From positions 248,001 through 312,000 of IMG/VR virus record IMGVR_UViG_3300031576_000001: a stretch of DNA of 64,000 bases; one strand, given 5' to 3'. Positions within the stretch are counted from its first letter, which is position 1. Each line of letters begins with the position of its first letter. The position numbers and the translations under genes are program-made. This document shows positions 1 through 64,000 of the stretch, piece by piece. The notes under the pieces were generated by a model. That model did not search any database. It had not been told where the DNA came from and worked only from the letters and a program-made list of their open reading frames with translations.

Positions 1-77
1 AGTCGCCGGATCTGTTCTTCCACGGGTAGTGGCATGGTGAGCCTATCCTACCCTAAGAGGAAAGGAGCGTCTACAGC

Positions 78-1154
78 ATGGCTACCCTCGCAGAAGTCAA
101 AAAAGGCACCTATAAAAGCTATTGTGGTCCCGTTTTCTGGGGTTCGGTCAAGGTTTCCGACCCAGGGGTCACTGAGGGCGGCAAGTTCTTGGTTGTCACT
201 TCCACAACCGAAGGGGGGCGCTGGGACTCGGGGCAAGCCTACGATTCTTGCCGTTTTACCGCGGGCGGTATTCAATACTGCGAGCGCTTCTTCCTGGTCT
301 CAGGCTTGCTAAACGCCATCGGTAACCGTAGCCAGGCACTTCTCACCCCGTTGCAAGACACCCTGGCTAACTTTGGGGCTGAGTTCAAGAAGGGTAGGTT
401 TCACCTGAACGGCAAAGAGGTAAAGACCGACAAGGACCAGTGTAACCTGTTCTTCAAGGGGGGCACAGGGCTACAAGGCTCTTGGACGGACGACGCTTGG
501 CAACAAGGATCTGAAATCGTGGTCGCCGTGGCTAACGTGCTGGCACAGCCCGAAGCGATTGACGTTCAGAAGGCGTACACACTCCCCAGGCTCAAGGGTT
601 TTGCGATCAAAGAGGCTGCCAAGGTGCTCTTTGGGGGTGGCGAGCCTAGCGTAGGTTGGGTAGGGGCTATCAGGGCAGCCTACATTAGCTTTGCAGCCAA
701 CAACCCCACGCTCGCCTACAACGCATTTACCAGGGTTTTTCAGGAGTCAGGCGAAGAGGTATTCAGCGAGGCGTGGTGCGTGAGGCTGCTAGAGGCGCTT
801 ACCTTTAGCTCCGGGGTGGTCATCTACCCCGAGCGGTACAACAAGATACGCCCCGTCATTGAGCGCCTCTTCGGGGTGGACCTCCCCGACCACGCAAGCC
901 AGTTGAAGACCTGGGAAGAGGGGATGGGCTCTACGCGCACCCTGACGACGCCCGTCGAACTACAAGAAGCCCTTATCACTCTAGGTTACGACCTTGGACC
1001 CGCAGGCGCTGACGGTAAGGTGGGCAAGAAGACCACGGAAGCAGTCAAGGCGTTTCAGAGTCAGCGTGGCTTGGTGTCGGACGGTCTTGTGGGACCGCAG
1101 ACACGGACAGCTCTGCTACAGGCTCTTGAGGCTGTGCAACCCCCGTCGCAGTGA
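78..1154 (+). CDS. Cell-wall hydrolase/endolysin-like protein with C-terminal peptidoglycan-binding domain
   Basis: C-terminal LQEALITLGYDLG..ADGKVGKKTTEAVKAFQ...GLVSDGLVGPQT is a PG_binding_1 signature; AAGGAG upstream. Confidence 0.7.
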   Translation: MATLAEVKKGTYKSYCGPVFWGSVKVSDPGVTEGGKFLVVTSTTEGGRWDSGQAYDSCRFTAGGIQYCERFFLVSGLLNAIGNRSQALLTPLQDTLANFGAEFKKGRFHLNGKEVKTDKDQCNLFFKGGTGLQGSWTDDAWQQGSEIVVAVANVLAQPEAIDVQKAYTLPRLKGFAIKEAAKVLFGGGEPSVGWVGAIRAAYISFAANNPTLAYNAFTRVFQESGEEVFSEAWCVRLLEALTFSSGVVIYPERYNKIRPVIERLFGVDLPDHASQLKTWEEGMGSTRTLTTPVELQEALITLGYDLGPAGADGKVGKKTTEAVKAFQSQRGLVSDGLVGPQTRTALLQALEAVQPPSQ

Positions 1155-1566
1155 GGGTGACCTCTGGCAAGGGCGCAGGCTCAGGGGGCGCTTGTACCGC
1201 GGGGGCAGGCGTAGGGGGCAACGCTACCGGCGCGGGCTCTGGGGTGTTAGCCGCTTGCAGCACCTTACGAAGAGCCTCTTTGGAGGCTTTCTTGGTAGGC
1301 GTAGCTTTGACCGGAGCGGGCGGCGGGGTCTCCGCTACGGGCGTGGTCGCTGGCCCAGACTCTTCAGGGGGAGCGTGGTCCAAGACGCCCAGCGCCAGGT
1401 TACAAAGGTCGTACAGGTCAGCCGCCTTGTTACCCGCGTAACGCATAGCGTTAGGGAGCGTGACTAGGAGGCGGGCTCGGTAGTGTTGACTATGTGCCAC
1501 GTCCGCCCCGATGAGCTTTGCGGAGAGGCAGCGGTCGCGAAGGTCGAGAATCTCTTGTCTCTTCAT
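1045..1566 (-). CDS. Hypothetical protein, Pro/Ala-rich C-terminus
   Basis: ORF from MKRQEILDL; 3' end overlaps the convergent gene. Confidence 0.5.
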   Translation of the reverse strand: MKRQEILDLRDRCLSAKLIGADVAHSQHYRARLLVTLPNAMRYAGNKAADLYDLCNLALGVLDHAPPEESGPATTPVAETPPPAPVKATPTKKASKEALRKVLQAANTPEPAPVALPPTPAPAVQAPPEPAPLPEVTLTATGVAQPQEPVAELSVSAVPQDRPTPSHADSETP

Positions 1567-1636
1567 GGTGCGGGGTAACTTAGCACACCACAAGGGCTCC
1601 GCACGCTTTGGCGCTAGAAGGGCGTACCGAGAGGGT

Positions 1637-2479
1637 TAAGGGGTACTGGCTACGCTTCAGGTACCAGACCCACCTTGCGTCAAAGGGGCCAGACTGAGGG
1701 GGTACGACCACGGCGGGCTTTGCGGGTGGCTTGTTGCAAGCGCAGTCATTGTTCTGGTGGAGCCCAAAGAGCTTGACCTTGACGATGCCCACCGTGTACA
1801 GCGGTACCGTGAGGGCGAGCACACGCCCGACGTGCAAAGCTCCCATCACGTTTTGCGCGAGACCCATGGCTAAGCCATTAGCCTCTTTGCGGAGACTCCG
1901 CTCACTGGCGCCAAGGTAGGCGATCTGAGAGTGGTCCACCGTGCCAGCCTTGCCTGCCTCAAGGCTCGTTGCCCGAGGGACTACCCTCATGCTCACGTCC
2001 TGCCATCCAGACTCGCTGGCTCGCAGGTATCCCAGGTGACAGGAAGCGCAACCCGTGTCTTCGCTAGAGCGGGCGCTGTCCTGGGCACGTTCCTGCTTCC
2101 CCTCGTCGTAAGTAATACGCTCCAAAGCCGAGCTAAGCGCGGATTTGCTGGTTTCCGCCGCGATGCGTTGATTGCGCAAGGACGTGAGCCTGACCTTGGT
2201 GCCTTCAATACGAAGGTTACAGTCAGCGACGGCATTGCACTCGGTTTCCCAGTCCTTGGACAGCAACGTCACTACGCGCTCCCTCTCCGCAGCAACCCCC
2301 TTGTCATAGGCAACCCTCACGGAAGCCAGCACCCAAGAGAGAGCCTCCTCGTCGGTGTCAAAGGTGACCTTACTCTCCCCCTTGGTGGTGTCCACAAACC
2401 GATTGAAGGCGTCGGCAATTTGCGTGCGCCATTTGAGGCTGCACTCCTCGTAACCCGCTAGTTTGTCGTTGTCGCTCAT
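1637..2479 (-). CDS. Hypothetical protein (paralog of 2701..3243); ends at TTA 1639-1637
   Basis: Shares an F.xDEEAL.(W/Y)...ER motif with the neighbour; GAGG RBS and GGTGTA motif upstream; standard-code stop is at 1580. Confidence 0.6.
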
Positions 2480-2528
2480 GGTTCTGTCCTCACTTTACAC
2501 CAAAGAGGTTCTCTAGGGTAGTCTCAAA

Positions 2529-2679
2529 GAAAGAATCCCCGCGTGTGCGGGGAACACCGCCAGGCGTACCCCAAGGCTCACGTCGAGACCGGTACATCCC
2601 CGCGTGGGTGGGGAAAACTCACTCCTTGGGGCTCCTACGCGGTTTACCTCGGGTCGATCCCCGTTCACACGGGGAACAC
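2529..2679 (-). CRISPR. Mini CRISPR array with type I-E-like repeats (3 x 29 bp repeats, 2 x 32 bp spacers); no cas genes in the window
   Basis: + strand repeats: 2529-2557 GAAAGAATCCCCGCGTGTGCGGGGAACAC, 2590-2618 CGGTACATCCCCGCGTGGGTGGGGAAAAC, 2651-2679 GGGTCGATCCCCGTTCACACGGGGAACAC. Period is 61 bp. The reverse complement resembles the I-E repeat GTGTTCCCCGC..GCGGGGAT..ACCG. Confidence 0.9.
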
Positions 2680-2700
2680 TCTAAGTTGAAGGCGCAACCG

Positions 2701-3243
2701 TCAAGCAGGCTGGTCCTTACCAAACAGATCACTTTCCAAGAGGCTAGCCAGCATAGCAACCTCAGCGTCATTCCGTTCCGCCTGGACTTTCGAGTCTTTC
2801 AGCGTTGCACGGGCTTGCTTGGTGCGGGTTGCCAGCGTAGCGCTTCGGTCCTGAGCCTTGCCCCACTGAGAGGTAAGCTCGGAAAAGACACGCTCCAACA
2901 CCGCCCGCTCACCCTCTTTGCGTGCCTCGACGAGCCCACCCAAGGCGTGGTCCATGTAAGCAAGAGCCTCCTCGTCATTGGTGAAAACGACCGGGTTCTC
3001 TGTGTCATGCTTGGTAGCGAGGGCTGAGAGGCGGTCTCGCCAGTCCTGACTCGCACGATCATTGGCTCGCTTGGTTTGCTCGTCGGCATAGACAACGAGG
3101 GCGAGCAGGTGGGCTATCCAATCTAGCGCGGACTCGCGGGAGAGTAGAACGATGGGTGGTACCCCAAGCTGTTTGTTGCGTTGGTTGGCGAGGCTGGTGA
3201 TGCCCTCTAGCCAACGGTCGCGCTCGTCATCTGTCTGGCTCAT
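2701..3243 (-). CDS. Hypothetical coiled-coil protein (paralog of 1637..2479)
   Basis: VFTNDEEALAY motif; GGTGTA 10 nt upstream of ATG. Confidence 0.65.
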   Translation of the reverse strand: MSQTDDERDRWLEGITSLANQRNKQLGVPPIVLLSRESALDWIAHLLALVVYADEQTKRANDRASQDWRDRLSALATKHDTENPVVFTNDEEALAYMDHALGGLVEARKEGERAVLERVFSELTSQWGKAQDRSATLATRTKQARATLKDSKVQAERNDAEVAMLASLLESDLFGKDQPA

Positions 3244-3252
3244 AACCCCCGG

Positions 3253-3981
3253 TTACACCGATGGGGCTGCGATCTCGAAATGTTGCCAATCCTGGCGCCC
3301 AGCGAAGAACCCCCCGGAGTAGAAACCGTGCGCCTCAGCCAAGGGTACAAGGGGGTACACACAACCCCATGCTCCCAAAGGTGCCCCTTTTGACTTCAGC
3401 GGGTTCTCGCTGGCGTTTATGTCAAAGGCAGAGCCCCAACTATGTGAACTGAGGTTTACAGCGGACCCTCGGACGAAGCGGGGCACGTACAAGCCATCCC
3501 AGGACACAAGGAGGGACAGCAAGCCAGCCTGGCGCCACGCTTCAAAGAGGTCTACCAAGGGGCCGGCTACTTTACGGTGACACTGTACCTTGCCCGAGGA
3601 GGGTGCTCCCCGTACTCCCCCGATGGGCAAGAGCACGGTAACAAGGTTGTCCCGTGCCCAGGAGCCCTCGACCGTGATTGCCTCTGGGTTCCCTGGTAGC
3701 GGCGAGGCTCGGTAGGCAAACTGCCCCAAGAGGGCTACCTTGGCTGCGTAAGACAGGGGTTTCACGGTGGACACCGTAGGCGCTTCGGTCTCACGCAGCC
3801 CCTGGCTTTCGGCTTCCGCCAGCGTCTCGGCGTCCACCACCCCAGTAATCGCAAGCCCGTAAGTAGCCTGCCACTCGCGGAGCGCCTTGGTTATAGGCGC
3901 GGGCTCCGTCCTCTTAGCTAGAGAGGGCATGACGCCTACGCGGTTCAGAAAAGCCCCCATCTGGTACAGTGCTTCGTCCAT
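3253..3981 (-). CDS. M15-family peptidoglycan peptidase with N-terminal PG-binding domain
   Basis: ALREWQATYGLAITGVVD (PG-binding); SSHSWGSAFDIN and DWQHFE zinc-peptidase motifs. Confidence 0.85.
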   Translation of the reverse strand: MDEALYQMGAFLNRVGVMPSLAKRTEPAPITKALREWQATYGLAITGVVDAETLAEAESQGLRETEAPTVSTVKPLSYAAKVALLGQFAYRASPLPGNPEAITVEGSWARDNLVTVLLPIGGVRGAPSSGKVQCHRKVAGPLVDLFEAWRQAGLLSLLVSWDGLYVPRFVRGSAVNLSSHSWGSAFDINASENPLKSKGAPLGAWGCVYPLVPLAEAHGFYSGGFFAGRQDWQHFEIAAPSV

Positions 3982-4008
3982 GTAGGCGTGGGTAGCACAA
4001 GGGGCGCG

Positions 4009-4712
4009 TTAGCCCCGGCACACACGACACGGGGCTTCTGCTTCATCGTACCCCTCTTGACCCCTTGGAATACGTCCAGCCTCGAAAGCTAGACGCAGAT
4101 CCTTGAGGGCTGCTGGCCAAGTGTCCCGGTTCGGGGAGCGGAAAGTATGTCATACTTTCCGCTCGATCTCTTCACCCTGCGCGTAAATCTCAGGGTGGTC
4201 GCGCCAAAGTGCGTACCACTCGGTAAGCCTCTGACCGTAACAAAAGGCACAATCCGTGCGCTTGGGGATTTTGATACCACGGCTCGACAAGAAGCCCTTG
4301 ACTTGCGCTAGTCCCCAACCCTGCTCCCTAAGAGGGTAACGGTATGTAGCGTAGGGCCCATACAATCCTACACGTTCCTCCTCGTCGGCACGCAAACCTA
4401 CACAAAGCGTACTCCCTGGGTGGCGCAAAAGGTGAGCGATGGCCGGCTGGATCTTGATTTGCCTCGTACACCAACGCTGGCGGTGGTTGGGTAGCGCGTT
4501 GTAGGTGTCGATGAGCGGTAGCAACCTCGGCCCTTTGGGTAGCACCAGCGGTTTTTTCAACGCCTCTGTGTTGCCTCAACATGAGCCCTTAGCCCGGGTA
4601 GCTCGTTATCCGTGGCAGTGAACAATAGCTCGAAGTCCTCACCCTGCTCCGCGAGCAAGTACGCCATTGCCGTGGAGTCTTTCCCCCCAGAGAAGGCAAC
4701 GAAGGTGGTCAC
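4009..4712 (-). pseudogene. PAPS-reductase-family (PP-loop) gene, disrupted
   Basis: Starts MTTFVAFSGGKDSTAMA. Frameshift near 4565, then RWCTRQIKIQP, GLRADE, RTDCAFCY. In-frame TGA at 4152-4150 before HTFRSP. Second frameshift before the terminal CRVC. Confidence 0.7.
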
Positions 4713-4906
4713 CCCTCGTCACCCTGGCAGGCAACCCGACCCTCGCGACAGGCGAGGCGCTTCCAGGTGCGCCGCAGGCGGGCTTTCACGTTGCCGGCGC
4801 TGTAACCGCGCCCGCTGCCAACCTTGCCCACGCTGCTCTTCAGAGCACCAGCGCAGATGGCACCCACGTCCAGAGCGATCTCGATTTTGACGCCGTAGGG
4901 TTTCAT
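4709..4906 (-). CDS. Hypothetical protein
   Basis: GGAG RBS; GTGA overlap with the next gene. Confidence 0.5.
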   Translation of the reverse strand: MKPYGVKIEIALDVGAICAGALKSSVGKVGSGRGYSAGNVKARLRRTWKRLACREGRVACQGDEG

Positions 4907-4911
4907 GACTT

Positions 4912-5052
4912 TCACTCCTCCTCGCCTTCGGAGGCGAGGCACTCCTCGCGAGCGCGCCTGGTGCGCTCCTCCCCGCGAACCATATCCTCTGAGCACTTCT
5001 CGCGGAGGGCTTCGCCCTCACACGCCTCAGTCTCGCACGTTAGACAGGTCAT
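4912..5052 (-). CDS. Small Cys-rich hypothetical protein
   Basis: AAGGAGG RBS before MTCLTC. Confidence 0.45.
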   Translation of the reverse strand: MTCLTCETEACEGEALREKCSEDMVRGEERTRRAREECLASEGEEE

Positions 5053-5078
5053 GGTGACCTCCTTACCTCTGGCTGTGG

Positions 5079-5372
5079 TAAACCCAGGCTCCAACCGTGG
5101 TCCAGGGACCACCCAGCGACAGCGGCGAGGACCGCCTCATCGCTAGGACCACCGCGGTCCAAAACACCCTTTGTGTCCTGGTACAGAAACACCCCCACCT
5201 CTCCGAGGGGTACTGAATCCGCAGAGAAGTACAGGTCACTCTTCCTCGGGTCCGGGGACTCCGAGGTGTGCGTGACCCGCACCTCCCCGGACCCGTCCGG
5301 GGTAGCGTACACGTACACACAACCACGGTTCCGCTCGATGAACCGCCGCTTTGAAAAGAACCCGTAGGACAT
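5079..5372 (-). CDS. Hypothetical protein (TTA at 5081-5079; standard stop at 5049)
   Basis: Directly downstream of a GTGAAT-N16-CGTA promoter; true end ambiguous. Confidence 0.6.
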
Positions 5373-5381
5373 AACCCCTCT

Positions 5382-5407
5382 TACGCTGAGAGACACCCAC
5401 GATTCAC
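5382..5407 (-). promoter_or_regulatory. ECF-sigma-like promoter GTGAAT-N16-CGTA
   Basis: One of 8 copies with identical spacing. Confidence 0.7.
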
Positions 5408-5421
5408 AAGAAATTTGAGAC

Positions 5422-5997
5422 TCACGGATTGTAAGCTACAGAGCCAGCATTGGTACGGTCTATGCTTCCGGTCCAGGTCGAAAACGTACCCGCTGTGTAG
5501 CCTGCGATAAGTTGGTTGGGGGTGAAGGCTACCCAGGGTAGGGTACCGCCTGTGTAGGACGCGGGGGGTACGAGGGTACCGTTGACGTGGAAAGAGACGT
5601 AGCCTCCGTGCTGCAAAGGGCGCTCACTGTCCCAGGAGAGGCGTAGGTGACAGGCGATGCCGGCAGGGAGGGCGGTACCTGTGTACTCTGCGGCGGTAAG
5701 CCCGCCGTCGTCGAGAATGTAGAAGGTAGCGGTTTGGGCGGCGGTAATGCCCATTGCCAGGGACAGTCCAGAGCCTTCAACCCAGAGCATGGCGGCGAGC
5801 CTGGACAACCCACCGCCAGCGCCAGGAACCCCGTAGACCTCGACCATGCCTTGTTTCCCTGAGAGGGTACTGACGGGGGACACGGTAAAGCCAGGGGCAC
5901 CAAACTGAACGGGGACGGGGGGTTGTGGGGTGACGGCATACAGGGTAGAGTCTGACCGGTGGTCTACTAGAAGGCCCGACGAGGTGAGCGTGATCAT
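5422..5997 (-). CDS. Putative beta-sandwich (LamG-like) virion protein
   Basis: G/T/S-rich; HLRLSWD...FHVNG pattern. Confidence 0.45.
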   Translation of the reverse strand: MITLTSSGLLVDHRSDSTLYAVTPQPPVPVQFGAPGFTVSPVSTLSGKQGMVEVYGVPGAGGGLSRLAAMLWVEGSGLSLAMGITAAQTATFYILDDGGLTAAEYTGTALPAGIACHLRLSWDSERPLQHGGYVSFHVNGTLVPPASYTGGTLPWVAFTPNQLIAGYTAGTFSTWTGSIDRTNAGSVAYNP

Positions 5998-6604
5998 GAC
6001 AGAGACCCAAGATAAGAGCCCCCTCCTCGGGGGCACGGTTACCCGCCTTGAGCGTATCGAGGCTACCCAGACGCAACCGGGCTACCTTGAGGTTGACACC
6101 AGCGCGGGGGGCGTAGTGACTCGCTGGCGACTTCGCGACAAGGAGACCCTGAAAATAGGCGAGGTTACGGGTGCAACGCTACGGCTGCCATCGTTCCCCG
6201 TGCTCATCCAAGAGGTCAAGGGGTTCCGGGCGGCGCTGGGTGACAAGGAGCGCCAGTCGTTTCAACTCAGGTGTACCCAGGGACAGAAGAGCCTTACCGT
6301 CCAGGGATACCAACCCTCTATGCACTGGGCGTGTCCTTTGACCGTGACGGAAGATGCCACCCTGAGAAACCAAGTAGACACCTTGAACGACGCCTTGAAT
6401 TGCGACCGCCCCAAGGTGCTCGGTCCCTGGAGGGAGGGGGCGCGTACCACCCTGGAGCCCCGCGCCGTGCCCGCTGTCTCGGTCAAAGAGACGGGGGACT
6501 GGGTAATCTACCTCTGGCAGAGCAAGGGTACCGCCAAATCCCAAGCTGACGGCCAAGTGGTCACAGACAGCCTCCTACGCGCGGGCGGGTTCGTTCTCTT
6601 CTGA
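5996..6604 (+). CDS. Hypothetical protein
   Basis: ORF with GAGG upstream. Confidence 0.55.
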   Translation: MTETQDKSPLLGGTVTRLERIEATQTQPGYLEVDTSAGGVVTRWRLRDKETLKIGEVTGATLRLPSFPVLIQEVKGFRAALGDKERQSFQLRCTQGQKSLTVQGYQPSMHWACPLTVTEDATLRNQVDTLNDALNCDRPKVLGPWREGARTTLEPRAVPAVSVKETGDWVIYLWQSKGTAKSQADGQVVTDSLLRAGGFVLF

Positions 6605-6702
6605 GCCTGAAAGGGAGGGGGGTAAGAACAGACCCCGGACCTCTAGCACGGCTACTTAAAGGAGGGACTAGTGGGTGTCTCTGTACCCTTGGGTCTAATT
6701 TC

Positions 6703-6728
6703 GTGAACGCAAAAGCAAGCCGGACGTA
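6703..6728 (+). promoter_or_regulatory. ECF-sigma-like promoter GTGAAC-N16-CGTA
   Basis: Motif copy upstream of 6745. Confidence 0.6.
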
Positions 6729-6744
6729 GTACGAGGAGCATCCT

Positions 6745-7566
6745 ATGGAAGACCTCATCGTAACAAACGGTGCGGAGGGGGAGAAGACTCGCGCCTTCTC
6801 GGCTACCCTCTTGACGTTGGTGCTCGCGGACAATTTGTGGGACCAGAGCAAGGGGGGCACGTTGCGCCCTGTGCTCCTCTCGGTGGCAAGCACCGAGGAG
6901 GAAATGCGAGCCTTTCTGGCGAACCTGCGTATGGGGCGGAAGGTCTCTTTTGCTACGGGTCGCACCCCAGACTGGGCGAACTACCTTGACGCGCACCTAG
7001 AGGTTCTCAAAACCTCTGGCTTTCGGTGGACTTCGCAGCGTTTCGAGGGGGGCGTGGTGGTGACCACGGGTTTTTACCCTGACCTGTTCACCATGGACCC
7101 CGGGATGGTGGACCCCGAGAAGGGAATTCGGTTCTGTCTGCTCCCTCCCTCGGGGTGGGTCGTGTCTGACCAAGAGGTAACCGAGGTTTCTGCCTACATG
7201 GTGGCGGCGGACCTATGGGCTGACTCTCCCGGGGAGCTAGCCAGGTTTGCCGTGCTGGCACCCTTGTTCATGGCGTACCTTGACCGGCGAACCCGGTGCC
7301 CCTTGCTCACGGATCGGCGGTTTGCCTTGCAGCTTTTGGTCGCGTGCCTTCGTAAGGGGCTAGCTACCGTGAGTTGTGAGCGCCGTTCGTCCAGGTCGTA
7401 TTACACAAGGGAGCCTTTTGGGGAGTTGAGCAGGTTGGGGTACATGGAGGTACGCCCCGAGGCGGCTGGTTACCAGCCCGGGTTGGCTTTCCTCTCGGAC
7501 CACGAGACGTTTGAGCGTATTCTCGCTCAAGAGGTTGCCACGTTTCTTTCTGTCGCTTTTTACTGA
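6745..7566 (+). CDS. Hypothetical protein preceding the MTase-helicase
   Basis: GAGGAG RBS; 273 aa ORF. Confidence 0.7.
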   Translation: MEDLIVTNGAEGEKTRAFSATLLTLVLADNLWDQSKGGTLRPVLLSVASTEEEMRAFLANLRMGRKVSFATGRTPDWANYLDAHLEVLKTSGFRWTSQRFEGGVVVTTGFYPDLFTMDPGMVDPEKGIRFCLLPPSGWVVSDQEVTEVSAYMVAADLWADSPGELARFAVLAPLFMAYLDRRTRCPLLTDRRFALQLLVACLRKGLATVSCERRSSRSYYTREPFGELSRLGYMEVRPEAAGYQPGLAFLSDHETFERILAQEVATFLSVAFY

Positions 7567-7588
7567 ATCGGCACCCCAACCCAGCGTA
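7563..7588 (+). promoter_or_regulatory. ECF-sigma-like promoter CTGAAT-N16-CGTA
   Basis: Motif copy upstream of 7632. Confidence 0.55.
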
Positions 7589-7631
7589 AGAGGGTCTAAG
7601 TCTAAACCGTAGAACAGAAAGGGCTACAGTC

Positions 7632-10600
7632 TTGGCCAGGCTCGCGTCAAAAGCACTCGGGGGTTTTTACAAAACGCCCACCCACCTTGTCCCTCTCATC
7701 GCGGGCAAGATCGCCCTCCCTTCGCTGGACAGGACGGCCAGCTACAGCCTCATGGACCCTTGCGCTGGCAAGGGTGAGGCTGTCTCGCTACTCTGGTCCA
7801 CGCTGGTTGGTGGCAACACGGTGAGCGGACCCAAGGTCAGCTTGTACCTCTGTGAAATGGAGCGGGTACGCGCCGCAGAGGCTAAGCAAGCGGGCCAGTC
7901 CGTGGGAGCTAACTACCGCGCCAGCGTCTACCTCCACGGTGACGCTTTCAGGTCGAACTACACCCGGAGCGACAAAGAGGGAGTCTCTCTCCTCTACCTC
8001 AACCCTCCCTATGACACGGACCCCGTGATGGGTAGGCTAGAGGAGAGGTTCCTAGCCAGGTTCACGGGCGCGCTCTGTGTGGGCGGGGTGTTGGTCTTCC
8101 TGGTCCCCTTCTACGCGCTGGCGGCTTCCGCCCGGACCCTGGCCACGGAGTACCAAAACCTCTCGTGCTTCGCATTTCCTGAGAAAGACTTCGCGGTGTT
8201 CAAGCAAGTCGTTCTCTTCGCGGAAAAGCGCGAGGCTCCCCTCATGGCACCCGACGCGGGCACACTGGCTCAGGTTGAGTCGTGGTCTCGGGGGGAGTGC
8301 CTGGCTACGCTGGACGCTACCGGGGGCGCGGTTGTCACTGTTCCAGCGGCGGCGTCGTGGTATGGCGCGGCGTTCAAGTGGGAAATGCGTCCTGTGGACC
8401 TGTCTACAATCGCGGGCAAGGTCAAGGGTTGGTCCGCCATGGACCGCCGGGGCGTCATGGCACCCATTGCAGGCTACAACCCTCTCGGTGAGCCCTTGCT
8501 GGACCGCCATTACCCGGTAGCTGTACCCCCCAAGGCGGCTCACATTGCCACGGGGATTGCAGCGGGCGTCTTCAACGGCTGCAAGGTCACCCCTGACCGC
8601 AAAGAGGCGGTGCTACCTACCCTCCTCGTCAAGGGCGCCTTTGACCGGGAGTGGAAGAAGGTTGAGGAGAAGAAAGACAAGAACGGCAACGTCAAGGGGG
8701 TTATCGAGGTACAGCAGCCCCAGCTAAAGGTCACGGTCCTTGACCTCACGACCCACCAATTCGTCACCCTCAAGGCGGGCGAGGAGGGTTCTTGGGAGCA
8801 GGGTTTGCAGGGTATGACCACGGGTGACTTGCTCAGGGAATACGGCGGGGGGCTCATGGGTGCCTTGCTCAAGCAATGCCCCGTCATGCACGATCCTAGC
8901 CGGGAGGGTGACAACTTCACGCTGCCCACCATGGCGCGCGAGCTTTACCCTGCGCAAGCCAGCGCGGCGCGTGCTTGCGTTACCCTCCTCGGGGGGTTGG
9001 GCGTTCCTTACCGCGCTCGCAAGGGCAAGGCTGCTTTTCTCCTGGGGGAGGTGGGTTCAGGGAAATCTATTTGCGCGCTTACCACGATCAAGGCGATTGG
9101 CGCCAAGCGCCCCCTGATTCTCTGCCCGCCTCACTTGCTGGACTCGTGGAAAGAGCAAGTCAAGCTCTCTTGCCCTGATGTTACGGTGGCAGTACTCACG
9201 GACGTGGAGTCTGTTCAAGCGTGGGCTAAGGACACCACCCCCGGGATTGCGCTTCTGTCCAGGGAAACCGCCAAGCTCTCTCATGGGTACGAGGGTCTTA
9301 CCGGGACGTGCCCGGGTTGTGGGGCGGTCATCCCAACCTCTGCGGAAGATAACGTCAAGAAACGCTTGTGCTGCACGGCGCGCACCGTGAAACCCAGGGA
9401 AGCCGTCACCCATGAGGCACACAAGCTAGCGCTCATCCTGTCCAAGTACGTGCCAGAAAACGAGACAGTCAACCAGATCCTCGGCGGGCGCGTCTTGCAA
9501 CGCTACCTCCTGGGTAAGAAAGAGAAGCCCGCGGACAAAGCCGGTTTGCACCAAGAGGGGGGGCTGCTTAGCCTGTTCGTCTGGCTAGGCGCCAGGCTCG
9601 ACGACGCCAAATACCACCGTCCCTTTGCGCTGGTGGCTTCCTGGGTCAAGGACCGTGATGCGCTGGGTAAGGCTATCTTCTGGGCTTACCTGGAGAGCTA
9701 CGCTCGCGACAGCGGAAGCTACGGGCATGAGGCTGATCTGCGCGGTATCCTGCGGGGCTGCTTGGTTTTTGTTCCGGGCTACCAAGCGATTGCCTCTGAG
9801 CTAGCTACACACTGCCCCGAGTCGCGTGGGTACGGCGCTCTAATCTCGGTGTGGACGACTTGGCTTGAGGAGGTGGAGTCCCAAGAAAACGGAGAGGGCG
9901 ATACGGGATACAGGCGCTCGGAATGGCAGAAAACCAGCGAGGGCTGGGTCTACAACAAGATCCTGCTTGGCACGGCGGCTTGCCTGACCACCACGCTCGA
10001 AATCCTGGCTCAGGCTGGCAAGTGGTCAATCAAGGAAGGGTGCGGGGAGCGTCTGTACCAGGCGGCCGCCTCACCTAAGAGGTATCCTCTGGCTACCCTG
10101 ATCTCTCGTAAGTACCCTCGCGCGTTTGACTTTCTGATCTGTGATGAGGCGCACGAAAATAACTCGGAGGTGGCTGCCCAAGCCAAAGCGGCGCACCGTC
10201 TCATGGGTTTGGGCCACCCGACGCTGTGTCTCACGGGTAGTGTGATGAATGGTTACGCCCGTAGCCTCTTCGCTAACCTCTGGCAAGTCAACCCTTCCTT
10301 TCGTGCGGAGTTTGACCGGGACGAGGCTCAGGCGTTCGTTGACCGGTACGGCTACCGCAAGCGGCTTGTCGAGGATCGCGACAAAGACACCAAAGAGGTT
10401 GTGGAGTACGGCTCCATGTCCGACCGGGTTGAGTGCCGGGAGAAGATGCTGGGCGAGACCCCCGGTGTGCTCCCCCTCTTGGTGCTGAAGCACTTGCTTA
10501 GGTGCAGCGTGACGTTGCACAAGGCGGACCTCCAGGTGCATATACCCCCCTGCAAGGAAGAGCGAGTCATGGTCCAGCCCTCCCCGGAGCAAGCCAGCAA

Positions 10601-11438
10601 CCTCCTCTACTTGCAGGGTCGGCTGATTGACCAGATCAGGGCGGATATGTTCGACCCGGGGAGGGCTGGCAAGCTGTGGGGGCAGCTTAGCGAGCTTCCC
10701 TCCTACCTGGACCGCGCCACGCGGGACGTGGGTAAGAGCCCCGGGCGCCAGACCTACGACATAACCTACCCGGAGTCCATGGATTACGAGCTAGTGGCTA
10801 GCGTTGACGCGCTCCCCACGTCCACCGTGCTCCCCAAGGAAACCTGGCTCCTTGATACGGTCGAGAAAGAGCTAGCCGAAGGGCGTAACGTGATGGTCTT
10901 TGCCTGGCACGTTGACCTCTTGCCCCGGCTGCAACGGCTCTTGCAGGACAAGCTAGGCGAGGTTGTGCCTGTGCTCAACCCGGACAAGGTGACCACGGGC
11001 AAGCGCCAGGCGTGGATTGAGAAGGAAGTCACCAAGAAGAACCGCAGGGTGCTCATCGTCAACCCCGTTGCGGTTCAGACGGGTCTCAATAGCCTCACGC
11101 ATTTCTCGACCGTGGTTTGGTTTGAGAACCCCGCTTGTAACCCCGTCGTCTACCGCCAGGCTAACGGGCGGATCGACCGTATCGGTCAAACCAAGGCTAC
11201 CCGGGTTCTCTTCCCCGTGTACGACATGACCCTTTGCAGCGCTCTCCACAAGCTCTTGCTTCACAAGGTGGCGGTCTCGCTGGCTACGGACGGCTTGGAT
11301 AACGAGGCTACCCTGGCAGCGGCGGGTCTGGGCGAGTCTACGGGGCTCACGGGTCTCTCGGTCGGTAAGCAGCTTTATGACATCATCACCAACAAGGTCA
11401 GGCTGCGCGGGCAGGACGAGAAATACGACTTGTGCTAA
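7632..11438 (+). CDS. DNA methyltransferase-like (DUF6094-type) domain fused to an SNF2/SF2 helicase
   Basis: GFYKTP, MDPCAGKG (SAM motif I), LNPPY (amino-MTase motif IV), GEVGSGKS (Walker A), ICDEAH, LTGS, QTGLN, QANGRIDRIGQ. Confidence 0.85.
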   Translation: MARLASKALGGFYKTPTHLVPLIAGKIALPSLDRTASYSLMDPCAGKGEAVSLLWSTLVGGNTVSGPKVSLYLCEMERVRAAEAKQAGQSVGANYRASVYLHGDAFRSNYTRSDKEGVSLLYLNPPYDTDPVMGRLEERFLARFTGALCVGGVLVFLVPFYALAASARTLATEYQNLSCFAFPEKDFAVFKQVVLFAEKREAPLMAPDAGTLAQVESWSRGECLATLDATGGAVVTVPAAASWYGAAFKWEMRPVDLSTIAGKVKGWSAMDRRGVMAPIAGYNPLGEPLLDRHYPVAVPPKAAHIATGIAAGVFNGCKVTPDRKEAVLPTLLVKGAFDREWKKVEEKKDKNGNVKGVIEVQQPQLKVTVLDLTTHQFVTLKAGEEGSWEQGLQGMTTGDLLREYGGGLMGALLKQCPVMHDPSREGDNFTLPTMARELYPAQASAARACVTLLGGLGVPYRARKGKAAFLLGEVGSGKSICALTTIKAIGAKRPLILCPPHLLDSWKEQVKLSCPDVTVAVLTDVESVQAWAKDTTPGIALLSRETAKLSHGYEGLTGTCPGCGAVIPTSAEDNVKKRLCCTARTVKPREAVTHEAHKLALILSKYVPENETVNQILGGRVLQRYLLGKKEKPADKAGLHQEGGLLSLFVWLGARLDDAKYHRPFALVASWVKDRDALGKAIFWAYLESYARDSGSYGHEADLRGILRGCLVFVPGYQAIASELATHCPESRGYGALISVWTTWLEEVESQENGEGDTGYRRSEWQKTSEGWVYNKILLGTAACLTTTLEILAQAGKWSIKEGCGERLYQAAASPKRYPLATLISRKYPRAFDFLICDEAHENNSEVAAQAKAAHRLMGLGHPTLCLTGSVMNGYARSLFANLWQVNPSFRAEFDRDEAQAFVDRYGYRKRLVEDRDKDTKEVVEYGSMSDRVECREKMLGETPGVLPLLVLKHLLRCSVTLHKADLQVHIPPCKEERVMVQPSPEQASNLLYLQGRLIDQIRADMFDPGRAGKLWGQLSELPSYLDRATRDVGKSPGRQTYDITYPESMDYELVASVDALPTSTVLPKETWLLDTVEKELAEGRNVMVFAWHVDLLPRLQRLLQDKLGEVVPVLNPDKVTTGKRQAWIEKEVTKKNRRVLIVNPVAVQTGLNSLTHFSTVVWFENPACNPVVYRQANGRIDRIGQTKATRVLFPVYDMTLCSALHKLLLHKVAVSLATDGLDNEATLAAAGLGESTGLTGLSVGKQLYDIITNKVRLRGQDEKYDLC

Positions 11439-11477
11439 GAGGGAGGGGCGGCAATCAATACCCAAGGCACAAGCACC

Positions 11478-11795
11478 ATGATAAAAACCGGTAGCCCCCT
11501 CTTCAACGCTGTAACTCAAAGGCTCTCCCCCGAGGTTTGGGCTCGCAAGGTCGCCTGGCTCACTCAGGAAGAGATCACAGAGAGAGGACGCCTGGAGGGC
11601 GAAAGTTTGCTCGCCGCGGGGCGCCTCTTGCAAAGGGAAGAACGCCCCCTGGGCGAGTCCTCTTGGCACTTGAGCGGTACGCCCACCAACGTCACGGACC
11701 TTTGTGAGCGATTGGTTCAGTGGACCTGTCAACCCCTCCCCAGTTTGCGTACAGAATACGCTGTCAAGTCTGCCAGCGCCGAGGACTTGACGTTA
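11478..11795 (+). CDS. Hypothetical protein; ends at TTA 11793-11795
   Basis: TTA end removes the overlap with the convergent gene. Confidence 0.55.
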
Positions 11796-11836
11796 GCTCG
11801 TGCTGAGAAGCTGGTTCCCTCTCCCCTCTCAGGGGG

Positions 11837-13042
11837 TAACCAGCTTGCGCGGGCCTTGACCTGAGCATCTAGCCCACTGTCCGCGATGAACTTCAAACAA
11901 GCAAGGTGCGCGGCATGGTCTGCCCAGTCGCTTGACTGTGGACCGATGGGGTAGGAGGGTTGCCAGTGCATCCTTAGCCGGTGCAAGCTCTCCGTGAAAG
12001 CAGCGAACTCTCCCATGACCCGGATGTGACGCTTCTTGAACCTGCCCTTGTCATGTAGAAGCGAGAGGTGCTTCCCCACGCCCACCTGAAACGGCAGCGT
12101 GCGGACAAGGATCTCGCCTACCGCTGTGTTGCCCGACGTGTAGCTGAAGATGTCAAAGAAATCCAAAGGCTGGGGGCGCTCTTTGAGCATCTTGAAGTGC
12201 TGCTCGACCTCGGCGGCGTAGGTTTGGGCTTGCTCGTCCCAGTCTTTCAGGTGCGAGAGGTTCACCATGATACGCCACACGTCCTCACGGATCATGGCAG
12301 ACTGAACCTGTAGCTTGCGTGACTTCCCTACGGGCGGTGTCGCGGCAGTGTCCTCTACGGTCGAGAAGACGCGCAGAACAGGGTGACCGTGGTTCTCTGC
12401 TTCGCCCGTGATGACACAGGGGTACCGCAGAGAGACCACCGGGGCGACACAAGCCAACTGTCGAGCAACCTCAGCTTGGTCATAAGAGACCCACCGGACC
12501 CGGCACTCGTTGGCGCCCGCGCGAGTCACGGCAAAGCCTGCCGCCTCACCCCCATTGTAAAGGGGGTACGTAGAGAGGAGTTTTTCGAGGCGGCGCCTTG
12601 TGACGACGCCGGGGGGGAGCTTATCTTTAGCGCCGGTAAGCTCCTGGGTGCGCTGGGCTAGCCTCTTGGCGGCACGCTCAAAGCCAGCGTCATGGACCCT
12701 TACGCGCCCTTCCCAGAGGGTTTCCATGAACTGCTCAAAGGTCCAGGTCTTCTTGGCGGGGGGGTCGTGGTACTTGTTTGGACCCCACCCCCTCTCAACC
12801 AGATCCAGCTTGAAGCCTTCAAGCCAGGTCTCGCAGACAATGGCATCCCCGGGGTGAATGTCCTCGATCCTCCCGTAACCGTTGTACTTTGCCTGGATAG
12901 GGGGGGTGCGAGGGAACCACAGCCCGTTAGCCTCACGGGGGCGTGCCCTGTAGGGGTTCTGGGTGAGAAGCAACACCATCACAGGGTCGCCTCCGTGGAT
13001 GGGGAGCCCGCTGGCGGCGCACGGCATGGAGAAAGATCCCAT
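11837..13042 (-). CDS. Hypothetical phage protein; ends at TTA 11839-11837
   Basis: Starts MGSFSMPCAASGLPI..GD, has YNGYG motif; GGTGTA 11 nt upstream. Confidence 0.7.
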
Positions 13043-13068
13043 GGACGCAACAGTACACCAAGATTCTC

Positions 13069-13094
13069 GTGAACTCCAGAACCAGCACAACGTA
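13069..13094 (+). promoter_or_regulatory. ECF-sigma-like promoter
   Basis: GTGAAC-N16-CGTA-AGAGGGGTT-ATG. Confidence 0.7.
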
Positions 13095-13103
13095 AGAGGG
13101 GTT

Positions 13104-13313
13104 ATGAACACCACGATCTACGTTACGCACTACCACAAGGAGTGCAGGGTGACTCGCAACAAGTGGTCCATCGACCCATACCGCTGGGTCGATGGACCAC
13201 TTTGACCCCTACCAGACCGGGGGCACTTCGTGTTCACCCGCACGGCGGACGGGCGCCTGTGGTGCATGGTCACGGACAAGGAAACCCGGGACGCCGTGCT
13301 GGCGACCCGCTGA
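13104..13313 (+). pseudogene. Frameshifted paralog of 13393..13605
   Basis: TRNKWSID / FVFTRTADGRLW (two frames) versus TQTKWSTD / FTFTCTADGTVW. Confidence 0.55.
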
Positions 13314-13318
13314 GAGGG

Positions 13319-13353
13319 TTCCCTAGCCAGGGGGGCACACGCTGGCTAGGGAA
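13319..13353 (+). terminator. Stem-loop, likely terminator
   Basis: TTCCCTAGCCAG...CTGGCTAGGGAA perfect 12 bp stem between two cassettes. Confidence 0.6.
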
Positions 13354-13357
13354 AGTC

Positions 13358-13383
13358 GTGAATCCTGAGAGAGCCTCAGCGTA
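13358..13383 (+). promoter_or_regulatory. ECF-sigma-like promoter
   Basis: GTGAAT-N16-CGTA-AGAGAGGTT-ATG. Confidence 0.7.
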
Positions 13384-13392
13384 AGAGAGGTT

Positions 13393-13605
13393 ATGAAACC
13401 CATCGAAACCACCTACGCCGGCAAGAAGTACCTCATCACCCAGACCAAGTGGTCTACGGACATTATGGTCTGGGTGGAGTCTGAGGTGAACCCCTACGCC
13501 TCGGGGGGCTCTTTCACGTTCACCTGTACCGCGGACGGTACGGTGTGGGTCAAGGTCTCCGACCCGGCGCTGTACGAAAAGGTCATGGCCCGCGCCGGCT
13601 TCTGA
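13393..13605 (+). CDS. Small hypothetical (probably early) protein
   Basis: 70 aa ORF after the promoter motif. Confidence 0.65.
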   Translation: MKPIETTYAGKKYLITQTKWSTDIMVWVESEVNPYASGGSFTFTCTADGTVWVKVSDPALYEKVMARAGF

Positions 13606-13610
13606 CGGAC

Positions 13611-14345
13611 TAAGACCGGCTGACGGAGAACACGGAGCACGCCTTGGTGTGAGATGAGCTTGGCTAGCTTAGGGTCTCTCAGCACGTCGTGAAGGTGCGT
13701 AGCCACGCCGTTGACCTCGCACCACAGGGAGACGAGGATTACGGTCTGACTGTAATCTGTATGCTTGCGCCCGTGGCGGAAGCCTCTTCCTTGGATGAGC
13801 CGTAGGTACTGCTTGGTTTTCGGGTCTTTGACCAGGGAGGCAATCGCCTCACCCTTCATTCCGAGGTAGCTCAGCCCCTCAAAGTGCCAGCCGTAGTTTA
13901 CAGCGTCCTCCGCAGAGCCTACTTTTAGCTCGTTGTCGATGAGCCAGTGCTTGCCCACGGTAGACACGATAGTGCCCAGAGGGAGGTCAGCGGGCAGCAA
14001 GGCGTCAATCTTGCGACTGTGCTCGATCATGGCCTCCGTGGACGAGGTTATGGCTCTGTTTCTGGGGGGGAGAGTGTAGCCCCGGTTGAGCCAGATAAGG
14101 TCTGCCAGCTTGGCGGTAAGCAGGGAGCACTCTAGCGCGTCGGCTATCCTCTGTTGCAGAGAGGCGCTGGCGTTGACCCGCACCCCGTTGACTTTCAGGG
14201 CGTCAGCGTAGACCCACACGGTAAGCTCGGTCCCTGTGTCCTTGTCTTGCACGTAGAGGGGGGCTAGGGTGGCTTCATACCTCCCGGCTCGTACCTCAGC
14301 CAGGATGTAATCCTCTCGTGCTTGCAGTGTACTTGGAAAACCCAT
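13611..14345 (-). CDS. Conserved-looking hypothetical protein; ends at TTA 13613-13611
   Basis: GKHW, NYGWH and HTDYSQ motifs; TTA end abuts the convergent gene instead of overlapping it. Confidence 0.65.
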
Positions 14346-14817
14346 GAGCCCAACAGAGTCAGTCATAAAGCACCCTACCAATAGGCAGGCAAAAGAGCTT
14401 CTTAGCGGGGCTACCGTCACCACGGTCAGCGGCACGAACCCCCTCACCTTGACGCTATCGAGGGGAGGTCTGAGTTACAGTGTCACGGTAGGCAACCTGA
14501 CCAACCTGAGCAAGCTGAAGAGTACGCCGGACCCAGAGAGGGTTTTTTATGCCTCTCTGGGCTTCTTGTTGACCAGTAGCAGCCTACACGCGGTTCTGAC
14601 CGAGCCTGAGAGCGTGTTGGTCTTCGTGGTGTCTGCGACGCACTTTGGGTGGAAAGACAAGGCCAGCGGGCGAGCCTGGCTTATCAAGGCAGAAAGGTGT
14701 GGTCAGTGGTGGAAGCTGACCAGAACAGCCCCGGGGCGCAAGGTACTAAAGCAGGCGCTACGCCAGGGGGAGGGGTGGGAAGCCTTCTTGAAGGCGCACC
14801 AGCCTGAAAAGGTGTAA
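14344..14817 (+). CDS. Hypothetical protein
   Basis: ORF; start uncertain. Confidence 0.45.
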   Translation: MSPTESVIKHPTNRQAKELLSGATVTTVSGTNPLTLTLSRGGLSYSVTVGNLTNLSKLKSTPDPERVFYASLGFLLTSSSLHAVLTEPESVLVFVVSATHFGWKDKASGRAWLIKAERCGQWWKLTRTAPGRKVLKQALRQGEGWEAFLKAHQPEKV

Positions 14818-15367
14818 GCTCTCTTGGTGACACCAACTGAGCCCAATGTACTGACGAAGGAGCGCACGCTAACGCTGGGCAGGGACGTGACCACAGAGAG
14901 CACGTTCGAGATTGTTAGCGAAGAGGCACCCCTAGTGGGGGAGACGTACAAGGTGTTTGGTGACACTGTAATTGTCACCCACGTAGCAAAGGGCCCACCA
15001 GCGCTCAGGAACCCGCCCCCCTCCTTTCCCTGTGTGGCTTGTCCGTCTACGGGCACCCTACCGCGGGCTCCTGTTGACAGGGGCAGTGTTGGAAAAGATC
15101 CCGCCGAAGAGGTACGAGCACCTGGCAAGGGTTCTCTGTCAAAAGGGCAGCAAGCCCGCCGAAGAGCCTGACGTGGGTTCATGGTGGACCACGCCAGACA
15201 CAAAGACCGCGGAGGGGTGTACCGTTACCTCCCTGGTGCTCACCCTTGTCAAGGTGTTTCCTCGCGAGGGGGGCAAGGATTACTGGGAAGTCATCGTCAG
15301 TAGTTCCTCCGCAGTACCGCCCCCGCGAGCGGGTTTCCTTGTCTCCCTGGCTCAGGGCTGAAACCCT

Positions 15368-15928
15368 ATGGCTCTACTTTCCGTTGTGCTCCCCCCTGAC
15401 GTTGCCAGGCTCCTTTCCACCCTAGACGTGCCCGGGGAACGTGCCTCGGATCATCACGTAACCTTGGTGTATCCGGGTAAGACATTGCCATTTGAGGCGA
15501 GCCTGGCTTACATAGGGGCAACCAACAAGGCGCTCTCCGGGCTGAAACCCTTCACGGTCACGGTGAACGCTGTAGGTACTTTTGCGGCCAAGGACGGCAA
15601 GGTGCCAGTGGTCGCCAAGGTCGAGGGCGAGGCTTTGCATGACCTGAGAGAGCGCCTGGTCAAGGCGCTAGACGAGGCTAGTGTGGAGTATGACACCACC
15701 TACAAGGACTATAGGCCCCACGTCACCCTGGCGTTTGCTGAGGCAAAGGACGTAGGATTCATGCAGACCCTACCCTCTCCGGTGACGTGGGGTGTATCCG
15801 AGGTAGCTTTCTGGGGAGGCAGTGAGGGCGCCAGCGGTATCCAGGTGACGTTTCCCTTGCTCTTGGCGAAGAGGGTGGCGTCTAACTACCTGCGCAGAGG
15901 GGCAAGGTATCCAGTACAACGCGGCTAG
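15368..15928 (+). CDS. 2H phosphoesterase (LigT/Acb1-like)
   Basis: Two HxT motifs: HHVTLVY and PHVTLAF. Confidence 0.85.
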   Translation: MALLSVVLPPDVARLLSTLDVPGERASDHHVTLVYPGKTLPFEASLAYIGATNKALSGLKPFTVTVNAVGTFAAKDGKVPVVAKVEGEALHDLRERLVKALDEASVEYDTTYKDYRPHVTLAFAEAKDVGFMQTLPSPVTWGVSEVAFWGGSEGASGIQVTFPLLLAKRVASNYLRRGARYPVQRG

Positions 15929-16436
15929 GGGGGTTGCGCTTCTTGCTGAACGCTGCAGGGTCCACGGTCAGCGCACGCTTGCGAGATACCCTGTAGACCC
16001 CGGACTCGTCTGGCACGTTTATCCAGCCGTGCTCCAAGGCAAACGCTACGGCAGCGTCAAAACTCTCTCGGGTGTAATCGTTTCCACGGACCTTGTTCCA
16101 CCACGCCTCACGGGGAAGAGGCAGGTAGATGAACAGGTCAGAGACGTACTGCGACCATTCTTCACATTTCGGAGCTACCGCCTGCCAAGTCACCTCTTCG
16201 CTGAGCAAGGGTACCCACCCAATCTCCTTGCCTGCCGTGCCTACCAGCCTCATGTTTTCGAGCCAAGCCACGGTCTGACGGAAACCGTCATCGGTCAGGT
16301 GTGTCTGCCTCTGCGCTAGCGCCCACCATGGCTTGTACAGAAGAGGCACCATCGACTCCCGTAGAATGTCCAGCACGGGGAGTGCCTTGATAAGCCAGAA
16401 CGGTGAGCCATCGGGGGGGTGCCTAGAGACTTCCAT
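15882..16436 (-). CDS. Hypothetical protein
   Basis: GAGG RBS; 184 aa. Confidence 0.55.
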   Translation of the reverse strand: MEVSRHPPDGSPFWLIKALPVLDILRESMVPLLYKPWWALAQRQTHLTDDGFRQTVAWLENMRLVGTAGKEIGWVPLLSEEVTWQAVAPKCEEWSQYVSDLFIYLPLPREAWWNKVRGNDYTRESFDAAVAFALEHGWINVPDESGVYRVSRKRALTVDPAAFSKKRNPPSRVVLDTLPLCAGS

Positions 16437-16863
16437 GCCTCTCTTGGTACACCACCGAAGCCAGGGGAGAGGCTAAGTTGTAGTTCTTGGACTTGGAGTC
16501 GCTCTTGGGGGTCACCGTGACCCCCATCTTTTGGTGGTACGCCAGCGCCACGTCCGTAAAGTCGCGTTGGTTGTCTGGGTCTTGGTAACCCAAGAAACCA
16601 TCAAGGAAGTCTGCCGGTACCAGGGAGTCCTCAAAGGGGATCATCCCTACCAGGCTCTCTTGCCAGCCTGCCTTACTGCCCAGGTAGACCTCAATATGCG
16701 CCCAGAGGGCGACAGGGTAGTTGGCGATCCCTAGCTCCCCCTCGACCACGGCGGTGAGAACGGCAGACCACCCTCTTGGCGCTGGCACCGTGGTTATCGT
16801 GCGTACCTCCCCCAGGCTTACCTTCGGTGCCTTCGGGGGCTTGTCCTTCTTCTTTTTACCCAT
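16423..16863 (-). CDS. Hypothetical protein
   Basis: ATG overlaps the TTA of the upstream gene (TTATG). Confidence 0.6.
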   Translation of the reverse strand: MGKKKKDKPPKAPKVSLGEVRTITTVPAPRGWSAVLTAVVEGELGIANYPVALWAHIEVYLGSKAGWQESLVGMIPFEDSLVPADFLDGFLGYQDPDNQRDFTDVALAYHQKMGVTVTPKSDSKSKNYNLASPLASVVYQERHGSL

Positions 16864-17231
16864 AACGCCAGCTTTCCGCCGTGCTTGAAAGCTCTCTTGC
16901 GGTTGACCTCGTGCTTGAGCCGGACAGCCCTGTCCATATCCACCCCGAGGGTCTTGGCCGTGTCCAGCGTGCGAATGAGAATATCCGCTAGCTCCTCCTC
17001 GGCGTTGGTTAGCTCAGGGTTCTTGTCGCAAGGCTCGTACAGCTTGCCCTTGCGCACTACTTCCCAAAGCTCCGAGACCTCGCCGGTCAGGTTGGTCAGG
17101 AAAATGGCCATCCTTTCCACAGAAGGCTTCGTCTGCAAAGCACTCTCGTGGTGAAACCCGTGCTCAAGGGCATTCTGAAACACCACGTCCGCTACAGCGT
17201 TGAAATTCGTCGGGGGTAGGGGCTCACTCAT
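16863..17231 (-). CDS. MazG-like nucleotide pyrophosphohydrolase; ends at TTA 16865-16863
   Basis: GEVSELWE, EEELADILIR and K..VNRKR..KHGGK motifs. Confidence 0.8.
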
Positions 17232-17289
17232 GGCTACGCCTAGCTTACCCCTGCTAGACTTCTTTTGCCAGCGACAAGGGGCAGCACCC

Positions 17290-17565
17290 ATGACTTCACC
17301 CCCTCAAGGTAACGGCAACGGTAAGCACCCCCCAGTAGACACGGCACCCGATAGCCTACCCTCCCCTACTCCTTGGGGTGGCGACGTGGGGCTCATCCAG
17401 GCACACATCGAACGCCTGACCACCCGCGTAGAGGTCAATATTCACATGACCCAAAAGCTCGACCGAGACTTTGCCCACGCGGTAACCGAGCTAAGAGGCG
17501 ACATTGCAGGGATGCAAGTCAAGCTGGCTAAGATTCTTGCAATACTGGAAGCTGGGGCACCGTAA
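17290..17565 (+). CDS. Hypothetical coiled-coil protein
   Basis: ORF with AAGGGG upstream. Confidence 0.5.
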   Translation: MTSPPQGNGNGKHPPVDTAPDSLPSPTPWGGDVGLIQAHIERLTTRVEVNIHMTQKLDRDFAHAVTELRGDIAGMQVKLAKILAILEAGAP

Positions 17566-18331
17566 CCACGCCAGAGAGGAAGGCTTTGCCGTAGTCCGCC
17601 TCTCCGGTGTAGACGTTGAGGGTGGGCGACTCACGGAAGACCCCTGGGGAGTGTGTGTGTCCGCAGTACACGTCAAAGGTGACCGTGGGGTTACGTTTGA
17701 CCTGATCTCGGAGCATCTTACCCATGGCGGCACAGGTCATCCAGGGTAGCCATTGTTCGTCTGACAGCTTACCTTGGTGCCATGTAGCCCCGGAGAAGGG
17801 GGCTACATGGGTGGCGAAGATGACCCTTGTAGCGCCTAGTGTGACTGCCTTGTCAATCTTGGCTTTGGCGCGGGCTACCTCGCGGTCTGCCACGCCCTGG
17901 ATCTTGGCGGTTAGCTCGGCGCCGTGAAGGTACCGAAACTCCCCAATGCGGTGCATGTCGGAGAGCAGGACGTGGCTGGCTCTGATGTTGCCGGCGCGGT
18001 TGTCGTAGAAACCATCTTGCCCGACGAGGTACGTACTCTCTCCGCAGTCTAGAGGGGGCAACGCTGAGAGGTAGCCCAGGGTTGAGACTCGCTTCTGAAA
18101 GCCGTCTACCGAGGGTGCGTTGTAGAAGTCGTGGTTGCCCAGCACGAAGAAGATGGCCCTGCCGGTGCGCCTGGTTAGCCCTTCCAAAGCCTCAGCGACA
18201 GACTCAGACTGTGCAATGTCCCCCGTGATGAGCACCCCATCGTACTCTTGTAGTGCGCTGCAAAGAGCCGAGTAAGCGGGTGCTGAGAGAAAGGGGACGT
18301 GGGGGTCCGTAACCCAAGCAAGGCGTATCAT
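17528..18331 (-). CDS. Calcineurin-like metallophosphoesterase (CpdA/Icc-like)
   Basis: TDPH, TGDI, GNHD, TH and GHTH motifs. Confidence 0.88.
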   Translation of the reverse strand: MIRLAWVTDPHVPFLSAPAYSALCSALQEYDGVLITGDIAQSESVAEALEGLTRRTGRAIFFVLGNHDFYNAPSVDGFQKRVSTLGYLSALPPLDCGESTYLVGQDGFYDNRAGNIRASHVLLSDMHRIGEFRYLHGAELTAKIQGVADREVARAKAKIDKAVTLGATRVIFATHVAPFSGATWHQGKLSDEQWLPWMTCAAMGKMLRDQVKRNPTVTFDVYCGHTHSPGVFRESPTLNVYTGEADYGKAFLSGVVTVPQLPVLQES

Positions 18332-18353
18332 GTCGCGGCTAGTTTACACCGCC

Positions 18354-18686
18354 TAACAAGGCGGGCAAATTAGCGTCGCGCTTTTCCGCTGTGACGAGGA
18401 GGGCGCAAGCAAGCACATGCTTGCACTTGTTACCCCTGCGAAAGTCCTCGCAGGTACAGGTGGACGTGTTGCCTGTGACCTTGACCACGTAGGTTTGTTT
18501 CTCGCTGGGAACATTATACACCCCGTTCCCCTGTGGCTCGATGTCGCCCGTGAAAGCCAGTGCTTTATTGAGTCGCTCTTTCCACTTGGGGTTCTTTGCA
18601 CCCCATGCGTCGGCTAGCGCCCTCATGGTCTGGTAGGTAGCGGCGGCTTGTTTACGGCGGACAATGCGGTCGTGTAGGTCAGACAT
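18354..18686 (-). CDS. SWIM zinc-finger protein; ends at TTA 18356-18354
   Basis: CTCEDF....CKH. Confidence 0.8.
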
Positions 18687-18707
18687 GCTCTCACATTACC
18701 CCCTAGA

Positions 18708-18911
18708 TAAGCGCATGTGTGTTGCGGTGTCACTCGCGCTTACCCCGTGCATCCCCCTGAACATCCGGGCTACCTCGTCGGCTAGCCTGACACCTTCCGC
18801 CAAGGGGCGGTTCATTTCCTCTACGCTCAACCTCTCGTAGTGGCACTGGTGAGGGTGCTCGGTAGGGCGTAGCTCTGGGGCTCTCTTAAAGGAGGGGGGC
18901 GGGGTCGGCAT
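18708..18911 (-). CDS. Small hypothetical protein; ends at TTA
   Basis: MPTPPPSF ORF. Confidence 0.4.
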
Positions 18912-19005
18912 GTCGGTCTTTGTGGTGCAGAGCTTACAATAGCCCAAATTCGAGTGAACTGAGAGGACAACCGTGGGTAAGAGTAGTGTAGAGGTGAAAA
19001 GTACG

Positions 19006-19269
19006 ATGAACGCGAAAATGACCCCCACCGAGAGGGGACACTTGGCAATTTGCGGGTACAGGGTTGAACAAGCCCTGGGCTTGGTTGTACCCCCACTCCC
19101 CCTGCCTTCCTGCGAGGTGCCCCTTGTCCACCTTGGGCTGGCGGCGGCGTTGTGGGAGGGCGAGGTTGTCTTCAGTACTGAAGAGGGCATACCCGCCTAT
19201 CGACCCTCCTCGGGGTTTCTTGACGCCCTGACCCTCTGTCTGGCACGTATCGCGAAGACGTGTCATTAA
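19006..19269 (+). CDS. Hypothetical protein
   Basis: GAGGTG upstream; same direction as 19279. Confidence 0.5.
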   Translation: MNAKMTPTERGHLAICGYRVEQALGLVVPPLPLPSCEVPLVHLGLAAALWEGEVVFSTEEGIPAYRPSSGFLDALTLCLARIAKTCH

Positions 19270-19278
19270 GCACCGAGG

Positions 19279-21882
19279 ATGGCATCACCCCCAGTAAAAG
19301 GCTGGTCTATGTGGGAAACCGTGGGAACCCTGGACCCCAACAAGGCTGTTTTGTTCCCAAAACAGAAAGCTACCCCCATGGTGCAACCGCTCGAAGGGGG
19401 CGCGCTCCCTATTTACGACCGTGACCCGGTAACCGAGGTCAGGGAGTATCCTGTGGAAGGAGCTAGCGCGGGGACGGTTAGCTCCCACGGTGCGCTGCAA
19501 GCGCAGATCGCCGTGACCCGCGAGAAGCGTGCGACGGCACAGAGCGAGGAGGGTGCTGCGCTCACGGAAGAGGGTGCCTTCAAGGCTTTTGACGACATGG
19601 TAAAGGAAGCGCTGGGCGACGACGCACCGTACCAAGAGGGGGTTGATTCTCTGTGTGATTCAAAGGACCAGGCTACCTTTGCTTCGTTGGACGAGCTAGA
19701 ACGCCAAGTCACTATGCCCCCAGAGGCGACAGCGCAGATTCACGCCGAGGAGGACCGTAGGTTCCTTGACACCGTGAACCAAATGGCAAGCGGGGTTGAG
19801 GGTACACACGCTTCCCTCCCTGCGACCGACCTACCTCTCAGCGCATTGCTGTCAAAGCGCTTGGTGGGTTTCATTGCTACTGCGACAGACACAAGCCCCG
19901 GTCTGCCGGCGTCAGGCGCTTGCACAGAGGCGCCCAGGACAGTGGCACTTTGGGCACAAACCCGAGAAAGAATGAAAATGTCGGAGACCGGAGACCCCAC
20001 TGCACGCGCAGAAATGGAGGCTTTTGACACCCTGATAGCAGAGTCCTTGACTGGCCCGGACACAACCACGGTTACCGCGTCTGAGCCATTGTCAGAACAA
20101 GCACGGGCAGATAGACAACTTGCGTTTGAGCAAGCCAAAGCCAAGCTCTTGGAAGAACCCCCCACGGTAAGCCAGCGCACAGTTATTGAGGGAAAAAAGC
20201 GCAAAGAGCGCCTTGAGACTCAAATCCGCCAGCTACGAGCTGAGCTAAACAAGCTGCGCGAGAAGGCAGGGTTGCCCAGGATAGGGTTGTGGGGCTACAC
20301 CACGGAACCGAGAGTGTATGACGACGAGACTACCGTGCTCCCCAAAGTAGCCCAGCGTGAGGACGCTATGACTCTCCGCGCACAACAGTCGGATGACAAG
20401 CTGTCCGAGGAGCAAAAGCTAGACGAGATAACGGACATTCTGAACGGCACCAAGGCGCAACTACAGGTAAAAGAGGCAGTGGACCAGGACACCGTAGCCC
20501 CCTATGACCCGGACACCTTCGTACCCCGACAAGAGCTAGGCGGGGAGGGTGCGCCCCAAGAGGTACGCACTGCCTTGCAAACCCTCCTTCAAGCTCGGAC
20601 CACCCAGGCTCTCCGTGCGCAAGGTGTGAGGTACAACACCATAGAGGAGCGACAGGTTATGGCGGACGCCACGCTCAAGGTGTTGCAAGGCTTCGCAGCC
20701 CAGAACCCCGTGGAGTACGCCAACTACGCGCTAGCCCAACTCAAAGAGGGCACCGTGGTCGAGGGTACCCACAAGGACAGTGCTGTACACCCCACGGACA
20801 GTGCCCAAGAGGAAGCACTACAACCTCTAAGCGAAAGAGGTGCAATGGGGCAGTGGCAGAGGCAACCCCTACGTGTACCACAGAAACTCAGAGCCAGGCT
20901 GGTTTTCACAGAGACCATGCTGGACAGCATCCCTGTGACGCCGGACGCCCTGCGTCTCAGTGACAGTAGAGAGCTTGGGGCGATTGCGGGGGCGCTGGGG
21001 GTCAAGTGTGACTCATGGTCAGAGCTGTCCCTATCCCTACGGAGAGGTATCGTGACCAAGGCACTACAAGACCGCGCAGGTAAGATGAGCCGGGACAAGG
21101 TAAGCATGGCGGTAGCCCCGGAGGCGATCCCGCCCGCGTTCTTGGAAAACCTACCGCCGACGAGCATCCTGATCTCGCTGAGCGACCCCCTCTTGGAGGC
21201 GTTGGCACGTAACTTTGGGGTGTGGGAGAGTTCATCGTGGTCGATGATGAACAAGAAGGAGAAGGCTGCACTCATCGAATGGGCTGAGCTTTCTACAGAA
21301 ATCGGTGAGGGTGAAGCCCCCCCCGAGGGGTCTTTGGGTGTAACAGATGAGCAGGACAGCCAAAAGGAGCGTAGCATCATGAGCGGTGTGGTTGACACGG
21401 TGAAGGCGGCAGGGGCGACCCTAGCCAAGGACAGCCAAGACGCCTCCTGGCGCGCGGCGGCAAAACAACTGACCAAGTTGGTCAGGGAGCCCCTTGTGGC
21501 GCTCCTGCACCGCAACCTCGGACCCAGCGACCCCTCTCTTCGGGTCAAGATTGCTGAGTTTCTGGATACCGAGATGGGCTCCATCGTGGTCACCAGCCTC
21601 CTTGCGACGGGGGCTACCCTGGTACCGATGCCGGCGCCCATGCAGGCTCAGGTTGTCCGGCTGGCGCAAGAGCTTCGTGTCAAGGCAATGGCAGACGGTA
21701 TGGACCTCACGGCTGACGTGGTGATGGGTCCGTTGCGGGCTGTCATAAGCACCTACTTGCAAGGGATGCCCGCAGAGGCGGCTGAGCTAGAGACCGAGAC
21801 AGCACCGGTCCAGATTCCCTCTGCCAGCATCAGTGACCACCAAGGCGTGGACAACCGTATCGGGGTCTCCGTCAAGGGTTAG
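19279..21882 (+). CDS. Large acidic/coiled-coil hypothetical protein
   Basis: 867 aa ORF; internal AAGGAG-ATG near 21379 may start a C-terminal product. Confidence 0.7.
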   Translation: MASPPVKGWSMWETVGTLDPNKAVLFPKQKATPMVQPLEGGALPIYDRDPVTEVREYPVEGASAGTVSSHGALQAQIAVTREKRATAQSEEGAALTEEGAFKAFDDMVKEALGDDAPYQEGVDSLCDSKDQATFASLDELERQVTMPPEATAQIHAEEDRRFLDTVNQMASGVEGTHASLPATDLPLSALLSKRLVGFIATATDTSPGLPASGACTEAPRTVALWAQTRERMKMSETGDPTARAEMEAFDTLIAESLTGPDTTTVTASEPLSEQARADRQLAFEQAKAKLLEEPPTVSQRTVIEGKKRKERLETQIRQLRAELNKLREKAGLPRIGLWGYTTEPRVYDDETTVLPKVAQREDAMTLRAQQSDDKLSEEQKLDEITDILNGTKAQLQVKEAVDQDTVAPYDPDTFVPRQELGGEGAPQEVRTALQTLLQARTTQALRAQGVRYNTIEERQVMADATLKVLQGFAAQNPVEYANYALAQLKEGTVVEGTHKDSAVHPTDSAQEEALQPLSERGAMGQWQRQPLRVPQKLRARLVFTETMLDSIPVTPDALRLSDSRELGAIAGALGVKCDSWSELSLSLRRGIVTKALQDRAGKMSRDKVSMAVAPEAIPPAFLENLPPTSILISLSDPLLEALARNFGVWESSSWSMMNKKEKAALIEWAELSTEIGEGEAPPEGSLGVTDEQDSQKERSIMSGVVDTVKAAGATLAKDSQDASWRAAAKQLTKLVREPLVALLHRNLGPSDPSLRVKIAEFLDTEMGSIVVTSLLATGATLVPMPAPMQAQVVRLAQELRVKAMADGMDLTADVVMGPLRAVISTYLQGMPAEAAELETETAPVQIPSASISDHQGVDNRIGVSVKG

Positions 21883-21901
21883 CCCCTCTGAGGGAAGAGT
21901 C

Positions 21902-21943
21902 TGAAGGCTCGTTGCCCCCCTGAGAGGGGGTGACGGGCTTTCA
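21902..21943 (+). terminator. Rho-independent terminator-like hairpin
   Basis: TGAAGGCTCGTTGCCCCCC..GGGGGTGACGGGCTTTCA followed by TTCGTTT. Confidence 0.65.
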
Positions 21944-21982
21944 TTCGTTTAAGGGCGTTGTTATCCCCGACGATAGGGGAGG

Positions 21983-22615
21983 ATGCCCGAGGTAGAGAGA
22001 CACTCCAGGTGGGAACAGTACCCCAGGAAAGCGGATCTTATCCGTGACCTACGTACTTTCTTCAACCACCTGGAGGACTCGGTAGATCCCGCTCAGGACG
22101 CAAACGCCCTCCTGGCGATAGAATACGACACACTACCCAACGCCACGTTGAAGAGCGTGGCGGGTCTGGGGCTCTACACGTTTGACAGCACGTCGGTAGC
22201 GGTACCTGACGGCTTGAACGTACTTGACACGGGGCTACCCACGGGACGTTGGGTCAAGGTAACCACCGGGGGTGGTCCGGCGTCTAGCTACACGCTGACG
22301 AGCCATGCCTTCTCGTTTGCCTCTGTACCCTTGGCTATCATGCTGCCGTTGCCCATGGGCACCCGAGTAGACGGAGTTACCGTAGAGGTCTCCACCGCCT
22401 TTGACGGCGTGGGCGCTAGCCTCTTGGTAGGTACGCCCACGCTCCCGTCGCTCTACTTTGGAGTGGGCGCAAGTAAACTGAGCGTGGGTGGTGCTTTCTA
22501 CCACAACGATAAGGTTTATACCGCCCCCCTCTCTGAGGCTCTCATCCTGACCCTGGCTACAGCGGGCTCCACCGCAGGTACAGGCGCGGTACACGTTCGC
22601 ACACAAGGCCCGTGA
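21983..22615 (+). CDS. Putative virion structural protein
   Basis: GGAGG RBS; VSTAFDG...VG beta-sandwich pattern; first gene of a tight operon. Confidence 0.6.
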   Translation: MPEVERHSRWEQYPRKADLIRDLRTFFNHLEDSVDPAQDANALLAIEYDTLPNATLKSVAGLGLYTFDSTSVAVPDGLNVLDTGLPTGRWVKVTTGGGPASSYTLTSHAFSFASVPLAIMLPLPMGTRVDGVTVEVSTAFDGVGASLLVGTPTLPSLYFGVGASKLSVGGAFYHNDKVYTAPLSEALILTLATAGSTAGTGAVHVRTQGP

Positions 22616-22624
22616 AAGAAAACA

Positions 22625-23455
22625 ATGGCTAGTTACGAAAACCTAGCAGGTACAACCGAGACCACATTTCAAATTGGTCTGGACCGTCCACAAGTAAAGA
22701 GTACGTCCACAGGCGAGCTAGAAGCTAGAGACGCTACAGACTCGACTTACGCCAGGTTTCGCGTAGGCGCCCCTGTAGGTCCAAACGACGCGATTACCCG
22801 GTCCTATGCAGACACGCTGAGCAAGCCGATCATTGTTTCTGCTCAGTTTGACGGCAACAATGCGCTTCCTGCCAACACCGGAACCCCCAGCTACAAGGTA
22901 GTCACAACCACGGGTGCTTTTGCCAGCATTGGGGACGTGATCTACGATGACGGATCGGGAGTGGGCACTACCACGGTGCTTACGGCAATAGAGGGTCGTG
23001 TACTCGCTATTACGGACGCCCTCTCTGGTGGTACGGTCAGCCTTGACCCGGACAGCATTTACATCTGGGACGCTGACGGTTCTGCCTATGTAAAGATCGG
23101 GGACATTGGCTCCGTAACAGGGGCAAACAGGGTCATCCGATACACCATTACCAACGCTGCGACGCAGGACAGCGTGACTACGATTCCAGCAAGCGCGATT
23201 GTGGGACGCTGTGAGGTGAAGATAACGACCCCCTATTCCGGGGGAGCGTCTATCTCGGTGGGGCGAGCTGGTTCTCTGGCACTCATTATGCCCCCCACGG
23301 GGAACACCCCACAGGGGGCTAGCGGTAACATCTACCGTAGGTTCCAAGACACCGACTGGGGTGGCTCAGCTTTGGTGGTGCGGACTACGATCACAGGTGC
23401 TCCGGCTGCGGGTGCTGGCGTGATTATTGTCCACTACATGACACCCAACGCTTTA
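22625..23455 (+). CDS. Putative virion structural protein; ends at TTA 23453-23455
   Basis: NLAGT.E..FQIG N-terminus shared with the next gene. Confidence 0.6.
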
Positions 23456-23475
23456 GCGTGCTAGTGTGACCCCCC

Positions 23476-23925
23476 GTGGCTGATTTTGATAACCTCTCCG
23501 GCACCAGCGAGTCCAGCTTTCAAGTAGGGCTAGACGGACCTCTTTTGAAGAGGAACGGCACTGCTTTGGAGGTTAGGGATGCTGCGGACACCGTGTTTGC
23601 AACGTTTCGAGTTGCTGACGGCTCAGGGGCGAGTGACGCTTTGTCACGGGGGGCACACGAAGCGTTGGACTCCCTGGTTCATGAGCTAGCAGAAACGAGC
23701 TACGAAGAGGTGACTCGACTAGGAGGGCTGGTTACTGACGTGATTGTGTGGACGGACTCTGGAAAAACCATCAAGGTACGAGAAATGAACCTCACTCGTG
23801 CTAGCGGTAGGGTCTCGGTCATTGTCAGAAAGCAATACAATGCAGGCGTGCTGGTACAAACGATGACTTCAACGATAACCCGGTCGGGCGGTCATGTCGC
23901 TTCGATTGACCATGTGGAGACCTGA
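23476..23925 (+). CDS. Putative virion structural protein
   Basis: NLSGTSESSFQVG, paralogous N-terminus. Confidence 0.55.
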   Translation: MADFDNLSGTSESSFQVGLDGPLLKRNGTALEVRDAADTVFATFRVADGSGASDALSRGAHEALDSLVHELAETSYEEVTRLGGLVTDVIVWTDSGKTIKVREMNLTRASGRVSVIVRKQYNAGVLVQTMTSTITRSGGHVASIDHVET

Positions 23926-23930
23926 AGACA

Positions 23931-25019
23931 ATGAGTGAGTTTGTAGTTGTCGAGGGTGAGCTAGTACCGATTGACACAGCGGGGAACCCTTTGCCTATTG
24001 CCAACGGAGGCACGATAGGCTCAACCCCCGGGCTCATGGTAGCTGGCAAAGAGGGGACAGCGGCCAGGTTCCTTGAAATGTCTACGGTGTCGGGCGCCAA
24101 GGCGCTCAAGGTAGACGTTGTGCAGTCGGTAGCAGTGGATGTTGGAATCGACGACTGGCTAGGCAGCACCGCGCCCACCGTAGGCCAGAAGACCATGGCA
24201 GATTCTTTGCCGGTCACGTTGGCTTCTAACCAACCTGCCATTCTCATCACAGGTACAATAACCGCCCTCCCCCCTTCGTCGTCAGCCGCACTGGCTACCA
24301 TTGCTGTGGGCACCGTGGGTACTTCTGGCAGTGCGCCCGCTTCAACAGTAACAACAGGCACCCTGGTCTACAAAACAGATTACGTGGAGCCTACCTCAGC
24401 AGCGCAAAGGTCGATAAGATCTGACAATGCTGCCGACACTTCGGCGGGCACAGGGGCGCGCACCGTGAGGGTTACCTACTACGACAACACTACGGCGGGA
24501 CCATTTACAGAAACGGTGACTCTGGCAGGCACCACTTGGGTGAACACTGTAGCCACAAACATTCGCTACGTGGAAAAGATAGAGGTTTTGACCACGGGCA
24601 CCGATGGGTGGAATGTAGGTATCATTACCCTGCGTACTGGTACGGGTGGGGGTGGTACAGACATTGGAACAATTGCCGCGAATGATAATCAAACCTTCTG
24701 GTGCCACCACTACGTGCCCACGGGGATGACGTGCTTTGTCACGTCCGCCACGGTGGGTAACAATGCCACGTCAGCTACCAATGGTGGGTTCTTCTTCATC
24801 AAGTCGCGCATTCTACCCCCCACCGCGACACTGGTGACCAAAGGTGTTGTCGCCAGTGACATCATTCGCGCCTACGGTCAGACCAGTACAATTCAGCGTG
24901 TTTATGACAGCTCTATCCGGGTCACGGGGCCTGCTCAGCTAGTCATGCACGTTGTCCACGAAGCCGCCTCCGCGGTACAGCACAGAGCCAGCTTTGACTT
25001 TTACGAGGAGGCATCATGA
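23931..25019 (+). CDS. Putative virion structural protein
   Basis: DT..GTGARTV...GPFTE.V.L.G module. Confidence 0.6.
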   Translation: MSEFVVVEGELVPIDTAGNPLPIANGGTIGSTPGLMVAGKEGTAARFLEMSTVSGAKALKVDVVQSVAVDVGIDDWLGSTAPTVGQKTMADSLPVTLASNQPAILITGTITALPPSSSAALATIAVGTVGTSGSAPASTVTTGTLVYKTDYVEPTSAAQRSIRSDNAADTSAGTGARTVRVTYYDNTTAGPFTETVTLAGTTWVNTVATNIRYVEKIEVLTTGTDGWNVGIITLRTGTGGGGTDIGTIAANDNQTFWCHHYVPTGMTCFVTSATVGNNATSATNGGFFFIKSRILPPTATLVTKGVVASDIIRAYGQTSTIQRVYDSSIRVTGPAQLVMHVVHEAASAVQHRASFDFYEEAS

Positions 25020-25960
25020 CCATTCAGATTTCCCCGCAACACACTCAGGTGATTTACGACTGGTCGGGTTTCAAGACCAAGGCAACATCTTTTGGTTTGC
25101 GTCTGCGATACCACCAAGAGGTTAGTACGGTCACGGTTTACTTCTACGACCCGCCCGAGGTTCATTTGTGTTGCCTGGCTCGTGGTGGTGCGGAGGAGGC
25201 TGAGTTTCTGGCGTCTTACTTGCCCCTGATTCAGGATAGCCCTCTCTCAGAGGCTATCCTGACTGCGGTTGTGTCTGGCGAGCTACCTACAGCGGCTACC
25301 GCGCAAGCTGCCGTGCGAAAGACAGCTTACGTTGAGCGTACCTCAGAGGCGCGTAGATCCATCAAGTCTACCTCAGCTCTAGACACCAATGGTGGTACAG
25401 GAGCACGACAGGTTCAGCTCACCTACTATGATGATGCAGGTGACGGCCCATTCACGGAGGTTGTTCTCCTCAACGGGCTCACCGCGGTTGACACTACAGC
25501 TACAAACATTCGCTACCTGGCAAGAATGGAAGTCACGTCCGTAGGCTCCACGGGCACCAACCAGGGCACGATAGAGGTATACAATGGCACGGGGGGTGGT
25601 GCTACGGGCTCTGGCTTTGGGAGCATTGCTGTGGGGGATAATCAAACCCTATGGGCACACCATTACGTGGCAGCGAACCGTGTGTGTTACGTCAATACCG
25701 TAGCGGTCAACTCCTCTTCCGCTACAGCAGCTAACGCCTCAGTCTTTACGCTCAAAGTGAAGACCTTGAACAGTACTTCCCCGGAGGTAGCGTTGGGTGA
25801 CCGTATCCGCCTCATTGGTGCCACTTCACACTTGCAACGTGTGTACGGTAAGACACTGAGGATTCGTGGCCCTGCAAGAATACAAGCCTACGTTCAGCCT
25901 GAAACAATTTCTGCCGTGACCCAACGTGTGAGCTTTGATCTCTATGAGGTAGCGCCATGA
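25016..25960 (+). CDS. Putative virion structural protein (paralog of 23931)
   Basis: Same GTGAR..GPFTE..ATNIRY..DNQT.W.HHYV module; ATGA overlap. Confidence 0.6.
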   Translation: MTIQISPQHTQVIYDWSGFKTKATSFGLRLRYHQEVSTVTVYFYDPPEVHLCCLARGGAEEAEFLASYLPLIQDSPLSEAILTAVVSGELPTAATAQAAVRKTAYVERTSEARRSIKSTSALDTNGGTGARQVQLTYYDDAGDGPFTEVVLLNGLTAVDTTATNIRYLARMEVTSVGSTGTNQGTIEVYNGTGGGATGSGFGSIAVGDNQTLWAHHYVAANRVCYVNTVAVNSSSATAANASVFTLKVKTLNSTSPEVALGDRIRLIGATSHLQRVYGKTLRIRGPARIQAYVQPETISAVTQRVSFDLYEVAP

Positions 25961-27363
25961 GCCCCCCTCTCGCAGCACACCTGACACAAATTTACCACAC
26001 CTGGGACGACTTCAAAGCTAATCTCACCTCTTGCACGGGGGTACTACGGCGTCACGAAACCAGTATTCTTATCACGGCTTACTTCTATGATACCCCCGAG
26101 GTGCATATCTGCCAACTCTGGAAGGGGGACGTGCCAGATGGGGTGGACGCAGGTGCAAATACGTCAGCCCTAGCGGACTTTGAGGCTAACTTTCGCACAC
26201 TGGCAGAGCAACGCAGAGCCCTTGACCTCACCGACGACCTAGGTCGCAAGGCCGTCGTAGCCGAGCCCAGGACGGGAACCGAGGTCATCTACTCCTCTGG
26301 GAATTTCTGCGATCCCTCGACGTGGTTTGGTGGCAGCGTGCGAGTCACGGAGCAAAGCCTCACGGACAGTGGTAACGGTCTCACCTGGACCTCGCCAGAC
26401 ACACAATGGGTTGACCTTATCTCGGGTCGAGTACAGGACGACGACGGGCTTGTTGAGGAGCAACAGTTTACCACGCCAGGAAACCCTCACGGTTATCAGG
26501 TCTCCGTATGGGTGGATGACGTTCTCGTCACCATGCGCGAGCCGTTTGAAGCCTCGGGGGGGGATTACGAGGTTCTGTGGACGGAAGGACAGGTGCGATT
26601 CTTCACGTCGCAAGCTGGCAAGGCTGTAAAAGCCTCCTACTCCAAGGCGAACGAGAGTACGTTTTACCTACGCCCCCTCCGGGGTAAAGCCTTGAGCATT
26701 GAAGCGGCAGAGTCCGACTTCAGCGAGGACTGCATCCCCACTGACACCATCATTTACGCAGTGTTTGGTTGGGTAGAAGCCTTTGCCCCTCAGTATGCTT
26801 ACACTCCTGGTGTGGGTACAGCGTCATTCACTAATGGTAATACCGCAGTCACCGGAGCCGGAACCAGCTTTCTCTCAGAGGTTACTCCTGGTAACTACGT
26901 GCGCCTAGAGGCTCACGGACCAGAGAACTACATGGTTGTAGCCTCTGTGGAAAGCAACACTGCGTTGACGCTGGCAGCGCCCTACACAGGGGCTACAGGC
27001 ACCGGGAGCATGGCTATCTCTATGCTCCCTACGGGGGTGTACCCCTACGGGACCAAGATTGAGCTAAAGCGCGGGCAGTACAAGCGGATCACTCAGATAT
27101 TTAATGAGGCTATCGGGTCGTACCCCCAGGTCACGATCCTGGCTTCCACAGCGGCAGACCGCGCTAACCTGAGCGTTGCGGAGTTCCGCCGCACTTGCCG
27201 GGGGCTACGTAGCCCTATACAGAGCACTCCGTTCAGGTACGCCACCACGCGAGACTTGCGGGCGGATATGGGCATGGAGCTAAGGGTCTGGCTAAAGCAC
27301 CACCGAGCGTTTGACGGTTTCTTCTCCTCCATGACGCTCTATTGCACGTCCAGGTCGCTGTGA
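25957..27363 (+). CDS. Putative tail/virion protein
   Basis: GTASFTNGNTAVTGAGTSF...VASVESNTALTL tail-fibre-like domain; ATGA overlap. Confidence 0.6.
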   Translation: MSPPLAAHLTQIYHTWDDFKANLTSCTGVLRRHETSILITAYFYDTPEVHICQLWKGDVPDGVDAGANTSALADFEANFRTLAEQRRALDLTDDLGRKAVVAEPRTGTEVIYSSGNFCDPSTWFGGSVRVTEQSLTDSGNGLTWTSPDTQWVDLISGRVQDDDGLVEEQQFTTPGNPHGYQVSVWVDDVLVTMREPFEASGGDYEVLWTEGQVRFFTSQAGKAVKASYSKANESTFYLRPLRGKALSIEAAESDFSEDCIPTDTIIYAVFGWVEAFAPQYAYTPGVGTASFTNGNTAVTGAGTSFLSEVTPGNYVRLEAHGPENYMVVASVESNTALTLAAPYTGATGTGSMAISMLPTGVYPYGTKIELKRGQYKRITQIFNEAIGSYPQVTILASTAADRANLSVAEFRRTCRGLRSPIQSTPFRYATTRDLRADMGMELRVWLKHHRAFDGFFSSMTLYCTSRSL

Positions 27364-28223
27364 AGGCTCTGGTTCTCTCCGGTGGTGGTAGTAAAGGCTC
27401 CTGGCAAGCGGGCGTATTGACTCGTCTCCTTGGCGAAGAGGGTCAGTACTACGAGGTAATCTGTGGTGTCAGCGTGGGAGCCCTCAACGGGGCCTTCCTG
27501 GCTCAGTACCCTCTGGGTAGAGAACGTGAGGCCAGCTTCGATCTTGGTAATCTCTGGCGTGCTGTAGAAACAAGCAAAATATACAAGCGCTGGTTCCCCT
27601 TTGGGCGACTACACGCCCTCTGGCGCGGTTCTGCTTACAACAGTGAACCCTTGGCGGATTGGGTGTCCACTGCACTCGACACCAAGAGAATCCAAACGTC
27701 CGGGCGTAAGCTCAGGGTGGGTGCAGTTTCCTTGACAACAGGGGAGTACCGCCTCTTTGGTGAGGACTACCCAGAGCTAACCCAAGCTGTTCTTGCGTCA
27801 GCTAGTTTTCCAGCCGCACTTTGCCCTGTATCGATGGAGGGTGAGCTTTGGTCCGATGGTGGGATCAAAGAGATTACCCCCCTGCAAGGAGCCATCGCTC
27901 TTGGTGCTTCGCACGTTGACGTGGTTTTGTGCTCCCCCAAGAGTACCACGACCCCCTTCCCTGCGGACGCTAACGCAATCAGCGTAGCTATGCGAACGAT
28001 TGACCTCATGAGCGATGAGATCCTCAACGACGACCTAGCTAAGACCGCCATGGTCAATCAGCTTGTCGAGGCGGGGGCGTGCAACGACAAGCGCCTGGTT
28101 ACCATACGGGTTTTCCGCCCTGAGAAGAACCTGATCGAGTCGAGCCTGGACTTCTCTAACGACAAGATGCGTGCCTTGCTTGACCAAGGGTACGCGGCAG
28201 CTTCTCGGTGGGAGAGCCTGTTA
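27360..28223 (+). CDS. Patatin-like phospholipase; ends at TTA 28221-28223
   Basis: LSGGGSKG, GVSVG (GxSxG), ASASFP and DGG motifs. Confidence 0.9.
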
Positions 28224-28259
28224 GCCCCGAGGTTAGTCCCCCTCTTAGGTGAGCCTGGC

Positions 28260-29120
28260 TAAGAGGTCGTGCTTTAGCCACGCCTGGGGGTTGTCATCGC
28301 GTCTACGCCAGAGGCAGCTAGCCCGCTGGGTGGGGTTGACTGCACCCAAAGCCCCCTCTGCGCAACTCCACCAAGAGGTAAGGCTGACGCCCTCCTCGGC
28401 GTGAAGGAGATACCCCGTGATGCGCCACCCCGAGGCGGTACGGTAGCTGTAGGTCTCGGGGTACTTCCCACGCAGGACCATGGGTAGCCCGTCCAGGTTC
28501 TTGCCCCTGTCCAAGAGCCATTCTCCCTTGCCGGCGATGTTGACCCTGCTGCCCAAGAAGTGCCTGGACTTCTCCTGACCTCGGGGACCGTCAAAGAACA
28601 TCCCGTCCAGCGCTACGAGGTACGTACCCATAGGCACCCCGTAGCGCTGGCTCTGCCCGTCGTAGACGTGAACCACCGGACAGGGTACCGGCCAGGGTGC
28701 CCGTGGACTCGTTTCCAGCTTGCCCCCCAAGTAGTCCCCCAGGTAGTCCTCCAAGAGGCTGTGCTTGTCGAAGAACCCCTCTTCTTCGAGCTTGTCCAGC
28801 TTGTGCAACACTTCCTCTTGCTCGGGGCTAAGCAAGCTGTCGCTGGTGTGCGCCAGAGCTTCTGAGATGGGCACGGGCACCTTGACAGGGGAGGGCTCCG
28901 AAGGCTTGGGTTTGCGAGGCGCTGGGTCGAGAAGAGGTGCCGCGCCGCACAGAACCTCCATGACCAGGGCACGGGTCATCTTCCCACGGATCACGCGCCC
29001 AGCTTTGATGTCATCCTCCACCCGGGCGATAAGCGCCAGCTTCGTCTCGGGCGTCGTGAGGTCGCGAACGTGTTCAAGGAGCAGCCGGTAAGCCCCGCTG
29101 CGTGAGTCGAGCGTTGTCAT
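28260..29120 (-). CDS. Hypothetical protein; ends at TTA 28262-28260
   Basis: GGTGTA and GAGGGG upstream. Confidence 0.6.
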
Positions 29121-29160
29121 GTCCCCTCTAAGCTACACCCCAGAGAGGTTCCGGGTAGGC

Positions 29161-29454
29161 TCAGGGTATGTCCGCCCCGTGGCACCTACAGAAGCCTACA
29201 CGGCAGACTGAGGGCGCACGTTTGCACCGTGGGCAGAAATCGTCGCCCCAGAAGGACACGGTAACAAACCACCCCGCGTCCCGAGCCTCTTGGCACGCTA
29301 GTCGCCGGGCTTCTACCTCTGCCAGGCTTTCTGCACCTTGCTCCGTGGCAAATCCGGTGAGGGTCTCCTTGCACCCTCTACAGGTCAGGGTGGTTTTTGC
29401 GACCCAGTAACCGAGTCGCGTAGGGGAGCGCGTTGTCTGCGTGCAGCGTGCCAT
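29161..29454 (-). CDS. Small zinc-binding hypothetical protein
   Basis: CRGC ... GW ... D.CPRC. Confidence 0.45.
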   Translation of the reverse strand: MARCTQTTRSPTRLGYWVAKTTLTCRGCKETLTGFATEQGAESLAEVEARRLACQEARDAGWFVTVSFWGDDFCPRCKRAPSVCRVGFCRCHGADIP

Positions 29455-29526
29455 GTTAAAGGAGAGACTACCCCGGAGAGGCTAATTGAGGGGCTCAAAG
29501 TTGAGGCATGGTGTAAACTAGGGGTC

Positions 29527-30375
29527 ATGTGCATCACAGCCAACGCAGCCAACCTCTCTGAGACTCGGATTTACGCCGGGGAAGCACGCGACCCCGTAGG
29601 GGAGGTGGTTCACGTCCTGGGCTACCAGAACACAGCGGAGAACCTGGATACCAGCGGGGGCAACATGATGATCCTCCCCCTACCTGCGGCACGAGAGGTA
29701 CGCCCGGACGATGTGCGCGTAGCCACGGGTCTTGACGCAACGGTGCTCGAAGCCATGGCGCTGAGAGTCGAGCGCGTTACACGGAGCCTTGGGACGAAGG
29801 ACTATAACAGCCTCGACTACGTTTTCGACGTGGGCTCCTACACAGTGGTCCTCTCTCCTACCCCAGAGGGGGTCAAGGCTGCCATGACTAAGGTGCCCCT
29901 ACCGCGCCAGCCCAAGAGGCTGGGTTTCGACGTGGCGTCGTTTTACAGCAAGCACTACAGGGGGCACACCCTGGCACTGTGCTTTTGGGACAGGGCTATC
30001 GCAGCGGAGCCCATTTTCTTCACGTACCACCCCACTACGCCCACCCTCCTCTTCGCCCCGTGTCTCGACGCTCACGGGGAGGCGCCCCGTCCTGGCAAGG
30101 TCAAGACGGACCACACTTTGCTTTGGGGTACAACGCTGAGGAAGCTGCAACCTAAGAAGTGGGTACAGCCCGCGCCCATCGTGTTCGACCCCGTGCTCCG
30201 GGGACTCATCGGTCAGTACGTGGGGGCGCCGTTGCCCGCTGTCTTGCAGAACGGGGACTGCTTTTTTTCTGTGTCGGAGTTTGACGCGATGAGCCGGCCA
30301 AGCCGGTTCAACATACCGTGTCACCAGCGTAAAGCGCCGTGGGACCAAACGTACACGGAGATCGGGTTCTTTTAG
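29527..30375 (+). CDS. Hypothetical protein
   Basis: MCI..A.LS.T, YQNTA.N, M.LP.P and P.LDAH motifs; GGTGTA upstream. Confidence 0.7.
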   Translation: MCITANAANLSETRIYAGEARDPVGEVVHVLGYQNTAENLDTSGGNMMILPLPAAREVRPDDVRVATGLDATVLEAMALRVERVTRSLGTKDYNSLDYVFDVGSYTVVLSPTPEGVKAAMTKVPLPRQPKRLGFDVASFYSKHYRGHTLALCFWDRAIAAEPIFFTYHPTTPTLLFAPCLDAHGEAPRPGKVKTDHTLLWGTTLRKLQPKKWVQPAPIVFDPVLRGLIGQYVGAPLPAVLQNGDCFFSVSEFDAMSRPSRFNIPCHQRKAPWDQTYTEIGFF

Positions 30376-30377
30376 CC

Positions 30378-30596
30378 ATGCCACGCGAAGATCACATTGA
30401 GCTAGAGGGCGTAGTCACGGACGCTCTGGGGGGCGGGCAGTATTCTGTCAAAACCTCTTCAGGGCAAAGTGTAAGGGCTCAGTTGTCCGGCAGAATGAAG
30501 CGCAACAAGATCCGGGTTCTTCCTGGGGACGCGGTTCGCGTTGCCGTTTCACCCTACGACCCCACCCACGGACTCATCAATTACCGAGGAAAGTAG
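30378..30596 (+). CDS. infA: Translation initiation factor IF-1
   Basis: IELEGVV..AL...SGRMKRNKIRVLPGD.V.V..SPYD..G.I.YR, 72 aa. Confidence 0.93.
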   Translation: MPREDHIELEGVVTDALGGGQYSVKTSSGQSVRAQLSGRMKRNKIRVLPGDAVRVAVSPYDPTHGLINYRGK

Positions 30597-30601
30597 AGCA
30601 C

Positions 30602-30826
30602 ATGACCAAGCGCCGTAACCCAGTGGTCCGCAGCCCCGAAGCACAAGCCGAGATTACCGAGAGGAAGCTGGGCAGAAAGCACCGCTTTCGCTTGCTCAAA
30701 CGTGCCTCAGCCTCGCCACCCAACACCACACCGCCCGGAGGCGGGGGCAACGAGAGCCCAACCAGCGAGCCTAGCGAGCCTAGCGAGCACAGCGAGCACA
30801 GCGAGGCTTCCGTTGCAGCACCCTGA
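30602..30826 (+). CDS. Small basic/low-complexity protein
   Basis: ORF just after infA. Confidence 0.4.
   Translation: MTKRRNPVVRSPEAQAEITERKLGRKHRFRLLKRASASPPNTTPPGGGGNESPTSEPSEPSEHSEHSEASVAAP
30764..30805 (+). repeat. 9-bp tandem repeat AGCGAGC(CT/AC) x4.7
   Basis: Seen directly; encodes SEP/SEH repeats. Confidence 0.85.
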
Positions 30827-31054
30827 CACTCCGGGGCGCACCCTCATTCTCTACGCTTACACGGGCGGCGAGCAGTTCATTTACGAGGTGGACAGCCTGA
30901 CCCGAAGGACGCGGCGTGTCCTAGAGGGCAGGTACCAAGAGGGAGCGCACTACCTTGCCTGCGTAGAGGTTACCTTGTGGGCAGAGACCCCCGAGGTACG
31001 GGAAGATGCGCTACGGGCGCTCAAGGATGCCGCGGGGTGGGTCGAAAAAAAGAC

Positions 31055-31080
31055 GTGAATCCTGAGTCGAGTTGAGCGTA
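31055..31080 (+). promoter_or_regulatory. ECF-sigma-like promoter
   Basis: GTGAAT-N16-CGTA-AGAGGGGTT-ATG. Confidence 0.7.
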
Positions 31081-31089
31081 AGAGGGGTT

Positions 31090-31734
31090 ATGCAAACCCC
31101 CGATTCCGTCCTCTCCAAGATCGCCGCGTACATCCTCGCCAACCCCTTGCGCCCGCTGGTAGAGCACCAGACCTCCTACCTGGAGAGCAAGACCCGCGCC
31201 GAAGGTGCCAAGGACTACCTCAACGTGGACTTCGGCTCGTGCGGTACGGAGGCGCACCTTTCGGTCCACACCGAGCCGTTGGGTTCCCCGGAGGACAGCG
31301 ATGGGAACACCGTGCTCCGCACCAAGCTGTTCTTCAGCTTCAACCACCCCACCCACGGCAGCACGGACCTGAGCACCACCATCCAGCGCCTCACCTTCCT
31401 CCGCGAGGCTGCCTCGTACTTCGCGGAAATTGAGAACCGCTTTGGGTACGACTTCTCCGGGGGCGCGGCTAACGGTACGCCCATCGTCTTCACCAAGGTG
31501 GTCCAGACCAAGGCTGAACGCGAGGCGCGGGAGGTAGCTAACCAGATCCAGTACAGGCTTTTTAGCCTGTACGCTGCCACCACCAACGTGCGCAAGGGAA
31601 TGCGCGTGGGTAACACGCGCCCCTACGACGGCGCCAGCGCTTGCGCAATCCTCGGCTCCGACACGGTGGGGCTCACTGCGGCTGACGGCAAGGTCTTCAA
31701 CGTGAGCCCTACCCACATCACCCGCATCGCCTTA
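31090..31734 (+). CDS. Hypothetical protein; ends at TTA 31732-31734
   Basis: Follows the promoter motif. Confidence 0.65.
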
Positions 31735-31777
31735 GCTCTCAGGCGGTGACAAGCAAGGGAACCACACCCTAACCCTC

Positions 31778-34700
31778 TCAGGAGTCGATAAACATAGAGA
31801 CCAACCCGGCGCCAGGGTCTCTAACTACCCTGTACGTGTGGAAGGCGCCGCCCAGGTAGTCAAACGGGACCGAGGAGAGCAGGTTCCCGTTGTTGACGTC
31901 CTTGAGCAAAACCAGCCGCTCCCCGAGAGGCGTGGTAACCAAGGCGAACGCCACGGTAAAGCCGGGAGCTGAGAGACCAAACCGGATCTGAGTATCCCCC
32001 GTGCCAGCCGTGCTGTCGTTGAGCACCTTGAGCTTGAAGTTAATCTCGGTTCGCAAAGAGGGGGCGTCAGGGAAGGGGGTATCGTTCTTGTAAATTGTCT
32101 TGGTACCCACGCCCCCCGTGCTGTACGTCAGAACCCCAGAGAACGCTGACGTGCTTACCTGAGCCGGCACGTCGGACGCCAGAACCCACGGAGTCTGAGC
32201 GCTGGTATCATTCTCCGGTAGGACCGAGCCATCATAAACAAGGCATACCTCTTTGGTATAGTTTATGCCAGAGATTGCAGAGAAGGTGTCACAAGCTGGG
32301 GAGAGCAAGTCTAGCTCGCCAGACGTTTTCTCGACCACTTTGAGGCAGTTATATAGCACGTCCTCAGCCACCTTGACGATGACCTTCTTGGTGGCGTCAT
32401 TGAGCGTGAAATCAGGGTCGCTATTGAGAACGTCTTCCGGGCTATTCAGCACAGAGACAAACTGAGTGATAACCTGAGAGCCGCGGACGTTCTTGCTCTG
32501 CGTAGAGGGTACAAGGGGGGTGCCCTCAAACAAGACCGTGTAGGCTTGCAGCGTGGGGCTCGCCAGAAAATCAGGGGTCGTGGTGGGCACAATGCCCGTG
32601 GACGACGACGAAAACTGGGTGTGCGTGTGAGGCAGGCTGGTAAAAAGGTGCTCCGGTGACTGCATCACGTTGCGCTGATTGAGAACCATGTGGTGAGGCA
32701 CAATCCGTGTCTCCGACAAGGCCCTGGTAACCCCATAGCGTACATAGTCCCACGCTGATTGTGACAGGTTAACGGGGCTCATTGCGCCCCATACAAAGCC
32801 TGGCAGACCGCCTAGAATGAGGTCAACGGGGGAGCCCAGTACAGGGGGCAACTCCTCTGGGTATCTCGCTTGCAGTAGAGGTACGGGTTGCGAGTCGAGA
32901 AACAAGCTAACGTGGTCAGCGCTACGAAAGAGCCTGTACTTGTGCTGAATCGTCCAATCTTGCTCAGAGGGTACCCTGTACTGGATGTCTTCCAAAAGGA
33001 CCGCCAGTGACAAGGTAAGCGTGGTGGGCGTAGGTACGGCGGTAATCTCGTACACACCACGCAAACCCTCGGGGGCGTCAAGAACAAAGGCGTCCCCCGC
33101 AATGACACCCGCCCCGAAGAAGTTAGCCCCTGGGTCGGTTAGCGTGTTTCCGCTCAGGGTGGCTTTCCCGCTAGCCTTCAACGGTAGGTGATACCCAGTC
33201 AAGTCCTCTGCGTGGCCCCTGTCTTTCCAGACGCCCACGTACTTCTTGGCTAGCGAGGAGGGAGCCCGCCACGCATTGACGTAAGCCCATTCCACGGTGG
33301 ACAGCGCTGCTACGCTCACAGCCGTAGACGAGCCAAAGCTCAAAGCGCCGTTACCCAGCGAGGCAGAGAAGAGGGAGTACGCCGCGCTACCCAGGAAAAC
33401 ACCGTCAACGAAGAGGCTAATCAGGTCGCCCGCGGTGCTCTTTGCCAGCCTGTACGTGTGAAAGGCGCCGTCAAACCAATCGAAGGCAAAAGTAGCCACG
33501 ACAGGGAAGACCCCTTGGGAGTGCAACGCGACATAACGCATTGCGCCAACCTCCACGAGAAGGAGCCCGTAGCTTCTCCCCGGGGTGAGGGGCTCACCGT
33601 CGAAGGCATCCACGGTCACACCTGCAAAGCCGTCACTATCCACCGTGTATGCCTCGACCCGTAGCCTGGCCTCTACGTAAGCGTCTACGGCAGGGGAGAA
33701 GACCCTGGCACTCGTGGTGGGGGCTCCTGGGTCGTCGAGCACAAAGACTACCCCGTCATTGATCGTGGTGTCCGTGACAAGGAGGGTTCTGCCCCGTAGC
33801 TCGACCTTGAGCTGAGAGGGGTCTATTGTGCCCCCCAGCCTGACCCAGGGGGAAGGCTGAGCCTCCTCTGGCAAACTTCGCCCAGGGTAGCTCATCGTCG
33901 GGTAGGCTTCCGAGGAGAGCATGGTTAGCTGAATGAGCCGTGAGCCATCACTGTACGCCGCAAAGACCCCATGAGGGGTGACCCCGTGGGTCCAGGTACG
34001 AAGAGACACGCCCACGTCGAAAACGAGGTCCGTTGAGGCTGACGCCAGGGGCTCTATTCTAGCGTAGGCTCGGAAGTCACCCCCGACGAGACCCACGCCC
34101 GAGGCGGTACTGGCGCTGGTGCTGTCGAGTAGAAGCAAGTTGTTACCCAGCACGGTCCCTGTACCGTGATAGCCCACGGGGGTCCAGGGCAGGGGGGCAT
34201 CCTCGGGGAGGGTGTTGCCCTCGTAGCTCACAAAAGCTGAGGGTGCCGTCTGGTAGGGGTTCGTGGGCAGAACAAGGTGTTTTACGAAGTCCCACGACGA
34301 CGTAGACTGAGCCGGGCGAGACAACGAGCCAAAGACAACGCCTTGCAAGGTGTTGAGGGGGTCGTTTAGCTCATAGAGGTAGGGTCTCTCTGAGGCAAGG
34401 AGTGTCAACGTGGGTAGAACGTCCCCGTCGAGGTAGAAGCTAACGGAGCCATCCTTGGCTTGAAAGAGCCGGTAAGACCGAAGGGTGGTCCAATCGAGGT
34501 CCGCGGTACGCCAAGAGGCTATGCCCCCCTGACCCTCGGTGGCAGAGCCCCCGAGCAAAAAGCCCATCTTTTTGACCCCGCCGTCATCAAGGAAGCCAAT
34601 CAGAGTAAGGCGGGAGCCGTCACTCCAACCCGCGGATACGCCGGTCCACACCCCCTCTAGGCTGGGCGCATCAGCCACATAACCCCGCCATGAGAGCGCC

Positions 34701-35668
34701 ATGACGTGAGGGAAGGAGAGGTCTAGCTGCCGGCGCCAAAAGAGGGGCTGTCCTACGGGGAAGTCCCCCGTGGTAGTATCCATCACCAAGAGGGAGCCAA
34801 AGGCAATGGACGTGACCCCCGTACCAATGCGTTCCCAGGGGTTGTCCGGGTCGTTCTCGGGGAGGGTCAGCGCCTCGTACCGTATGAAGGACTCGGACAG
34901 GGTACGCTGTAGGGGAGGGTAAGCGATCCGGTTCCTGGGTGTGTTGAGCACCAAGAGGTTGGGGTCGTTTAGTGCCACGCTGTAGGCACGCTCGTAAGCC
35001 CGGTAGCCTAGCTGGCGCTGTCTCGGTTGAGCTTGCTTGGCGAGTAGCGAGCTTGCCTGGTAGTTCTTGGGGTTGGTGAGGACCGCCTTGTAGTTGTAGG
35101 TGCGATATGACCCCAGAGACCTCCGGGGAGGGCGCCCTCTGTTAAGAGTGAAGGCGCGGCGGTTCAGACCCCGTAGCTCGACGTGGGGGTGAGCGAGCCA
35201 CCGGTAGGACACCCTTACCGTGTCGGCTGGCAGCGGGGCTGAGAGGAGGACAACTTGACCGAGAAGCCCGGAGACCTCTTCCACCCCCACTGGAATCCCG
35301 TTGACCTTGACGGTCACGTCGGAGGGGGTGTCAGCTATCTCGCCTCTACGTAGGTTGACCAGCGACCAAGAGAGGGGGTTAGGTTCTGGGGTGTGGAAGT
35401 TAGCCCGTAGCTTGGCTTTGGTAGGGGAGAGCACGGTCTCGATGAGAAACTCCCCGTCATTGTTGTTGCCGCTCCCCGTGAGGCGGATAACCAAGCCAAC
35501 GTGAGCCTGGGTGAGCAACGCCCCGGTGAGGGTGGCTTGACTGGGGGTGAGCGCAACGCCTACCCCCGATTGGAGGGTGAGGGGGGGCTTGACGATGGGG
35601 CCACGGTTGGTAAAAACCGAGCGCTGTACCACGGAGGGGCTTTGGAAGTACGCGAGCGAGGGGGGCAT
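31778..35668 (-). CDS. Large virion/baseplate-associated protein with repeated beta-sandwich modules
   Basis: 1296 aa; repeated Y.G..LPE...PW and DW...H.YRL modules. Confidence 0.7.
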   Translation of the reverse strand: MPPSLAYFQSPSVVQRSVFTNRGPIVKPPLTLQSGVGVALTPSQATLTGALLTQAHVGLVIRLTGSGNNNDGEFLIETVLSPTKAKLRANFHTPEPNPLSWSLVNLRRGEIADTPSDVTVKVNGIPVGVEEVSGLLGQVVLLSAPLPADTVRVSYRWLAHPHVELRGLNRRAFTLNRGRPPRRSLGSYRTYNYKAVLTNPKNYQASSLLAKQAQPRQRQLGYRAYERAYSVALNDPNLLVLNTPRNRIAYPPLQRTLSESFIRYEALTLPENDPDNPWERIGTGVTSIAFGSLLVMDTTTGDFPVGQPLFWRRQLDLSFPHVMALSWRGYVADAPSLEGVWTGVSAGWSDGSRLTLIGFLDDGGVKKMGFLLGGSATEGQGGIASWRTADLDWTTLRSYRLFQAKDGSVSFYLDGDVLPTLTLLASERPYLYELNDPLNTLQGVVFGSLSRPAQSTSSWDFVKHLVLPTNPYQTAPSAFVSYEGNTLPEDAPLPWTPVGYHGTGTVLGNNLLLLDSTSASTASGVGLVGGDFRAYARIEPLASASTDLVFDVGVSLRTWTHGVTPHGVFAAYSDGSRLIQLTMLSSEAYPTMSYPGRSLPEEAQPSPWVRLGGTIDPSQLKVELRGRTLLVTDTTINDGVVFVLDDPGAPTTSARVFSPAVDAYVEARLRVEAYTVDSDGFAGVTVDAFDGEPLTPGRSYGLLLVEVGAMRYVALHSQGVFPVVATFAFDWFDGAFHTYRLAKSTAGDLISLFVDGVFLGSAAYSLFSASLGNGALSFGSSTAVSVAALSTVEWAYVNAWRAPSSLAKKYVGVWKDRGHAEDLTGYHLPLKASGKATLSGNTLTDPGANFFGAGVIAGDAFVLDAPEGLRGVYEITAVPTPTTLTLSLAVLLEDIQYRVPSEQDWTIQHKYRLFRSADHVSLFLDSQPVPLLQARYPEELPPVLGSPVDLILGGLPGFVWGAMSPVNLSQSAWDYVRYGVTRALSETRIVPHHMVLNQRNVMQSPEHLFTSLPHTHTQFSSSSTGIVPTTTPDFLASPTLQAYTVLFEGTPLVPSTQSKNVRGSQVITQFVSVLNSPEDVLNSDPDFTLNDATKKVIVKVAEDVLYNCLKVVEKTSGELDLLSPACDTFSAISGINYTKEVCLVYDGSVLPENDTSAQTPWVLASDVPAQVSTSAFSGVLTYSTGGVGTKTIYKNDTPFPDAPSLRTEINFKLKVLNDSTAGTGDTQIRFGLSAPGFTVAFALVTTPLGERLVLLKDVNNGNLLSSVPFDYLGGAFHTYRVVRDPGAGLVSMFIDS

Positions 35669-35735
35669 TTCTTACCTAGAGGCTTGTGTAGCAAAGCGTA
35701 GCCCTCTTGGGTCGGTGAGGTGTACCGAGGGAAAC

Positions 35736-36251
35736 ATGACCGAGGATCAAACCAACCTGAAGCTGAAAGCCATCCAAGAGGCTCGTGCGCGTATCCTGAA
35801 CCAGAACATCCTACCCACCGTGGCGGTCTACCTCACAAACCAAGACGTTACGAAGTGTGAGGCTTGCGCCGTGGGTAGCCTCTTCGTGGGGCTGTCTCGC
35901 GTGAAGGGTTTGCAAGATTCGTGGTCGGAGAGTGTGAAACCTATGGTACCTGTGGCCGAGATCCACGAAGTCCTCGGGGAAGTGTTTGACCCCACCACCG
36001 TGATCCTCTTCGAGGTCGCCTACATGGGCTACCTTCCCCCGGTCAGCACAGGGACAGCGCTTTACAAGGACTTCCGTGCGGCGCACAGCCCGGAAGATCG
36101 ACACGATATGCTGCAAAAAGCACGCCAGTGGCGTGCTTTTTGTGGTTTGGACCACGAAGGGCGCTTGTTGCTCCTCCTTGACTACCTGGAGGCTGGCAAA
36201 GGGGTACTCACGGTGTTCCTGCCTGGTAAGACCCTCAGCGAAAACCCGTGA
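35736..36251 (+). CDS. Hypothetical protein (paralog of 36283)
   Basis: CEACAVGSLFVG ... EVA motif. Confidence 0.65.
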   Translation: MTEDQTNLKLKAIQEARARILNQNILPTVAVYLTNQDVTKCEACAVGSLFVGLSRVKGLQDSWSESVKPMVPVAEIHEVLGEVFDPTTVILFEVAYMGYLPPVSTGTALYKDFRAAHSPEDRHDMLQKARQWRAFCGLDHEGRLLLLLDYLEAGKGVLTVFLPGKTLSENP

Positions 36252-36273
36252 ATCCCGAAGCTAGGCGAGCGTA
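36248..36273 (+). promoter_or_regulatory. ECF-sigma-like promoter
   Basis: GTGAAT-N16-CGTA-N9-ATG. Confidence 0.65.
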
Positions 36274-36282
36274 GGAGACAGC

Positions 36283-36792
36283 ATGACAACGACAGACGAC
36301 AAAGACCGCGAGCAAAGGCTCGCCATCATCCGTGATGCGCGGGAGCTGGTCCTGGGGGGCACTGTTCTCCCCCACCCGGACTACTACGTCTACCCCTACG
36401 TGGACGAGAAAGGCACGCTCGTTAAAGGGATGTGCAAAGTTTGCGCGCTGGGGGCTCTCTTCGTGGGGTGGACACAGCAACGTGAACTTGACGGGGGTGC
36501 CCGGGAACAGTCCAACGCGCTGTACCGCAGGCTGAGCAAGGTCTTCTCCGTAGAGACCCTGATCTTGACCGAGGTGGCTTTTGAGGGCGTGGTGCCTGAC
36601 AGCACCCGGGCGCAGGCGTGGTACACCAACTGGTGCGACGCTGACCCGAAGGCGGCTGACGCTATGGTCCAGCACGCGAAGGACTGGCACGACGCGGCGT
36701 GGGGCAATCCCACCGAGAGGCTGCTCGTCATTCTGGCCCTCTTGGAGGAACACGGTGGAGCACTTGCTGTGTTCGCCGCAGAGGGGAAGTGA
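36283..36792 (+). CDS. Hypothetical protein (paralog of 35736)
   Basis: CKVCALGALFVG ... EVAFEG. Confidence 0.65.
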   Translation: MTTTDDKDREQRLAIIRDARELVLGGTVLPHPDYYVYPYVDEKGTLVKGMCKVCALGALFVGWTQQRELDGGAREQSNALYRRLSKVFSVETLILTEVAFEGVVPDSTRAQAWYTNWCDADPKAADAMVQHAKDWHDAAWGNPTERLLVILALLEEHGGALAVFAAEGK

Positions 36793-36794
36793 CC

Positions 36795-37061
36795 ATGCCT
36801 CTCCGGGGTGACCAGTGCTTTATCCTGGCCCTTCTCGGGCTCGCCATTCTCTGTAACTTGAAAGCTACACGGGATGGGGCGCTAGCTGAGGCTGTCCGGC
36901 TATGGTTGGTGCCACCAACCATAGCGGAAACGCGGGTGGTTACGCACCCACCGTGCCGCAACGCGGTGCTGTCCTACGTGGTGACCGATGGCAGACGAGC
37001 TATCACGGTGTGCTGTGAGTTGTCCTCTCTCTGTACATCGGTAACCCTCGGTAACCCTTGA
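36795..37061 (+). CDS. Small membrane-anchored protein
   Basis: N-terminal hydrophobic stretch, Cys-rich end. Confidence 0.45.
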   Translation: MPLRGDQCFILALLGLAILCNLKATRDGALAEAVRLWLVPPTIAETRVVTHPPCRNAVLSYVVTDGRRAITVCCELSSLCTSVTLGNP

Positions 37062-37290
37062 TAGCTTGCCCGACGTGGGGTAGTCTTTACCCTCACGATG
37101 ACCGACAAGCAAAAGGGTATCCTGAGAGGCGTAGCGTGGGGCGTGCTGTGCTGGGGGGTTGTCTTCCTGGCAATGTACCTAGCCAGGCAACACGGACCTG
37201 TTCGCGAACACATTCAACCGTTGCCTCCCGTGGAGTACCAGCCCTCACCTTAGCCTTGACTTGTCCCTGAGCTGAGGTGAGGTACCTGTG

Positions 37291-37725
37291 ATGGACGACC
37301 TGACGCTGCCCGACTGGATTCAGAGGCGTATCAACGAGATTCTCAGCGTTGGAGGTGTGCTCCCGCTCATGCCTTTTCAGCCCGAAGTCACGGTGGGCGT
37401 AGGGAAGAAGATGGGTCATGTGTGTCTGACCGCCAAGGTCACCATTGACGGCAAGCCAGGAGAGGGTGCGTGGGAGGGTCCAGCTAGCAAGCTGGCAGGT
37501 AGTGAGATCGCTGAGGTTGTGCGTGGCATCCTTGAAACCTCAATCCGCCAGAGCTTTGCACCACCCAAGAAGCTCATCTTGACCAATCTGTTCACTGTAC
37601 CGCCCCAGGTAGATGACGAGGTTTCCGACTGGCGTAGTTACGTCACGGACGCCTGGAAAGTCACACTGGGCGACGTGATCGACCTGACGCGCCCCATCAA
37701 CCTGTCTGACCTTCAACTGATGTTA
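37291..37725 (+). CDS. Hypothetical protein; ends at TTA 37723-37725
   Basis: GAGGT RBS. Confidence 0.55.
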
Positions 37726-37804
37726 GAACGGCAAACCTCGCCCTTCAGGGCGGGGATGGTTTATGTTAGCGCGTGGAGCCTCGTCGGGGTACACTGACGA
37801 GGCG

Positions 37805-38425
37805 ATGGCGTTCAGAAAAACACCGTGCAAGGGGGAGCACACACCAAGGGTCGTCACCTACTCCCTATGTGGGGGTAGGGCGACGGTGCGCCTGGGGTGC
37901 CGTCATTGCCCTGTGACGTGGGATGACGATGAGCTACCCGAAGAGGTCAACGCCTTGCTAAGGGCGAGCTTTGACGCTCCGCGCGAACCTACGGTGGACC
38001 AGGAGTTTTTCGAGGAGTTCTGCCCCGAGTTCAACCGGGTAGGCTCGCCTGCGTGGAAGTTTGAGGGGTACAACCTCATGCAAAATGCGCGCAAGTGGGC
38101 TGAGGGCAAAGAGGGTGTCACGGTGGTCAAGATTGACGACGACCGTTTCATGTCGGGCGACCTCCTTCTCTTGGAGAGCTACGACGGGGAGGCAGAATGG
38201 TTTGGGGTATGCGTGGTGGTACTCACCCAGTACAGCACGGAGCCCACGGTGTTTTGGCTACGTACCCCGCAGGCTGATCTGATAGATACCCTGCGAGGCT
38301 ACCAGAAGCACTCCATGCTGGCTCAGAAGGCGTCTGACCTGAAAGACCTGTCGGCCAAAGTTAGGCTCATGGACATTTACAAACCACCCCAACCCAAGGG
38401 GAGCATAACGTGCCCCTATCGCTAA
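37805..38425 (+). CDS. Hypothetical protein
   Basis: ORF with CRHC. Confidence 0.55.
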   Translation: MAFRKTPCKGEHTPRVVTYSLCGGRATVRLGCRHCPVTWDDDELPEEVNALLRASFDAPREPTVDQEFFEEFCPEFNRVGSPAWKFEGYNLMQNARKWAEGKEGVTVVKIDDDRFMSGDLLLLESYDGEAEWFGVCVVVLTQYSTEPTVFWLRTPQADLIDTLRGYQKHSMLAQKASDLKDLSAKVRLMDIYKPPQPKGSITCPYR

Positions 38426-38685
38426 AAGACGCTGCGCTAGCTTTTCGTGAGGCTGCGCTAGCCTCCCTCCCACCGTGCCCCCTCTCAGCCAAGGACTCCT
38501 GTGGTCCTGTCACGCACTCCGTAGCGGAGGGCTACGGGGTTACCCTTTACTGTAGAGCGTGCGTTGCAACGCACGAGATAAAGGGCGCTGTAGAGCTACC
38601 GTGGGTTCAAGCTGAGTGCGACTTGCAGAGGGCGCTAACGAAGCAGACCGGTCTCGCCTCTTGGTTGAGGGACGCAGACGAATAA
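38410..38685 (+). CDS. Small Cys-containing hypothetical protein
   Basis: AAGGGGAG RBS. Confidence 0.5.
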   Translation: MPLSLKDAALAFREAALASLPPCPLSAKDSCGPVTHSVAEGYGVTLYCRACVATHEIKGAVELPWVQAECDLQRALTKQTGLASWLRDADE

Positions 38686-39486
38686 GAAATCAGCGTCATG
38701 GTTCTCTTCAGTGACCACGTTCACGTCTTTGTGCCCTTTGATGTCCCGGTCGAGGATACCATCGCAATAGCGGCGCACATCTTCGTAATGGTAGACAGCC
38801 ATACGCCAACGCATAGCGTCAAGCACACCAGCGCCGTCGTTGGGGTTGTAGGTGTCCTTGAAGAGCACCCGGAACCGGAAGAGGGTGTGAGCGGGTCTCA
38901 GCACGTCAATAAGCTGGCGCAATGCTGCGTCAAGGTTGAAGAAGTCCGGCGGAAAGCTGTTGTCGTCCAGGGTGATCGTAAAACCCCACTGGTCTGAAAT
39001 GTCCAGACCGGACGCCCCCCCTCTTAGCAGCAAGAAGTTCTCGGCTATGGTTACCGTCTCTGCAAAGAGAAGCTGGCTAGCCGATAGCATGGTGGACGGT
39101 ATGCTGCCCGAGAAGTAAAGCCGGAGGACAGACAGGAAAAACCTGCGAAACTCCTCTGAGTCAAAGCCCACCTTGGGCAACTTACCGTTGAGAAAGAGCA
39201 AGTAGCCGATTACCTGATAGAGAAACTCTGGGCGTGCAGTAAGTGCTGAGCGGTCCCTGTCCACGTCCTCCAGGGCTAGCTCTAGCCTGGCTATCTCGGT
39301 GGCGATGGCCTTCAAATCCAGCGTATAATTGCTCCCCTCCACCGATGAAATGTACGACGATGGAAGCAGATTCAAGAGCGTAGAAAAGATGGAGCTACCC
39401 CGTTGAACAAGACGTAGCTGAAATTCCTTGCCCTTCTGCGGGACCGAGAAGTTTTGCCTGAGAGGGTCTGTTTCAAATCTGGCCAT
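38683..39486 (-). CDS. Baseplate wedge-like protein; ends at TTA 38685-38683
   Basis: LLPSSY and LRPAHT motifs typical of contractile-tail wedge subunits. Confidence 0.6.
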
Positions 39487-39528
39487 ACTTAGCGTTCCTC
39501 GGGGAGTGAAAGGGTGTACTGTAGACTC

Positions 39529-40026
39529 ATGACCCCTGACGCTGCCCTTGTCGAAGAGGCACGGACCACGACGGATGAGAAGCGCATCCGTGAGCTAGCC
39601 CTGGGATACGCGCTCTGCGTCCTTGCCCTCGCAGAGAACCCGGCGACGCCCAAAGACCTCTTGGGTGATTTTCTCCAGAATTGGCAGGGCTACTTCCACC
39701 AGGGTCACCTAGAGAGGGCGCTAGCCAAGAACCCCAACCTACCGGAGGACACGCTGTACGCCCTTCTCGTTCTGGGGTGGGTGGACACCCACAACCCCCT
39801 CTGGGCACTCTTGTTCTTGCTAGACCCCTCACTGGCGCGTTTTCACGAAAAGTTGCACTGGGCTCTCGGTACGAAAAGCATGGCAGACGCCCCCGAGGGC
39901 TTTGCCTACGCTGTCCTTGCTTCGCTGCCGGCGGGGCGCGTCCTGCGTATCTTGCGCCCAGCCTACTTGCGCTGGCGCGCTCGCCCTGACCTGGACGTGG
40001 CTCGTCGGTTTCCAGCGCTCACCTGA
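39529..40026 (+). CDS. Leucine-rich-variant (LRV)-like repeat protein
   Basis: ALAENPATP / ALAKNPNLP repeats. Confidence 0.6.
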   Translation: MTPDAALVEEARTTTDEKRIRELALGYALCVLALAENPATPKDLLGDFLQNWQGYFHQGHLERALAKNPNLPEDTLYALLVLGWVDTHNPLWALLFLLDPSLARFHEKLHWALGTKSMADAPEGFAYAVLASLPAGRVLRILRPAYLRWRARPDLDVARRFPALT

Positions 40027-40246
40027 ACCAGAGCACGGACGCCAAGAAGAAGCTAGCGAAGACCCACGAGAACAAGACGACGTACATAATGAACGCCAGC
40101 GCCAAAAGGTACCTGTTGAACGTATGCCAAGGGTGACGGCGCCACCAAAGACGAGCCAGTGTGCCTCTCAGTACCCCCCTACAAAGCCTCCCAAGAGGCG
40201 TAGGGTGTGCCTTGGTTTGTCTGGGTCCACGGTAGGCTTCGTGCAT
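40019..40246 (-). CDS. Small membrane protein
   Basis: AGGAG RBS; C-terminal TM helix. Confidence 0.45.
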   Translation of the reverse strand: MHEAYRGPRQTKAHPTPLGRLCRGVLRGTLARLWWRRHPWHTFNRYLLALAFIMYVVLFSWVFASFFLASVLWFR

Positions 40247-40295
40247 GGTGCTCCTGGTACTGTAGGAAAAGCTCTGCTACCTTGAGTGTAACTGA

Positions 40296-40784
40296 ATGTT
40301 CACACCCAATCCTCAACAAGCTGCATTTTTCTCTGACCCTGACTGTCACGCTAGCCTTCGGTGGTTGCATAACGAAGAGGTGAGTAACCGCGGGACAGGA
40401 CGCACCACGGCGTTGGCGCACCTCTACTTCCGGCAAGCCTTTCTCGCTCCCGGCGTCTCGGTCAAGGTCTATGACCACCACGACACAGAGAGGCACCACA
40501 AGGGCCTAGCAAGGTTTATCCTTGATTTCGTCAAGGGTAGAGACTTCGCGGGCTACTGGATAGCCGTTGACCTACACGCGCACACCCTCGCCGCACTAGT
40601 GTCCAGCGTGACGAAACCAATGACTGCACCTAGAGAGGCGACGACTTACATACACACGACTCCAGCGACGTACAGCTCCACAGGTGTAGTTACCGTAGGA
40701 GCAACGATAAGCTACGGGGCTACCCACACGTTTACAACCATCCCCGTGAGCACTAACTTCGTACCGTTCACAATTACGCATTTA
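40296..40784 (+). CDS. Hypothetical protein; ends at TTA 40782-40784
   Basis: RGTGRTT motif; appears fused to the radical SAM gene only under the standard code. Confidence 0.55.
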
Positions 40785-40814
40785 CGCTCGGTGTGGCGGT
40801 GTACCCTAGCAGTC

Positions 40815-41984
40815 ATGCGAAGCCTGACCTTGCAGCATGAGGGTTACACTGTGTACTCCTCTCAGTTTGACGAGAAGACGGGCGCCCTGGTTAGAGCCAC
40901 GCGCGGTATCCCTCAGTCTTGGAAGCACGAGCGCGGCAAACTCGACCCCAAGGCTACCGAGGAGCACAAACTCTTCGCGAAGAGGTTCTCTACCCGGTTC
41001 TACGGGGGTCCGTGGTCCCCTGTCCCTGAGAGCGTAGACGTAAAGCTAACCTCGAAATGCAACTTCGGGGGGGAGGACGGGCCATGTGGGGAATACTGCT
41101 ACATGCAGTCAGAAAAGCGCGGCACACACGCACCCAAGGAGCTTATCGAGCAAGTCATCCTCGGCTTTGACCAGCCTCCTTACAGCCTAGCCTACGGAGG
41201 AGGTGAGCCAACGCACCATCCTGACTTCCCTTGGATACTCAGGAGAACCAAAGAGCTTGGCAGTGTGCCTAACTACACGACCAATGGCTCCTACCTCCCC
41301 CCTGGCGTGATTGAGGCTACCAATGAGGTTGTGGGGGGCGTCAGCATGACGTATCACCCCAAGACCGGGCGGGGTTGGTTTGAGAAGCGGTACGACGAGC
41401 TAAACAAAGCCCTCTCACCTCGCGTGCAACTCAATATCCAGGTCATCGTGGACAAGGACATTGAGCAAACACTATCCGACGTGAAACGTCTTGACCCCTT
41501 CGGGACGCGCAAGCTACCGGACAACCGAAGGAGCCTGGTTCTCCTGGCTTATTACCCCGACGTGGGGCGAGCCAGCCTGGAGAGGCTTATCTTGCGGCAA
41601 ACGTACCAGCGCCGGCTGCCAGCCATTCTCCAAGACCTGAGAGGTAACGGGTGGCGCGTAGCCTTCTCCGAGGGTCTCTTGCCTTACTTCCTCTCCCGCC
41701 CTGAGATCGGGGTGGATACCCGCATGGCCAGGCGAATGGAGGGCTTCTTCACCTGTTACGTGGACGACGCAGGCAGAATGAGCAAATCGTCGTTTGCCCC
41801 TCCCCAGGAAGACGCACCCACCGTGTACGATACCATGGCACAAGACCTCTGGGATGGTCTGCACGCCTGGGGGACTACGCCTGACGGGGAGGCTTGCGAG
41901 TCGTGCCCTCACCAGAACCGATGCAGCACGCCCACCACGTATAACTACAGCCTTTGTAGTTATGCCCCCCACAATCGGACCTGA
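40815..41984 (+). CDS. Radical SAM enzyme with C-terminal SPASM/twitch-like Cys motif
   Basis: KCNFGGEDGPCGEYCY, GGGEP, YTTNG, CESCPHQNRC; own GGTGTA motif 11 nt upstream. Confidence 0.85.
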   Translation: MRSLTLQHEGYTVYSSQFDEKTGALVRATRGIPQSWKHERGKLDPKATEEHKLFAKRFSTRFYGGPWSPVPESVDVKLTSKCNFGGEDGPCGEYCYMQSEKRGTHAPKELIEQVILGFDQPPYSLAYGGGEPTHHPDFPWILRRTKELGSVPNYTTNGSYLPPGVIEATNEVVGGVSMTYHPKTGRGWFEKRYDELNKALSPRVQLNIQVIVDKDIEQTLSDVKRLDPFGTRKLPDNRRSLVLLAYYPDVGRASLERLILRQTYQRRLPAILQDLRGNGWRVAFSEGLLPYFLSRPEIGVDTRMARRMEGFFTCYVDDAGRMSKSSFAPPQEDAPTVYDTMAQDLWDGLHAWGTTPDGEACESCPHQNRCSTPTTYNYSLCSYAPHNRT

Positions 41985-41990
41985 AGCCAG

Positions 41991-42398
41991 ATGACCCACG
42001 CAGAAGAACCCTTTGAACTGAGCGGAAACCTGGGTTTCATCACCAACTCCTCCTCGGTCATCTTTCACTTCCCTCTGAGCCTCTTGCAGCACCCCGACGT
42101 GGTAGCCGTGCTGACTGCCTTTGGCGTCACCGGGGGCGTGGTAGGTGACAACCTGTGGTCCAGAGACCACTGCGCCTCCCTCTTGGTCACACCCGAGCAG
42201 AAAGCAAAGGCCCTGGACGAGCTTCTCGGCAACGAGTACAGCAAGCCCGAGGGCACTGAGGCGCTCCTCAACCAAGAGGGCGTGGTGCTCGTTTACGGGG
42301 ATGAGTACGACTCTTTGCCCAGACTGCTCTGTACTATGATGCGCGACCTTGCCGAGACCCTTGGCGTGCCCCTGATGGAAAGCGTAGGCTTCAACTGA
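41991..42398 (+). CDS. GF(I/V)TNSSS-motif protein adjacent to the radical SAM gene
   Basis: LGFITNSSSVIF near the N-terminus. Confidence 0.6.
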   Translation: MTHAEEPFELSGNLGFITNSSSVIFHFPLSLLQHPDVVAVLTAFGVTGGVVGDNLWSRDHCASLLVTPEQKAKALDELLGNEYSKPEGTEALLNQEGVVLVYGDEYDSLPRLLCTMMRDLAETLGVPLMESVGFN

Positions 42399-42400
42399 CG

Positions 42401-42703
42401 ATGACCACGCCCCCTCTCCTCGACTACGCCCAGCGCACAATACGGTGGTTGCGGGGTCACCCCTCCCCCAGCCAAGAGATTATCCTACGGGCGCTCTCAG
42501 GGGTCACGTCGGTTCAAGTGTCCGCCCTGGTCAAGCTGGTTGACTCTCAACTCTCCCCCGCTACCGTCCACCGCGAGCTTGACGGTTTGGAGCGCCTGGG
42601 GTGGGTCTCCGTTGACCGTAGCGGACTCCGAGCCGTGCTACGTGAACAAGGGATGCTCACTATAACCCCTCTGGGCAGATCCGCGCTAGCACTGAGAGGG
42701 TAG
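42401..42703 (+). CDS. Winged-HTH-like protein
   Basis: LSPATVHRELDGLERLGWV...ITPLGR. Confidence 0.6.
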   Translation: MTTPPLLDYAQRTIRWLRGHPSPSQEIILRALSGVTSVQVSALVKLVDSQLSPATVHRELDGLERLGWVSVDRSGLRAVLREQGMLTITPLGRSALALRG

Positions 42704-42720
42704 CGGTGTATGATGGGCTC

Positions 42721-43995
42721 ATGCCATCGTGGTTTAGCGAGAACACGTCAGACAAGCAGCACTACAATCCAGGGCAAGTTTACTCCAACTTGCAGACCCT
42801 CTTTGAGAAGGACTGCCTGCGAAACGGTCGCACCTTCTCCGCTTGGGATCTGTCGGGTATACTCAGGGACGGAAGCTCCTTCGCTGCGTGGGAGAAGAAA
42901 ATAAAGTCCCTGGGTTTTGGCCGAGCTAGCTTTTACCGCTCGGACTGGGCTGAACTCACACCGGAACCGGAGAGCGAAACCGTGGTCACCGTGGTCTACC
43001 TCGGGGACCACGGGGTGGTGCAATACCAGGGTCCGCTGACCGGCACCCTTCGAGCCGTCAACGTGATCGCTAACGTGAGCGCTACCGTGAGCCAAGACAA
43101 GACGCGCGAAGAGATGCTCACGTTTCTCAGGGCTAACCTGCAAGAGCGACCTTCCAAAGAGACGGGGGCGCCCTTCCTGGCGACGACCGACTCACGCGGG
43201 GGGTTGACCTTCGAGCAAAACCTGACCAGCGTGGGCTCTCCCTGGGTACCCACTAACTACAGCAAAGAGGTTCGGGCAGCTTACAGCGCCATGCTACCTG
43301 CCTTCGCCTCTAAGAACCCCTCGGGCAAGCTGGTCATCCTCAACGGAGCGCCTGGCACTGGCAAGTCCTTCCTGCTTCAGGCATTGCTGTACGACACCCG
43401 GGATCGGTTTTGCCATATCATCATGCCGCCCTACATGATGCACAACATCACCGGACCCCAAACCATGTCCGCCCTGCTTCAGCACCGGAACGAAAACACG
43501 CGCAAGCGTACCGTCTTCTTCCTAGAGGACGCCGAGGACGCTCTCTTGGTACGTCAGGGCGATAACCACAGCGCGGTGAGCAACATCCTCAACCTGAGCG
43601 ACGGTATGATGGGGAAGATCCTCGACATACGGATCGTTGCCACCACCAACCGCAAGAAGGTTGAGCTAGACCCCGCCCTAATCCGTGATGAGCGCCTCTT
43701 GGCTCATATCTCCGTGGACCCCCTCTCCCCAGAGGAAGCCCGGGAAGCCTTTGATCACGTCTACCCAGAGAAGGCGGGTCAGTACACCCCGCACTACCCA
43801 ACCAGCCTGGCTACCGTCTACAAGACAGCCAAGTCAATGGGGTGGACAGCACCAGAGCCCGCCGATAAGCCCGCTTCTCGCGGTGTGGTGACCCAGCGCC
43901 AGATCGACCGAGACGAGGCTAAGGTCCGGGGACAATCCAAGGTAGGCGTTAGGGCACAACCGCGCAAACCCCACCTGGCAAGCGCCCCCAAGTTA
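42721..43995 (+). CDS. AAA+ ATPase; ends at TTA 43993-43995
   Basis: GAPGTGKS, FFLEDAE, LNLSDG, ATTN, DPALIR. Confidence 0.85.
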
Positions 43996-44310
43996 CCCCA
44001 GGCTAGGCGTCTCTTCGACAACGCAGCGGACCACGCCCCACTCTATGCACCGGAGAAGGTAAAGGGCGATAACCGCCTCAGTGGGGTAGGAAGGCCAGAG
44101 GGTTCCCTCGTCGTCGGTCGCCCACCAGTTTGTGGTGTCGCTGCGTATGTCCGCCAGGATCTCCTCAAGCGTCTGCGGACTCTCGCTACTTACCCAGTGA
44201 AAGATGCCCCCCGTCTCTCGCTCAAACCGTTTGTGCTCAGCCGGGTCTGCAACGCGCAAGAAGGCGCCAGCAAGGACACGTTGAAATCGGGCACGCACAA
44301 CGGGCGTCAT
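43993..44310 (-). CDS. Hypothetical protein
   Basis: ATGA-coupled to 44307; its TAA is the same 3 bp as the AAA gene's TTA. Confidence 0.6.
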   Translation of the reverse strand: MTPVVRARFQRVLAGAFLRVADPAEHKRFERETGGIFHWVSSESPQTLEEILADIRSDTTNWWATDDEGTLWPSYPTEAVIALYLLRCIEWGVVRCVVEETPSLG

Positions 44311-44528
44311 CGGGTATCCCCTGGGTAGGTCGGGGGGCGTGCGCCATCGTTTACGTCAAGAGCCAGGTCGTCTAGAGCCTCATTGATGTAACCCTTGACC
44401 GTGGTAATCAAGGCAGACTCACCGATGCAGCCCGTGTACAGCTTGCTATTCATAATAGCCTCAGCTAGCCGCAGACGTTCTGCTTTAAGAGCCCGGTCAA
44501 TGAGGGTCTGTACTTCTGCCTCGGTCAC
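44307..44528 (-). CDS. Hypothetical protein
   Basis: Coupled operon member. Confidence 0.5.
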   Translation of the reverse strand: MTEAEVQTLIDRALKAERLRLAEAIMNSKLYTGCIGESALITTVKGYINEALDDLALDVNDGARPPTYPGDTR

Positions 44529-44971
44529 TATAGCGCTCCACTCCTGGGTTTGGTTTTGCGCTCCCCCGTCAAGTAATCAAGAAGCGCGGTGCTCACCCTG
44601 TACCCCATAAGACAAGTAGCGGGCACCCTGAGAGCCCCTGAGAGGTTGTAGGCTGCGTGCCTGTGGTGCCCGTTCTCTAGAACCACGTCCAAGCGCCCGC
44701 CCAGGTAGGACACAAAAGTCACCTCGATAGGGTCCAGCACGACACCCTGACGCAGTTGGTCAAGGAAGAACCGTATGCGCCCGTGATGCCAGGCTCTCTC
44801 TGCCTCGGTCTGGTAGTCAGGGCGAAAAGCCTCTGGCTTGTATCGCTTGACCGGTATAGCGCCCTCAATCTGAGCCAAGGTTACGCCCCCAAAAGCGCAG
44901 AAGTTGCGCTTCGGTAGGCGAGTCGCAATGAGGTTGTGAACGAGGGCGCCTTTAGCTTTGAGGCGTAGCAC
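44528..44971 (-). CDS. ParB/Srx-like domain protein
   Basis: LDPIEV...LENGHHR. Confidence 0.55.
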   Translation of the reverse strand: MLRLKAKGALVHNLIATRLPKRNFCAFGGVTLAQIEGAIPVKRYKPEAFRPDYQTEAERAWHHGRIRFFLDQLRQGVVLDPIEVTFVSYLGGRLDVVLENGHHRHAAYNLSGALRVPATCLMGYRVSTALLDYLTGERKTKPRSGAL

Positions 44972-44977
44972 TCTGCC

Positions 44978-45415
44978 TCACTCCCCTCTCAGGTAACGCT
45001 CCAACCAAGCCCCCCGAAAGAGGTTCAGCGAGGCGCAAACCTGCAAACCCATGACTTCGGAGGGGAAAAACCACCCCGACCCCATGCTGGCGGTCAGATT
45101 CAGTTTCACAAACGGGGTGAGTCCTGTAACCCCGTAGTGCCGTATCCGGCAAGCCCGCCCAACGGTCGGTGGCACGAGATTGTGCTCCAAGAGGGGCTTT
45201 GGGTTGACTCCACCGTCCAGGGGGGACCAACCTAGCTCCTCAGTCAACTCACGCTTTAGTGCGGTGTAGTCGTCCTCACCGGGCTCAACCTTGCCGCCAG
45301 GGCACTCCCACTTACCCCCCAGTCGGTCGTCGGAGGGTCGCCTCTGCGTCAAGAAGATACGACCCCCCCAGGAGAGGATGGCACACACCACGTTGATGAC
45401 CGGTCGGTTCGTCAC
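44978..45415 (-). CDS. Nudix hydrolase (MutT-like)
   Basis: GKWECPGGKVEPGE....ALKRELTEELG Nudix box. Confidence 0.9.
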   Translation of the reverse strand: MTNRPVINVVCAILSWGGRIFLTQRRPSDDRLGGKWECPGGKVEPGEDDYTALKRELTEELGWSPLDGGVNPKPLLEHNLVPPTVGRACRIRHYGVTGLTPFVKLNLTASMGSGWFFPSEVMGLQVCASLNLFRGAWLERYLRGE

Positions 45416-46011
45416 TGGCAAAACCTCTCAGCAGAGAGACTGGCGTAGGTCTGCCACGTAGAGCCCTCTTTTAGCTTTGGGCGGTGCTCACACCAGCCGA
45501 AAATCTCGAAACGGGCGCAGTCCTCGCTCATACCGCAAGGGGGGTAGTACCAGCACACATCGCAAATCCTTGCACCCGCAGGCTCGGCTAGCTCGTGCGA
45601 ATAATGGTGCAGGTTAGGGTGCGTCACTACCCCTGAGCACTCCTCACAAGGGCAAAAACAGCACGGCGAAGAGGGGGGTGCGTCCAGTAGCTCCCTCACG
45701 GGGGTGCGCAGTCGCCAAGCTGGCGTCTGTCCAGGGGGCTTGGGTACAAGGTAAGAGACCTCCCCGCTAAGCAAAGCCTCGCTTAGTTGCCTCGCGTCCG
45801 GCAAAGTGCTCGTGTAACCCGTGATTTCAAAGAGGCGCTCGTCGAAAGAGACCTCCCCGAGGTAGCGCGTCAAGCGTGAACCGTTGTCTTCAATCTCCGC
45901 GACTTCCTCCAGGGCTACCCTACCTTCGCCCAGGAAGTGAGCCACACGTCCCGTAGCCACAACCACGGAGAACCACCGCCCTTGGTAGTCTGCTAGCGTG
46001 CAGTCGGTCAC
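45412..46011 (-). CDS. Cys-rich hypothetical protein
   Basis: GTGA-coupled; CPCEEC, CDVC and CEHRP. Confidence 0.5.
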   Translation of the reverse strand: MTDCTLADYQGRWFSVVVATGRVAHFLGEGRVALEEVAEIEDNGSRLTRYLGEVSFDERLFEITGYTSTLPDARQLSEALLSGEVSYLVPKPPGQTPAWRLRTPVRELLDAPPSSPCCFCPCEECSGVVTHPNLHHYSHELAEPAGARICDVCWYYPPCGMSEDCARFEIFGWCEHRPKLKEGSTWQTYASLSAERFCQ

Positions 46012-47741
46012 GTTGCTTTCCCTTGCGGAGCCAAGAGATACCATTGACGGTGGTCGGTACGGTACCGGGCCACTTGCACAACACAGCGAGGTACGGATGG
46101 GTCCGTGTACACATCCCGTAGCCCCTTGTAGGTCTGGCGGTCAACGATCACCGAGCCCTCGTACCAAGTGTCACCTTGGTAGTGCTCCCTCGGAGGAGCC
46201 TTACGGATCGACAACAAGGGCAGGTTGCTGGGGTGTACGAAGAGGCAAAAGTGCCCCTCTAGGGCGAGAATCTCTTCCATTGTGTGTGCTGTACGCAACC
46301 CCATCAGGGACGAGCCATCAGGGACGAGCAGACTTACAGCCCGATTAAGACCAGCACGGAGCGAACCCAGCGCCTCTTGCGCCACAGAAGCACGCTCGAT
46401 GACCTCCTCTGCCGTGAGCGAGTCAAGGTCAGCGTACCACACAACCTCCCCAAGAGGGCTTTGCTCAGGCGCCTCCTCACTGTTGAAGGCTTTCTCTACA
46501 GCCTCGGTTACCAGAATAACCTCAGCGGGCTCTGTTTCGGTGACGGGGGGAGGGGGAACCGTACTGTCAATCTCAAGAGCCGCTGCTGGCGGTACCCACG
46601 GCTTCGTGCGATTCAGGAAGGCCGAGCGAAGAACCGTGGTCTCCCCAAGGAAACGCTCACCCTCGTCAAAGAAGGAAAGCCTGAGCCTGGGGAGCCGCTT
46701 GGTACCTGCATAGCCCAGAACCTTGAACTTGAGCGCCGGACTGGACCAGCTTGACACACCCCCCACTGCGGGCAGCTTGGAGCCAGGCAGTAGGACGTGA
46801 CGGGAGCCCACCTCGGGCTGAACCCCCTCAGCCGGCGCACCTCCCAAGAGGCGAGCACGGTGGATCTTCGCGGGTTGAACCCTCTCCGTGGACTTCAGGA
46901 ATTCCTTCAAGGCCCAGGTGTCTTTCGCGGGCCTATGTTCGCCCGGCTTACCCCAGGTGACCGTACCCTCAACGTGCTTGTCGTTCACGACCCGTACCTT
47001 GATCCGAGGGCTCCCATAATCATCCCACGTTCCACCGTCCACACAAGCCAGCTTGCGACCGGGCTTGAGCCGGTACACCGCACCCACCACAGGAGTGTCG
47101 GCGCCCTTGGGCTCGGGCTTTGCTTTGACAGACACGGCTGGTGCCTCTACCGGAGCGCTCTTGTCTTGGGTTGGGGTGCTGGGCAAAGCCTCTGGCTTGG
47201 CAGGCGCAGCCACAACACGCTCGGTCGTCTTCAAGAACTCGTCCAGGGTGATGCAGTCAATCCGGTCAGGACGGTCTACGCTCACCTTGACGAGGGGCGT
47301 TCCGTCCTTGAAGGTCTCCACCGCTAGCACGGTAAACTGGCTTAGGTAGCTCCAGTGCCCCGAGTAGTACCCTGACGCGGCGTGCGACCAACACTTATTC
47401 TCCCTCACAGCGTACTTCGCTCCCACTACCACCCCGTGCGTGTCCACTGGGTCAGCCTGCGCCTGCGGGGGAGAGGGAGAGGGTTTCTCAACCATGGTAG
47501 CCAGGAAGTTCTTGAGGGACACCCTGTCCATTTGAGTTACCATATCCTCTCCGGTAACTTCAACAGTGAGCACCGTCTCACCCACCGAGAGAACACGGAA
47601 CCGTCGCCCGGTGTCAGACCACCACCCCCCGTCCAGCATCCTCAACTGGCAACCCTGCTCAATAGCCCACACAGAGCCTACCGAAGGTACCGCGGGCGTC
47701 CCCGTTGCCTGAGAAACCCCTTCACTCTCTTGCTTCTTCAT
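46008..47741 (-). CDS. Repeat-module hypothetical protein (paralog of 47777)
   Basis: Repeated VG..Y...G.W..F.V modules; shared C-terminal T.EEV...A.EAL.SL domain. Confidence 0.65.
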   Translation of the reverse strand: MKKQESEGVSQATGTPAVPSVGSVWAIEQGCQLRMLDGGWWSDTGRRFRVLSVGETVLTVEVTGEDMVTQMDRVSLKNFLATMVEKPSPSPPQAQADPVDTHGVVVGAKYAVRENKCWSHAASGYYSGHWSYLSQFTVLAVETFKDGTPLVKVSVDRPDRIDCITLDEFLKTTERVVAAPAKPEALPSTPTQDKSAPVEAPAVSVKAKPEPKGADTPVVGAVYRLKPGRKLACVDGGTWDDYGSPRIKVRVVNDKHVEGTVTWGKPGEHRPAKDTWALKEFLKSTERVQPAKIHRARLLGGAPAEGVQPEVGSRHVLLPGSKLPAVGGVSSWSSPALKFKVLGYAGTKRLPRLRLSFFDEGERFLGETTVLRSAFLNRTKPWVPPAAALEIDSTVPPPPVTETEPAEVILVTEAVEKAFNSEEAPEQSPLGEVVWYADLDSLTAEEVIERASVAQEALGSLRAGLNRAVSLLVPDGSSLMGLRTAHTMEEILALEGHFCLFVHPSNLPLLSIRKAPPREHYQGDTWYEGSVIVDRQTYKGLRDVYTDPSVPRCVVQVARYRTDHRQWYLLAPQGKAT

Positions 47742-47776
47742 CGTATGACTCCTGGCGATAAACTACACCGTGACAC

Positions 47777-49102
47777 TCAACCTACCACAAAGAGACACCA
47801 CCGACCACCCTGGTACTGCTCCGTAAACGTGTGCGTGACACCTACCACGGCTATCCTGGGGGGCAATCGCGCGTCCGTATGAACGTACACCCAAGAGCGC
47901 ATTCCCTTGAGCCGATGCCTGCCCACAGACTTCCACTCCCGGGCTGCACCCGCAACCACCCCCCCCTGCTTCTCAAAACTGGGCGCCAAAGCCGTCCAGT
48001 CCACAGGGTTGAAGACTACATGACCCCCAGCAGCCCCCGTCAAGTTGATAACCTCAGAGACCGTATGCGTCCGCGTCATCAGGTCCAGCCCCCCTGACGT
48101 GGGTGACAAGAGACCCACAGCCTCTCGGTACGACGCCTCAAGAGACTGCAAAGCCTCTCGGGCTACGCCGGCTTGCTGTACAACCTCCTCCCGCGTCATG
48201 AGCCCCACGTCGCGCCACCACGGACGAGGAGCATCCACGCTAGGCGCCACACCCAGCGAAACCCAGCCCCTAGAGACCCCACAGGCCAGGGAGGTAGGCT
48301 CAGCTTTGACTACGGAACACTCAGAAGTCGGCTCAGCGTGAGGCACACCCTTGAGGAGGTCCATGTGGCGGCGCAAGTCCTCGACCAAAAACACGTCCTC
48401 ATCTTGCCCACCCCTGCAGATTGACGGACCCAGGACCGTAACACGGACCAAAGGCGTGCCGTCTCGGTACACACCAAGACAAACCACCCGAAAACCATCG
48501 GGAATATCCCCGTCCCGCCACATACCCGAAAACGTCTCGGATGATGAGTGTGACTGCACACCACACCCCTCCCTCACCACGTAAACCTCCCCAACACGAG
48601 GAAAAAGAAGCACCGTCTCACGCAAGAAGTGCTCCCCCTCGAAAAACACGGCGGTCGCCGCCCCACCCACCAGCACCATCACGCCAAGCAGACCCCCTCC
48701 CTCCGCAACCTCAAGAGCCATCACCACCCCCCCGGGGTACGGCTTCGTCCTACGTAGCACGCCCACCGTCGCAAGAAGCCTCTCCCGCAAAGAGACAACC
48801 TCCTCTTTCGGGCTGCCTTGCATAGGCTCATCGCCCACAGGGACCGTCAGGTGCAAAAAGTCCTCCCGCAACACAACGTCGTACTCCTCATCACCGCCAA
48901 TCCTGCAGACCCGGAGATGCACCACGTCCACCCCCGTTTTGAGAGTGCCCACCCCCGCCACCGTGAACCGAGTAGACTCAGACCCCCACGAGCACTGCCT
49001 AGGAGTCTCAGGGGCGCTCCTCAACACGCCCACAACTACCCCGTCAGCACCTAGCCTCAACCGGTACACGCCGCCTAGCACCACCTTAGCCTTCTCGCTC
49101 AT
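47777..49102 (-). CDS. Repeat-module hypothetical protein (paralog of 46008)
   Basis: Shared DGTPLV.V motif and C-terminal domain. Confidence 0.6.
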   Translation of the reverse strand: MSEKAKVVLGGVYRLRLGADGVVVGVLRSAPETPRQCSWGSESTRFTVAGVGTLKTGVDVVHLRVCRIGGDEEYDVVLREDFLHLTVPVGDEPMQGSPKEEVVSLRERLLATVGVLRRTKPYPGGVVMALEVAEGGGLLGVMVLVGGAATAVFFEGEHFLRETVLLFPRVGEVYVVREGCGVQSHSSSETFSGMWRDGDIPDGFRVVCLGVYRDGTPLVRVTVLGPSICRGGQDEDVFLVEDLRRHMDLLKGVPHAEPTSECSVVKAEPTSLACGVSRGWVSLGVAPSVDAPRPWWRDVGLMTREEVVQQAGVAREALQSLEASYREAVGLLSPTSGGLDLMTRTHTVSEVINLTGAAGGHVVFNPVDWTALAPSFEKQGGVVAGAAREWKSVGRHRLKGMRSWVYVHTDARLPPRIAVVGVTHTFTEQYQGGRWCLFVVG

Positions 49103-49166
49103 ACCCCCCACCTTACACCAAGACCGAGAAGCCCCACGCCCCCGTAAGCACAAAGAAGCCTACCCC

Positions 49167-49934
49167 CTACGGAGAGGAGACCCCCAACAGCCACCGGGGC
49201 GTCCCTTCACCCAGCAACCTGGAGTCCCTTAGCTCACCCCTGGCAAGCTCAAGATACCGCGGAGACACTACGCCAGCAAGCGTAGCACGCTCACTCAAAC
49301 ATGGCGTGACACTCTCTCGGGTACCCTTCAAGAGAAAGTGCTCAAGTTGGGAGCGAGCCGAAGACACCTCACTCATCGAACGAAACCACGTACCACGTAC
49401 ACGCTCTACCCGATGTTTCCTCTCCGCACACGCCTTCTGGTACCGACTCACCGCCCACCCACACGCACCTACACCACCCACCAAGAACACAAGAGACAAC
49501 CACCACACCGAAACCCACCACCCCACCAATGGCGCAACCCCCACCCCAAACAAGCCCGCCACGAACACCAACCACGAAAGCCCACCAAACCCCACAGGAG
49601 ACGCCTCCAAGTCAGCCAACTCTAGCTCACACGCCCTCCCCACCAATGCCAACGCTACGCACTCCCTCTCTACGTGCAAAACAACCCGGGTAGACTCCCC
49701 CTCCGTCAGCACCGAAGCCTGTAGCCCACGCGCAAACTCGACTCGGAGACCCCTCTCCTCTCGCTTACGCCACTCCTCATGCTTCTTCGCAATAACCTCC
49801 TCACCCCTCTCCAGAAGCCACCTCTTCCACAACCGCCTCCTCAAAGAAGCATACCCCTCCAGGCTCAACCCGTAACCCCTCGCCTCCCTCCGCTCCTTGA
49901 CCGTCAACGCTGACACCTTCAACTTGACCGACAT
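49167..49934 (-). CDS. Membrane protein
   Basis: Two hydrophobic segments; GGTGTA upstream. Confidence 0.5.
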   Translation of the reverse strand: MSVKLKVSALTVKERREARGYGLSLEGYASLRRRLWKRWLLERGEEVIAKKHEEWRKREERGLRVEFARGLQASVLTEGESTRVVLHVERECVALALVGRACELELADLEASPVGFGGLSWLVFVAGLFGVGVAPLVGWWVSVWWLSLVFLVGGVGACGWAVSRYQKACAERKHRVERVRGTWFRSMSEVSSARSQLEHFLLKGTRESVTPCLSERATLAGVVSPRYLELARGELRDSRLLGEGTPRWLLGVSSP

Positions 49935-50050
49935 AACCAGCCCCTTACACCCTCCCCCCAAGAGAAAAGGCTGAGCCAAAAAAGCACCCTCCCTAACCTA
50001 CGCCTCACCTCAGCCCCAGCCCCCAGCCTAAAGGGTGTATACCCACACCC

Positions 50051-50665
50051 GTGACACCAAGAGCCCTCCTCGACTGCGACGGAGTAGTCGCCAACTTCAC
50101 CCACCACGTCGGGCACAGAGCCCACCAACTCGCTGGTCTGCCTACACCCACAGAGACACCTCCCTTCAAGAACTACAAATTCCTCCCCGAAGTCGCCGCC
50201 CTCACCGGTATACCCGAAGAGGAGGTCACCAAGGCGATCAGCTCCCCAGGCTTCTGCGAAACCATACCCCCCTTCCCAGGCGCTAGCGCCTTCGTTGACA
50301 ACCTCAGCCAAACCCACGAAGTCATCATACTTACCTCTCCCTGGTACTCACCCACATGGGTCAGCGAACGCTACGCCTGGCTCGCTAACCACCTCAATAT
50401 ACCCAGAAAAAATGTCATCTTCGCCCAACGAAAAGAACTCGTTCAGGGGGATATACTGATCGATGACCGCCTGATACACCTGACCCGATGGGTTTCAACT
50501 CAGTTGGCAGCCAATTCGCGAAAAGATTTCGCAGGGGTCTTGTATAACCCCACCCCCGCGGGAGTACCCCTCCCCACTCTGAAGGGTCTCTCCCTCTGTG
50601 CTACTTACAACGACATCTTGTCTGTAGCCAGGGCACAGGCAGGGGGGAGGGATTGGAACCTCTAA
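50051..50665 (+). CDS. 5'(3')-deoxyribonucleotidase (HAD, NT5C family)
   Basis: LDCDGVVANF, ILTSP, R..WL and GDILIDD. Confidence 0.88.
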   Translation: MTPRALLDCDGVVANFTHHVGHRAHQLAGLPTPTETPPFKNYKFLPEVAALTGIPEEEVTKAISSPGFCETIPPFPGASAFVDNLSQTHEVIILTSPWYSPTWVSERYAWLANHLNIPRKNVIFAQRKELVQGDILIDDRLIHLTRWVSTQLAANSRKDFAGVLYNPTPAGVPLPTLKGLSLCATYNDILSVARAQAGGRDWNL

Positions 50666-50712
50666 ACCTAGCCTGACCCAATTGGGTGTGGAGTTAGGCT
50701 CTTCAACCCACC

Positions 50713-51747
50713 TCAGAGCTTCTTGCAGCCTGCGACGTACCACTGGCGAGCCGCGTCGGATACGGCTTTCTGAGCCGTTTTCGCGTCTAGCCCGGAACAA
50801 GCTAGCTCAGCGTTGCACTCCTTGAGCACGTCCGCCGTCAACCAAGCCAGAAAGACACCGGTTTTCTTGGGGTCGAAGCTACCCCCACAGACCACAGAAA
50901 GCCCCTGCTCCAGGCGGGCGCCCGTGACGACCAAAGAGGCGAAATCGGCGGCGTTTCGGGTTACCGTGGCGCTGGCTTGGGCTGGCGCCGTCCTGGTGAC
51001 CGCGCAAGCGTGGTGCTTCTCGCCCTTGGCTTTGAAGCAGAGGTTGGAAAAGCGCTTATAATCGCTGCCCAGAGAGGGCTCGTCAGCCTCAGCCCCCGAG
51101 GGCACGGGGTAGAAGACCAGCCCTTCGCCCGTGCCCTCTACGCCAAAGGTGTTGCGTACCCAGGGGTCGCACTCCTCGACAGCGAGGACGTGCTGGTTGA
51201 TCCGGTCTAGCGTGGGCTGTAGAGCTTCGTCGGAAGCCGCCCAGTTCACCATGTAGGCTTCGCCGTCCTGGTACCAGGGGAGCACGTAGCAGCCGGGGAT
51301 GACCTGGGTCAGCCGGGAGAGGGTCTCTGGATCGTCGAGGAAGTCGATAACCCCAGGGTGGTCAACGAGGCGGGCAGCAAAGACGGCAAAGACCTTCGCT
51401 TTGAGGAGGTTGACGGCGACGCCCTTCTGAATGCCGGGTCCACACCACTCCCCGAAGAGGACCAGGGCGCCCGCCAGAGGAGCCAGCTTGGCTATCGTTG
51501 CCTGGCGCTCGTAGACCCACCTAGCAAAGCCCGCATTGTCCGAGTCCAGGGAGAGCACGCTGGTGCGGGACAGGGCAGTTACCCCCTCTTGGCTGATCTT
51601 TATGCCGGCGTTGGTGCCATGGAGCTTCACCTTGGCGCGGTAGCTCACGGTTGACGCCCCCTGGTCAAGAAGCTCCGGGTAGAGGGTCAGCTTGCGCCTG
51701 GCATTGTGAAAGTTGTCAATCTCGGTCCACTTGACGTGCTCTGTCAT
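50713..51747 (-). CDS. RNA ligase, Rnl2 family
   Basis: KLHGTNAG (motif I), SR, FGEWCGPGIQKG, GEGLV, FKAK. Confidence 0.88.
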   Translation of the reverse strand: MTEHVKWTEIDNFHNARRKLTLYPELLDQGASTVSYRAKVKLHGTNAGIKISQEGVTALSRTSVLSLDSDNAGFARWVYERQATIAKLAPLAGALVLFGEWCGPGIQKGVAVNLLKAKVFAVFAARLVDHPGVIDFLDDPETLSRLTQVIPGCYVLPWYQDGEAYMVNWAASDEALQPTLDRINQHVLAVEECDPWVRNTFGVEGTGEGLVFYPVPSGAEADEPSLGSDYKRFSNLCFKAKGEKHHACAVTRTAPAQASATVTRNAADFASLVVTGARLEQGLSVVCGGSFDPKKTGVFLAWLTADVLKECNAELACSGLDAKTAQKAVSDAARQWYVAGCKKL

Positions 51748-51806
51748 GCCCGAGAGGGTACACCGCCCGGCGCTCAACCTCTCAGGGGGACCACCACCCC
51801 CTTTCA

Positions 51807-51849
51807 AAAACCCTCACGCTGATACGGCAAACCCAAAGAAATTGAAAGC
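51807..51849 (+). repeat. Left arm of 43-bp inverted repeat
   Basis: AAAACCCTCACGCTGATACGGCAAACCCAAAGAAATTGAAAGC; 42/43 match to the reverse complement of 52746-52788. Confidence 0.9.
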
Positions 51850-52503
51850 CAGGAGACCCTCTCGTCCGTGACGCGATGTGTCATGATGACCTCGGGGCAC
51901 TCGGTACACAAAAGGCACGTTTGGGGTCGTGTTTTGTGCCTCGTGCCACCCCCCGGATTTACCGATGTTTTTGTGGTCCAGCCCCTAGGGGGAGACTCCA
52001 TGCGGAGAGGGGTCCAAATTATGGAACCTCCATACACTTGATCGGCCTTTTTGCCAGGGGTCAGGAGTGACACCCCCTCTCTGCTCAATCGTGCTACGCC
52101 TAAGTGTGCTCAACTGGAGTCCTCGCCGGGGTCCAATTCGGATGTATTTCAAGAAACCCCGATCAATAGAGGGGTGTCATGTTTGACCTGAGAGGCGTGT
52201 CTAGGTAGCACGCATGACCCCCTACGCGCACAATCGTGCCACGGTATGCCCTACGTGTAGGGTCATGTGTGGTCACGGTTGGCAGGGGGGGTGCGTCAAT
52301 TTCTGAAGCTAGGAGGGGCTCATGCTGTGTGTGGAAGCTCCCACCTTGGGGGGCTTCTCTGCGCCTACGCTGGCGAGCCCCCTACCCCCTTGTGATTTGC
52401 GAATGCAGGAGGCGCCTCTTTGAGGCAAGGCGTAGCCCCAATTCATTTGGAAATTCGCGCCATTACCCTAGCCGGGTCTGCCCAGGGGCGGGAAGGGGTG
52501 AGT

Positions 52504-52682
52504 TCAGTACACACACAAATGAGGATCGGCTAGGAGCACCGGTATAGGATTTGAATTTTTTACCCGGTGCCCTGTCTCAGTACACACACAAATGAGGATC
52601 GGCTAGGAGCACCGGTATAGGATTTGAATTTTTTACCCGGTGCCCTGTCTCAGTACACACACAAATGAGGATCGGCTAGGAG
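52504..52682 (+). repeat. 73-bp tandem repeat x2.45 with internal hairpin
   Basis: TCAGTACACACACAAATGAGGATCGGCTAGGAG starts at 52504, 52577 and 52650; each full unit has GCACCGG..CCGGTGC around an AT-rich core. Confidence 0.9.
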
Positions 52683-52745
52683 GGTGGGGTGTGTTTTGAA
52701 TTTTGGGTTGGAGGCTGTTTTCGATTACAGTGTGGCTGTAGCTGC

Positions 52746-52788
52746 GCTTTCAATTTCTTTGGGTTTGCCGTATCAGTGTGAGGGTTTT
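52746..52788 (-). repeat. Right arm of 43-bp inverted repeat
   Basis: See 51807-51849. Confidence 0.9.
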
Positions 52789-52938
52789 CGTGAGGGGGTT
52801 TCGGGTGAGACGGGGGGTCTCTATTTTCTACCCCGTTTTCTTTTTGGGTGGGTGTGGGGGTGGCTTCCTGAATTTTGGGTGGCAGAGAACGTAGCCTCGG
52901 GTGTTTTTTCTGCGAGGAGTGGTGTACCTAGTGTGCCC

Positions 52939-53766
52939 ATGGGATGTTTTCCTCTAGCGGGTCAAGACGAGTCCTTGAGCGGTCCTTACGTACCGTGTGT
53001 GTACGTGGCTTCCAGGCTACAGTACGCTTCCATGTGGCGATCTTACCGAGAGGGTTGGGCTACGTCGGTAAGGGTGACCTCACGGTGGCTCGACGTAGTG
53101 GGCGAGGTGTCTGACAAGGGTGGGTTGTGGCAGGGCCTTATGGCGGACATAGTGAGGTCGGACGTTTTGCTAGCCTACGGGGAGGCTGGCGAGGTGTGGC
53201 AGGGTGCTCTTGTCGAGGTGGGCGCCGCCCTGGCTCTAGGTAAGCCAGTGCTTGTTGTGGGTGCAGGGGTGAACAGCTTTTGGAGTCACCCGTTGGTTAC
53301 GCGCTTCGATACGGTAGAGGCTGCCATGGCTTCGCTTGGGGTACAGCGTCCCCTCTCACCTGCGCCTATTACGGAGTCTGTGAGGGTGATGGTGATGTCC
53401 GAGGTACGGCACGTTGGCATGTGGAGGGAGTGCGTAGCTTCTCAGCCTCCAGGGGTGAGCATAGTCTCTAGGTGGCTGGATGATGTGGCGGTGGGGGACA
53501 CGGTACGGATGTGGCTTGAGTACCTGGAGGACACGAAGCGCGCTCAAGCGGTCATTCTCTATGGTGGCTTTGATGATGACGCGCTATGGGAGCGCCAGCT
53601 AGTCAGGGTAGCGGTTCACGTAGCGCTGCTAGCCAAGAAGCCTGTCTACGTGGTGGGTTCTGGCTCGGGCTCAGAAAATCTAGGCATAGGGGCTTCGCCT
53701 CTTGTGCGTCTGTGTGCTTCGGTCGAGGAGGCTTTTCGGTTGGCTGCCGTTCTGTCTTCCCCTTAA
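52939..53766 (+). CDS. Tandem nucleoside 2-deoxyribosyltransferase-like domains
   Basis: VYVAS..VTSRWL..DI..SDVL..GALVEVGAALALGKPV, repeated in degenerate form. Confidence 0.7.
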   Translation: MGCFPLAGQDESLSGPYVPCVYVASRLQYASMWRSYREGWATSVRVTSRWLDVVGEVSDKGGLWQGLMADIVRSDVLLAYGEAGEVWQGALVEVGAALALGKPVLVVGAGVNSFWSHPLVTRFDTVEAAMASLGVQRPLSPAPITESVRVMVMSEVRHVGMWRECVASQPPGVSIVSRWLDDVAVGDTVRMWLEYLEDTKRAQAVILYGGFDDDALWERQLVRVAVHVALLAKKPVYVVGSGSGSENLGIGASPLVRLCASVEEAFRLAAVLSSP

Positions 53767-53775
53767 AAGGAAGAA

Positions 53776-53804
53776 CCCCGTAGCCCTTGGGGGTGCCTAC
53801 GGGG
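53776..53804. terminator. Hairpin between convergent genes
   Basis: CCCCGTAG...CTACGGGG; intergenic only if the - strand gene ends at TTA. Confidence 0.55.
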
Positions 53805-53834
53805 CGCTCGATACCTCTTTGCGTAGAGGCTTGG

Positions 53835-54461
53835 TAAGCGAACGATGCTCCGAGAGCGGGGTCTCGTGGGTGTGGTCAGGGTGTATTTGTCACCGCCGCC
53901 TGTGGGGGGGCGGGGTGCGTTAGTATTGGTAGCCCTGTTGATGAGCGCCTGTAGAGCCGCTGTCGAGAGCACGTTACTTTTGGAGACGGGGCTGAGTGTG
54001 GTAGGCGTAGCCTTGTATAGGTCGGGGTTATTGAGGAACCCGTGACCGTCGAGGTCGCCGTCGAGACCAAAGAGGAAGTTGAGTGCAGTCGCCGCGAGAG
54101 ATCCGCTACCCGTGAGGTTATTGCCGGTACCGAACGTGCTCACCAAATTCAGTGGGCTCGTTAGCGTACCGCTCCCTGTTGTGGACCCTGTGTAAGCTAG
54201 GGCAAGATTAAGCCCTGTACCGTTGGCGAAGAGGGTGCCTATACCCGTGGCCGCGCCATTTGCGACGGCGACTAGGTTTAGGTTGACCGCTGTAACTGTG
54301 CCCACGCCGGTCGTATTGCCTATGTAGGCGAGGGCAAGGTTAAGGGGGGCTGACAGAGAACCAGCGCCCGTGGTGCTACCGGCGTAGGTAAGGTCTAGGT
54401 TCAAGAAAGCAGAGAGGTCACCATTACCATCTAGATTACCGTCAAGAAGTTGGTCAGCCAT
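53835..54461 (-). CDS. Gly/Thr-rich repeat virion protein; ends at TTA 53837-53835
   Basis: Repeated L.L.Y.G.TTG.G.L motif. Confidence 0.6.
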
Positions 54462-54560
54462 GGGTCAGTACCGTGCGTGCCTCTCAGTGGGTAGCGTAGG
54501 GGATAAGAGGCAACCCTCAAAAGGGTTGCTCTGCTCTGCTCTGCGGTGTAAGGGGAAAGG

Positions 54561-54875
54561 GTGACAACCAAGAAGACGAAAACCACGGAAGCTCAGCGCA
54601 CCCACGAAGAGGGGGAGTTTGGTACGATTGAATGGCGTGCGCAGTTGGAGGGTTCTGCGTTGCACCACAATTGGCACGATCCCTTCGAGGTGATGCTACG
54701 CAGGTTGAATCAAGCCACCTCGACCCCCGCTTACATCAAGGACTCTGCGATACACGTCCACGATACGCTTCTGCTCGCTCAGTCCATAGCCGTCTCCCTT
54801 TTCGGGTGGGACTGGAAAGAACACGTCATGGACGTGTACGACCGTATCCAGAAGCACCTCTACCAAAGGGAGTAA
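54561..54875 (+). CDS. Hypothetical protein
   Basis: GGTGTA 10 nt upstream. Confidence 0.55.
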   Translation: MTTKKTKTTEAQRTHEEGEFGTIEWRAQLEGSALHHNWHDPFEVMLRRLNQATSTPAYIKDSAIHVHDTLLLAQSIAVSLFGWDWKEHVMDVYDRIQKHLYQRE

Positions 54876-54900
54876 CCCCTTGTAAGGGTACCCATGAAGA

Positions 54901-54929
54901 AAGCCCAGGAAGACTGTCTTCCTGGGCTT
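54901..54929. terminator. Near-perfect palindrome, probably a bidirectional terminator
   Basis: AAGCCCAGGAAGAC-T-GTCTTCCTGGGCTT between convergent genes. Confidence 0.65.
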
Positions 54930-54963
54930 CTTCGCGCTTGGCTTGAAGAGGGGCTTCTCTTGG

Positions 54964-55359
54964 TAAGGTTTCCGAGGCGGTCAAGCTACTTGTCAAGAAT
55001 TTGGCTACGTCACCGGAGAGCACGGTGCGGGGTGTGCCCAGCGAGGCGTAGTACAGAAGGTCTCCAGCTACAGCGGCGTTGTACACACCGAAGCCGTTCA
55101 CGGTGCCCCAGTTGGCGGTTGCGGCGGGGAACGTCACGTCGGACACCGACGCAGAGCTTCCGGAGACGGGAGTGCCAAAGGTTGTGGACACGTCAACGCG
55201 AGCGTAGCTCCCACCAGAGACCTCGACACCACCCACGCCGCCAGCGCCCGGTGTGGTGGTAAAGAGTGCCATATGCACGCTGGTGGGCTGGGTGATTACG
55301 GAGCCTGGGATGAGCCAGAACTTGAGGGTATCGTTATCGGTAGCGTAGCTCTTGGGCAT
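54964..55359 (-). CDS. Phage minor tail/structural protein; ends at TTA 54966-54964
   Basis: ALFT..P....EVSGGSYAR...VTFPAATANWGTV..G.LLY signature. Confidence 0.75.
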
Positions 55360-55453
55360 GGTGGTCTCTCGGTGTCCTCTAAGGTAGTGAGTGTGGGTCG
55401 GTCTCGGTAGGTGTGGGTAGGATAAGAGCCTGCGTAGGTTACTGAAGATTTCT

Positions 55454-55479
55454 GTGAATCCTGAGATGGGTTGAGCGTA
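55454..55479 (+). promoter_or_regulatory. ECF-sigma-like promoter
   Basis: GTGAAT-N16-CGTA. Confidence 0.7.
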
Positions 55480-55491
55480 AGAGGAGGCAAC

Positions 55492-55647
55492 ATGACGCAC
55501 AAGACCAAGACCGGGGGCAAGCTGCCCTTCAACAGCAAGCACTACCGGAGCCACCGCGAGGTTCTTCGTGGGTGGGACCGGTGGGGCGCACTGCGTGCGG
55601 CTCGTCGAGTCCTCAAGAACAACAGTCTCGCCCTCTCTCCGCGTTGA
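55492..55647 (+). CDS. Small basic protein
   Basis: GAGGAGG RBS after the promoter. Confidence 0.5.
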   Translation: MTHKTKTGGKLPFNSKHYRSHREVLRGWDRWGALRAARRVLKNNSLALSPR

Positions 55648-55659
55648 CAGAAGGAAAAC

Positions 55660-56001
55660 ATGCCTACATTTCTCAAACCCACGTCCGTGCCATCGCTCTA
55701 CAAGCAGGGCTTCTCAGCGATCCAGATCGCCACCCAGGTCAACCTGCCCTCGGATGAGGTCTACCGTTTGCTCTGGGAGAGCGGGGCGCGCATGAAGTCT
55801 CGCGGGCGGTACTCTGGGGTGTCAGTCTCCACCCCACCCTTCACCAAGAAGGAGCGTGCCCTGGTGAAGAGGCTCTACCTCTCGGGACAGTCGATGCACG
55901 AGGTGGCGCTTCACTTCCGGTGCAGCTTCTACAAGGTGCGCTCTACGTTGCGGAAGATGAGCGTCCCGGCTCGTCCCGGAGGCTCCCGCCGGGTGAGCTA
56001 G
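55660..56001 (+). CDS. Double HTH DNA-binding protein
   Basis: LYKQGFS..QIA and LYLSGQS..EVA..F..S...V repeats. Confidence 0.65.
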   Translation: MPTFLKPTSVPSLYKQGFSAIQIATQVNLPSDEVYRLLWESGARMKSRGRYSGVSVSTPPFTKKERALVKRLYLSGQSMHEVALHFRCSFYKVRSTLRKMSVPARPGGSRRVS

Positions 56002-56040
56002 GGCGCCTGGTTACCACGGCAGGGGTGTACCTTACTGAGC

Positions 56041-56295
56041 ATGGCCAGTACCGACAAGGAACCCCTCTCCGTGATGCAGTAAGCCCACCTCCAACGGATC
56101 AAAGGGAGGCGTCTCTCGGAGCGCACCCGACACGGCAAGCAAGAGCGTAGTTTGCTCACCCGCAAGATGATCACGGTCGAGGGGGCGCTAGCCTCTGGGG
56201 TAAAGCTGACCCCTCTTGGTGAAGAGGCATTGCGTGAGCGTGAGGCTATCGAGGCGGGTAAGCTCCGGGTCCAGGGCACCACGTACCGTTACTTA
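56041..56295 (+). pseudogene. Winged-helix-like ORF interrupted by TAA 56080; ends at TTA 56293
   Basis: GGTGTA-N11-ATG; reading frame continues to LTPLGEEAL. Confidence 0.4.
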
Positions 56296-56338
56296 GGTTT
56301 CACCACGCCTGACACTTCCACACAGAAAGGTTTGCAAG

Positions 56339-56752
56339 ATGAAAGAGATCGCAATTTCCCTGTCGCGCGCCGAGCTACTCGCCGCGAAAGCCTGCTCGGC
56401 GGGCATGACGTGGTTCGATACGTGGCCCCGCCTCTACGACGGTGACCAAGAGATTGTCGTGCTGTGGTCGCCCCTGGCGATGGTGTGGTCCTTGGCGAAC
56501 CCGAATAGCAACCAGCGCAGCATGGCCCGTTGGCTTATCGACAACGGGCTACTGCCCATGTGGTCGCTGAGCGGAGCCTACTTGAGCGGAGCCTACTTGA
56601 GCGGAGCCTACTTGAGCGGAGCCGACTTGAGCGGAGCCTACTTGAGCAGAGCCGACTTGAGCAGAGCCGACTTGAGCGGAGCCTACTACCCCGGGGGCGC
56701 CTTGCCGGGGGGGTGGGTGCGCAATAAGGACGGTTTCCTTGTTAGGGGCTAG
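56339..56752 (+). CDS. Pentapeptide repeat protein
   Basis: (A[YD]LS[GR])n; 15-bp DNA repeats at about 56568-56686. Confidence 0.85.
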   Translation: MKEIAISLSRAELLAAKACSAGMTWFDTWPRLYDGDQEIVVLWSPLAMVWSLANPNSNQRSMARWLIDNGLLPMWSLSGAYLSGAYLSGAYLSGADLSGAYLSRADLSRADLSGAYYPGGALPGGWVRNKDGFLVRG

Positions 56753-56776
56753 GTGCTTGGTGAAAGGGAGTGAGTT

Positions 56777-57199
56777 ATGCTGAAGACACTTGACGAGCTA
56801 GACAAAGAGGCTACAGAGGCGGGCGTGTCTGTCCCTGTGTGGATGCGTAACGCGGTAGCCAAGAACCCAGAGTATGTTTTCTGGGGTCCAGACCAGGATT
56901 ATATGTGGAAAGCGGGCACCGGGTGGGAGGCTCCGCTAGCCTTTGCCTCTTGGGGTGACTGCAACCTCGTGCTTGATGACTTGAACGAGGTTGTACACTT
57001 CTACTTCGGGGTCAACGGCGATGACCCGGAGAGGGTGACCTTGACGTTGACCTTCTGGCTACTACACCCCCGCCAGAGCGCCTCTCGGGGGGTCCGTATT
57101 CACCGGGTAGCTCAGGCTGACTTGAGAAATGTCTACCGGTTCCTTCGTCGTGCTGCCACGCGCAACGCTCAGAGGTTTGCCAAGGTGCCTCGTCGGTGA
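56777..57199 (+). CDS. Hypothetical protein
   Basis: GGGAG RBS. Confidence 0.6.
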   Translation: MLKTLDELDKEATEAGVSVPVWMRNAVAKNPEYVFWGPDQDYMWKAGTGWEAPLAFASWGDCNLVLDDLNEVVHFYFGVNGDDPERVTLTLTFWLLHPRQSASRGVRIHRVAQADLRNVYRFLRRAATRNAQRFAKVPRR

Positions 57200-57585
57200 T
57201 TGTTCTCGACGATGCTGAGCCTGCGGTATTGGGTGAGCCTGTCCAGGCTTACAGGAATCTCTCTGTGCGAGAGGGGCGGCTCTACTCGGTACGGCTCAGG
57301 GGACGGTTAATCGCCAGGGTACAAGACCTTTGGTTGTACGATGTTACTTTTCGTGTGCGACCTGGGGGTCGCAGGCGTGCTTTGCGAGAGGGTGTGCGCA
57401 ACGTACACGCCTTTGTCTCTGGCACAGCGGTCTCTCTCATGCCTAGAGGGCTACTGTGGCAGAGAGCCAGCTACAACCCCTTTCTCACTGACCGGGCTGG
57501 CTTTTTTCTGGTGGAGTCGGGTCAGGAGGTGTCTGCGGCACGCTATGCGCGTTTGGACCAGGAGGGGTGCTTTGTGGTGCTGTAG
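57196..57585 (+). CDS. Phage hypothetical protein (NVHAFV motif); carries an internal TTA at 57307
   Basis: YRNL, YSV, RNVHAFV and YNPF motifs. Confidence 0.6.
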   Translation: MIVLDDAEPAVLGEPVQAYRNLSVREGRLYSVRLRGRLIARVQDLWLYDVTFRVRPGGRRRALREGVRNVHAFVSGTAVSLMPRGLLWQRASYNPFLTDRAGFFLVESGQEVSAARYARLDQEGCFVVL

Positions 57586-57943
57586 CTTTGCGCTTGTGGG
57601 TGGGGCAGTTTGGGTGATAGTGCCCCACCTGTCCGCAGCTACGGCACTCTTTCTTGCGGGCAGAGCCACCAGCTAGCAACGTGTTGACAGCTTCTTCGCT
57701 CCACAGGGAAGTCACCTTACGCCTAGAGTCAGCGTTGAACAACTTGAGGTAGGCAACGACCAGCTTAACCGTGTCAAGCCAGTAAGGGTCTTCTGCCCTC
57801 AAAGCCCGCACAGCGTCGTCAATCTCGCCCAGGGGGAGCGTCGTCCAGGCTTCGGTGGCTATAGGCTGGTTGTAACGACTGAGGAGGAGGATCGCGGTAA
57901 GCCGCTCAGAGAGGGTGGGAGGGGTGGTACTCGTGTTGGGCAT
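57485..57943 (-). CDS. Hypothetical protein with CCHC zinc knuckle
   Basis: CRSCGQVGHYHPNCP. Confidence 0.5.
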   Translation of the reverse strand: MPNTSTTPPTLSERLTAILLLSRYNQPIATEAWTTLPLGEIDDAVRALRAEDPYWLDTVKLVVAYLKLFNADSRRKVTSLWSEEAVNTLLAGGSARKKECRSCGQVGHYHPNCPTHKRKATAPQSTPPGPNAHSVPQTPPDPTPPEKSQPGQ

Positions 57944-58233
57944 GGGGCTAGGCGTAGGTGTCTAAGCTCCTTGACACGGCTGTCAAAGACCAGAGCCGTC
58001 AACTGGTTACCCAGGTCGGGCTCGCAGAAGTTAGCGGTCGCCTTGGGGAGCAGCGCGTAGAGCGCCCCTTCGTTGTCCACCTAGAGGAAGACCAGCGTGT
58101 TGCCACCCTCGTACCAAAGGCGAGCTTTCTCCGGGTTACGCATGACAAACTCTACCAGGGCGTGCATCCCCTGGACAGCCTGAGCGCCAGGGGAGAGGTC
58201 GCTACGTGTCACGATGTAAAGTTTCTGTGTCAT
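57898..58233 (-). CDS. Peptidyl-tRNA hydrolase, Pth2-like, with in-frame TAG at codon 51 (58083-58081); not in the ORF track as a whole
   Basis: MTQKLYIVTRSDLSPGAQAVQGMHA...W..GGNTLVFL*VDNEGAL...FCEPDLGNQLTAL; first downstream TTA at 57900-57898. Confidence 0.75.
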
Positions 58234-58444
58234 GGTTTTCTTGGTCTCCTATCACCCCGAGTGGGGTACTACACAGGACACCCACGTCTCCCAAGGCTTT
58301 CTTTGCCTTGTCTGCTACCTCGGGCACCCACGTTGCGAAGATGAGGTAGCCCTCGTTGTCGTTGGACTCTACCCACACGGTTCTGTGCCCAGCACGGATA
58401 GCGCGTGTAATTGCCTCGCGGGCTACTTCTTGGATGGTTGGCAT
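58202..58444 (-). CDS. Hypothetical protein
   Basis: AAGGA RBS. Confidence 0.45.
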   Translation of the reverse strand: MPTIQEVAREAITRAIRAGHRTVWVESNDNEGYLIFATWVPEVADKAKKALGDVGVLCSTPLGVIGDQENHDTETLHRDT

Positions 58445-58454
58445 GGTTTCCTTG

Positions 58455-59663
58455 TTAGAAGCGAATGCGCCAGCTTACGGTGATGCTTCGTATCGTGCGC
58501 TGCCAGGTGTGTTCCCGGGTTACACGTCGCGTGTAAAAGGAGTCCTCTGACACCCCTGTAGCCCTCGCGTGACTCTCTATGAAAGCCAACTCACCCACGG
58601 TCATGTCGTCTACGTCCTTGTTGAAGTAGGTGCAGTGCTCCGTGGTGGTGCCAACACTGGCGGTGCTGTCCGGGTTCCACCCAAGGAACTCCTCGTCGGT
58701 ACGGTCCGGTTGCCCTGGCCGAGGGAAGGGCTTGACCAGGCTGTAGAACACGGTTTCCAGAGGGAGCCCCCAGTGCGCGCCCGTGACCGCCAGTGTCAAC
58801 TTGTCCGGGGAGACGTGTAGTTCATGCCAGCGAAAAGCAGTGCTCTCTTCGCTACCCTGGAAAGAAAAGTCCGCCCGCCGCCCCGTGTCAAGCTCGATGA
58901 CGGTGCAACCCTGGGTGCGCTCTGCGCAGAGTAGGTAGTCGTGCCCGTTGGGGTGCGCTATCACCCATGCGAAGGGGAAGTCAGTGTGTTGCCTCCTGAC
59001 CTCGCACCAAAGCCCTTCAACCTGACCGTGACGGTAGCAGGGGGTTTTGCTGTCTGCGTCGAGCACCTTGGTAATGGTCAGCGTGTAGGTGCGCCCGTCA
59101 GCTCGCGGGGGACTAACGTGCCTCTCTACCTCCCCGTGGTTCTCTTTGGCAAAGAGGGTGTCAGCATGAAACCCTTCCAAAGCCTTCTGTACTTGCGTGT
59201 CCAGCTTGGCTACAGCTTGTCTACGCAAGCCAGGCGAGAGGCTACGTAGCTCCGGGTAGAGCCTCTTGGCTTCGCCGTAGGGAGTCTTGTTGCGGTGCTG
59301 AGTCAGGACTCGCCAGGGCTCATCCGACGTGGGGTCGAGAGCCTTCTCCAACCCAGGGATACACAAGCTGCGTAGCACGTCGATCTGGCTTACAGAGAGG
59401 TTTCGTCCGTGCTGATACTTCGGCTCTTGCCGCCAGAGGGGGCGCCCACGAAGGATGCTATAGGCTACCAATAGCGCCCTTGTCTGTACCCCGAGGTACT
59501 TGCGCTGGGCTTGTAGCTTGCACCGCTCTTGTCCGGTAGCTGCCCCACCCTCTTTGAGCTTCTGTATCTCAGCGGAGAGGGCTCTACTCCTAGCTTCCCT
59601 GACCTTGATCTGCTCTTTGATAAGAGCCCGCAAGGCGAGCTTGTCTGCGTCGTGGTCTTCCAT
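58455..59663 (-). CDS. Hypothetical protein
   Basis: N-terminal R..LVAYSILRGRP..QE motif; 402 aa. Confidence 0.65.
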   Translation of the reverse strand: MEDHDADKLALRALIKEQIKVREARSRALSAEIQKLKEGGAATGQERCKLQAQRKYLGVQTRALLVAYSILRGRPLWRQEPKYQHGRNLSVSQIDVLRSLCIPGLEKALDPTSDEPWRVLTQHRNKTPYGEAKRLYPELRSLSPGLRRQAVAKLDTQVQKALEGFHADTLFAKENHGEVERHVSPPRADGRTYTLTITKVLDADSKTPCYRHGQVEGLWCEVRRQHTDFPFAWVIAHPNGHDYLLCAERTQGCTVIELDTGRRADFSFQGSEESTAFRWHELHVSPDKLTLAVTGAHWGLPLETVFYSLVKPFPRPGQPDRTDEEFLGWNPDSTASVGTTTEHCTYFNKDVDDMTVGELAFIESHARATGVSEDSFYTRRVTREHTWQRTIRSITVSWRIRF

Positions 59664-59804
59664 GGTAACAATCTCTCGTGTTTGGGTGCCTGGCGGAAGG
59701 GGTACACCGAGAGAGCCACGGGGAGGACCACGCTTGCGGGGGAGCTAGAAGAAGGCTTTCATGGTGAGCGTAGGGTAACCAGGGTTAGAGGTTGGTACAA
59801 GGGG

Positions 59805-59877
59805 TGCGCCCTGCGGGAGTTGAACCCGCGCAAAAGAACTTTAGAGGCTCTGTACTCTACCTTTGAGTTAAAGGCGC
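59805..59877 (-). tRNA. tRNA with CUA anticodon (amber suppressor type)
   Basis: GCGCCTT-TA-ACTC AAAGGTA GAGT-AC-AGAGC CTCTAAA GTTCT-TTTGC-GCGGG TTCAACT CCCGC-AGGGCGC-A. All four stems pair; loop is CU-CUA-AA; no encoded CCA. Confidence 0.8.
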
Positions 59878-59923
59878 GTTGTGTGGGCTTCTGCTCGATC
59901 TCACGAGGTAGCCCGTTGTGAAG

Positions 59924-60367
59924 TCAGTCTTCCGAGAGGCGGTCAGGGCGCCTGTGGTCCTGGCGAGCCTTCCCGCCGCCCCCGCTGCGCTTACCCTTCC
60001 CACCACCGCCGCCTCCACGGTCACCGCCGCCCCCGCCGCCAAAGTCACGGCGAGGGGGTGGGCGAGGGTTGGCAGCGCGGCGGGCGGTCTCGGTCTCGGA
60101 GATCCACTGGTCCGCCTGGGTGATGAGGTCGGCGGCGCGGTAGAGGTCCGTCCTGACGATGCCATCCTCGAAGAAGGCGCGCACGTTGAGGTAGGGGGCA
60201 CCGGTACCGTCCTTGCGTGTCCGACCGACCGAGACGGAGTACAGAACCCCCCTGTCCGTGGTGGCCGTCTTGACGGTACAGATGACCTCACCATCGGTAA
60301 AGGTCTGGGCTACCTCCCAAACGAGGGGAGGGCGGGAGGGATCGGCAGAAGAGGCGTAGTCGCTCAT
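59924..60367 (-). CDS. Hypothetical protein with Gly/Arg-rich tail (possibly RNA-binding)
   Basis: GGGGDRGGGG/KR-rich C-terminus. Confidence 0.55.
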   Translation of the reverse strand: MSDYASSADPSRPPLVWEVAQTFTDGEVICTVKTATTDRGVLYSVSVGRTRKDGTGAPYLNVRAFFEDGIVRTDLYRAADLITQADQWISETETARRAANPRPPPRRDFGGGGGGDRGGGGGGKGKRSGGGGKARQDHRRPDRLSED

Positions 60368-60414
60368 GGCTTTGTCTTGGTTCTCTCTCAAAAGGCGTTA
60401 TACACCGGCAAGGG

Positions 60415-61329
60415 TAAGCTGTCGGCAAGCGTAAGCAGTTGGTGGTTCAAGGCGATCAAGGCGTCGCGGTCTTCTAGAGGCTCCAAGAGGGTGCTGTCTA
60501 CGCCCTCCAAGCCGTAGAACGCCCCGAGGAGAGCCCCGACCATGCTAGCAATGGTGTCAGTATCACCCCCTCTACGGATGGCTAGCTCGATACCCTCCTT
60601 AAAGGAGGTAGCTACCGCGGCCAGCGCAAAGACAACCGCCACGTCTGCTGTGACCCCTCTAGGTGGGAGAGCCTTGAGGTACCCCGCCAGGGAGTGCCTG
60701 GGCAAGGGCTGAGGGAAGTTCTCAAAAATGTCGTGTAGTTTCCCGGCTGGCAGCATGGTAGCCACCTTCTTAGCCAGGTAGGTAGGTGTGGTTACCTGTA
60801 GGGCTAGTAGACCCACCCCAAGAGCGATAGCCATGCTGCCGTGCCTTGCCTCGGGGGACTGGTGGGTCAACGAAGCGTCCACGTCGGCGTATCGCGCGGC
60901 TAGGTCCAGGTCATGCCGGAAAGCCAGCCCGATGGGCGATACCCTCATGGCGGTACCGTTGCCCTGTGAGCCAGCGACCCCACAGGTTGTCGGGCTCTTG
61001 GTGCGTAGGTACTTCAAGATAGCCTCACGCACGGTGTTCCCCATCCCCCTGCACGAACCGGACTGAAACCACTTGTAGTAGCTCTCCATGACGGCGCTGG
61101 GGTTGAACGTCTTCTCTTGGACGAGGGACTTGGCAAGCGCCACGGTCATCTGGGTGTCGTCCGTGACCTGACCTGGCTCAATCATGAGCCAATTGTTGCG
61201 CGTGGGTAGGTAGGAGTGCCCATCCCAGTCAAGCAAGAGGGGGCTGAGGCTCATCCTCCCCTCGAAAGGTGCGCCCAGTGCGTCCCCTACGGCAACCCCG
61301 ACGAGCGGGGCAGGCGTGCGGTCTTTCAC
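60415..61329 (-). CDS. ADP-ribosylglycohydrolase (ARH/DraG family); ends at TTA 60417-60415
   Basis: GDALGAP.E, TDDT, GNG.AMR..P, TH and GGDTDT. Confidence 0.92.
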
Positions 61330-61559
61330 AGGTCCATTCCTTCCGCTAGTCGGGCTTGCTCAGGGTTGAGCGTCCCGCGGTCCCTGGCAACTTTGACAAG
61401 CTGCAAAAACTCCCTGGTTAGATGGTCCTCCGTGAGCGCCGCGAGGATAGCGTCCAAGTCGCCAGTCGCAAAACCAGAAACCAGCCCGTCGAGGTAATCT
61501 CTTCGGAGAATGTAACCCTCTCGGTACAGCTTTACCCAGCGGTCCACTTGAAGCGTCAT
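61326..61559 (-). CDS. Hypothetical protein
   Basis: Coupled operon member. Confidence 0.45.
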   Translation of the reverse strand: MTLQVDRWVKLYREGYILRRDYLDGLVSGFATGDLDAILAALTEDHLTREFLQLVKVARDRGTLNPEQARLAEGMDL

Positions 61560-61690
61560 TGTACAATCCAGGCTTTCTCGGCGGTCCAGTCGTGAAGCCA
61601 GTCCCCCCAGCGCGTGGGAAGCACTTCCATGAGGGGGTGTGCTACGCAGTTATGTAGGACGCGCCAGACACGCTTTTCCAGGTGGAGCAT
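61556..61690 (-). CDS. Small phage protein (HN.VAHPL motif)
   Basis: MLHLEKRVWRVLHNCVAHPLME..WLHDWT; ATGA coupling. Confidence 0.5.
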   Translation of the reverse strand: MLHLEKRVWRVLHNCVAHPLMEVLPTRWGDWLHDWTAEKAWIVQ

Positions 61691-61722
61691 TACACCTATC
61701 ATAGAGGGTATAATAGCACACC

Positions 61723-62352
61723 ATGACAGATTGGAGCAAGTTCCTTGAAAATCTGCTCCCGGGCATCATTACAGGAGCCGGATCGGCGGTTACGACCGTC
61801 TACACGTTCGTCCAGGGCTTGCGAAAACAAGTCACGGAGCTTGAAGTCAAGGTTGCCGCCCTGGACACGGCTTTGAAAGCCCTGGATGGTAGGGTGGGTG
61901 TGTACGACCCCGTTTCTGGGAGTCGCTCTGGTTTGTTCAAGGGACTCTCAGACCTCTCTGGTACCGTGGTGACCATTGATGCTCGCGTGGGGCACTTCGA
62001 CTCCAACACGGGGGCGCGCACGGGAATGCTTGGCGTTCTTGACGCCCTCTCGGACAAGCTGGAGCGCGAAGCCAACCAAGCCCAGAGAGGGTCTATCGAC
62101 ACCCAGGCTATTGAGGAGCGTATTGAGCGTAGGGTCCAGGTCAGGCTAGACCTCTTGGAGAGGCGCCTTGCGGAGCTAACGGAAATTGTGAACCAATGTG
62201 TGACCTACGAAAACTACGAAGTGACGAGCCAGCGCCGAGCGGAGGAACTGGTCAAGATCAGGGAGAGTGTAGCCTCCCTGGCGGGGATGCTCTCCGTGGT
62301 CAAGGGCTACCTGGACCCCACGCCAGCCCCGAAGAAGGGGGTGCCAAGGTGA
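61723..62352 (+). CDS. Membrane-anchored coiled-coil protein
   Basis: N-terminal hydrophobic segment, heptads, duplicated RVG..D..G.R.G. Confidence 0.6.
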   Translation: MTDWSKFLENLLPGIITGAGSAVTTVYTFVQGLRKQVTELEVKVAALDTALKALDGRVGVYDPVSGSRSGLFKGLSDLSGTVVTIDARVGHFDSNTGARTGMLGVLDALSDKLEREANQAQRGSIDTQAIEERIERRVQVRLDLLERRLAELTEIVNQCVTYENYEVTSQRRAEELVKIRESVASLAGMLSVVKGYLDPTPAPKKGVPR

Positions 62353-62519
62353 AGTCTGTACCCCCCGTGTCTGCCCGCGAGCAAGAGCTTATCGAGGCGT
62401 TGACCCAGATCACGCAAGACCTGGAGGAAGAGGTAGCGGAATGTGTTACGCTAGCCAAGAGACGTAGTGGTCAGTGGCCCGCCCCTCCCAAGCGTGAACG
62501 TCGTGACACCCTCCCTTGA
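62349..62519 (+). CDS. Small hypothetical protein
   Basis: GTGA coupling. Confidence 0.4.
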   Translation: MKSVPPVSAREQELIEALTQITQDLEEEVAECVTLAKRRSGQWPAPPKRERRDTLP

Positions 62520-62940
62520 CGTGTCCGTGATACTGCCCCCCTTTCTCTGGCAAGGGGGTTGCCCACCCCCAGGGGACACGTTGGCACGCCAGGGTTGGAA
62601 GTCTCTGGTTCTCTGCGCGGAGGAATGGACCAATGCCGGGCTGTACCAGGACATCGAGGTACTCTGCGCGCCTAACCAGGACAACGGGCTTCTCACTCAG
62701 AAACAATGGGAACGTGCTCGGTCAGCGGCGCGCTGGGTAGCCAGGCGTATCGAGCAAAACCAGAAGGTACTGGTGACGTGCATGGCAGGGCTAAACCGCT
62801 CTGGGCTAGTCACGGCGCTGGTTCTGCATGAGCGTATGGGCTGGTGCGGCGCTCGTTGTGTGAGTCACGTAAAGCAGGCGCGCGATGAGTTTGCCTTGAC
62901 CAACCCTGCCTTTGTCAACGCCCTTCTTAGCTTGAAGTGA
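62467..62940 (+). CDS. Dual-specificity/protein-tyrosine phosphatase family (start uncertain)
   Basis: VLVTCMAGLNRSG (CX5R) and N..F. Confidence 0.85.
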   Translation: MVSGPPLPSVNVVTPSLDVSVILPPFLWQGGCPPPGDTLARQGWKSLVLCAEEWTNAGLYQDIEVLCAPNQDNGLLTQKQWERARSAARWVARRIEQNQKVLVTCMAGLNRSGLVTALVLHERMGWCGARCVSHVKQARDEFALTNPAFVNALLSLK

Positions 62941-63005
62941 GGTCGGGCACTGACCCGGCTACTCCGTTCAGCTTGGGGGGGCGAGCCACGGGTTTAGTAA
63001 GAGAC

Positions 63006-63431
63006 TCAGCTTGGGGTCAGCCCACCCGAAGAGGGTGGGGTGGACGCTGGGGGCGGGGCAGGGGGAGGGGGAGCTTGCGGTGTGACCTTACGGATGGTGA
63101 GGGTAGCAAAGTCAAGCTGCCACTGACCTGAGCCGTTCACCAAGTCGATCCCCTTGGCTGTCATCATTTCCCTGGTTTTCTGGGTAAATGCCTCTTCGTG
63201 TTGGCGGTAGAGGGTGGCGTACCGGTCTACCTTGTCTTCTGCGATCTTGAGGGCGCCCTTGTAAGCTGCGGATTCGAGGGCAGCCGTAGCTAGCCCGTCC
63301 CGTGTGGCGGTGAGGATGCTAACTTGCTGACGTACCGCTACCTTCTCCTCTTCCGTGAGGTTGTACTCAAGCTGGGGCAGGACGTTAGAAGGGTCTGAGG
63401 CTTCCGTCTGAGGCTTCCGGTGTTTTGCCAT
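63006..63431 (-). CDS. Hypothetical coiled-coil protein
   Basis: 141 aa ORF. Confidence 0.55.
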   Translation of the reverse strand: MAKHRKPQTEASDPSNVLPQLEYNLTEEEKVAVRQQVSILTATRDGLATAALESAAYKGALKIAEDKVDRYATLYRQHEEAFTQKTREMMTAKGIDLVNGSGQWQLDFATLTIRKVTPQAPPPPAPPPASTPPSSGGLTPS

Positions 63432-63470
63432 GGTGCCGCGACAAGTTAGCCTGAGACGCCATGGAAAGCA

Positions 63471-63516
63471 ACAACCCCTGGTAGCCCTCGCTGAGAGGCA
63501 CCCTACCAGGGGTTGT
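63471..63516 (-). terminator. Hairpin terminator
   Basis: ACAACCCCTGGTAG...CTACCAGGGGTTGT 14 bp stem. Confidence 0.65.
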
Positions 63517-63536
63517 GGTCAGGAGTCAGCTAAGGC

Positions 63537-64000
63537 TAAGGTGAGGAGAACGGCGTCACCGATCTGGATGAGCACCTTGACCAAGCCGGCACCACCTCGG
63601 GTAACTATGCCCACCTTGAGGACATAGTTTGTGGCGGTCGTGGGCGCCGTGAGTGTCCAGAAGCCAGCGGAGACACCCGTTCCGGTCGCTGAGAGGAACG
63701 CGCGTTGACCCACGTTAGCGTCCGTAGGTACGCTGTCCCACACTGCGTCAGGCACAGAGACTTCACCGGCAACGATGACCGAGATGCTAGCGTTTGCGGC
63801 GGCGATGGCGGCAGCAACACCGATTACGTTGGCGTCAAGTTCGCTGGTTGTGTTGGCGTCAGCGTGGAAGATACGGTTGTCGTTAGCTCCGTCATCCTTG
63901 ACACAGACCAGCTTGAAAGCCCCCAGTGCGTAGGTGCCGTTGACGGTCCCCGTCATGGTGACGGCGTTGGCACCTACCCCGCTGTGAGTGTGCAGAGCGT
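63537..64000 (-). CDS. Virion (head fibre/decoration-like) protein, probably 5'-truncated by the window edge; ends at TTA 63539-63537
   Basis: ADA...VIGVA...G.V...GQR.FLS...G..T.TAPT...V..VG.V pattern. Confidence 0.6.

What the first reader, a model, noticed from the sequence alone, without database searches (positions are those of the whole stretch)
57898..58233. Hidden Pth2-like peptidyl-tRNA hydrolase with an in-frame amber codon near an amber-suppressor tRNA
Seen: both halves of a Pth2-like protein are in one frame, separated only by TAG, about 1.6 kb downstream of the tRNA(CUA) on the same strand. Inference: expression may be gated by the phage suppressor tRNA. Pth activity could release chains that drop off at unassigned UUA codons, tying suppressor, Pth2 and TTA stops into one translation-control system. 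A simple GAG-to-TAG pseudogenisation is the alternative.
Basis: partly seen in the sequence, partly recalled or inferred. Interest (0 to 1): 0.78.

Follow-up and report, generated by a model that had tools for sequence, protein, structure and literature searches.

The report
Amber-gated tRNA hydrolase beside suppressor tRNA
A jumbo phage from a cave metagenome carries a Pth2-type peptidyl-tRNA hydrolase gene that can be read in full only if the phage's own amber-suppressor tRNA decodes an in-frame TAG, and the same pairing of an interrupted hydrolase gene with a matching suppressor tRNA recurs in dozens of unrelated standard-code phages.

Summary
On the minus strand, ATG 58233 opens a Pth2-family ORF. 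It is broken only by TAG at 58083-58081 (codon 51) and ends at TAG 57861-57859. A canonical tRNA(CUA) lies 1,570 nt upstream on the same strand.

The genome is a 322.6-kb, 39-tRNA phage contig that uses the standard code. This is its only gene with an internal stop.

No relative has a stop at this column; most have Ser. However, 42 of 83 distinct relatives carry an in-frame TAG elsewhere in the same ORF:
- Usually it sits in a mini-leader: ATG, 0-7 further sense codons, TAG, then the domain with no start codon of its own.
- Three other lineages have internal TAGs.
- 35 of the 42 have a tRNA(CUA) within about 4 kb.
- One lineage has a TGA leader and a tRNA(UCA).
- The flanking genes use the standard code.

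Suppressor-dependent expression is therefore a family trait, and the window's TAG is most likely a variant of that gate (about 0.7). A recent nonsense mutation (about 0.2) cannot be excluded, because no close relative or raw read is available.

The hydrolase's substrate and the purpose of the circuit are inferred, not shown. I found no description of this module in the searchable literature.

The parts
58084..58233 (-). Pth2-like ORF, codons 1-50 (ATG to the codon before the in-frame TAG)
   Evidence: Pfam PTH2 15.1 bits, phrog_1866 E 1e-9, family HMM 67.5 bits.
58081..58083 (-). In-frame amber codon (codon 51), followed by G
   Evidence: It is the only gene-internal stop in the genome. It aligns with a variable, mostly Ser column, near the end of strand 2 in the model of a relative.
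57946..58080 (-). Second half of the Pth2-like domain, in the same frame. It keeps the family-invariant E-P-D and T.
   Evidence: tblastn runs across the TAG. HMM alignment reaches profile position 104 of 110. Coding score for the 30 codons after the TAG is 16.3, 13.5 above the next frame.
57859..57945 (-). C-terminal tail outside the family domain, plus the true stop TAG at 57861-57859. It overlaps the next gene's start (ATG 57943) by 85 nt.
   Evidence: Tails of similar length occur in L003 and L005.
58246..58249 (-). GGAG, a Shine-Dalgarno-like motif 12 nt before the ATG
   Evidence: Read directly.
58249..58254 (-). In-frame TGA TAG, 8 codons upstream of the conserved K-L-Y. The TAG lies where sisters L003 and L010 also have one, and may be a relic of the family's leader TAG.
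   Evidence: Interpretation only.
59803..59877 (-). tRNA with anticodon CUA (amber suppressor). It has a 7-nt anticodon loop CUCUAAA, discriminator A, G1-C72, a short variable loop and no encoded CCA.
   Evidence: ARAGORN and Rfam tRNA 55.5 bits. It is the only tRNA outside the 38-gene cluster at genome 21-31 kb and has no close paralogue.
58202..59663 (-). Two co-directional ORFs of unknown function (402 aa and 80 aa) between the tRNA and the Pth2-like gene. The 80-aa ORF overlaps the Pth2-like start by 32 nt.
   Evidence: No Pfam or PHROG family. No terminator-like site between the tRNA and the gene.

Best explanation
The ORF at 58233-57859 (minus strand) encodes a phage-type Pth2-fold hydrolase. 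Its full-length translation requires the phage's own tRNA(CUA) (59877-59803) to decode the UAG at codon 51. Without the charged suppressor, only a 50-residue fragment is made.

This is the window's version of a conserved two-part phage module: a Pth2-like gene interrupted by an in-frame stop, plus the cognate suppressor tRNA on the same strand nearby. In most relatives the gate is a mini-leader: an SD motif, ATG, 0-7 further sense codons, TAG, then the domain with no start codon of its own.

Shown:
- the anatomy;
- the recurrence of the gate across relatives;
- the match between stop codon and anticodon;
- the standard code of the surrounding genes.

Inferred:
- that the tRNA is charged and reads the codon;
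- that the protein hydrolyses peptidyl- or aminoacyl-tRNA;
- that the coupling makes hydrolase output proportional to suppressor activity. This could recycle drop-off products of read-through (feed-forward damage control), or it could discharge the suppressor itself (negative feedback that caps read-through, in the logic of prfB).
For: 1. In this genome:
- It is the only gene-internal stop in 322.6 kb, and it is a TAG.
- The lone extra tRNA is CUA, on the same strand, with no terminator-like site between it and the gene.
- The genome uses the standard code: coding density is 0.901, against 0.909 if TAG is read as sense and 0.904 for TGA. TAG ends 94 of 346 ORFs.

2. The downstream half looks translated:
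- Its coding score is 16.3, against a genome mean of 8.7 +/- 5.2.
- Both lineage-specific indels are in frame (6 and 3 codons).
- E-P-D, T and the other family-invariant residues are all kept, despite about 58-67% divergence from the sister sequences in that half.

3. Among 83 distinct domain sequences from 94 loci:
- In-frame TAG with tRNA(CUA): 35.
- In-frame TAG with tRNA(UUA): 1.
- In-frame TAG with no suppressor found: 6, of which three have short flanks.
- TGA leader with tRNA(UCA): 2.
- No in-frame stop: 39.
- The leader stop is TAG in 39 of 39 distinct TAG-leader sequences, never TAA, even in phages with 24-35% GC.
- The codon after the TAG is ATT, GTT, GTA, ATC, AAC, GAA and similar, which are not start codons.
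- The next base is a purine in 37 of 39, against 32 of 73 for ordinary terminal TAGs in this genome.
- An SD-like motif lies 3-11 nt before the leader ATG in 25 of 39.

4. Internal TAGs like this one also occur in L057 (own ATG, position 34, CUA 183 nt downstream), L072 (position 33, CUA at +69) and L037/L038 (leader plus position 25). All are at variable columns.

5. The flanks use the standard code. With the Pth2-like gene masked, the median density gain is 0.039 for TAG as sense, against 0.034 for TGA and 0.036 for TAA. Only the Lak phages are recoded.

6. The cultured Tenacibaculum phage pT24 uses the standard code, has 3 tRNAs of which one is CUA, has no mid-gene TAG elsewhere, and its Pth2-like gene begins ATG AAA TAG.

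7. The family has the Pth2 fold: Pfam 30-40 bits, PDB Pth2 E 2e-11, and an AF2 model with pLDDT 97 and TM 0.76-0.83 to 2zv3, 3erj and 1q7s.
Against: - No relative has a stop at this exact column, and the two sister sequences start with their own ATG. One of them (L003) has no suppressor in 8 kb. The window's TAG is therefore lineage-specific and cannot be dated.
- The nearest relative is only 54% identical.
- The C-terminal half has evolved 2.5-3.4 times faster in this lineage than in its sisters, while the N-terminal half has not. It also carries two deletions. This could mean relaxed constraint.
- The tRNA lies upstream, 1.57 kb away, rather than just downstream as in most relatives.
- TAG-terminated genes of this genome show no back-up stops: the median extension is 17 codons, against 16-17.5 for the other stops (p 0.85). 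There is thus no sign that strong suppression has shaped the genome.
- The statistical association is not phylogenetically controlled. Naive Fisher gives odds ratio 19 and p 9e-5, but only 3 independent pairs lie on supported branches.
- The canonical Pth2 GKGK lysine and DAGxT motif are replaced by PG and EPD, so the chemistry and substrate are unproven.
- There is no expression, proteomic or raw-read evidence.
Confidence: 0.7

Rival explanations
1. This is a recent nonsense mutation, probably TCG (Ser) to TAG. The gene is a young pseudogene in this metagenome-assembled phage, and the tRNA(CUA) is kept for some other purpose.
For: - The TAG position is unique among 83 relatives, and the column is mostly Ser (TCN), one step from TAG.
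- The sister clade starts at its own ATG, and L003 lacks a suppressor.
- The C-terminal half has a long branch and two deletions.
- The Logan contigs would hide a minor sense allele.
Against: - It would be a coincidence that the single broken gene out of about 340 is the one family that habitually carries in-frame TAGs, that the stop is TAG, and that it is followed by a purine.
- There are no frameshifts and no second stop.
- All invariant residues are kept, and codon usage downstream is very strong.
- With an intact tRNA(CUA) expressed in the same cell, the codon would be partly read through anyway.
Confidence: 0.2
2. The TAG is a sequencing or assembly error.
For: Depth is only about 12x, from a single sample.
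Against: Two independent assemblies of the run agree over 2.6 kb with no difference. A substitution error fixed in the consensus at 12x is unlikely.
Confidence: 0.03
3. The phage reassigns TAG genome-wide or in a late-gene block (code 15-like recoding), and this gene is just one of many recoded genes.
For: A suppressor tRNA(CUA) is present. Recoded phages such as Lak also carry a Pth2-like gene.
Against: - Coding density is 0.901 with the standard code and gains no more from TAG-as-sense than from TGA-as-sense.
- 94 of 346 ORFs end in TAG.
- No other gene is interrupted.
Confidence: 0.02
4. One reading: suppressor tRNA, Pth2 and unassigned UUA ('TTA stop') codons form one translation-control circuit. 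In it, Pth2 releases chains that drop off at UUA.
For: The phage has no tRNA-Leu(UAA) among its 39 tRNAs. TTA is six-fold rarer in frame than out of frame: 0.13% against 0.74%.
Against: - TTA occurs 117 times in 95 of 304 predicted genes and 61 times in 108 long ORFs, whose coding signal continues past it.
- The Pth2-like frame runs through the TTA at 57898.
- The module occurs in phages of 24-66% GC, where TTA is common.
Confidence: 0.03

Closest known systems
Stop-codon recoding in phages with phage-encoded suppressor tRNAs (Borges et al., bioRxiv 10.1101/2021.08.26.457843; Peters et al., PMC9523058)
   Same: A phage suppressor tRNA(CUA) is needed to read in-frame TAGs in phage genes. Recoding is proposed as a way to make expression depend on phage-made translation components.
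   Different: In that case, tens to hundreds of genes (structural and lysis) are recoded, in low-GC phages that have nearly abandoned TAG as a stop. Here a single gene is interrupted in otherwise standard-code genomes of 24-66% GC that still end many genes with TAG (27% in this genome). That gene is itself a tRNA-directed hydrolase next to the tRNA. The preprint does not mention a hydrolase.
prfB (RF2) autoregulation through an in-frame UGA (established textbook case, recalled from memory)
   Same: A translation factor's own ORF holds an in-frame stop, so its synthesis reports on how that stop is being decoded.
   Different: prfB uses a +1 frameshift and needs no tRNA partner, and its feedback is proven. 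Here the event is read-through by a dedicated tRNA, and both the sign and the existence of feedback are unknown.
Mycobacterium cluster C phages (Bixzunavirus such as Alice gp150; Myrnavirus Phabba gp89), annotated 'peptidyl tRNA hydrolase' next to 'tRNA-suppressor (cta)'
   Same: Same protein family (37-47% identity), with a tRNA(CUA) 130-280 nt downstream on the same strand.
   Different: There the TAG sits immediately before the annotated GTG start (ATG TAG GTG and GTG TAG GTG), and SD spacing favours the GTG. The ORF is therefore probably not gated. I found no statement linking the two genes in the searchable literature.
Jumbo phages XacN1 and Atu_ph07 (PMC5852040, PMC6102473)
   Same: These are standard-code jumbo phages reported to carry suppressor tRNAs and Pth genes. 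The XacN1 authors looked for targets of the CUA tRNAs.
   Different: They read through 18 annotated terminal amber codons and found no target. In XacN1 the family domain is fused, ungated, behind an HD-like domain (ORF364). They did not consider a leader gate.
Archaeal and eukaryotic Pth2 (PF01981; PDB 2zv3, 3erj, 1wn2, 1q7s, 1xty)
   Same: Same fold (TM 0.76-0.83) and a significant profile match.
   Different: The phage family lacks two residues of the GKGK loop and has an invariant E-P-D where Pth2 has D-A-G-x-T, with a loop 4 residues shorter. Activity is untested.
Lambda bar minigenes and Pth (recalled from memory; not checked here)
   Same: A 2-8 codon mini-ORF ending in a stop is tied to peptidyl-tRNA hydrolase biology.
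   Different: bar minigenes poison Pth-deficient hosts through peptidyl-tRNA drop-off. Here the mini-ORF is in frame with the hydrolase gene and abuts it, and it always ends in the stop that the neighbouring tRNA reads.

Membership tests
Pfam PTH2 (PF01981) / Pth2 fold | Scores above the Pfam gathering cut-off (23 bits) | tested here: inconclusive
   The window's N piece scores 15.1 bits and the C piece gives no hit. The tools do not accept the joined product. Five intact relatives score 30.8-40.1 bits. The X-joined product scores 98 bits against the HMM built from those relatives.
Pfam PTH2 (PF01981) / Pth2 fold | Pth2 three-dimensional fold | tested here: met
   Tested on a relative, not on the window's own protein. 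The AF2 model of L012 has pLDDT 97.4. Its top Foldseek hits are all Pth2 structures, TM 0.76-0.83, probability 1.0.
Pfam PTH2 (PF01981) / Pth2 fold | Canonical catalytic motifs: the Lys of the GKGK loop, and the Asp and Thr of DAGxT (residue roles recalled from memory of S. solfataricus Pth2 work) | tested here: not met
   The profile alignment to 2zv3 shows a 2-residue deletion at GKGK. Invariant E-P-D-x-G sits opposite D-A-G-H-T, with a loop 4 residues shorter. The conserved Q and H of the AQxxHA helix are kept.
Pfam PTH2 (PF01981) / Pth2 fold | Hydrolysis of peptidyl-tRNA | not testable with these tools
   Needs an enzyme assay.
Stop-gated Pth2-like gene plus cognate suppressor tRNA module (defined in this report) | In-frame stop that must be read through to make the domain | tested here: met
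   TAG at codon 51. In relatives: leader TAG in 39 distinct sequences, internal TAG in L037/38, L057 and L072, TGA leader in L067/68.
Stop-gated Pth2-like gene plus cognate suppressor tRNA module (defined in this report) | Suppressor tRNA with the matching anticodon within a few kb, same strand | tested here: met
   tRNA(CUA) 1,570 nt upstream on the same strand. In relatives, 35 of 42 TAG-gated loci have CUA and 2 of 2 TGA-gated loci have UCA, the latter on the opposite strand.
Stop-gated Pth2-like gene plus cognate suppressor tRNA module (defined in this report) | The rest of the genome uses the standard code | tested here: met
   for this genome, for relatives' flanks, for pT24.
Stop-gated Pth2-like gene plus cognate suppressor tRNA module (defined in this report) | Gate in a mini-leader before a domain that lacks its own start | tested here: not met
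   The window's gene has its own SD and ATG, and the gate is internal. L057 and L072 have the same variant.
Stop-codon-recoded (code 15) phage | Low coding density under the standard code, restored by reading TAG as sense; many genes with in-frame TAG | tested here: not met
   Density 0.901 against 0.909, and only one interrupted gene. The positive control Lak goes from 0.47-0.58 to 0.87-0.88.
Pseudogene | Further disabling lesions, loss of conserved residues, decay of codon usage | tested here: inconclusive
   None of these is present. However, the C-half branch is 2.5-3.4 times longer than in the sisters, and a very recent lesion would leave no other trace.
prfB-like autoregulatory recoding | The gene product acts on the decoding event that its own synthesis depends on | not testable with these tools
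   Suggested only by the pairing of a tRNA-ester hydrolase fold with its gate and tRNA.

The most novel reading that the evidence does not exclude
The Pth2-like protein and the suppressor tRNA form a self-contained homeostat. The hydrolase discharges the suppressor tRNA, or recycles it from peptidyl form. Because the hydrolase is made only by read-through of the stop that this tRNA reads, the pair sets a fixed, moderate level of stop-codon read-through in an otherwise standard-code phage. This would be a previously undescribed class of translational control module. It would also give the first identified client for the puzzling suppressor tRNAs of standard-code jumbo phages.
Probability: 0.3. 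Interest if true: 0.9.

Novelty: new variant of a known kind. Interest (0 to 1): 0.8.

Why it matters
Many standard-code phages, especially jumbo phages, carry stop-codon suppressor tRNAs whose targets have never been found. The XacN1 authors searched explicitly and found none.

This work points to a specific, recurrent client: a Pth2-fold hydrolase gene next to the tRNA, whose ORF is interrupted by exactly the stop the tRNA reads.

The consequences are practical:
- A long-standing puzzle becomes a testable two-gene circuit.
- A cultured system is available for testing it (Tenacibaculum phage pT24).
- Gene callers systematically mis-start or miss these genes. pT24's annotation begins at an internal ATG that cuts off the conserved N-terminus.
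- The module offers a possible first step on the path from 'suppressor acquired' to full stop-codon reassignment.
- Natural matched pairs of suppressor tRNA and gated ORF may also be useful parts for genetic-code engineering.

Tried and rejected
- Genome-wide or block-wise TAG recoding: rejected on coding density and the census of interrupted genes.
- Assembler artefact: unlikely, because the Logan contigs are identical. Raw reads are not held, so allele frequencies could not be read.
- Close relatives of this phage: none found.
  - blastn against GenBank phages: no match.
  - The JGI metagenome scan returned only the source contig at more than 71% identity.
  - The search for homologous proteins with the C piece found nothing.
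  - The GTDB genome scan with L012 found nothing.
- Back-up stops after TAG-terminated genes, as a footprint of suppression: no signal.
- Identity of the tRNA(CUA): no paralogue above 65% identity among the phage's 38 other tRNAs. The suppressors of different loci are not one sequence lineage and have different discriminator bases. The inserted amino acid therefore remains unknown.
- Termination-reinitiation at the codon after the leader TAG: rejected. That codon is ATT, GTT, GTA, ATC, AAC, GAA, ACT, AGA, CAC or CTA. The SD is spaced for the upstream ATG, and the stop is always TAG.
- A +1 frameshift fusing the upstream HD-like ORF to the Pth2-like ORF: considered because the HD ORF ends inside the leader in one subgroup. 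Rejected because the position of its stop is not conserved, and most gated loci have no HD gene upstream.
- L088's 'internal TAG' was dropped, because that copy is frameshifted.
- A phylogenetically controlled association test was underpowered, with only 3 supported independent pairs.
- The literature search found no prior description. It covers only open-access PMC and bioRxiv.
Full report
WHAT IS THERE

The window is bases 248001-312000 of a single 322,633-bp contig, Ga0247727_10000022, from a cave metagenome. The contig has 58.6% GC and 39 tRNA genes. Thirty-eight sit in one cluster at 21-31 kb. The other has anticodon CUA and lies in the window at 59803-59877 on the minus strand. This is a jumbo-phage-type genome.

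On the same strand, an ORF starts at ATG 58233, with GGAG 12 nt upstream. It runs for 50 codons and meets TAG at 58083-58081. It then continues in the same frame to TAG 57861-57859. The finding's lower coordinate (57898) is a TTA codon inside this frame, not its end.

The tRNA's 3' end is 1,570 nt upstream of the ATG. Two ORFs of unknown function lie between them, and there is no terminator-like site.

BOTH HALVES ARE ONE PTH2-LIKE DOMAIN

- The N piece alone is sub-threshold in Pfam (PTH2 15.1 bits against a cut-off of 23), and the C piece gives nothing.
- Intact relatives pass the cut-off at 30.8-40.1 bits.
- A relative's protein aligns by tblastn straight across the TAG: 110 aa, 52% identity, E 7e-26.
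- An HMM of 19 relatives aligns the X-joined product over profile positions 2-104 of 110, at 98 bits. The N piece alone scores 67.5 bits.
- The family profile hits solved archaeal and human Pth2 structures (E 2e-11).
- An AlphaFold model of a relative (pLDDT 97.4) superposes on them with TM 0.76-0.83.

The family is divergent. It lacks two residues of the canonical GKGK loop. It has an invariant E-P-D where Pth2 has D-A-G-x-T. 'Peptidyl-tRNA hydrolase' is therefore an inference from fold, not a demonstrated activity.

THE GENOME IS NOT RECODED, AND THE STOP IS NOT AN ASSEMBLY ARTEFACT

Coding density is 0.901 under the standard code. It is 0.909 if TAG is read as sense and 0.904 if TGA is. TAG ends 94 of 346 ORFs.

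I ran a codon-usage-based census of every stop that has 30 open, best-frame coding codons on both sides. It gave 16 sites. Nearly all of the other 15 have an in-frame ATG a few codons after the stop, which marks adjacent genes in the same frame. Three have none (TAA at window 14815, TGA at 44978, TGA at genome 12112); I read these too as adjacent genes with non-ATG starts and did not follow them up. The Pth2-like TAG is the only clear gene-internal stop.

Logan's independent contigs of the source run match 57400-60000 exactly, at about 12x. Raw reads are not held, so minor alleles cannot be seen.

TTA codons are rare: 0.13% in frame against 0.74% out of frame. The phage also lacks a tRNA-Leu(UAA). 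But TTA occurs in 95 of 304 predicted genes, so TTA is not a stop.

RELATIVES: NO STOP AT THIS POSITION, BUT A STOP IN THE SAME GENE

I collected 94 loci with 83 distinct domain sequences. They came from GenBank phages, IMG/VR and JGI metagenomes. I located the domain in each with a family HMM.

At the column aligned with the window's TAG there are 13 different residues, with Ser in 41 of 83. Sister L003 has TCT and L010 has GCA. The exact position is therefore not conserved, and a TCG-to-TAG change is the simplest origin.

The region upstream of the conserved K-L-Y-x-x-T-R start changes the picture.
- In 39 distinct sequences the domain has no start codon of its own. Instead there is an ATG, then 0-7 further sense codons (mostly 1-2), then TAG, and the domain follows 1-15 codons later.
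- Typical leaders are ATG AGT CTA TAG ATT, ATG TGT CTA TAG GTT, ATG ACG TAG ATT and ATG AAG TAG ATT.
- The stop is TAG in all 39, never TAA, including in phages of 24-35% GC, where TAA dominates.
- The codon after it is not a start codon: ATT, GTT, GTA, ATC, ATA, AAC, GAA, ACT, AGA, CAC or CTA.
- The next base is a purine in 37 of 39. For ordinary terminal TAGs in the window's genome the figure is 32 of 73.
- An SD-like motif lies 3-11 nt before the leader ATG in 25 of 39. Most of the rest are AT-rich genomes.

Three further lineages carry internal in-frame TAGs like the window's.
- L057 is a 133-kb contig. The gene has its own ATG, the TAG is at domain position 34, and a tRNA(CUA) lies 183 nt downstream.
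- L072 is a 441-kb contig. The TAG is at position 33, and the CUA tRNA lies 69 nt downstream.
- L037/L038 are 392- and 216-kb contigs. They have a leader TAG plus a second TAG at a Q/E column, with the CUA tRNA 21 nt downstream.
All of these TAGs sit at variable columns.

THE SUPPRESSOR tRNA TRAVELS WITH THE GATE

The 83 sequences cross-tabulate as follows:

| In-frame stop | Suppressor tRNA in the held flank | Count |
|---|---|---|
| TAG | CUA | 35 |
| TAG | UUA | 1 |
| TAG | none | 6 (three of these flanks are shorter than 1.5 kb) |
| TGA leader | UCA | 2 (L067/L068) |
| none | CUA | 15 |
| none | UUA | 6 |
| none | none | 18 |

- The TGA-leader pair (L067/L068) shows covariation between stop codon and anticodon, though from one lineage only.
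- Several of the 'none / none' loci have odd tRNAs beside the gene instead. These have an AAU anticodon, or 8-nt anticodon loops containing UUCA or CUCUAA.
- In many loci the suppressor is the only tRNA in the flank.
- In all but L067/L068 the suppressor is on the gene's strand. It is usually 4-2,000 nt downstream and sometimes upstream, as in the window.
- The suppressor tRNAs are not one sequence lineage.

The surrounding genes use the standard code. With the Pth2-like gene masked, the median coding-density gain is 0.039 for TAG as sense, against 0.034 for TGA and 0.036 for TAA. Only the Lak megaphages, my positive control, are clearly recoded.

The cultured Tenacibaculum phage pT24 gives an independent check:
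- It uses the standard code (density 0.914 against 0.896 with TAG as sense).
- It has only three tRNAs, one of them CUA.
- No other gene is interrupted in mid-ORF.
- Its Pth2-like gene begins ATG AAA TAG.
- Its annotation starts at an internal ATG that removes the conserved N-terminus.

A naive Fisher test on the first 43 sequences gives an odds ratio of 19 and p of 9e-5. The tree is poorly resolved, however, and only three supported independent contrasts exist. The association therefore rests on breadth (GC from 24 to 66%, many contig families) and on the codon-anticodon match, not on a formal phylogenetic test.

WHAT THIS MEANS FOR THE WINDOW'S GENE

The window's protein groups with L003 and L010 (SH-aLRT 97). 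In that clade the gene starts at its own ATG, and a TAG lies 6-8 codons upstream of K-L-Y. In the window this TAG is preceded by TGA, so it cannot be read into. It looks like a relic of the leader.

The working gate in the window is therefore the internal TAG.

For function:
- It is the only interrupted gene in the genome.
- The stop is the one the lone extra tRNA reads.
- The stop is followed by a purine.
- It lies at a variable surface position (model).
- The 30 codons after it have one of the strongest coding scores in the genome: 16.3, against a mean of 8.7 with SD 5.2.
- Both lineage-specific indels are in frame.
- Every family-invariant residue of the downstream half is kept, although 58-67% of that half differs from the sister sequences.

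Against function:
- The downstream half has evolved 2.5-3.4 times faster than in the sisters, while the upstream half has not.
- The position is unique.
- With the nearest relative at 54% identity, a recent lesion cannot be excluded.

I put suppressor-dependent expression at about 0.7 and a young pseudogene at about 0.2.

HOW IT LIKELY WORKS

Shown: the anatomy and its recurrence.

Inferred: the tRNA(CUA) is transcribed with or near the gene, processed and charged by a host synthetase. It then competes with RF1 at the UAG. Only then is the Pth2-fold protein completed.

The output of the hydrolase therefore tracks suppressor activity. Two readings fit.
- Feed-forward damage control: the hydrolase recycles peptidyl-tRNAs generated by read-through or by the suppressor itself.
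- Negative feedback: the hydrolase discharges the suppressor and so caps read-through.
The second reading would explain how phages that still end many genes in TAG tolerate a suppressor. This genome shows no back-up stops after TAG. I cannot tell the two readings apart with these tools.

A conserved partner gives a further lead. An HD-like domain of unknown function (phrog_14850) is fused to the Pth2-like domain in either order in XacN1, Xoo-sp13, L086 and pT24. It is encoded immediately upstream in about 20 gated loci. It is absent from the window's genome.

COMPARISON WITH WHAT IS KNOWN

The closest known phenomenon is stop-codon recoding in phages with suppressor tRNAs (bioRxiv 10.1101/2021.08.26.457843; PMC9523058). 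That involves many late genes in low-GC genomes that have largely given up the recoded stop, and no hydrolase is mentioned.

The XacN1 and Atu_ph07 papers list suppressor tRNAs and Pth genes side by side without linking them. The XacN1 authors found no target for their CUA tRNAs.

Mycobacterium cluster C phages have the same gene next to a tRNA(CUA). Their TAG, however, lies just before the GTG start and is probably not part of the ORF.

The logic resembles prfB autoregulation (recalled from memory), but it works through read-through with a dedicated tRNA.

I found no description of a stop-gated Pth2-like gene paired with its suppressor. This statement is limited to open-access PMC and bioRxiv.

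The family itself is large: 1,771 clusters at E below 1e-10 among 1.8 billion representatives.

VERDICT

- The gating idea is supported by comparative evidence, as a family trait.
- The TTA link is not supported.
- The module is a new variant of suppressor-dependent expression, and it is worth experimental follow-up.

Noticed in passing
L022:9461-10000 (XacN1 ORF364), L025:10331-10897 (pT24), L032:3430-3993 and about 20 other loci: An HD-like domain of unknown function (phrog_14850; Pfam HD sub-threshold at 19.7 bits) is a conserved partner of the Pth2-like domain. It is fused N-terminally in XacN1, Xoo-sp13 and L086, and C-terminally in pT24 (43% identity between the two, E 1e-42). In many gated loci it is a separate gene whose 3' end overlaps the amber leader. 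It is absent from the window's genome.
   Followed up: partly
L067:3950-4010 and L068 (IMG/VR contigs 3300033121_001601 and 3300020577_008610): Here the leader stop before the start-less Pth2-like domain is TGA (ATG plus six codons, then TGA ATT). The only suppressor-type tRNA in the flank has anticodon UCA, lying 2.3-2.9 kb away on the other strand.
   Followed up: partly
L005:3775-3996, L017:2810-2978, L014:2280-2356, L054:3778-3854; L040, L041, L093-L096, L099, L102, L103; L049:4328-4401: Ungated family members often sit beside unusual tRNAs. Some are called tRNA(AAU) and have a mismatched closing pair. Others have 8-nt anticodon loops (GGGU, GGUC, loops containing UUCA, or CCUCUAAC) and may be opal, amber or quadruplet decoders.
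   Followed up: no
L023 and L024 (Prevotella phages Lak-A1 and Lak-B4): In these TAG-recoded megaphages the Pth2-like gene has no leader stop. The only tRNA within 10 kb has anticodon UUA (ochre type) and lies about 600-700 nt upstream on the same strand.
   Followed up: no
whole genome (G000) and window: TTA is the rarest Leu codon: 117 in 304 predicted genes, six-fold depleted in frame relative to out of frame. CTA, by contrast, is common (about 1,400). The phage's 39 tRNAs include Leu GAG, UAG, CAG and CAA but not UAA, and also lack Trp and Cys.
   Followed up: partly
window 60388-61329 (-), 62467-62940 (+), 56339-56752 (+), 57196-57585 (+): Neighbouring genes are an ADP-ribosylglycohydrolase (205 bits), a dual-specificity-phosphatase-like protein (a homologue also lies next to the Pth2-like gene in L006's 324-kb contig), a pentapeptide-repeat protein, and a mycobacteriophage L5 gp82-like protein. 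The region may be an accessory or counter-defence region.
   Followed up: no
window 57859-57943 and 58202-58233: The Pth2-like ORF overlaps the next gene (152 aa, weak CCHC zinc knuckle) by 85 nt at its 3' end. The upstream 80-aa ORF overlaps it by 32 nt at its 5' end. These overlaps are unusually long for a phage.
   Followed up: no
window 14815-14817 (+, TAA) and 44978-44980 (-, TGA): In the in-frame-stop census, these two stops have a coding signal on both sides and no ATG shortly after. They are probably adjacent genes with GTG or TTG starts, but I did not check.
   Followed up: no
L088:4001-4260: One relative (193-kb IMG/VR contig) has the amber leader, but its domain is frameshifted after position 73. 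It is a truly broken copy and useful as a contrast.
   Followed up: partly
L002:1471-1479 (Alice) and L028:9974-9982 (Phabba): In mycobacteriophages of two genera a TAG sits directly before the annotated GTG start of the Pth gene (ATG TAG GTG and GTG TAG GTG). It may be a remnant of the leader gate.
   Followed up: partly

What the first reader, a model, noticed from the sequence alone, without database searches (positions are those of the whole stretch)
59805..59877. Amber-suppressor tRNA (CUA) in a genome that still ends genes with TAG
It forms a full cloverleaf with a CUCUAAA loop, G1-C72, A73, a short variable arm and an unusual 2-nt linker between the D and anticodon stems. It has GG and TTC, so it is not tRNA-Pyl-like. 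Suppressor tRNAs are known in TAG-recoded phages, but here infA and other genes end in TAG. This suggests partial or timed read-through, or a code in transition that is losing UAG and gaining UUA as a stop.
Basis: partly seen in the sequence, partly recalled or inferred. Interest (0 to 1): 0.75.

Follow-up and report, generated by a model that had tools for sequence, protein, structure and literature searches.

The report
Phage amber-suppressor tRNA with partner hydrolase
A huge phage that uses the normal genetic code carries a real stop-codon-reading tRNA; it belongs to a widespread, apparently undescribed two-gene unit with a small tRNA-ester hydrolase, and here that hydrolase gene itself contains the stop codon the tRNA reads.

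Summary
Window 59805-59877, minus strand, encodes a high-scoring class I tRNA with anticodon CUA (Rfam 55.5 bits). It is not tRNA-Pyl.

The window lies in a 322.6-kb IMG/VR phage record from a cave metagenome. The record uses the standard code: TAG ends about 25% of genes, infA included. TTA is an ordinary rare sense codon.

The tRNA is one half of a conserved module. On the same strand, 1.6 kb downstream, lies a divergent PTH2-family (peptidyl-tRNA hydrolase 2) gene at 58233-57859.
- In 89 of 121 diverged lineages of this gene, a stop-anticodon tRNA lies within 2.5 kb on the same strand. Most are CUA; a few are UUA or UCA. Usually the tRNA sits directly 3' of the gene.
- These lineages include Bxz1/I3-type mycobacteriophages, Lak megaphages and many uncultured huge phages.

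In the window the hydrolase gene has an in-frame TAG at codon 51. It is the only demonstrable in-frame TAG in the record. Twelve other cases carry an in-frame stop in this gene, each matching the anticodon of the partner tRNA wherever one is in the fetched DNA (all but one).

Best reading: a decode-then-hydrolyse pair in which hydrolase synthesis depends on suppression, giving feedback. The chemistry is inferred. Genome-wide recoding is not supported.

The parts
59805..59877 (-). tRNA with anticodon CUA (amber-decoding). Class I, A73, no encoded CCA: the gene continues ACC then C.
   Evidence: ARAGORN; Rfam RF00005 55.5 bits; cloverleaf fold.
57859..58233 (-). Divergent PTH2-family hydrolase gene. 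124 codons plus a terminal TAG at 57861-57859, with an in-frame TAG at codon 51.
   Evidence: Pfam PF01981 23.5 bits over residues 4-67, spanning the TAG; phrog_1866 E = 5e-13 over residues 2-82. Seven uninterrupted homologues at 41-57% identity. The genome search reports '1 TAG' inside the match.
58081..58083 (-). In-frame TAG, codon 51 of the hydrolase gene, context CTC TAG GTG.
   Evidence: Coding-potential scan: 0.95 upstream and 1.06 downstream, the strongest such site in 322 kb. It aligns with A/S/R in homologues. It is identical in an independent Logan assembly of the same sample at word depth about 12.
58246..58250 (-). AGGAG Shine-Dalgarno-like motif, 12 nt before the ATG of the hydrolase gene.
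   Evidence: Read directly from the sequence.
58455..59663 (-). 402-aa ORF of unknown function lying between the tRNA and the hydrolase gene.
   Evidence: No Pfam or PHROG hit. One 92-aa tblastn match, 39% identity, 3.2-3.5 kb upstream of the hydrolase gene in locus L043. In other lineages the gap usually holds an HNH endonuclease or nothing.
59924..60391 (-). 155-aa ORF immediately 5' of the tRNA, with a Gly/Arg-rich C-terminus. It ends in TGA.
   Evidence: Translation; coding score; no family hit.
60388..61329 (-). ADP-ribosylglycohydrolase gene, first gene of the same leftward gene run.
   Evidence: PF03747 205 bits.
57485..57943 (-). 152-aa ORF directly 3' of the hydrolase gene, with a weak CCHC zinc-knuckle match. 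Its start overlaps the tail of the hydrolase ORF.
   Evidence: PF00098 E = 0.009, below cutoff; sequence.
30339..30596 (+). infA (IF-1) ending in TAG at 30594-30596. Context for 'TAG is still a stop'. The next in-frame stop, TGA, is two codons later.
   Evidence: PF01176 69.4 bits; sequence.

Best explanation
The tRNA is a working amber-decoding tRNA. It operates as a unit with the nearby divergent PTH2-family hydrolase.

Shown:
- The tRNA is canonical apart from its anticodon.
- The hydrolase family has the Pth2 fold.
- The two genes are kept together on one strand across very diverged phages.
- In this phage the hydrolase mRNA cannot give a full-length protein unless UAG at codon 51 is decoded.

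Inferred:
- A host aminoacyl-tRNA synthetase charges the tRNA. The amino acid is unknown.
- The tRNA reads the internal UAG, so the hydrolase is made only when, and roughly as much as, suppression is active.
- The hydrolase then cleaves the ester bond of the acylated form of its partner tRNA, either peptidyl- or aminoacyl-tRNA(CUA).
- This either keeps read-through low or turns UAG decoding into chain release. That would explain how the phage can still end a quarter of its genes with TAG.
- The internal stop closes a negative-feedback loop, by the same logic as the in-frame UGA of prfB.
For: tRNA quality.

Standard code.

The in-frame TAG lies within a conserved domain, and the downstream motif EPDLGNQLTA is intact. 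It is the only such TAG in 322 kb.

Linkage between the hydrolase gene and a stop-anticodon tRNA:
- 40 of 58 lineages in the first sample and 49 of 63 in the second have such a tRNA within 2.5 kb, always on the same strand. In about 35 of them it is the only tRNA kind in the locus.
- The same holds in phage I3, where the tRNA is annotated tRNA-Pyl(cta), gene 167, next to 'peptidyl tRNA hydrolase', gene 166.
- It holds in the uncultured phages LR756500 and LR745208 and in Lak-B8.
- Two of four out-of-sample proteins show it.

The anticodon is conserved while the tRNA body is not: 47 distinct sequences with discriminator A, G or U.

In-frame stops in the hydrolase gene: 13 cases, 12 TAG and 1 TGA, at several positions. 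Where a partner tRNA is present in the fetched DNA (12 of 13; none for L150) the stop matches its anticodon. None is TAA and there are no frameshifts.

Fold: profile against PDB 2zv3, E = 4e-11. AF2 model pLDDT 96.4, with top Foldseek hits all Pth2/Bit1 at TM 0.75-0.81.

Some phages carry a canonical PTH2 as well, so the divergent family has a separate job.

TAG-ending genes show no excess of back-up stops, so read-through must be low or converted to termination.
Against: - No experiment shows charging, suppression or hydrolysis.
- A protein of about 100 aa cannot reach both the anticodon and the acceptor end. Specificity for the partner tRNA would have to come from the acceptor or T arm, and I did not test co-variation.
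- Known Pth2 enzymes act on free N-blocked aminoacyl-tRNA of any species.
- The GK and DAG motifs of canonical Pth2 are replaced in this family, so even the chemistry is uncertain.
- Most lineages have no internal stop, so feedback is not essential to the module.
- Four of the lineages with internal TAGs may be more broadly TAG-recoded. The neighbour-gene control is underpowered: 1 stop in 118 bins against 12 in 279.
- The TAG rests on one metagenome sample, seen only through assembled contigs.
Confidence: 0.45

Rival explanations
1. Generic clean-up partner. The tRNA is a real suppressor, but the hydrolase is an unspecific peptidyl-tRNA hydrolase. It mops up peptidyl-tRNAs and stalled complexes produced when ribosomes read through stops into 3' UTRs. 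The internal TAG then gives feed-forward induction in proportion to damage, not feedback on the tRNA.
For: - Pth2 enzymes are unspecific (established knowledge).
- Iyer et al. 2021 (PMC7824862) and Morgado & Vicente 2018 (PMC5966550) propose ribosome rescue.
- The family also sits next to other odd tRNAs, with AAU/AAA anticodons and 9-nt loops, in L027, L047 and L099.
- C1 mycobacteriophages also carry a tmRNA (PMC10281172 abstract).
Against: - The host already has an essential Pth.
- Some phages carry a canonical PTH2 beside the divergent one.
- The tight adjacency is to the stop-anticodon tRNA in particular, even inside arrays of 30 tRNAs.
Confidence: 0.25
2. No functional coupling. The hydrolase gene in this phage is a fresh pseudogene or an assembly variant. 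The linkage only reflects co-mobility of a tRNA and a small gene, for example by homing endonucleases.
For: - The TAG comes from a single sample.
- HNH endonuclease genes often lie beside or between the pair.
Against: - All 13 interrupted copies carry a single stop, and in the 12 with a partner tRNA in the fetched DNA it matches that tRNA's anticodon. There are no frameshifts, no TAA, and the downstream motifs are conserved.
- Linkage persists over lineages only 27-50% identical, with anticodon switches and order reversals.
Confidence: 0.08
3. Incipient or partial TAG recoding (code 15-like), as in crAss, Lak and other recoded phages. The suppressor is there to translate a set of TAG-containing, for example late, genes. 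The hydrolase gene is merely the first gene, or one of several, to have acquired a TAG.
For: - Borges et al. (bioRxiv 10.1101/2021.08.26.457843) describe suppressor acquisition before recoding.
- Lak phages carry the module.
- L011, L126, L137 and L148 gain ORF coverage when TAG is read as sense.
- The record is only 68% complete.
Against: - One in-frame TAG in 322 kb.
- TAG ends 25% of genes at 58.6% GC, whereas that model starts from TAG depletion at low GC.
- No release factor or synthetase gene in the record.
Confidence: 0.1
4. It is a pyrrolysine tRNA, which is ARAGORN's label.
For: Anticodon CUA. An extra layer on the anticodon stem.
Against: - GG in the D loop.
- UUC in the T loop.
- Two nucleotides between the acceptor and D stems.
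- A 4-5 nt variable loop.
- No PylS in the record.
Confidence: 0.01

Closest known systems
Suppressor tRNAs of stop-codon-recoded phages (crAss-like, Lak, Jade, Agate; Ivanova 2014, named from memory; Borges et al. preprint)
   Same: A phage-encoded tRNA with a stop anticodon, in a phage whose host uses the standard code. Charging by host synthetases is assumed. Lak phages even carry the same hydrolase family beside a UUA tRNA.
   Different: Here the genome is not recoded. TAG ends 25% of genes, GC is 58.6%, and only one gene holds an in-frame TAG. The 'code change module' described there is tRNA plus synthetase plus release factor, not tRNA plus PTH2-like hydrolase.
tRNA arrays of cluster C1 mycobacteriophages (Bxz1, I3) with an embedded 'peptidyl tRNA hydrolase' (Morgado & Vicente 2018, PMC5966550)
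   Same: Same hydrolase family at 42% identity. In I3 the next gene downstream is annotated tRNA-Pyl(cta).
   Different: The published descriptions note a PTH2-like gene in the arrays. They do not mention its pairing with the CUA tRNA. In the window the pair lies 280 kb from the array, and the hydrolase gene is TAG-interrupted.
Archaeal/eukaryotic Pth2 (PF01981; PDB 2zv3, 3erj, 1q7s)
   Same: The fold, and the conserved R, D, Q, H, A, T, A core positions.
   Different: Only 23.5 bits to Pfam PTH2. The GK(G)K and DAGxT segments are replaced by S/PGxQ and EPD. The family appears phage-restricted in my searches.
prfB (RF2) autoregulation by an in-frame UGA
   Same: A gene for a factor acting at a stop codon carries that very stop codon in frame, so its synthesis senses activity at that codon.
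   Different: Here no frameshift is needed, the decoding agent is a tRNA, and the direction of the loop is inferred rather than shown.

Membership tests
tRNA (Rfam RF00005) | Score above the gathering threshold over the full model, with a cloverleaf | tested here: met
   55.5 bits against 29, model positions 1-71; cloverleaf is the MFE fold.
tRNA (Rfam RF00005) | Conserved tertiary nucleotides (U8, A14, G18G19, U33, G53-U54-U55-C56, A58, C61) | tested here: met
   Read from the ARAGORN drawing and the sequence. One extra nucleotide at the 26/27 junction is the only oddity.
Nonsense (amber) suppressor tRNA | Anticodon complementary to UAG in a canonical 7-nt loop with U33 and purine 37 | tested here: met
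   Loop C-U-CUA-A-A.
Nonsense (amber) suppressor tRNA | In-frame UAG codons in genes that need decoding | tested here: met
   One gene: the PTH2-like ORF, codon 51.
Nonsense (amber) suppressor tRNA | Aminoacylation and measurable read-through | not testable with these tools
   The amino acid could not be inferred. There is no close paralogue among the phage's own tRNAs and no consistent isotype across the family.
tRNA-Pyl | Small D loop without G18G19, no T-psi-C, one nucleotide between acceptor and D stems, 3-nt variable loop | tested here: not met
   D loop AAAGGUA, T loop UUCAACU, U8-A9 present, variable loop 4-5 nt.
tRNA-Pyl | Cognate PylS encoded | tested here: not met
   No TIGR02367 match in the record, which is 68% complete.
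TAG-recoded phage (code 15-like) | Many genes interrupted by TAG; coding density rises when TAG is read as sense | tested here: not met
   Coverage 0.916 against 0.922 (TGA control 0.915). One supported in-frame TAG.
TAG-recoded phage (code 15-like) | TAG rare or absent as a terminator | tested here: not met
   81 of 327 genes end in TAG.
PTH2 (PF01981) | Profile match at or above the curated cutoff | tested here: met
   23.5 against 23 bits for the window protein, which is borderline. The family profile against PDB Pth2 2zv3 gives E = 4e-11.
PTH2 (PF01981) | Pth2 alpha/beta fold | tested here: met
   AF2 model of the 51%-identical homologue from L002, pLDDT 96.4. Foldseek ranks 1-13 are all Pth2/Bit1, TM 0.69-0.81. 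The window protein itself was not modelled, to avoid assigning a residue to the TAG.
PTH2 (PF01981) | Canonical active-site segments (GK...AQ..HA and DAGxT) | tested here: inconclusive
   AQ..HA and the T-A are kept. The Lys-bearing and DAG segments are replaced by family-specific invariants E-P-D.
PTH2 (PF01981) | Peptidyl-tRNA hydrolase activity | not testable with these tools
   Needs an enzyme assay.

The most novel reading that the evidence does not exclude
The tRNA and the PTH2-like enzyme together form a two-component termination device that does not need a release factor. The tRNA decodes the stop codon and takes the chain. The hydrolase then releases the chain from that tRNA. The protein is finished with one extra residue, without host RF1 or RF2. 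The cognate stop inside the hydrolase gene autoregulates the system as UGA does in prfB. This would explain four observations: any amino-acid identity is tolerated, all three stop anticodons occur, TAG stays a normal terminator, and there are no back-up stops.
Probability: 0.15. Interest if true: 0.95.

Novelty: new variant of a known kind. Interest (0 to 1): 0.72.

Why it matters
Suppressor tRNAs in phages have so far been read as tools of genome-wide stop-codon recoding. Here one sits in a standard-code, GC-rich huge phage. It turns out to belong to a module of stop-decoding tRNA plus divergent PTH2-like hydrolase.

The hydrolase family is large: about 2,700 clusters at 50% identity. The pairing with the tRNA spans mycobacteriophages, Lak megaphages and many uncultured phages. 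I found no description of it in the searchable literature.

The repeated appearance of the cognate stop inside the hydrolase gene is evolutionary evidence that these tRNAs really decode stops. It also points to a self-regulating circuit.

Bxz1/I3-type phages of M. smegmatis carry the module, so it can be tested directly in a standard laboratory system. It may also yield naturally co-evolved tRNA/enzyme pairs of use for genetic-code engineering.

Tried and rejected
- **DNA relatives.** No DNA-level relatives of window 57000-62000 in the phage collection. No exact-pattern relatives of the tRNA in IMG/VR.
- **Amino-acid identity of the tRNA.** Comparison with the phage's own tRNAs reached at most 67% identity and showed no clear parent. 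Comparison with 331 labelled tRNAs from all loci gave no consistent isotype.
- **Other in-frame TAGs.** Ten candidates were examined with X at the TAG against Pfam and PHROGs. No domain spans a TAG: three show domain hits only downstream of it, seven have no hits.
- **Back-up stops after TAG.** No enrichment; Mann-Whitney p = 0.66 and 0.30.
- **Base after the stop.** The three TAG cases examined (window, L011, L056) are followed by G. With n = 3, and G the commonest first codon base, this is not significant.
- **Fusions.** Longer family members have no second Pfam domain. A few carry the conserved upstream 107-aa ORF in their N-terminal part.
- **The 402-aa ORF.** Its homology to that upstream ORF family is not significant: hhalign E = 0.022, probability 2%.
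- **Bacterial genomes.** Two pattern scans found no relatives of the hydrolase.
- **Structure job.** I dropped those rows and did not resend them.
- **Reads.** Only Logan contigs of the probable source sample were available, so allele frequencies at the TAG could not be measured.
- **Complex prediction.** Not used, because it gives no verdict for RNA partners.

Full report
**1. What the window is**

The window is bases 248001-312000 of a single 322,633-bp IMG/VR virus record. The record is linear, CheckV estimates 68% completeness, and GC is 58.6%.
- The only sequencing runs that hold it are from a cave metagenome.
- The record carries about 40 tRNA genes in one array at 21-31 kb.
- The window holds infA, an RNA ligase, an ADP-ribosylglycohydrolase, an L5 gp82-like gene and many ORFans.
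- It is therefore a huge phage, probably near 470 kb when complete.

**2. The observation**

ARAGORN and Rfam both find one tRNA in the window, at 59805-59877 on the minus strand, with anticodon CUA. Its Rfam score of 55.5 bits is the sixth best among the phage's tRNAs.

ARAGORN's label 'tRNA-Pyl' only reflects the anticodon:
- The D loop has GG and the T loop has UUC.
- Two nucleotides separate the acceptor and D stems.
- No PylS is encoded.

The CUA tRNA lies alone, about 280 kb from the tRNA array.

**3. The genetic code of the phage**

- Under code 11, greedy ORFs cover 91.6% of the record. Reading TAG as sense gives 92.2%, no more than the TGA control gives.
- TAG ends 81 of 327 confidently coding ORFs, infA among them.
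- TAG-ending genes have no excess of nearby back-up stops.
- TTA occurs in frame 109 times in 257 genes.
- The record has no release-factor gene. It has no Glx-, Lys/Asp/Asn- or Trp/Tyr-type synthetase gene either.

So there is no genome-wide recoding and no sign that UUA is becoming a stop.

**4. One in-frame TAG, in a telling place**

I trained a hexamer coding model on the phage's long ORFs. I then scanned every stop codon for coding signal on both sides.

One site stood out: a TAG at window 58083-58081 (-). It is codon 51 of an ORF that starts at 58233, behind an AGGAG motif.
- With X at the TAG, the product matches Pfam PTH2 over residues 4-67 and phrog_1866 over residues 2-82. Both matches span the TAG.
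- Seven uninterrupted homologues align through it, with A, S or R at that column.
- The genome search independently reports '1 TAG' inside the PTH2 match.
- The ten other TAGs with some coding signal on both sides show no domain spanning the stop. Three have domain hits only downstream of it and seven have none, so they look like boundaries between in-frame neighbours.
- An independent Logan assembly of the same sample is identical over 57400-60400.

The gene lies 1.6 kb downstream of the tRNA on the same strand. A 402-aa ORF of unknown function lies between them.

**5. The pair is conserved**

Named or catalogued phages:
- In three long metagenomic contigs that encode homologues, a CUA tRNA sits immediately 3' of the gene.
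- In Mycobacterium phage I3 the gene annotated 'peptidyl tRNA hydrolase' (166) is followed by the annotated tRNA-Pyl(cta) (167). 206 mycobacteriophage records hold the gene.
- The uncultured huge phages LR756500 and LR745208 have a CUA tRNA and a UUA tRNA beside it.
- Lak-B8 has a UUA tRNA 600 nt upstream.

Two IMG/VR scans gave 121 lineages after dereplication at 80% protein identity.
- 89 lineages have a stop-anticodon tRNA within 2.5 kb, always on the same strand and mostly directly 3' of the gene. Most are CUA, with UUA and UCA in a few.
- In about 35 of them the locus holds no other kind of tRNA.
- One apparent exception, L007, has a degenerate CUA tRNA that both finders missed.
- A longer paralogous subfamily ('RMYGLVPYN...', also present in Aeromonas phage 65) has no tRNA.

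Out of sample:
- I looked up four representatives from a 1.8-billion-protein library, in which the family numbers about 2,700 clusters at E <= 1e-10.
- Two have a CUA tRNA right after the gene, one contig was too short, and one has odd AAU-anticodon tRNAs upstream.

The 47 distinct suppressor tRNAs in the first sample share the anticodon loop. They do not share acceptor stems or discriminator bases.

**6. Cognate stops inside the hydrolase gene recur**

Besides the window, twelve other cases carry a single in-frame stop in this gene:
- Eleven are TAG, and ten of those have a CUA tRNA in the fetched DNA. The eleventh, L150, shows none before its contig ends about 1.4 kb downstream.
- One is TGA. 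Its only nearby tRNA has anticodon UCA.
- None is TAA and none is a frameshift. The downstream invariant motifs are intact.
- The stops fall at several positions. The window, L106 and L126 share one alignment column.

A tblastn control masked tRNA genes and required support from at least three other lineages. It found 12 such stops in the hydrolase genes and one, a TGA, in all neighbouring genes. Neighbours offer less comparable sequence (118 bins against 279), so the contrast is suggestive rather than conclusive.

A crude ORF-coverage test suggests that four of these lineages may be more widely TAG-recoded.

**7. What the protein is**

- A profile of 46 family members matches solved Pth2 structures, with 2zv3 at E = 4e-11.
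- An AlphaFold model of the 51%-identical L002 homologue has pLDDT 96.4. It superposes on Pth2/Bit1 at TM 0.75-0.81.
- The R, D, Q, H, A, T, A core is shared. The Lys-bearing and DAG segments of canonical Pth2 are replaced by family-specific invariants, E-P-D.
- Three phages (L006, L024, L075) carry a canonical PTH2 near the divergent one; L006's scores 104 bits. The divergent family therefore presumably does something different.

**8. Mechanism**

Shown by sequence:
- The tRNA is a good amber-decoding tRNA.
- It is kept together with a Pth2-fold enzyme.
- In this phage the enzyme cannot be made full length unless UAG is decoded.

From this I infer that the tRNA is charged by a host synthetase and does decode UAG. 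I further infer that the enzyme acts on the ester bond of the acylated partner tRNA. That would either restrain read-through or convert UAG decoding into release. It would also let the phage keep TAG as a terminator without back-up stops. The internal stop makes enzyme synthesis depend on suppressor activity.

Rivals:
- An unspecific clean-up hydrolase.
- Plain incipient recoding.
- A pseudogene with an orphan tRNA.
- tRNA-Pyl.

The last two are poorly supported.

**9. Novelty**

Already known:
- Suppressor tRNAs in recoded phages, and occasional suppressors in standard-code relatives.
- CUA tRNAs annotated in C1 mycobacteriophages.
- PTH2-like genes in jumbo phages and in C1 tRNA arrays.

Six full-text searches found no paper that links the two genes, or that notes the self-embedded cognate stops. 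I therefore rate this a new variant of a known kind. The more radical reading, a tRNA-based termination device, is not excluded.

Noticed in passing
Genome 21.2-31.3 kb (outside the window); G000:C1:30809-30881: An array of about 40 tRNA genes on the + strand. It includes tRNA-Ile(UAU), and two tRNAs found by Rfam only (25064-25150 and 30730-30800). ARAGORN found no tRNA-Trp, tRNA-Cys or tRNA-Leu(UAA).
   Followed up: partly
L027:5933-6007; L047:4995-5070 and 5113-5186; L099:2449-2604: In a few lineages the hydrolase gene is flanked by odd tRNAs instead of a stop-anticodon tRNA. They have predicted anticodons AAU or AAA, several with 9-nt anticodon loops and a shared UAAU(G/A)A core. Some resemble the suppressor tRNAs of other lineages.
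   Followed up: partly
L024:5688-6008 and 12 other lineages; proteins P0079, P0112, P0141, P0148: A conserved ORF of about 107 aa with no known family (motif E.RH.HIAY..RGR..EQIE) lies directly 5' of the hydrolase gene in 13 lineages. In some database proteins it forms the N-terminal part fused to the hydrolase. Its likeness to the N-terminus of the window's 402-aa ORF is not significant (hhalign E = 0.022).
   Followed up: partly
L006:3626-4168 (also L024, L075): A canonical PTH2 gene (104 bits for L006; L024 and L075 by BLAST clustering) lies about 1.4 kb upstream of the divergent PTH2-like gene in L006, so these phages carry both kinds.
   Followed up: no
L007:6328-6400 (and L008): A degenerate CUA tRNA overlaps the extended 3' end of the hydrolase ORF. 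It has a C-C mismatch in the anticodon stem and a T loop without UUC. ARAGORN and Rfam both missed it.
   Followed up: partly
window 50713-51807 (-): An RNA ligase gene (PF09414), about 6 kb from the module. With the tRNA array, it may point to tRNA repair.
   Followed up: no
window 48001-50000: Strong strand asymmetry: GC skew -0.37, AT skew +0.30. It coincides with a 458-aa Val/Gly-rich ORF on the minus strand (47777-49153) that has no family match.
   Followed up: no
window 59924-60391 (-) and 57485-57943 (-): The ORFs flanking the module look like nucleic-acid binders. One has a Gly/Arg-rich (RGG-like) tail. The other has a weak CCHC zinc-knuckle match.
   Followed up: no
window 58081-58083; L011:2410; L056:6178: The three in-frame TAGs whose context I examined are each followed by G (TAG-G). 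The number is too small to interpret.
   Followed up: partly
window 60388-61329 (-); L041/L042:2275-3045: An ADP-ribosylglycohydrolase gene lies near the hydrolase gene in the window and in one other lineage, at 25% identity.
   Followed up: no
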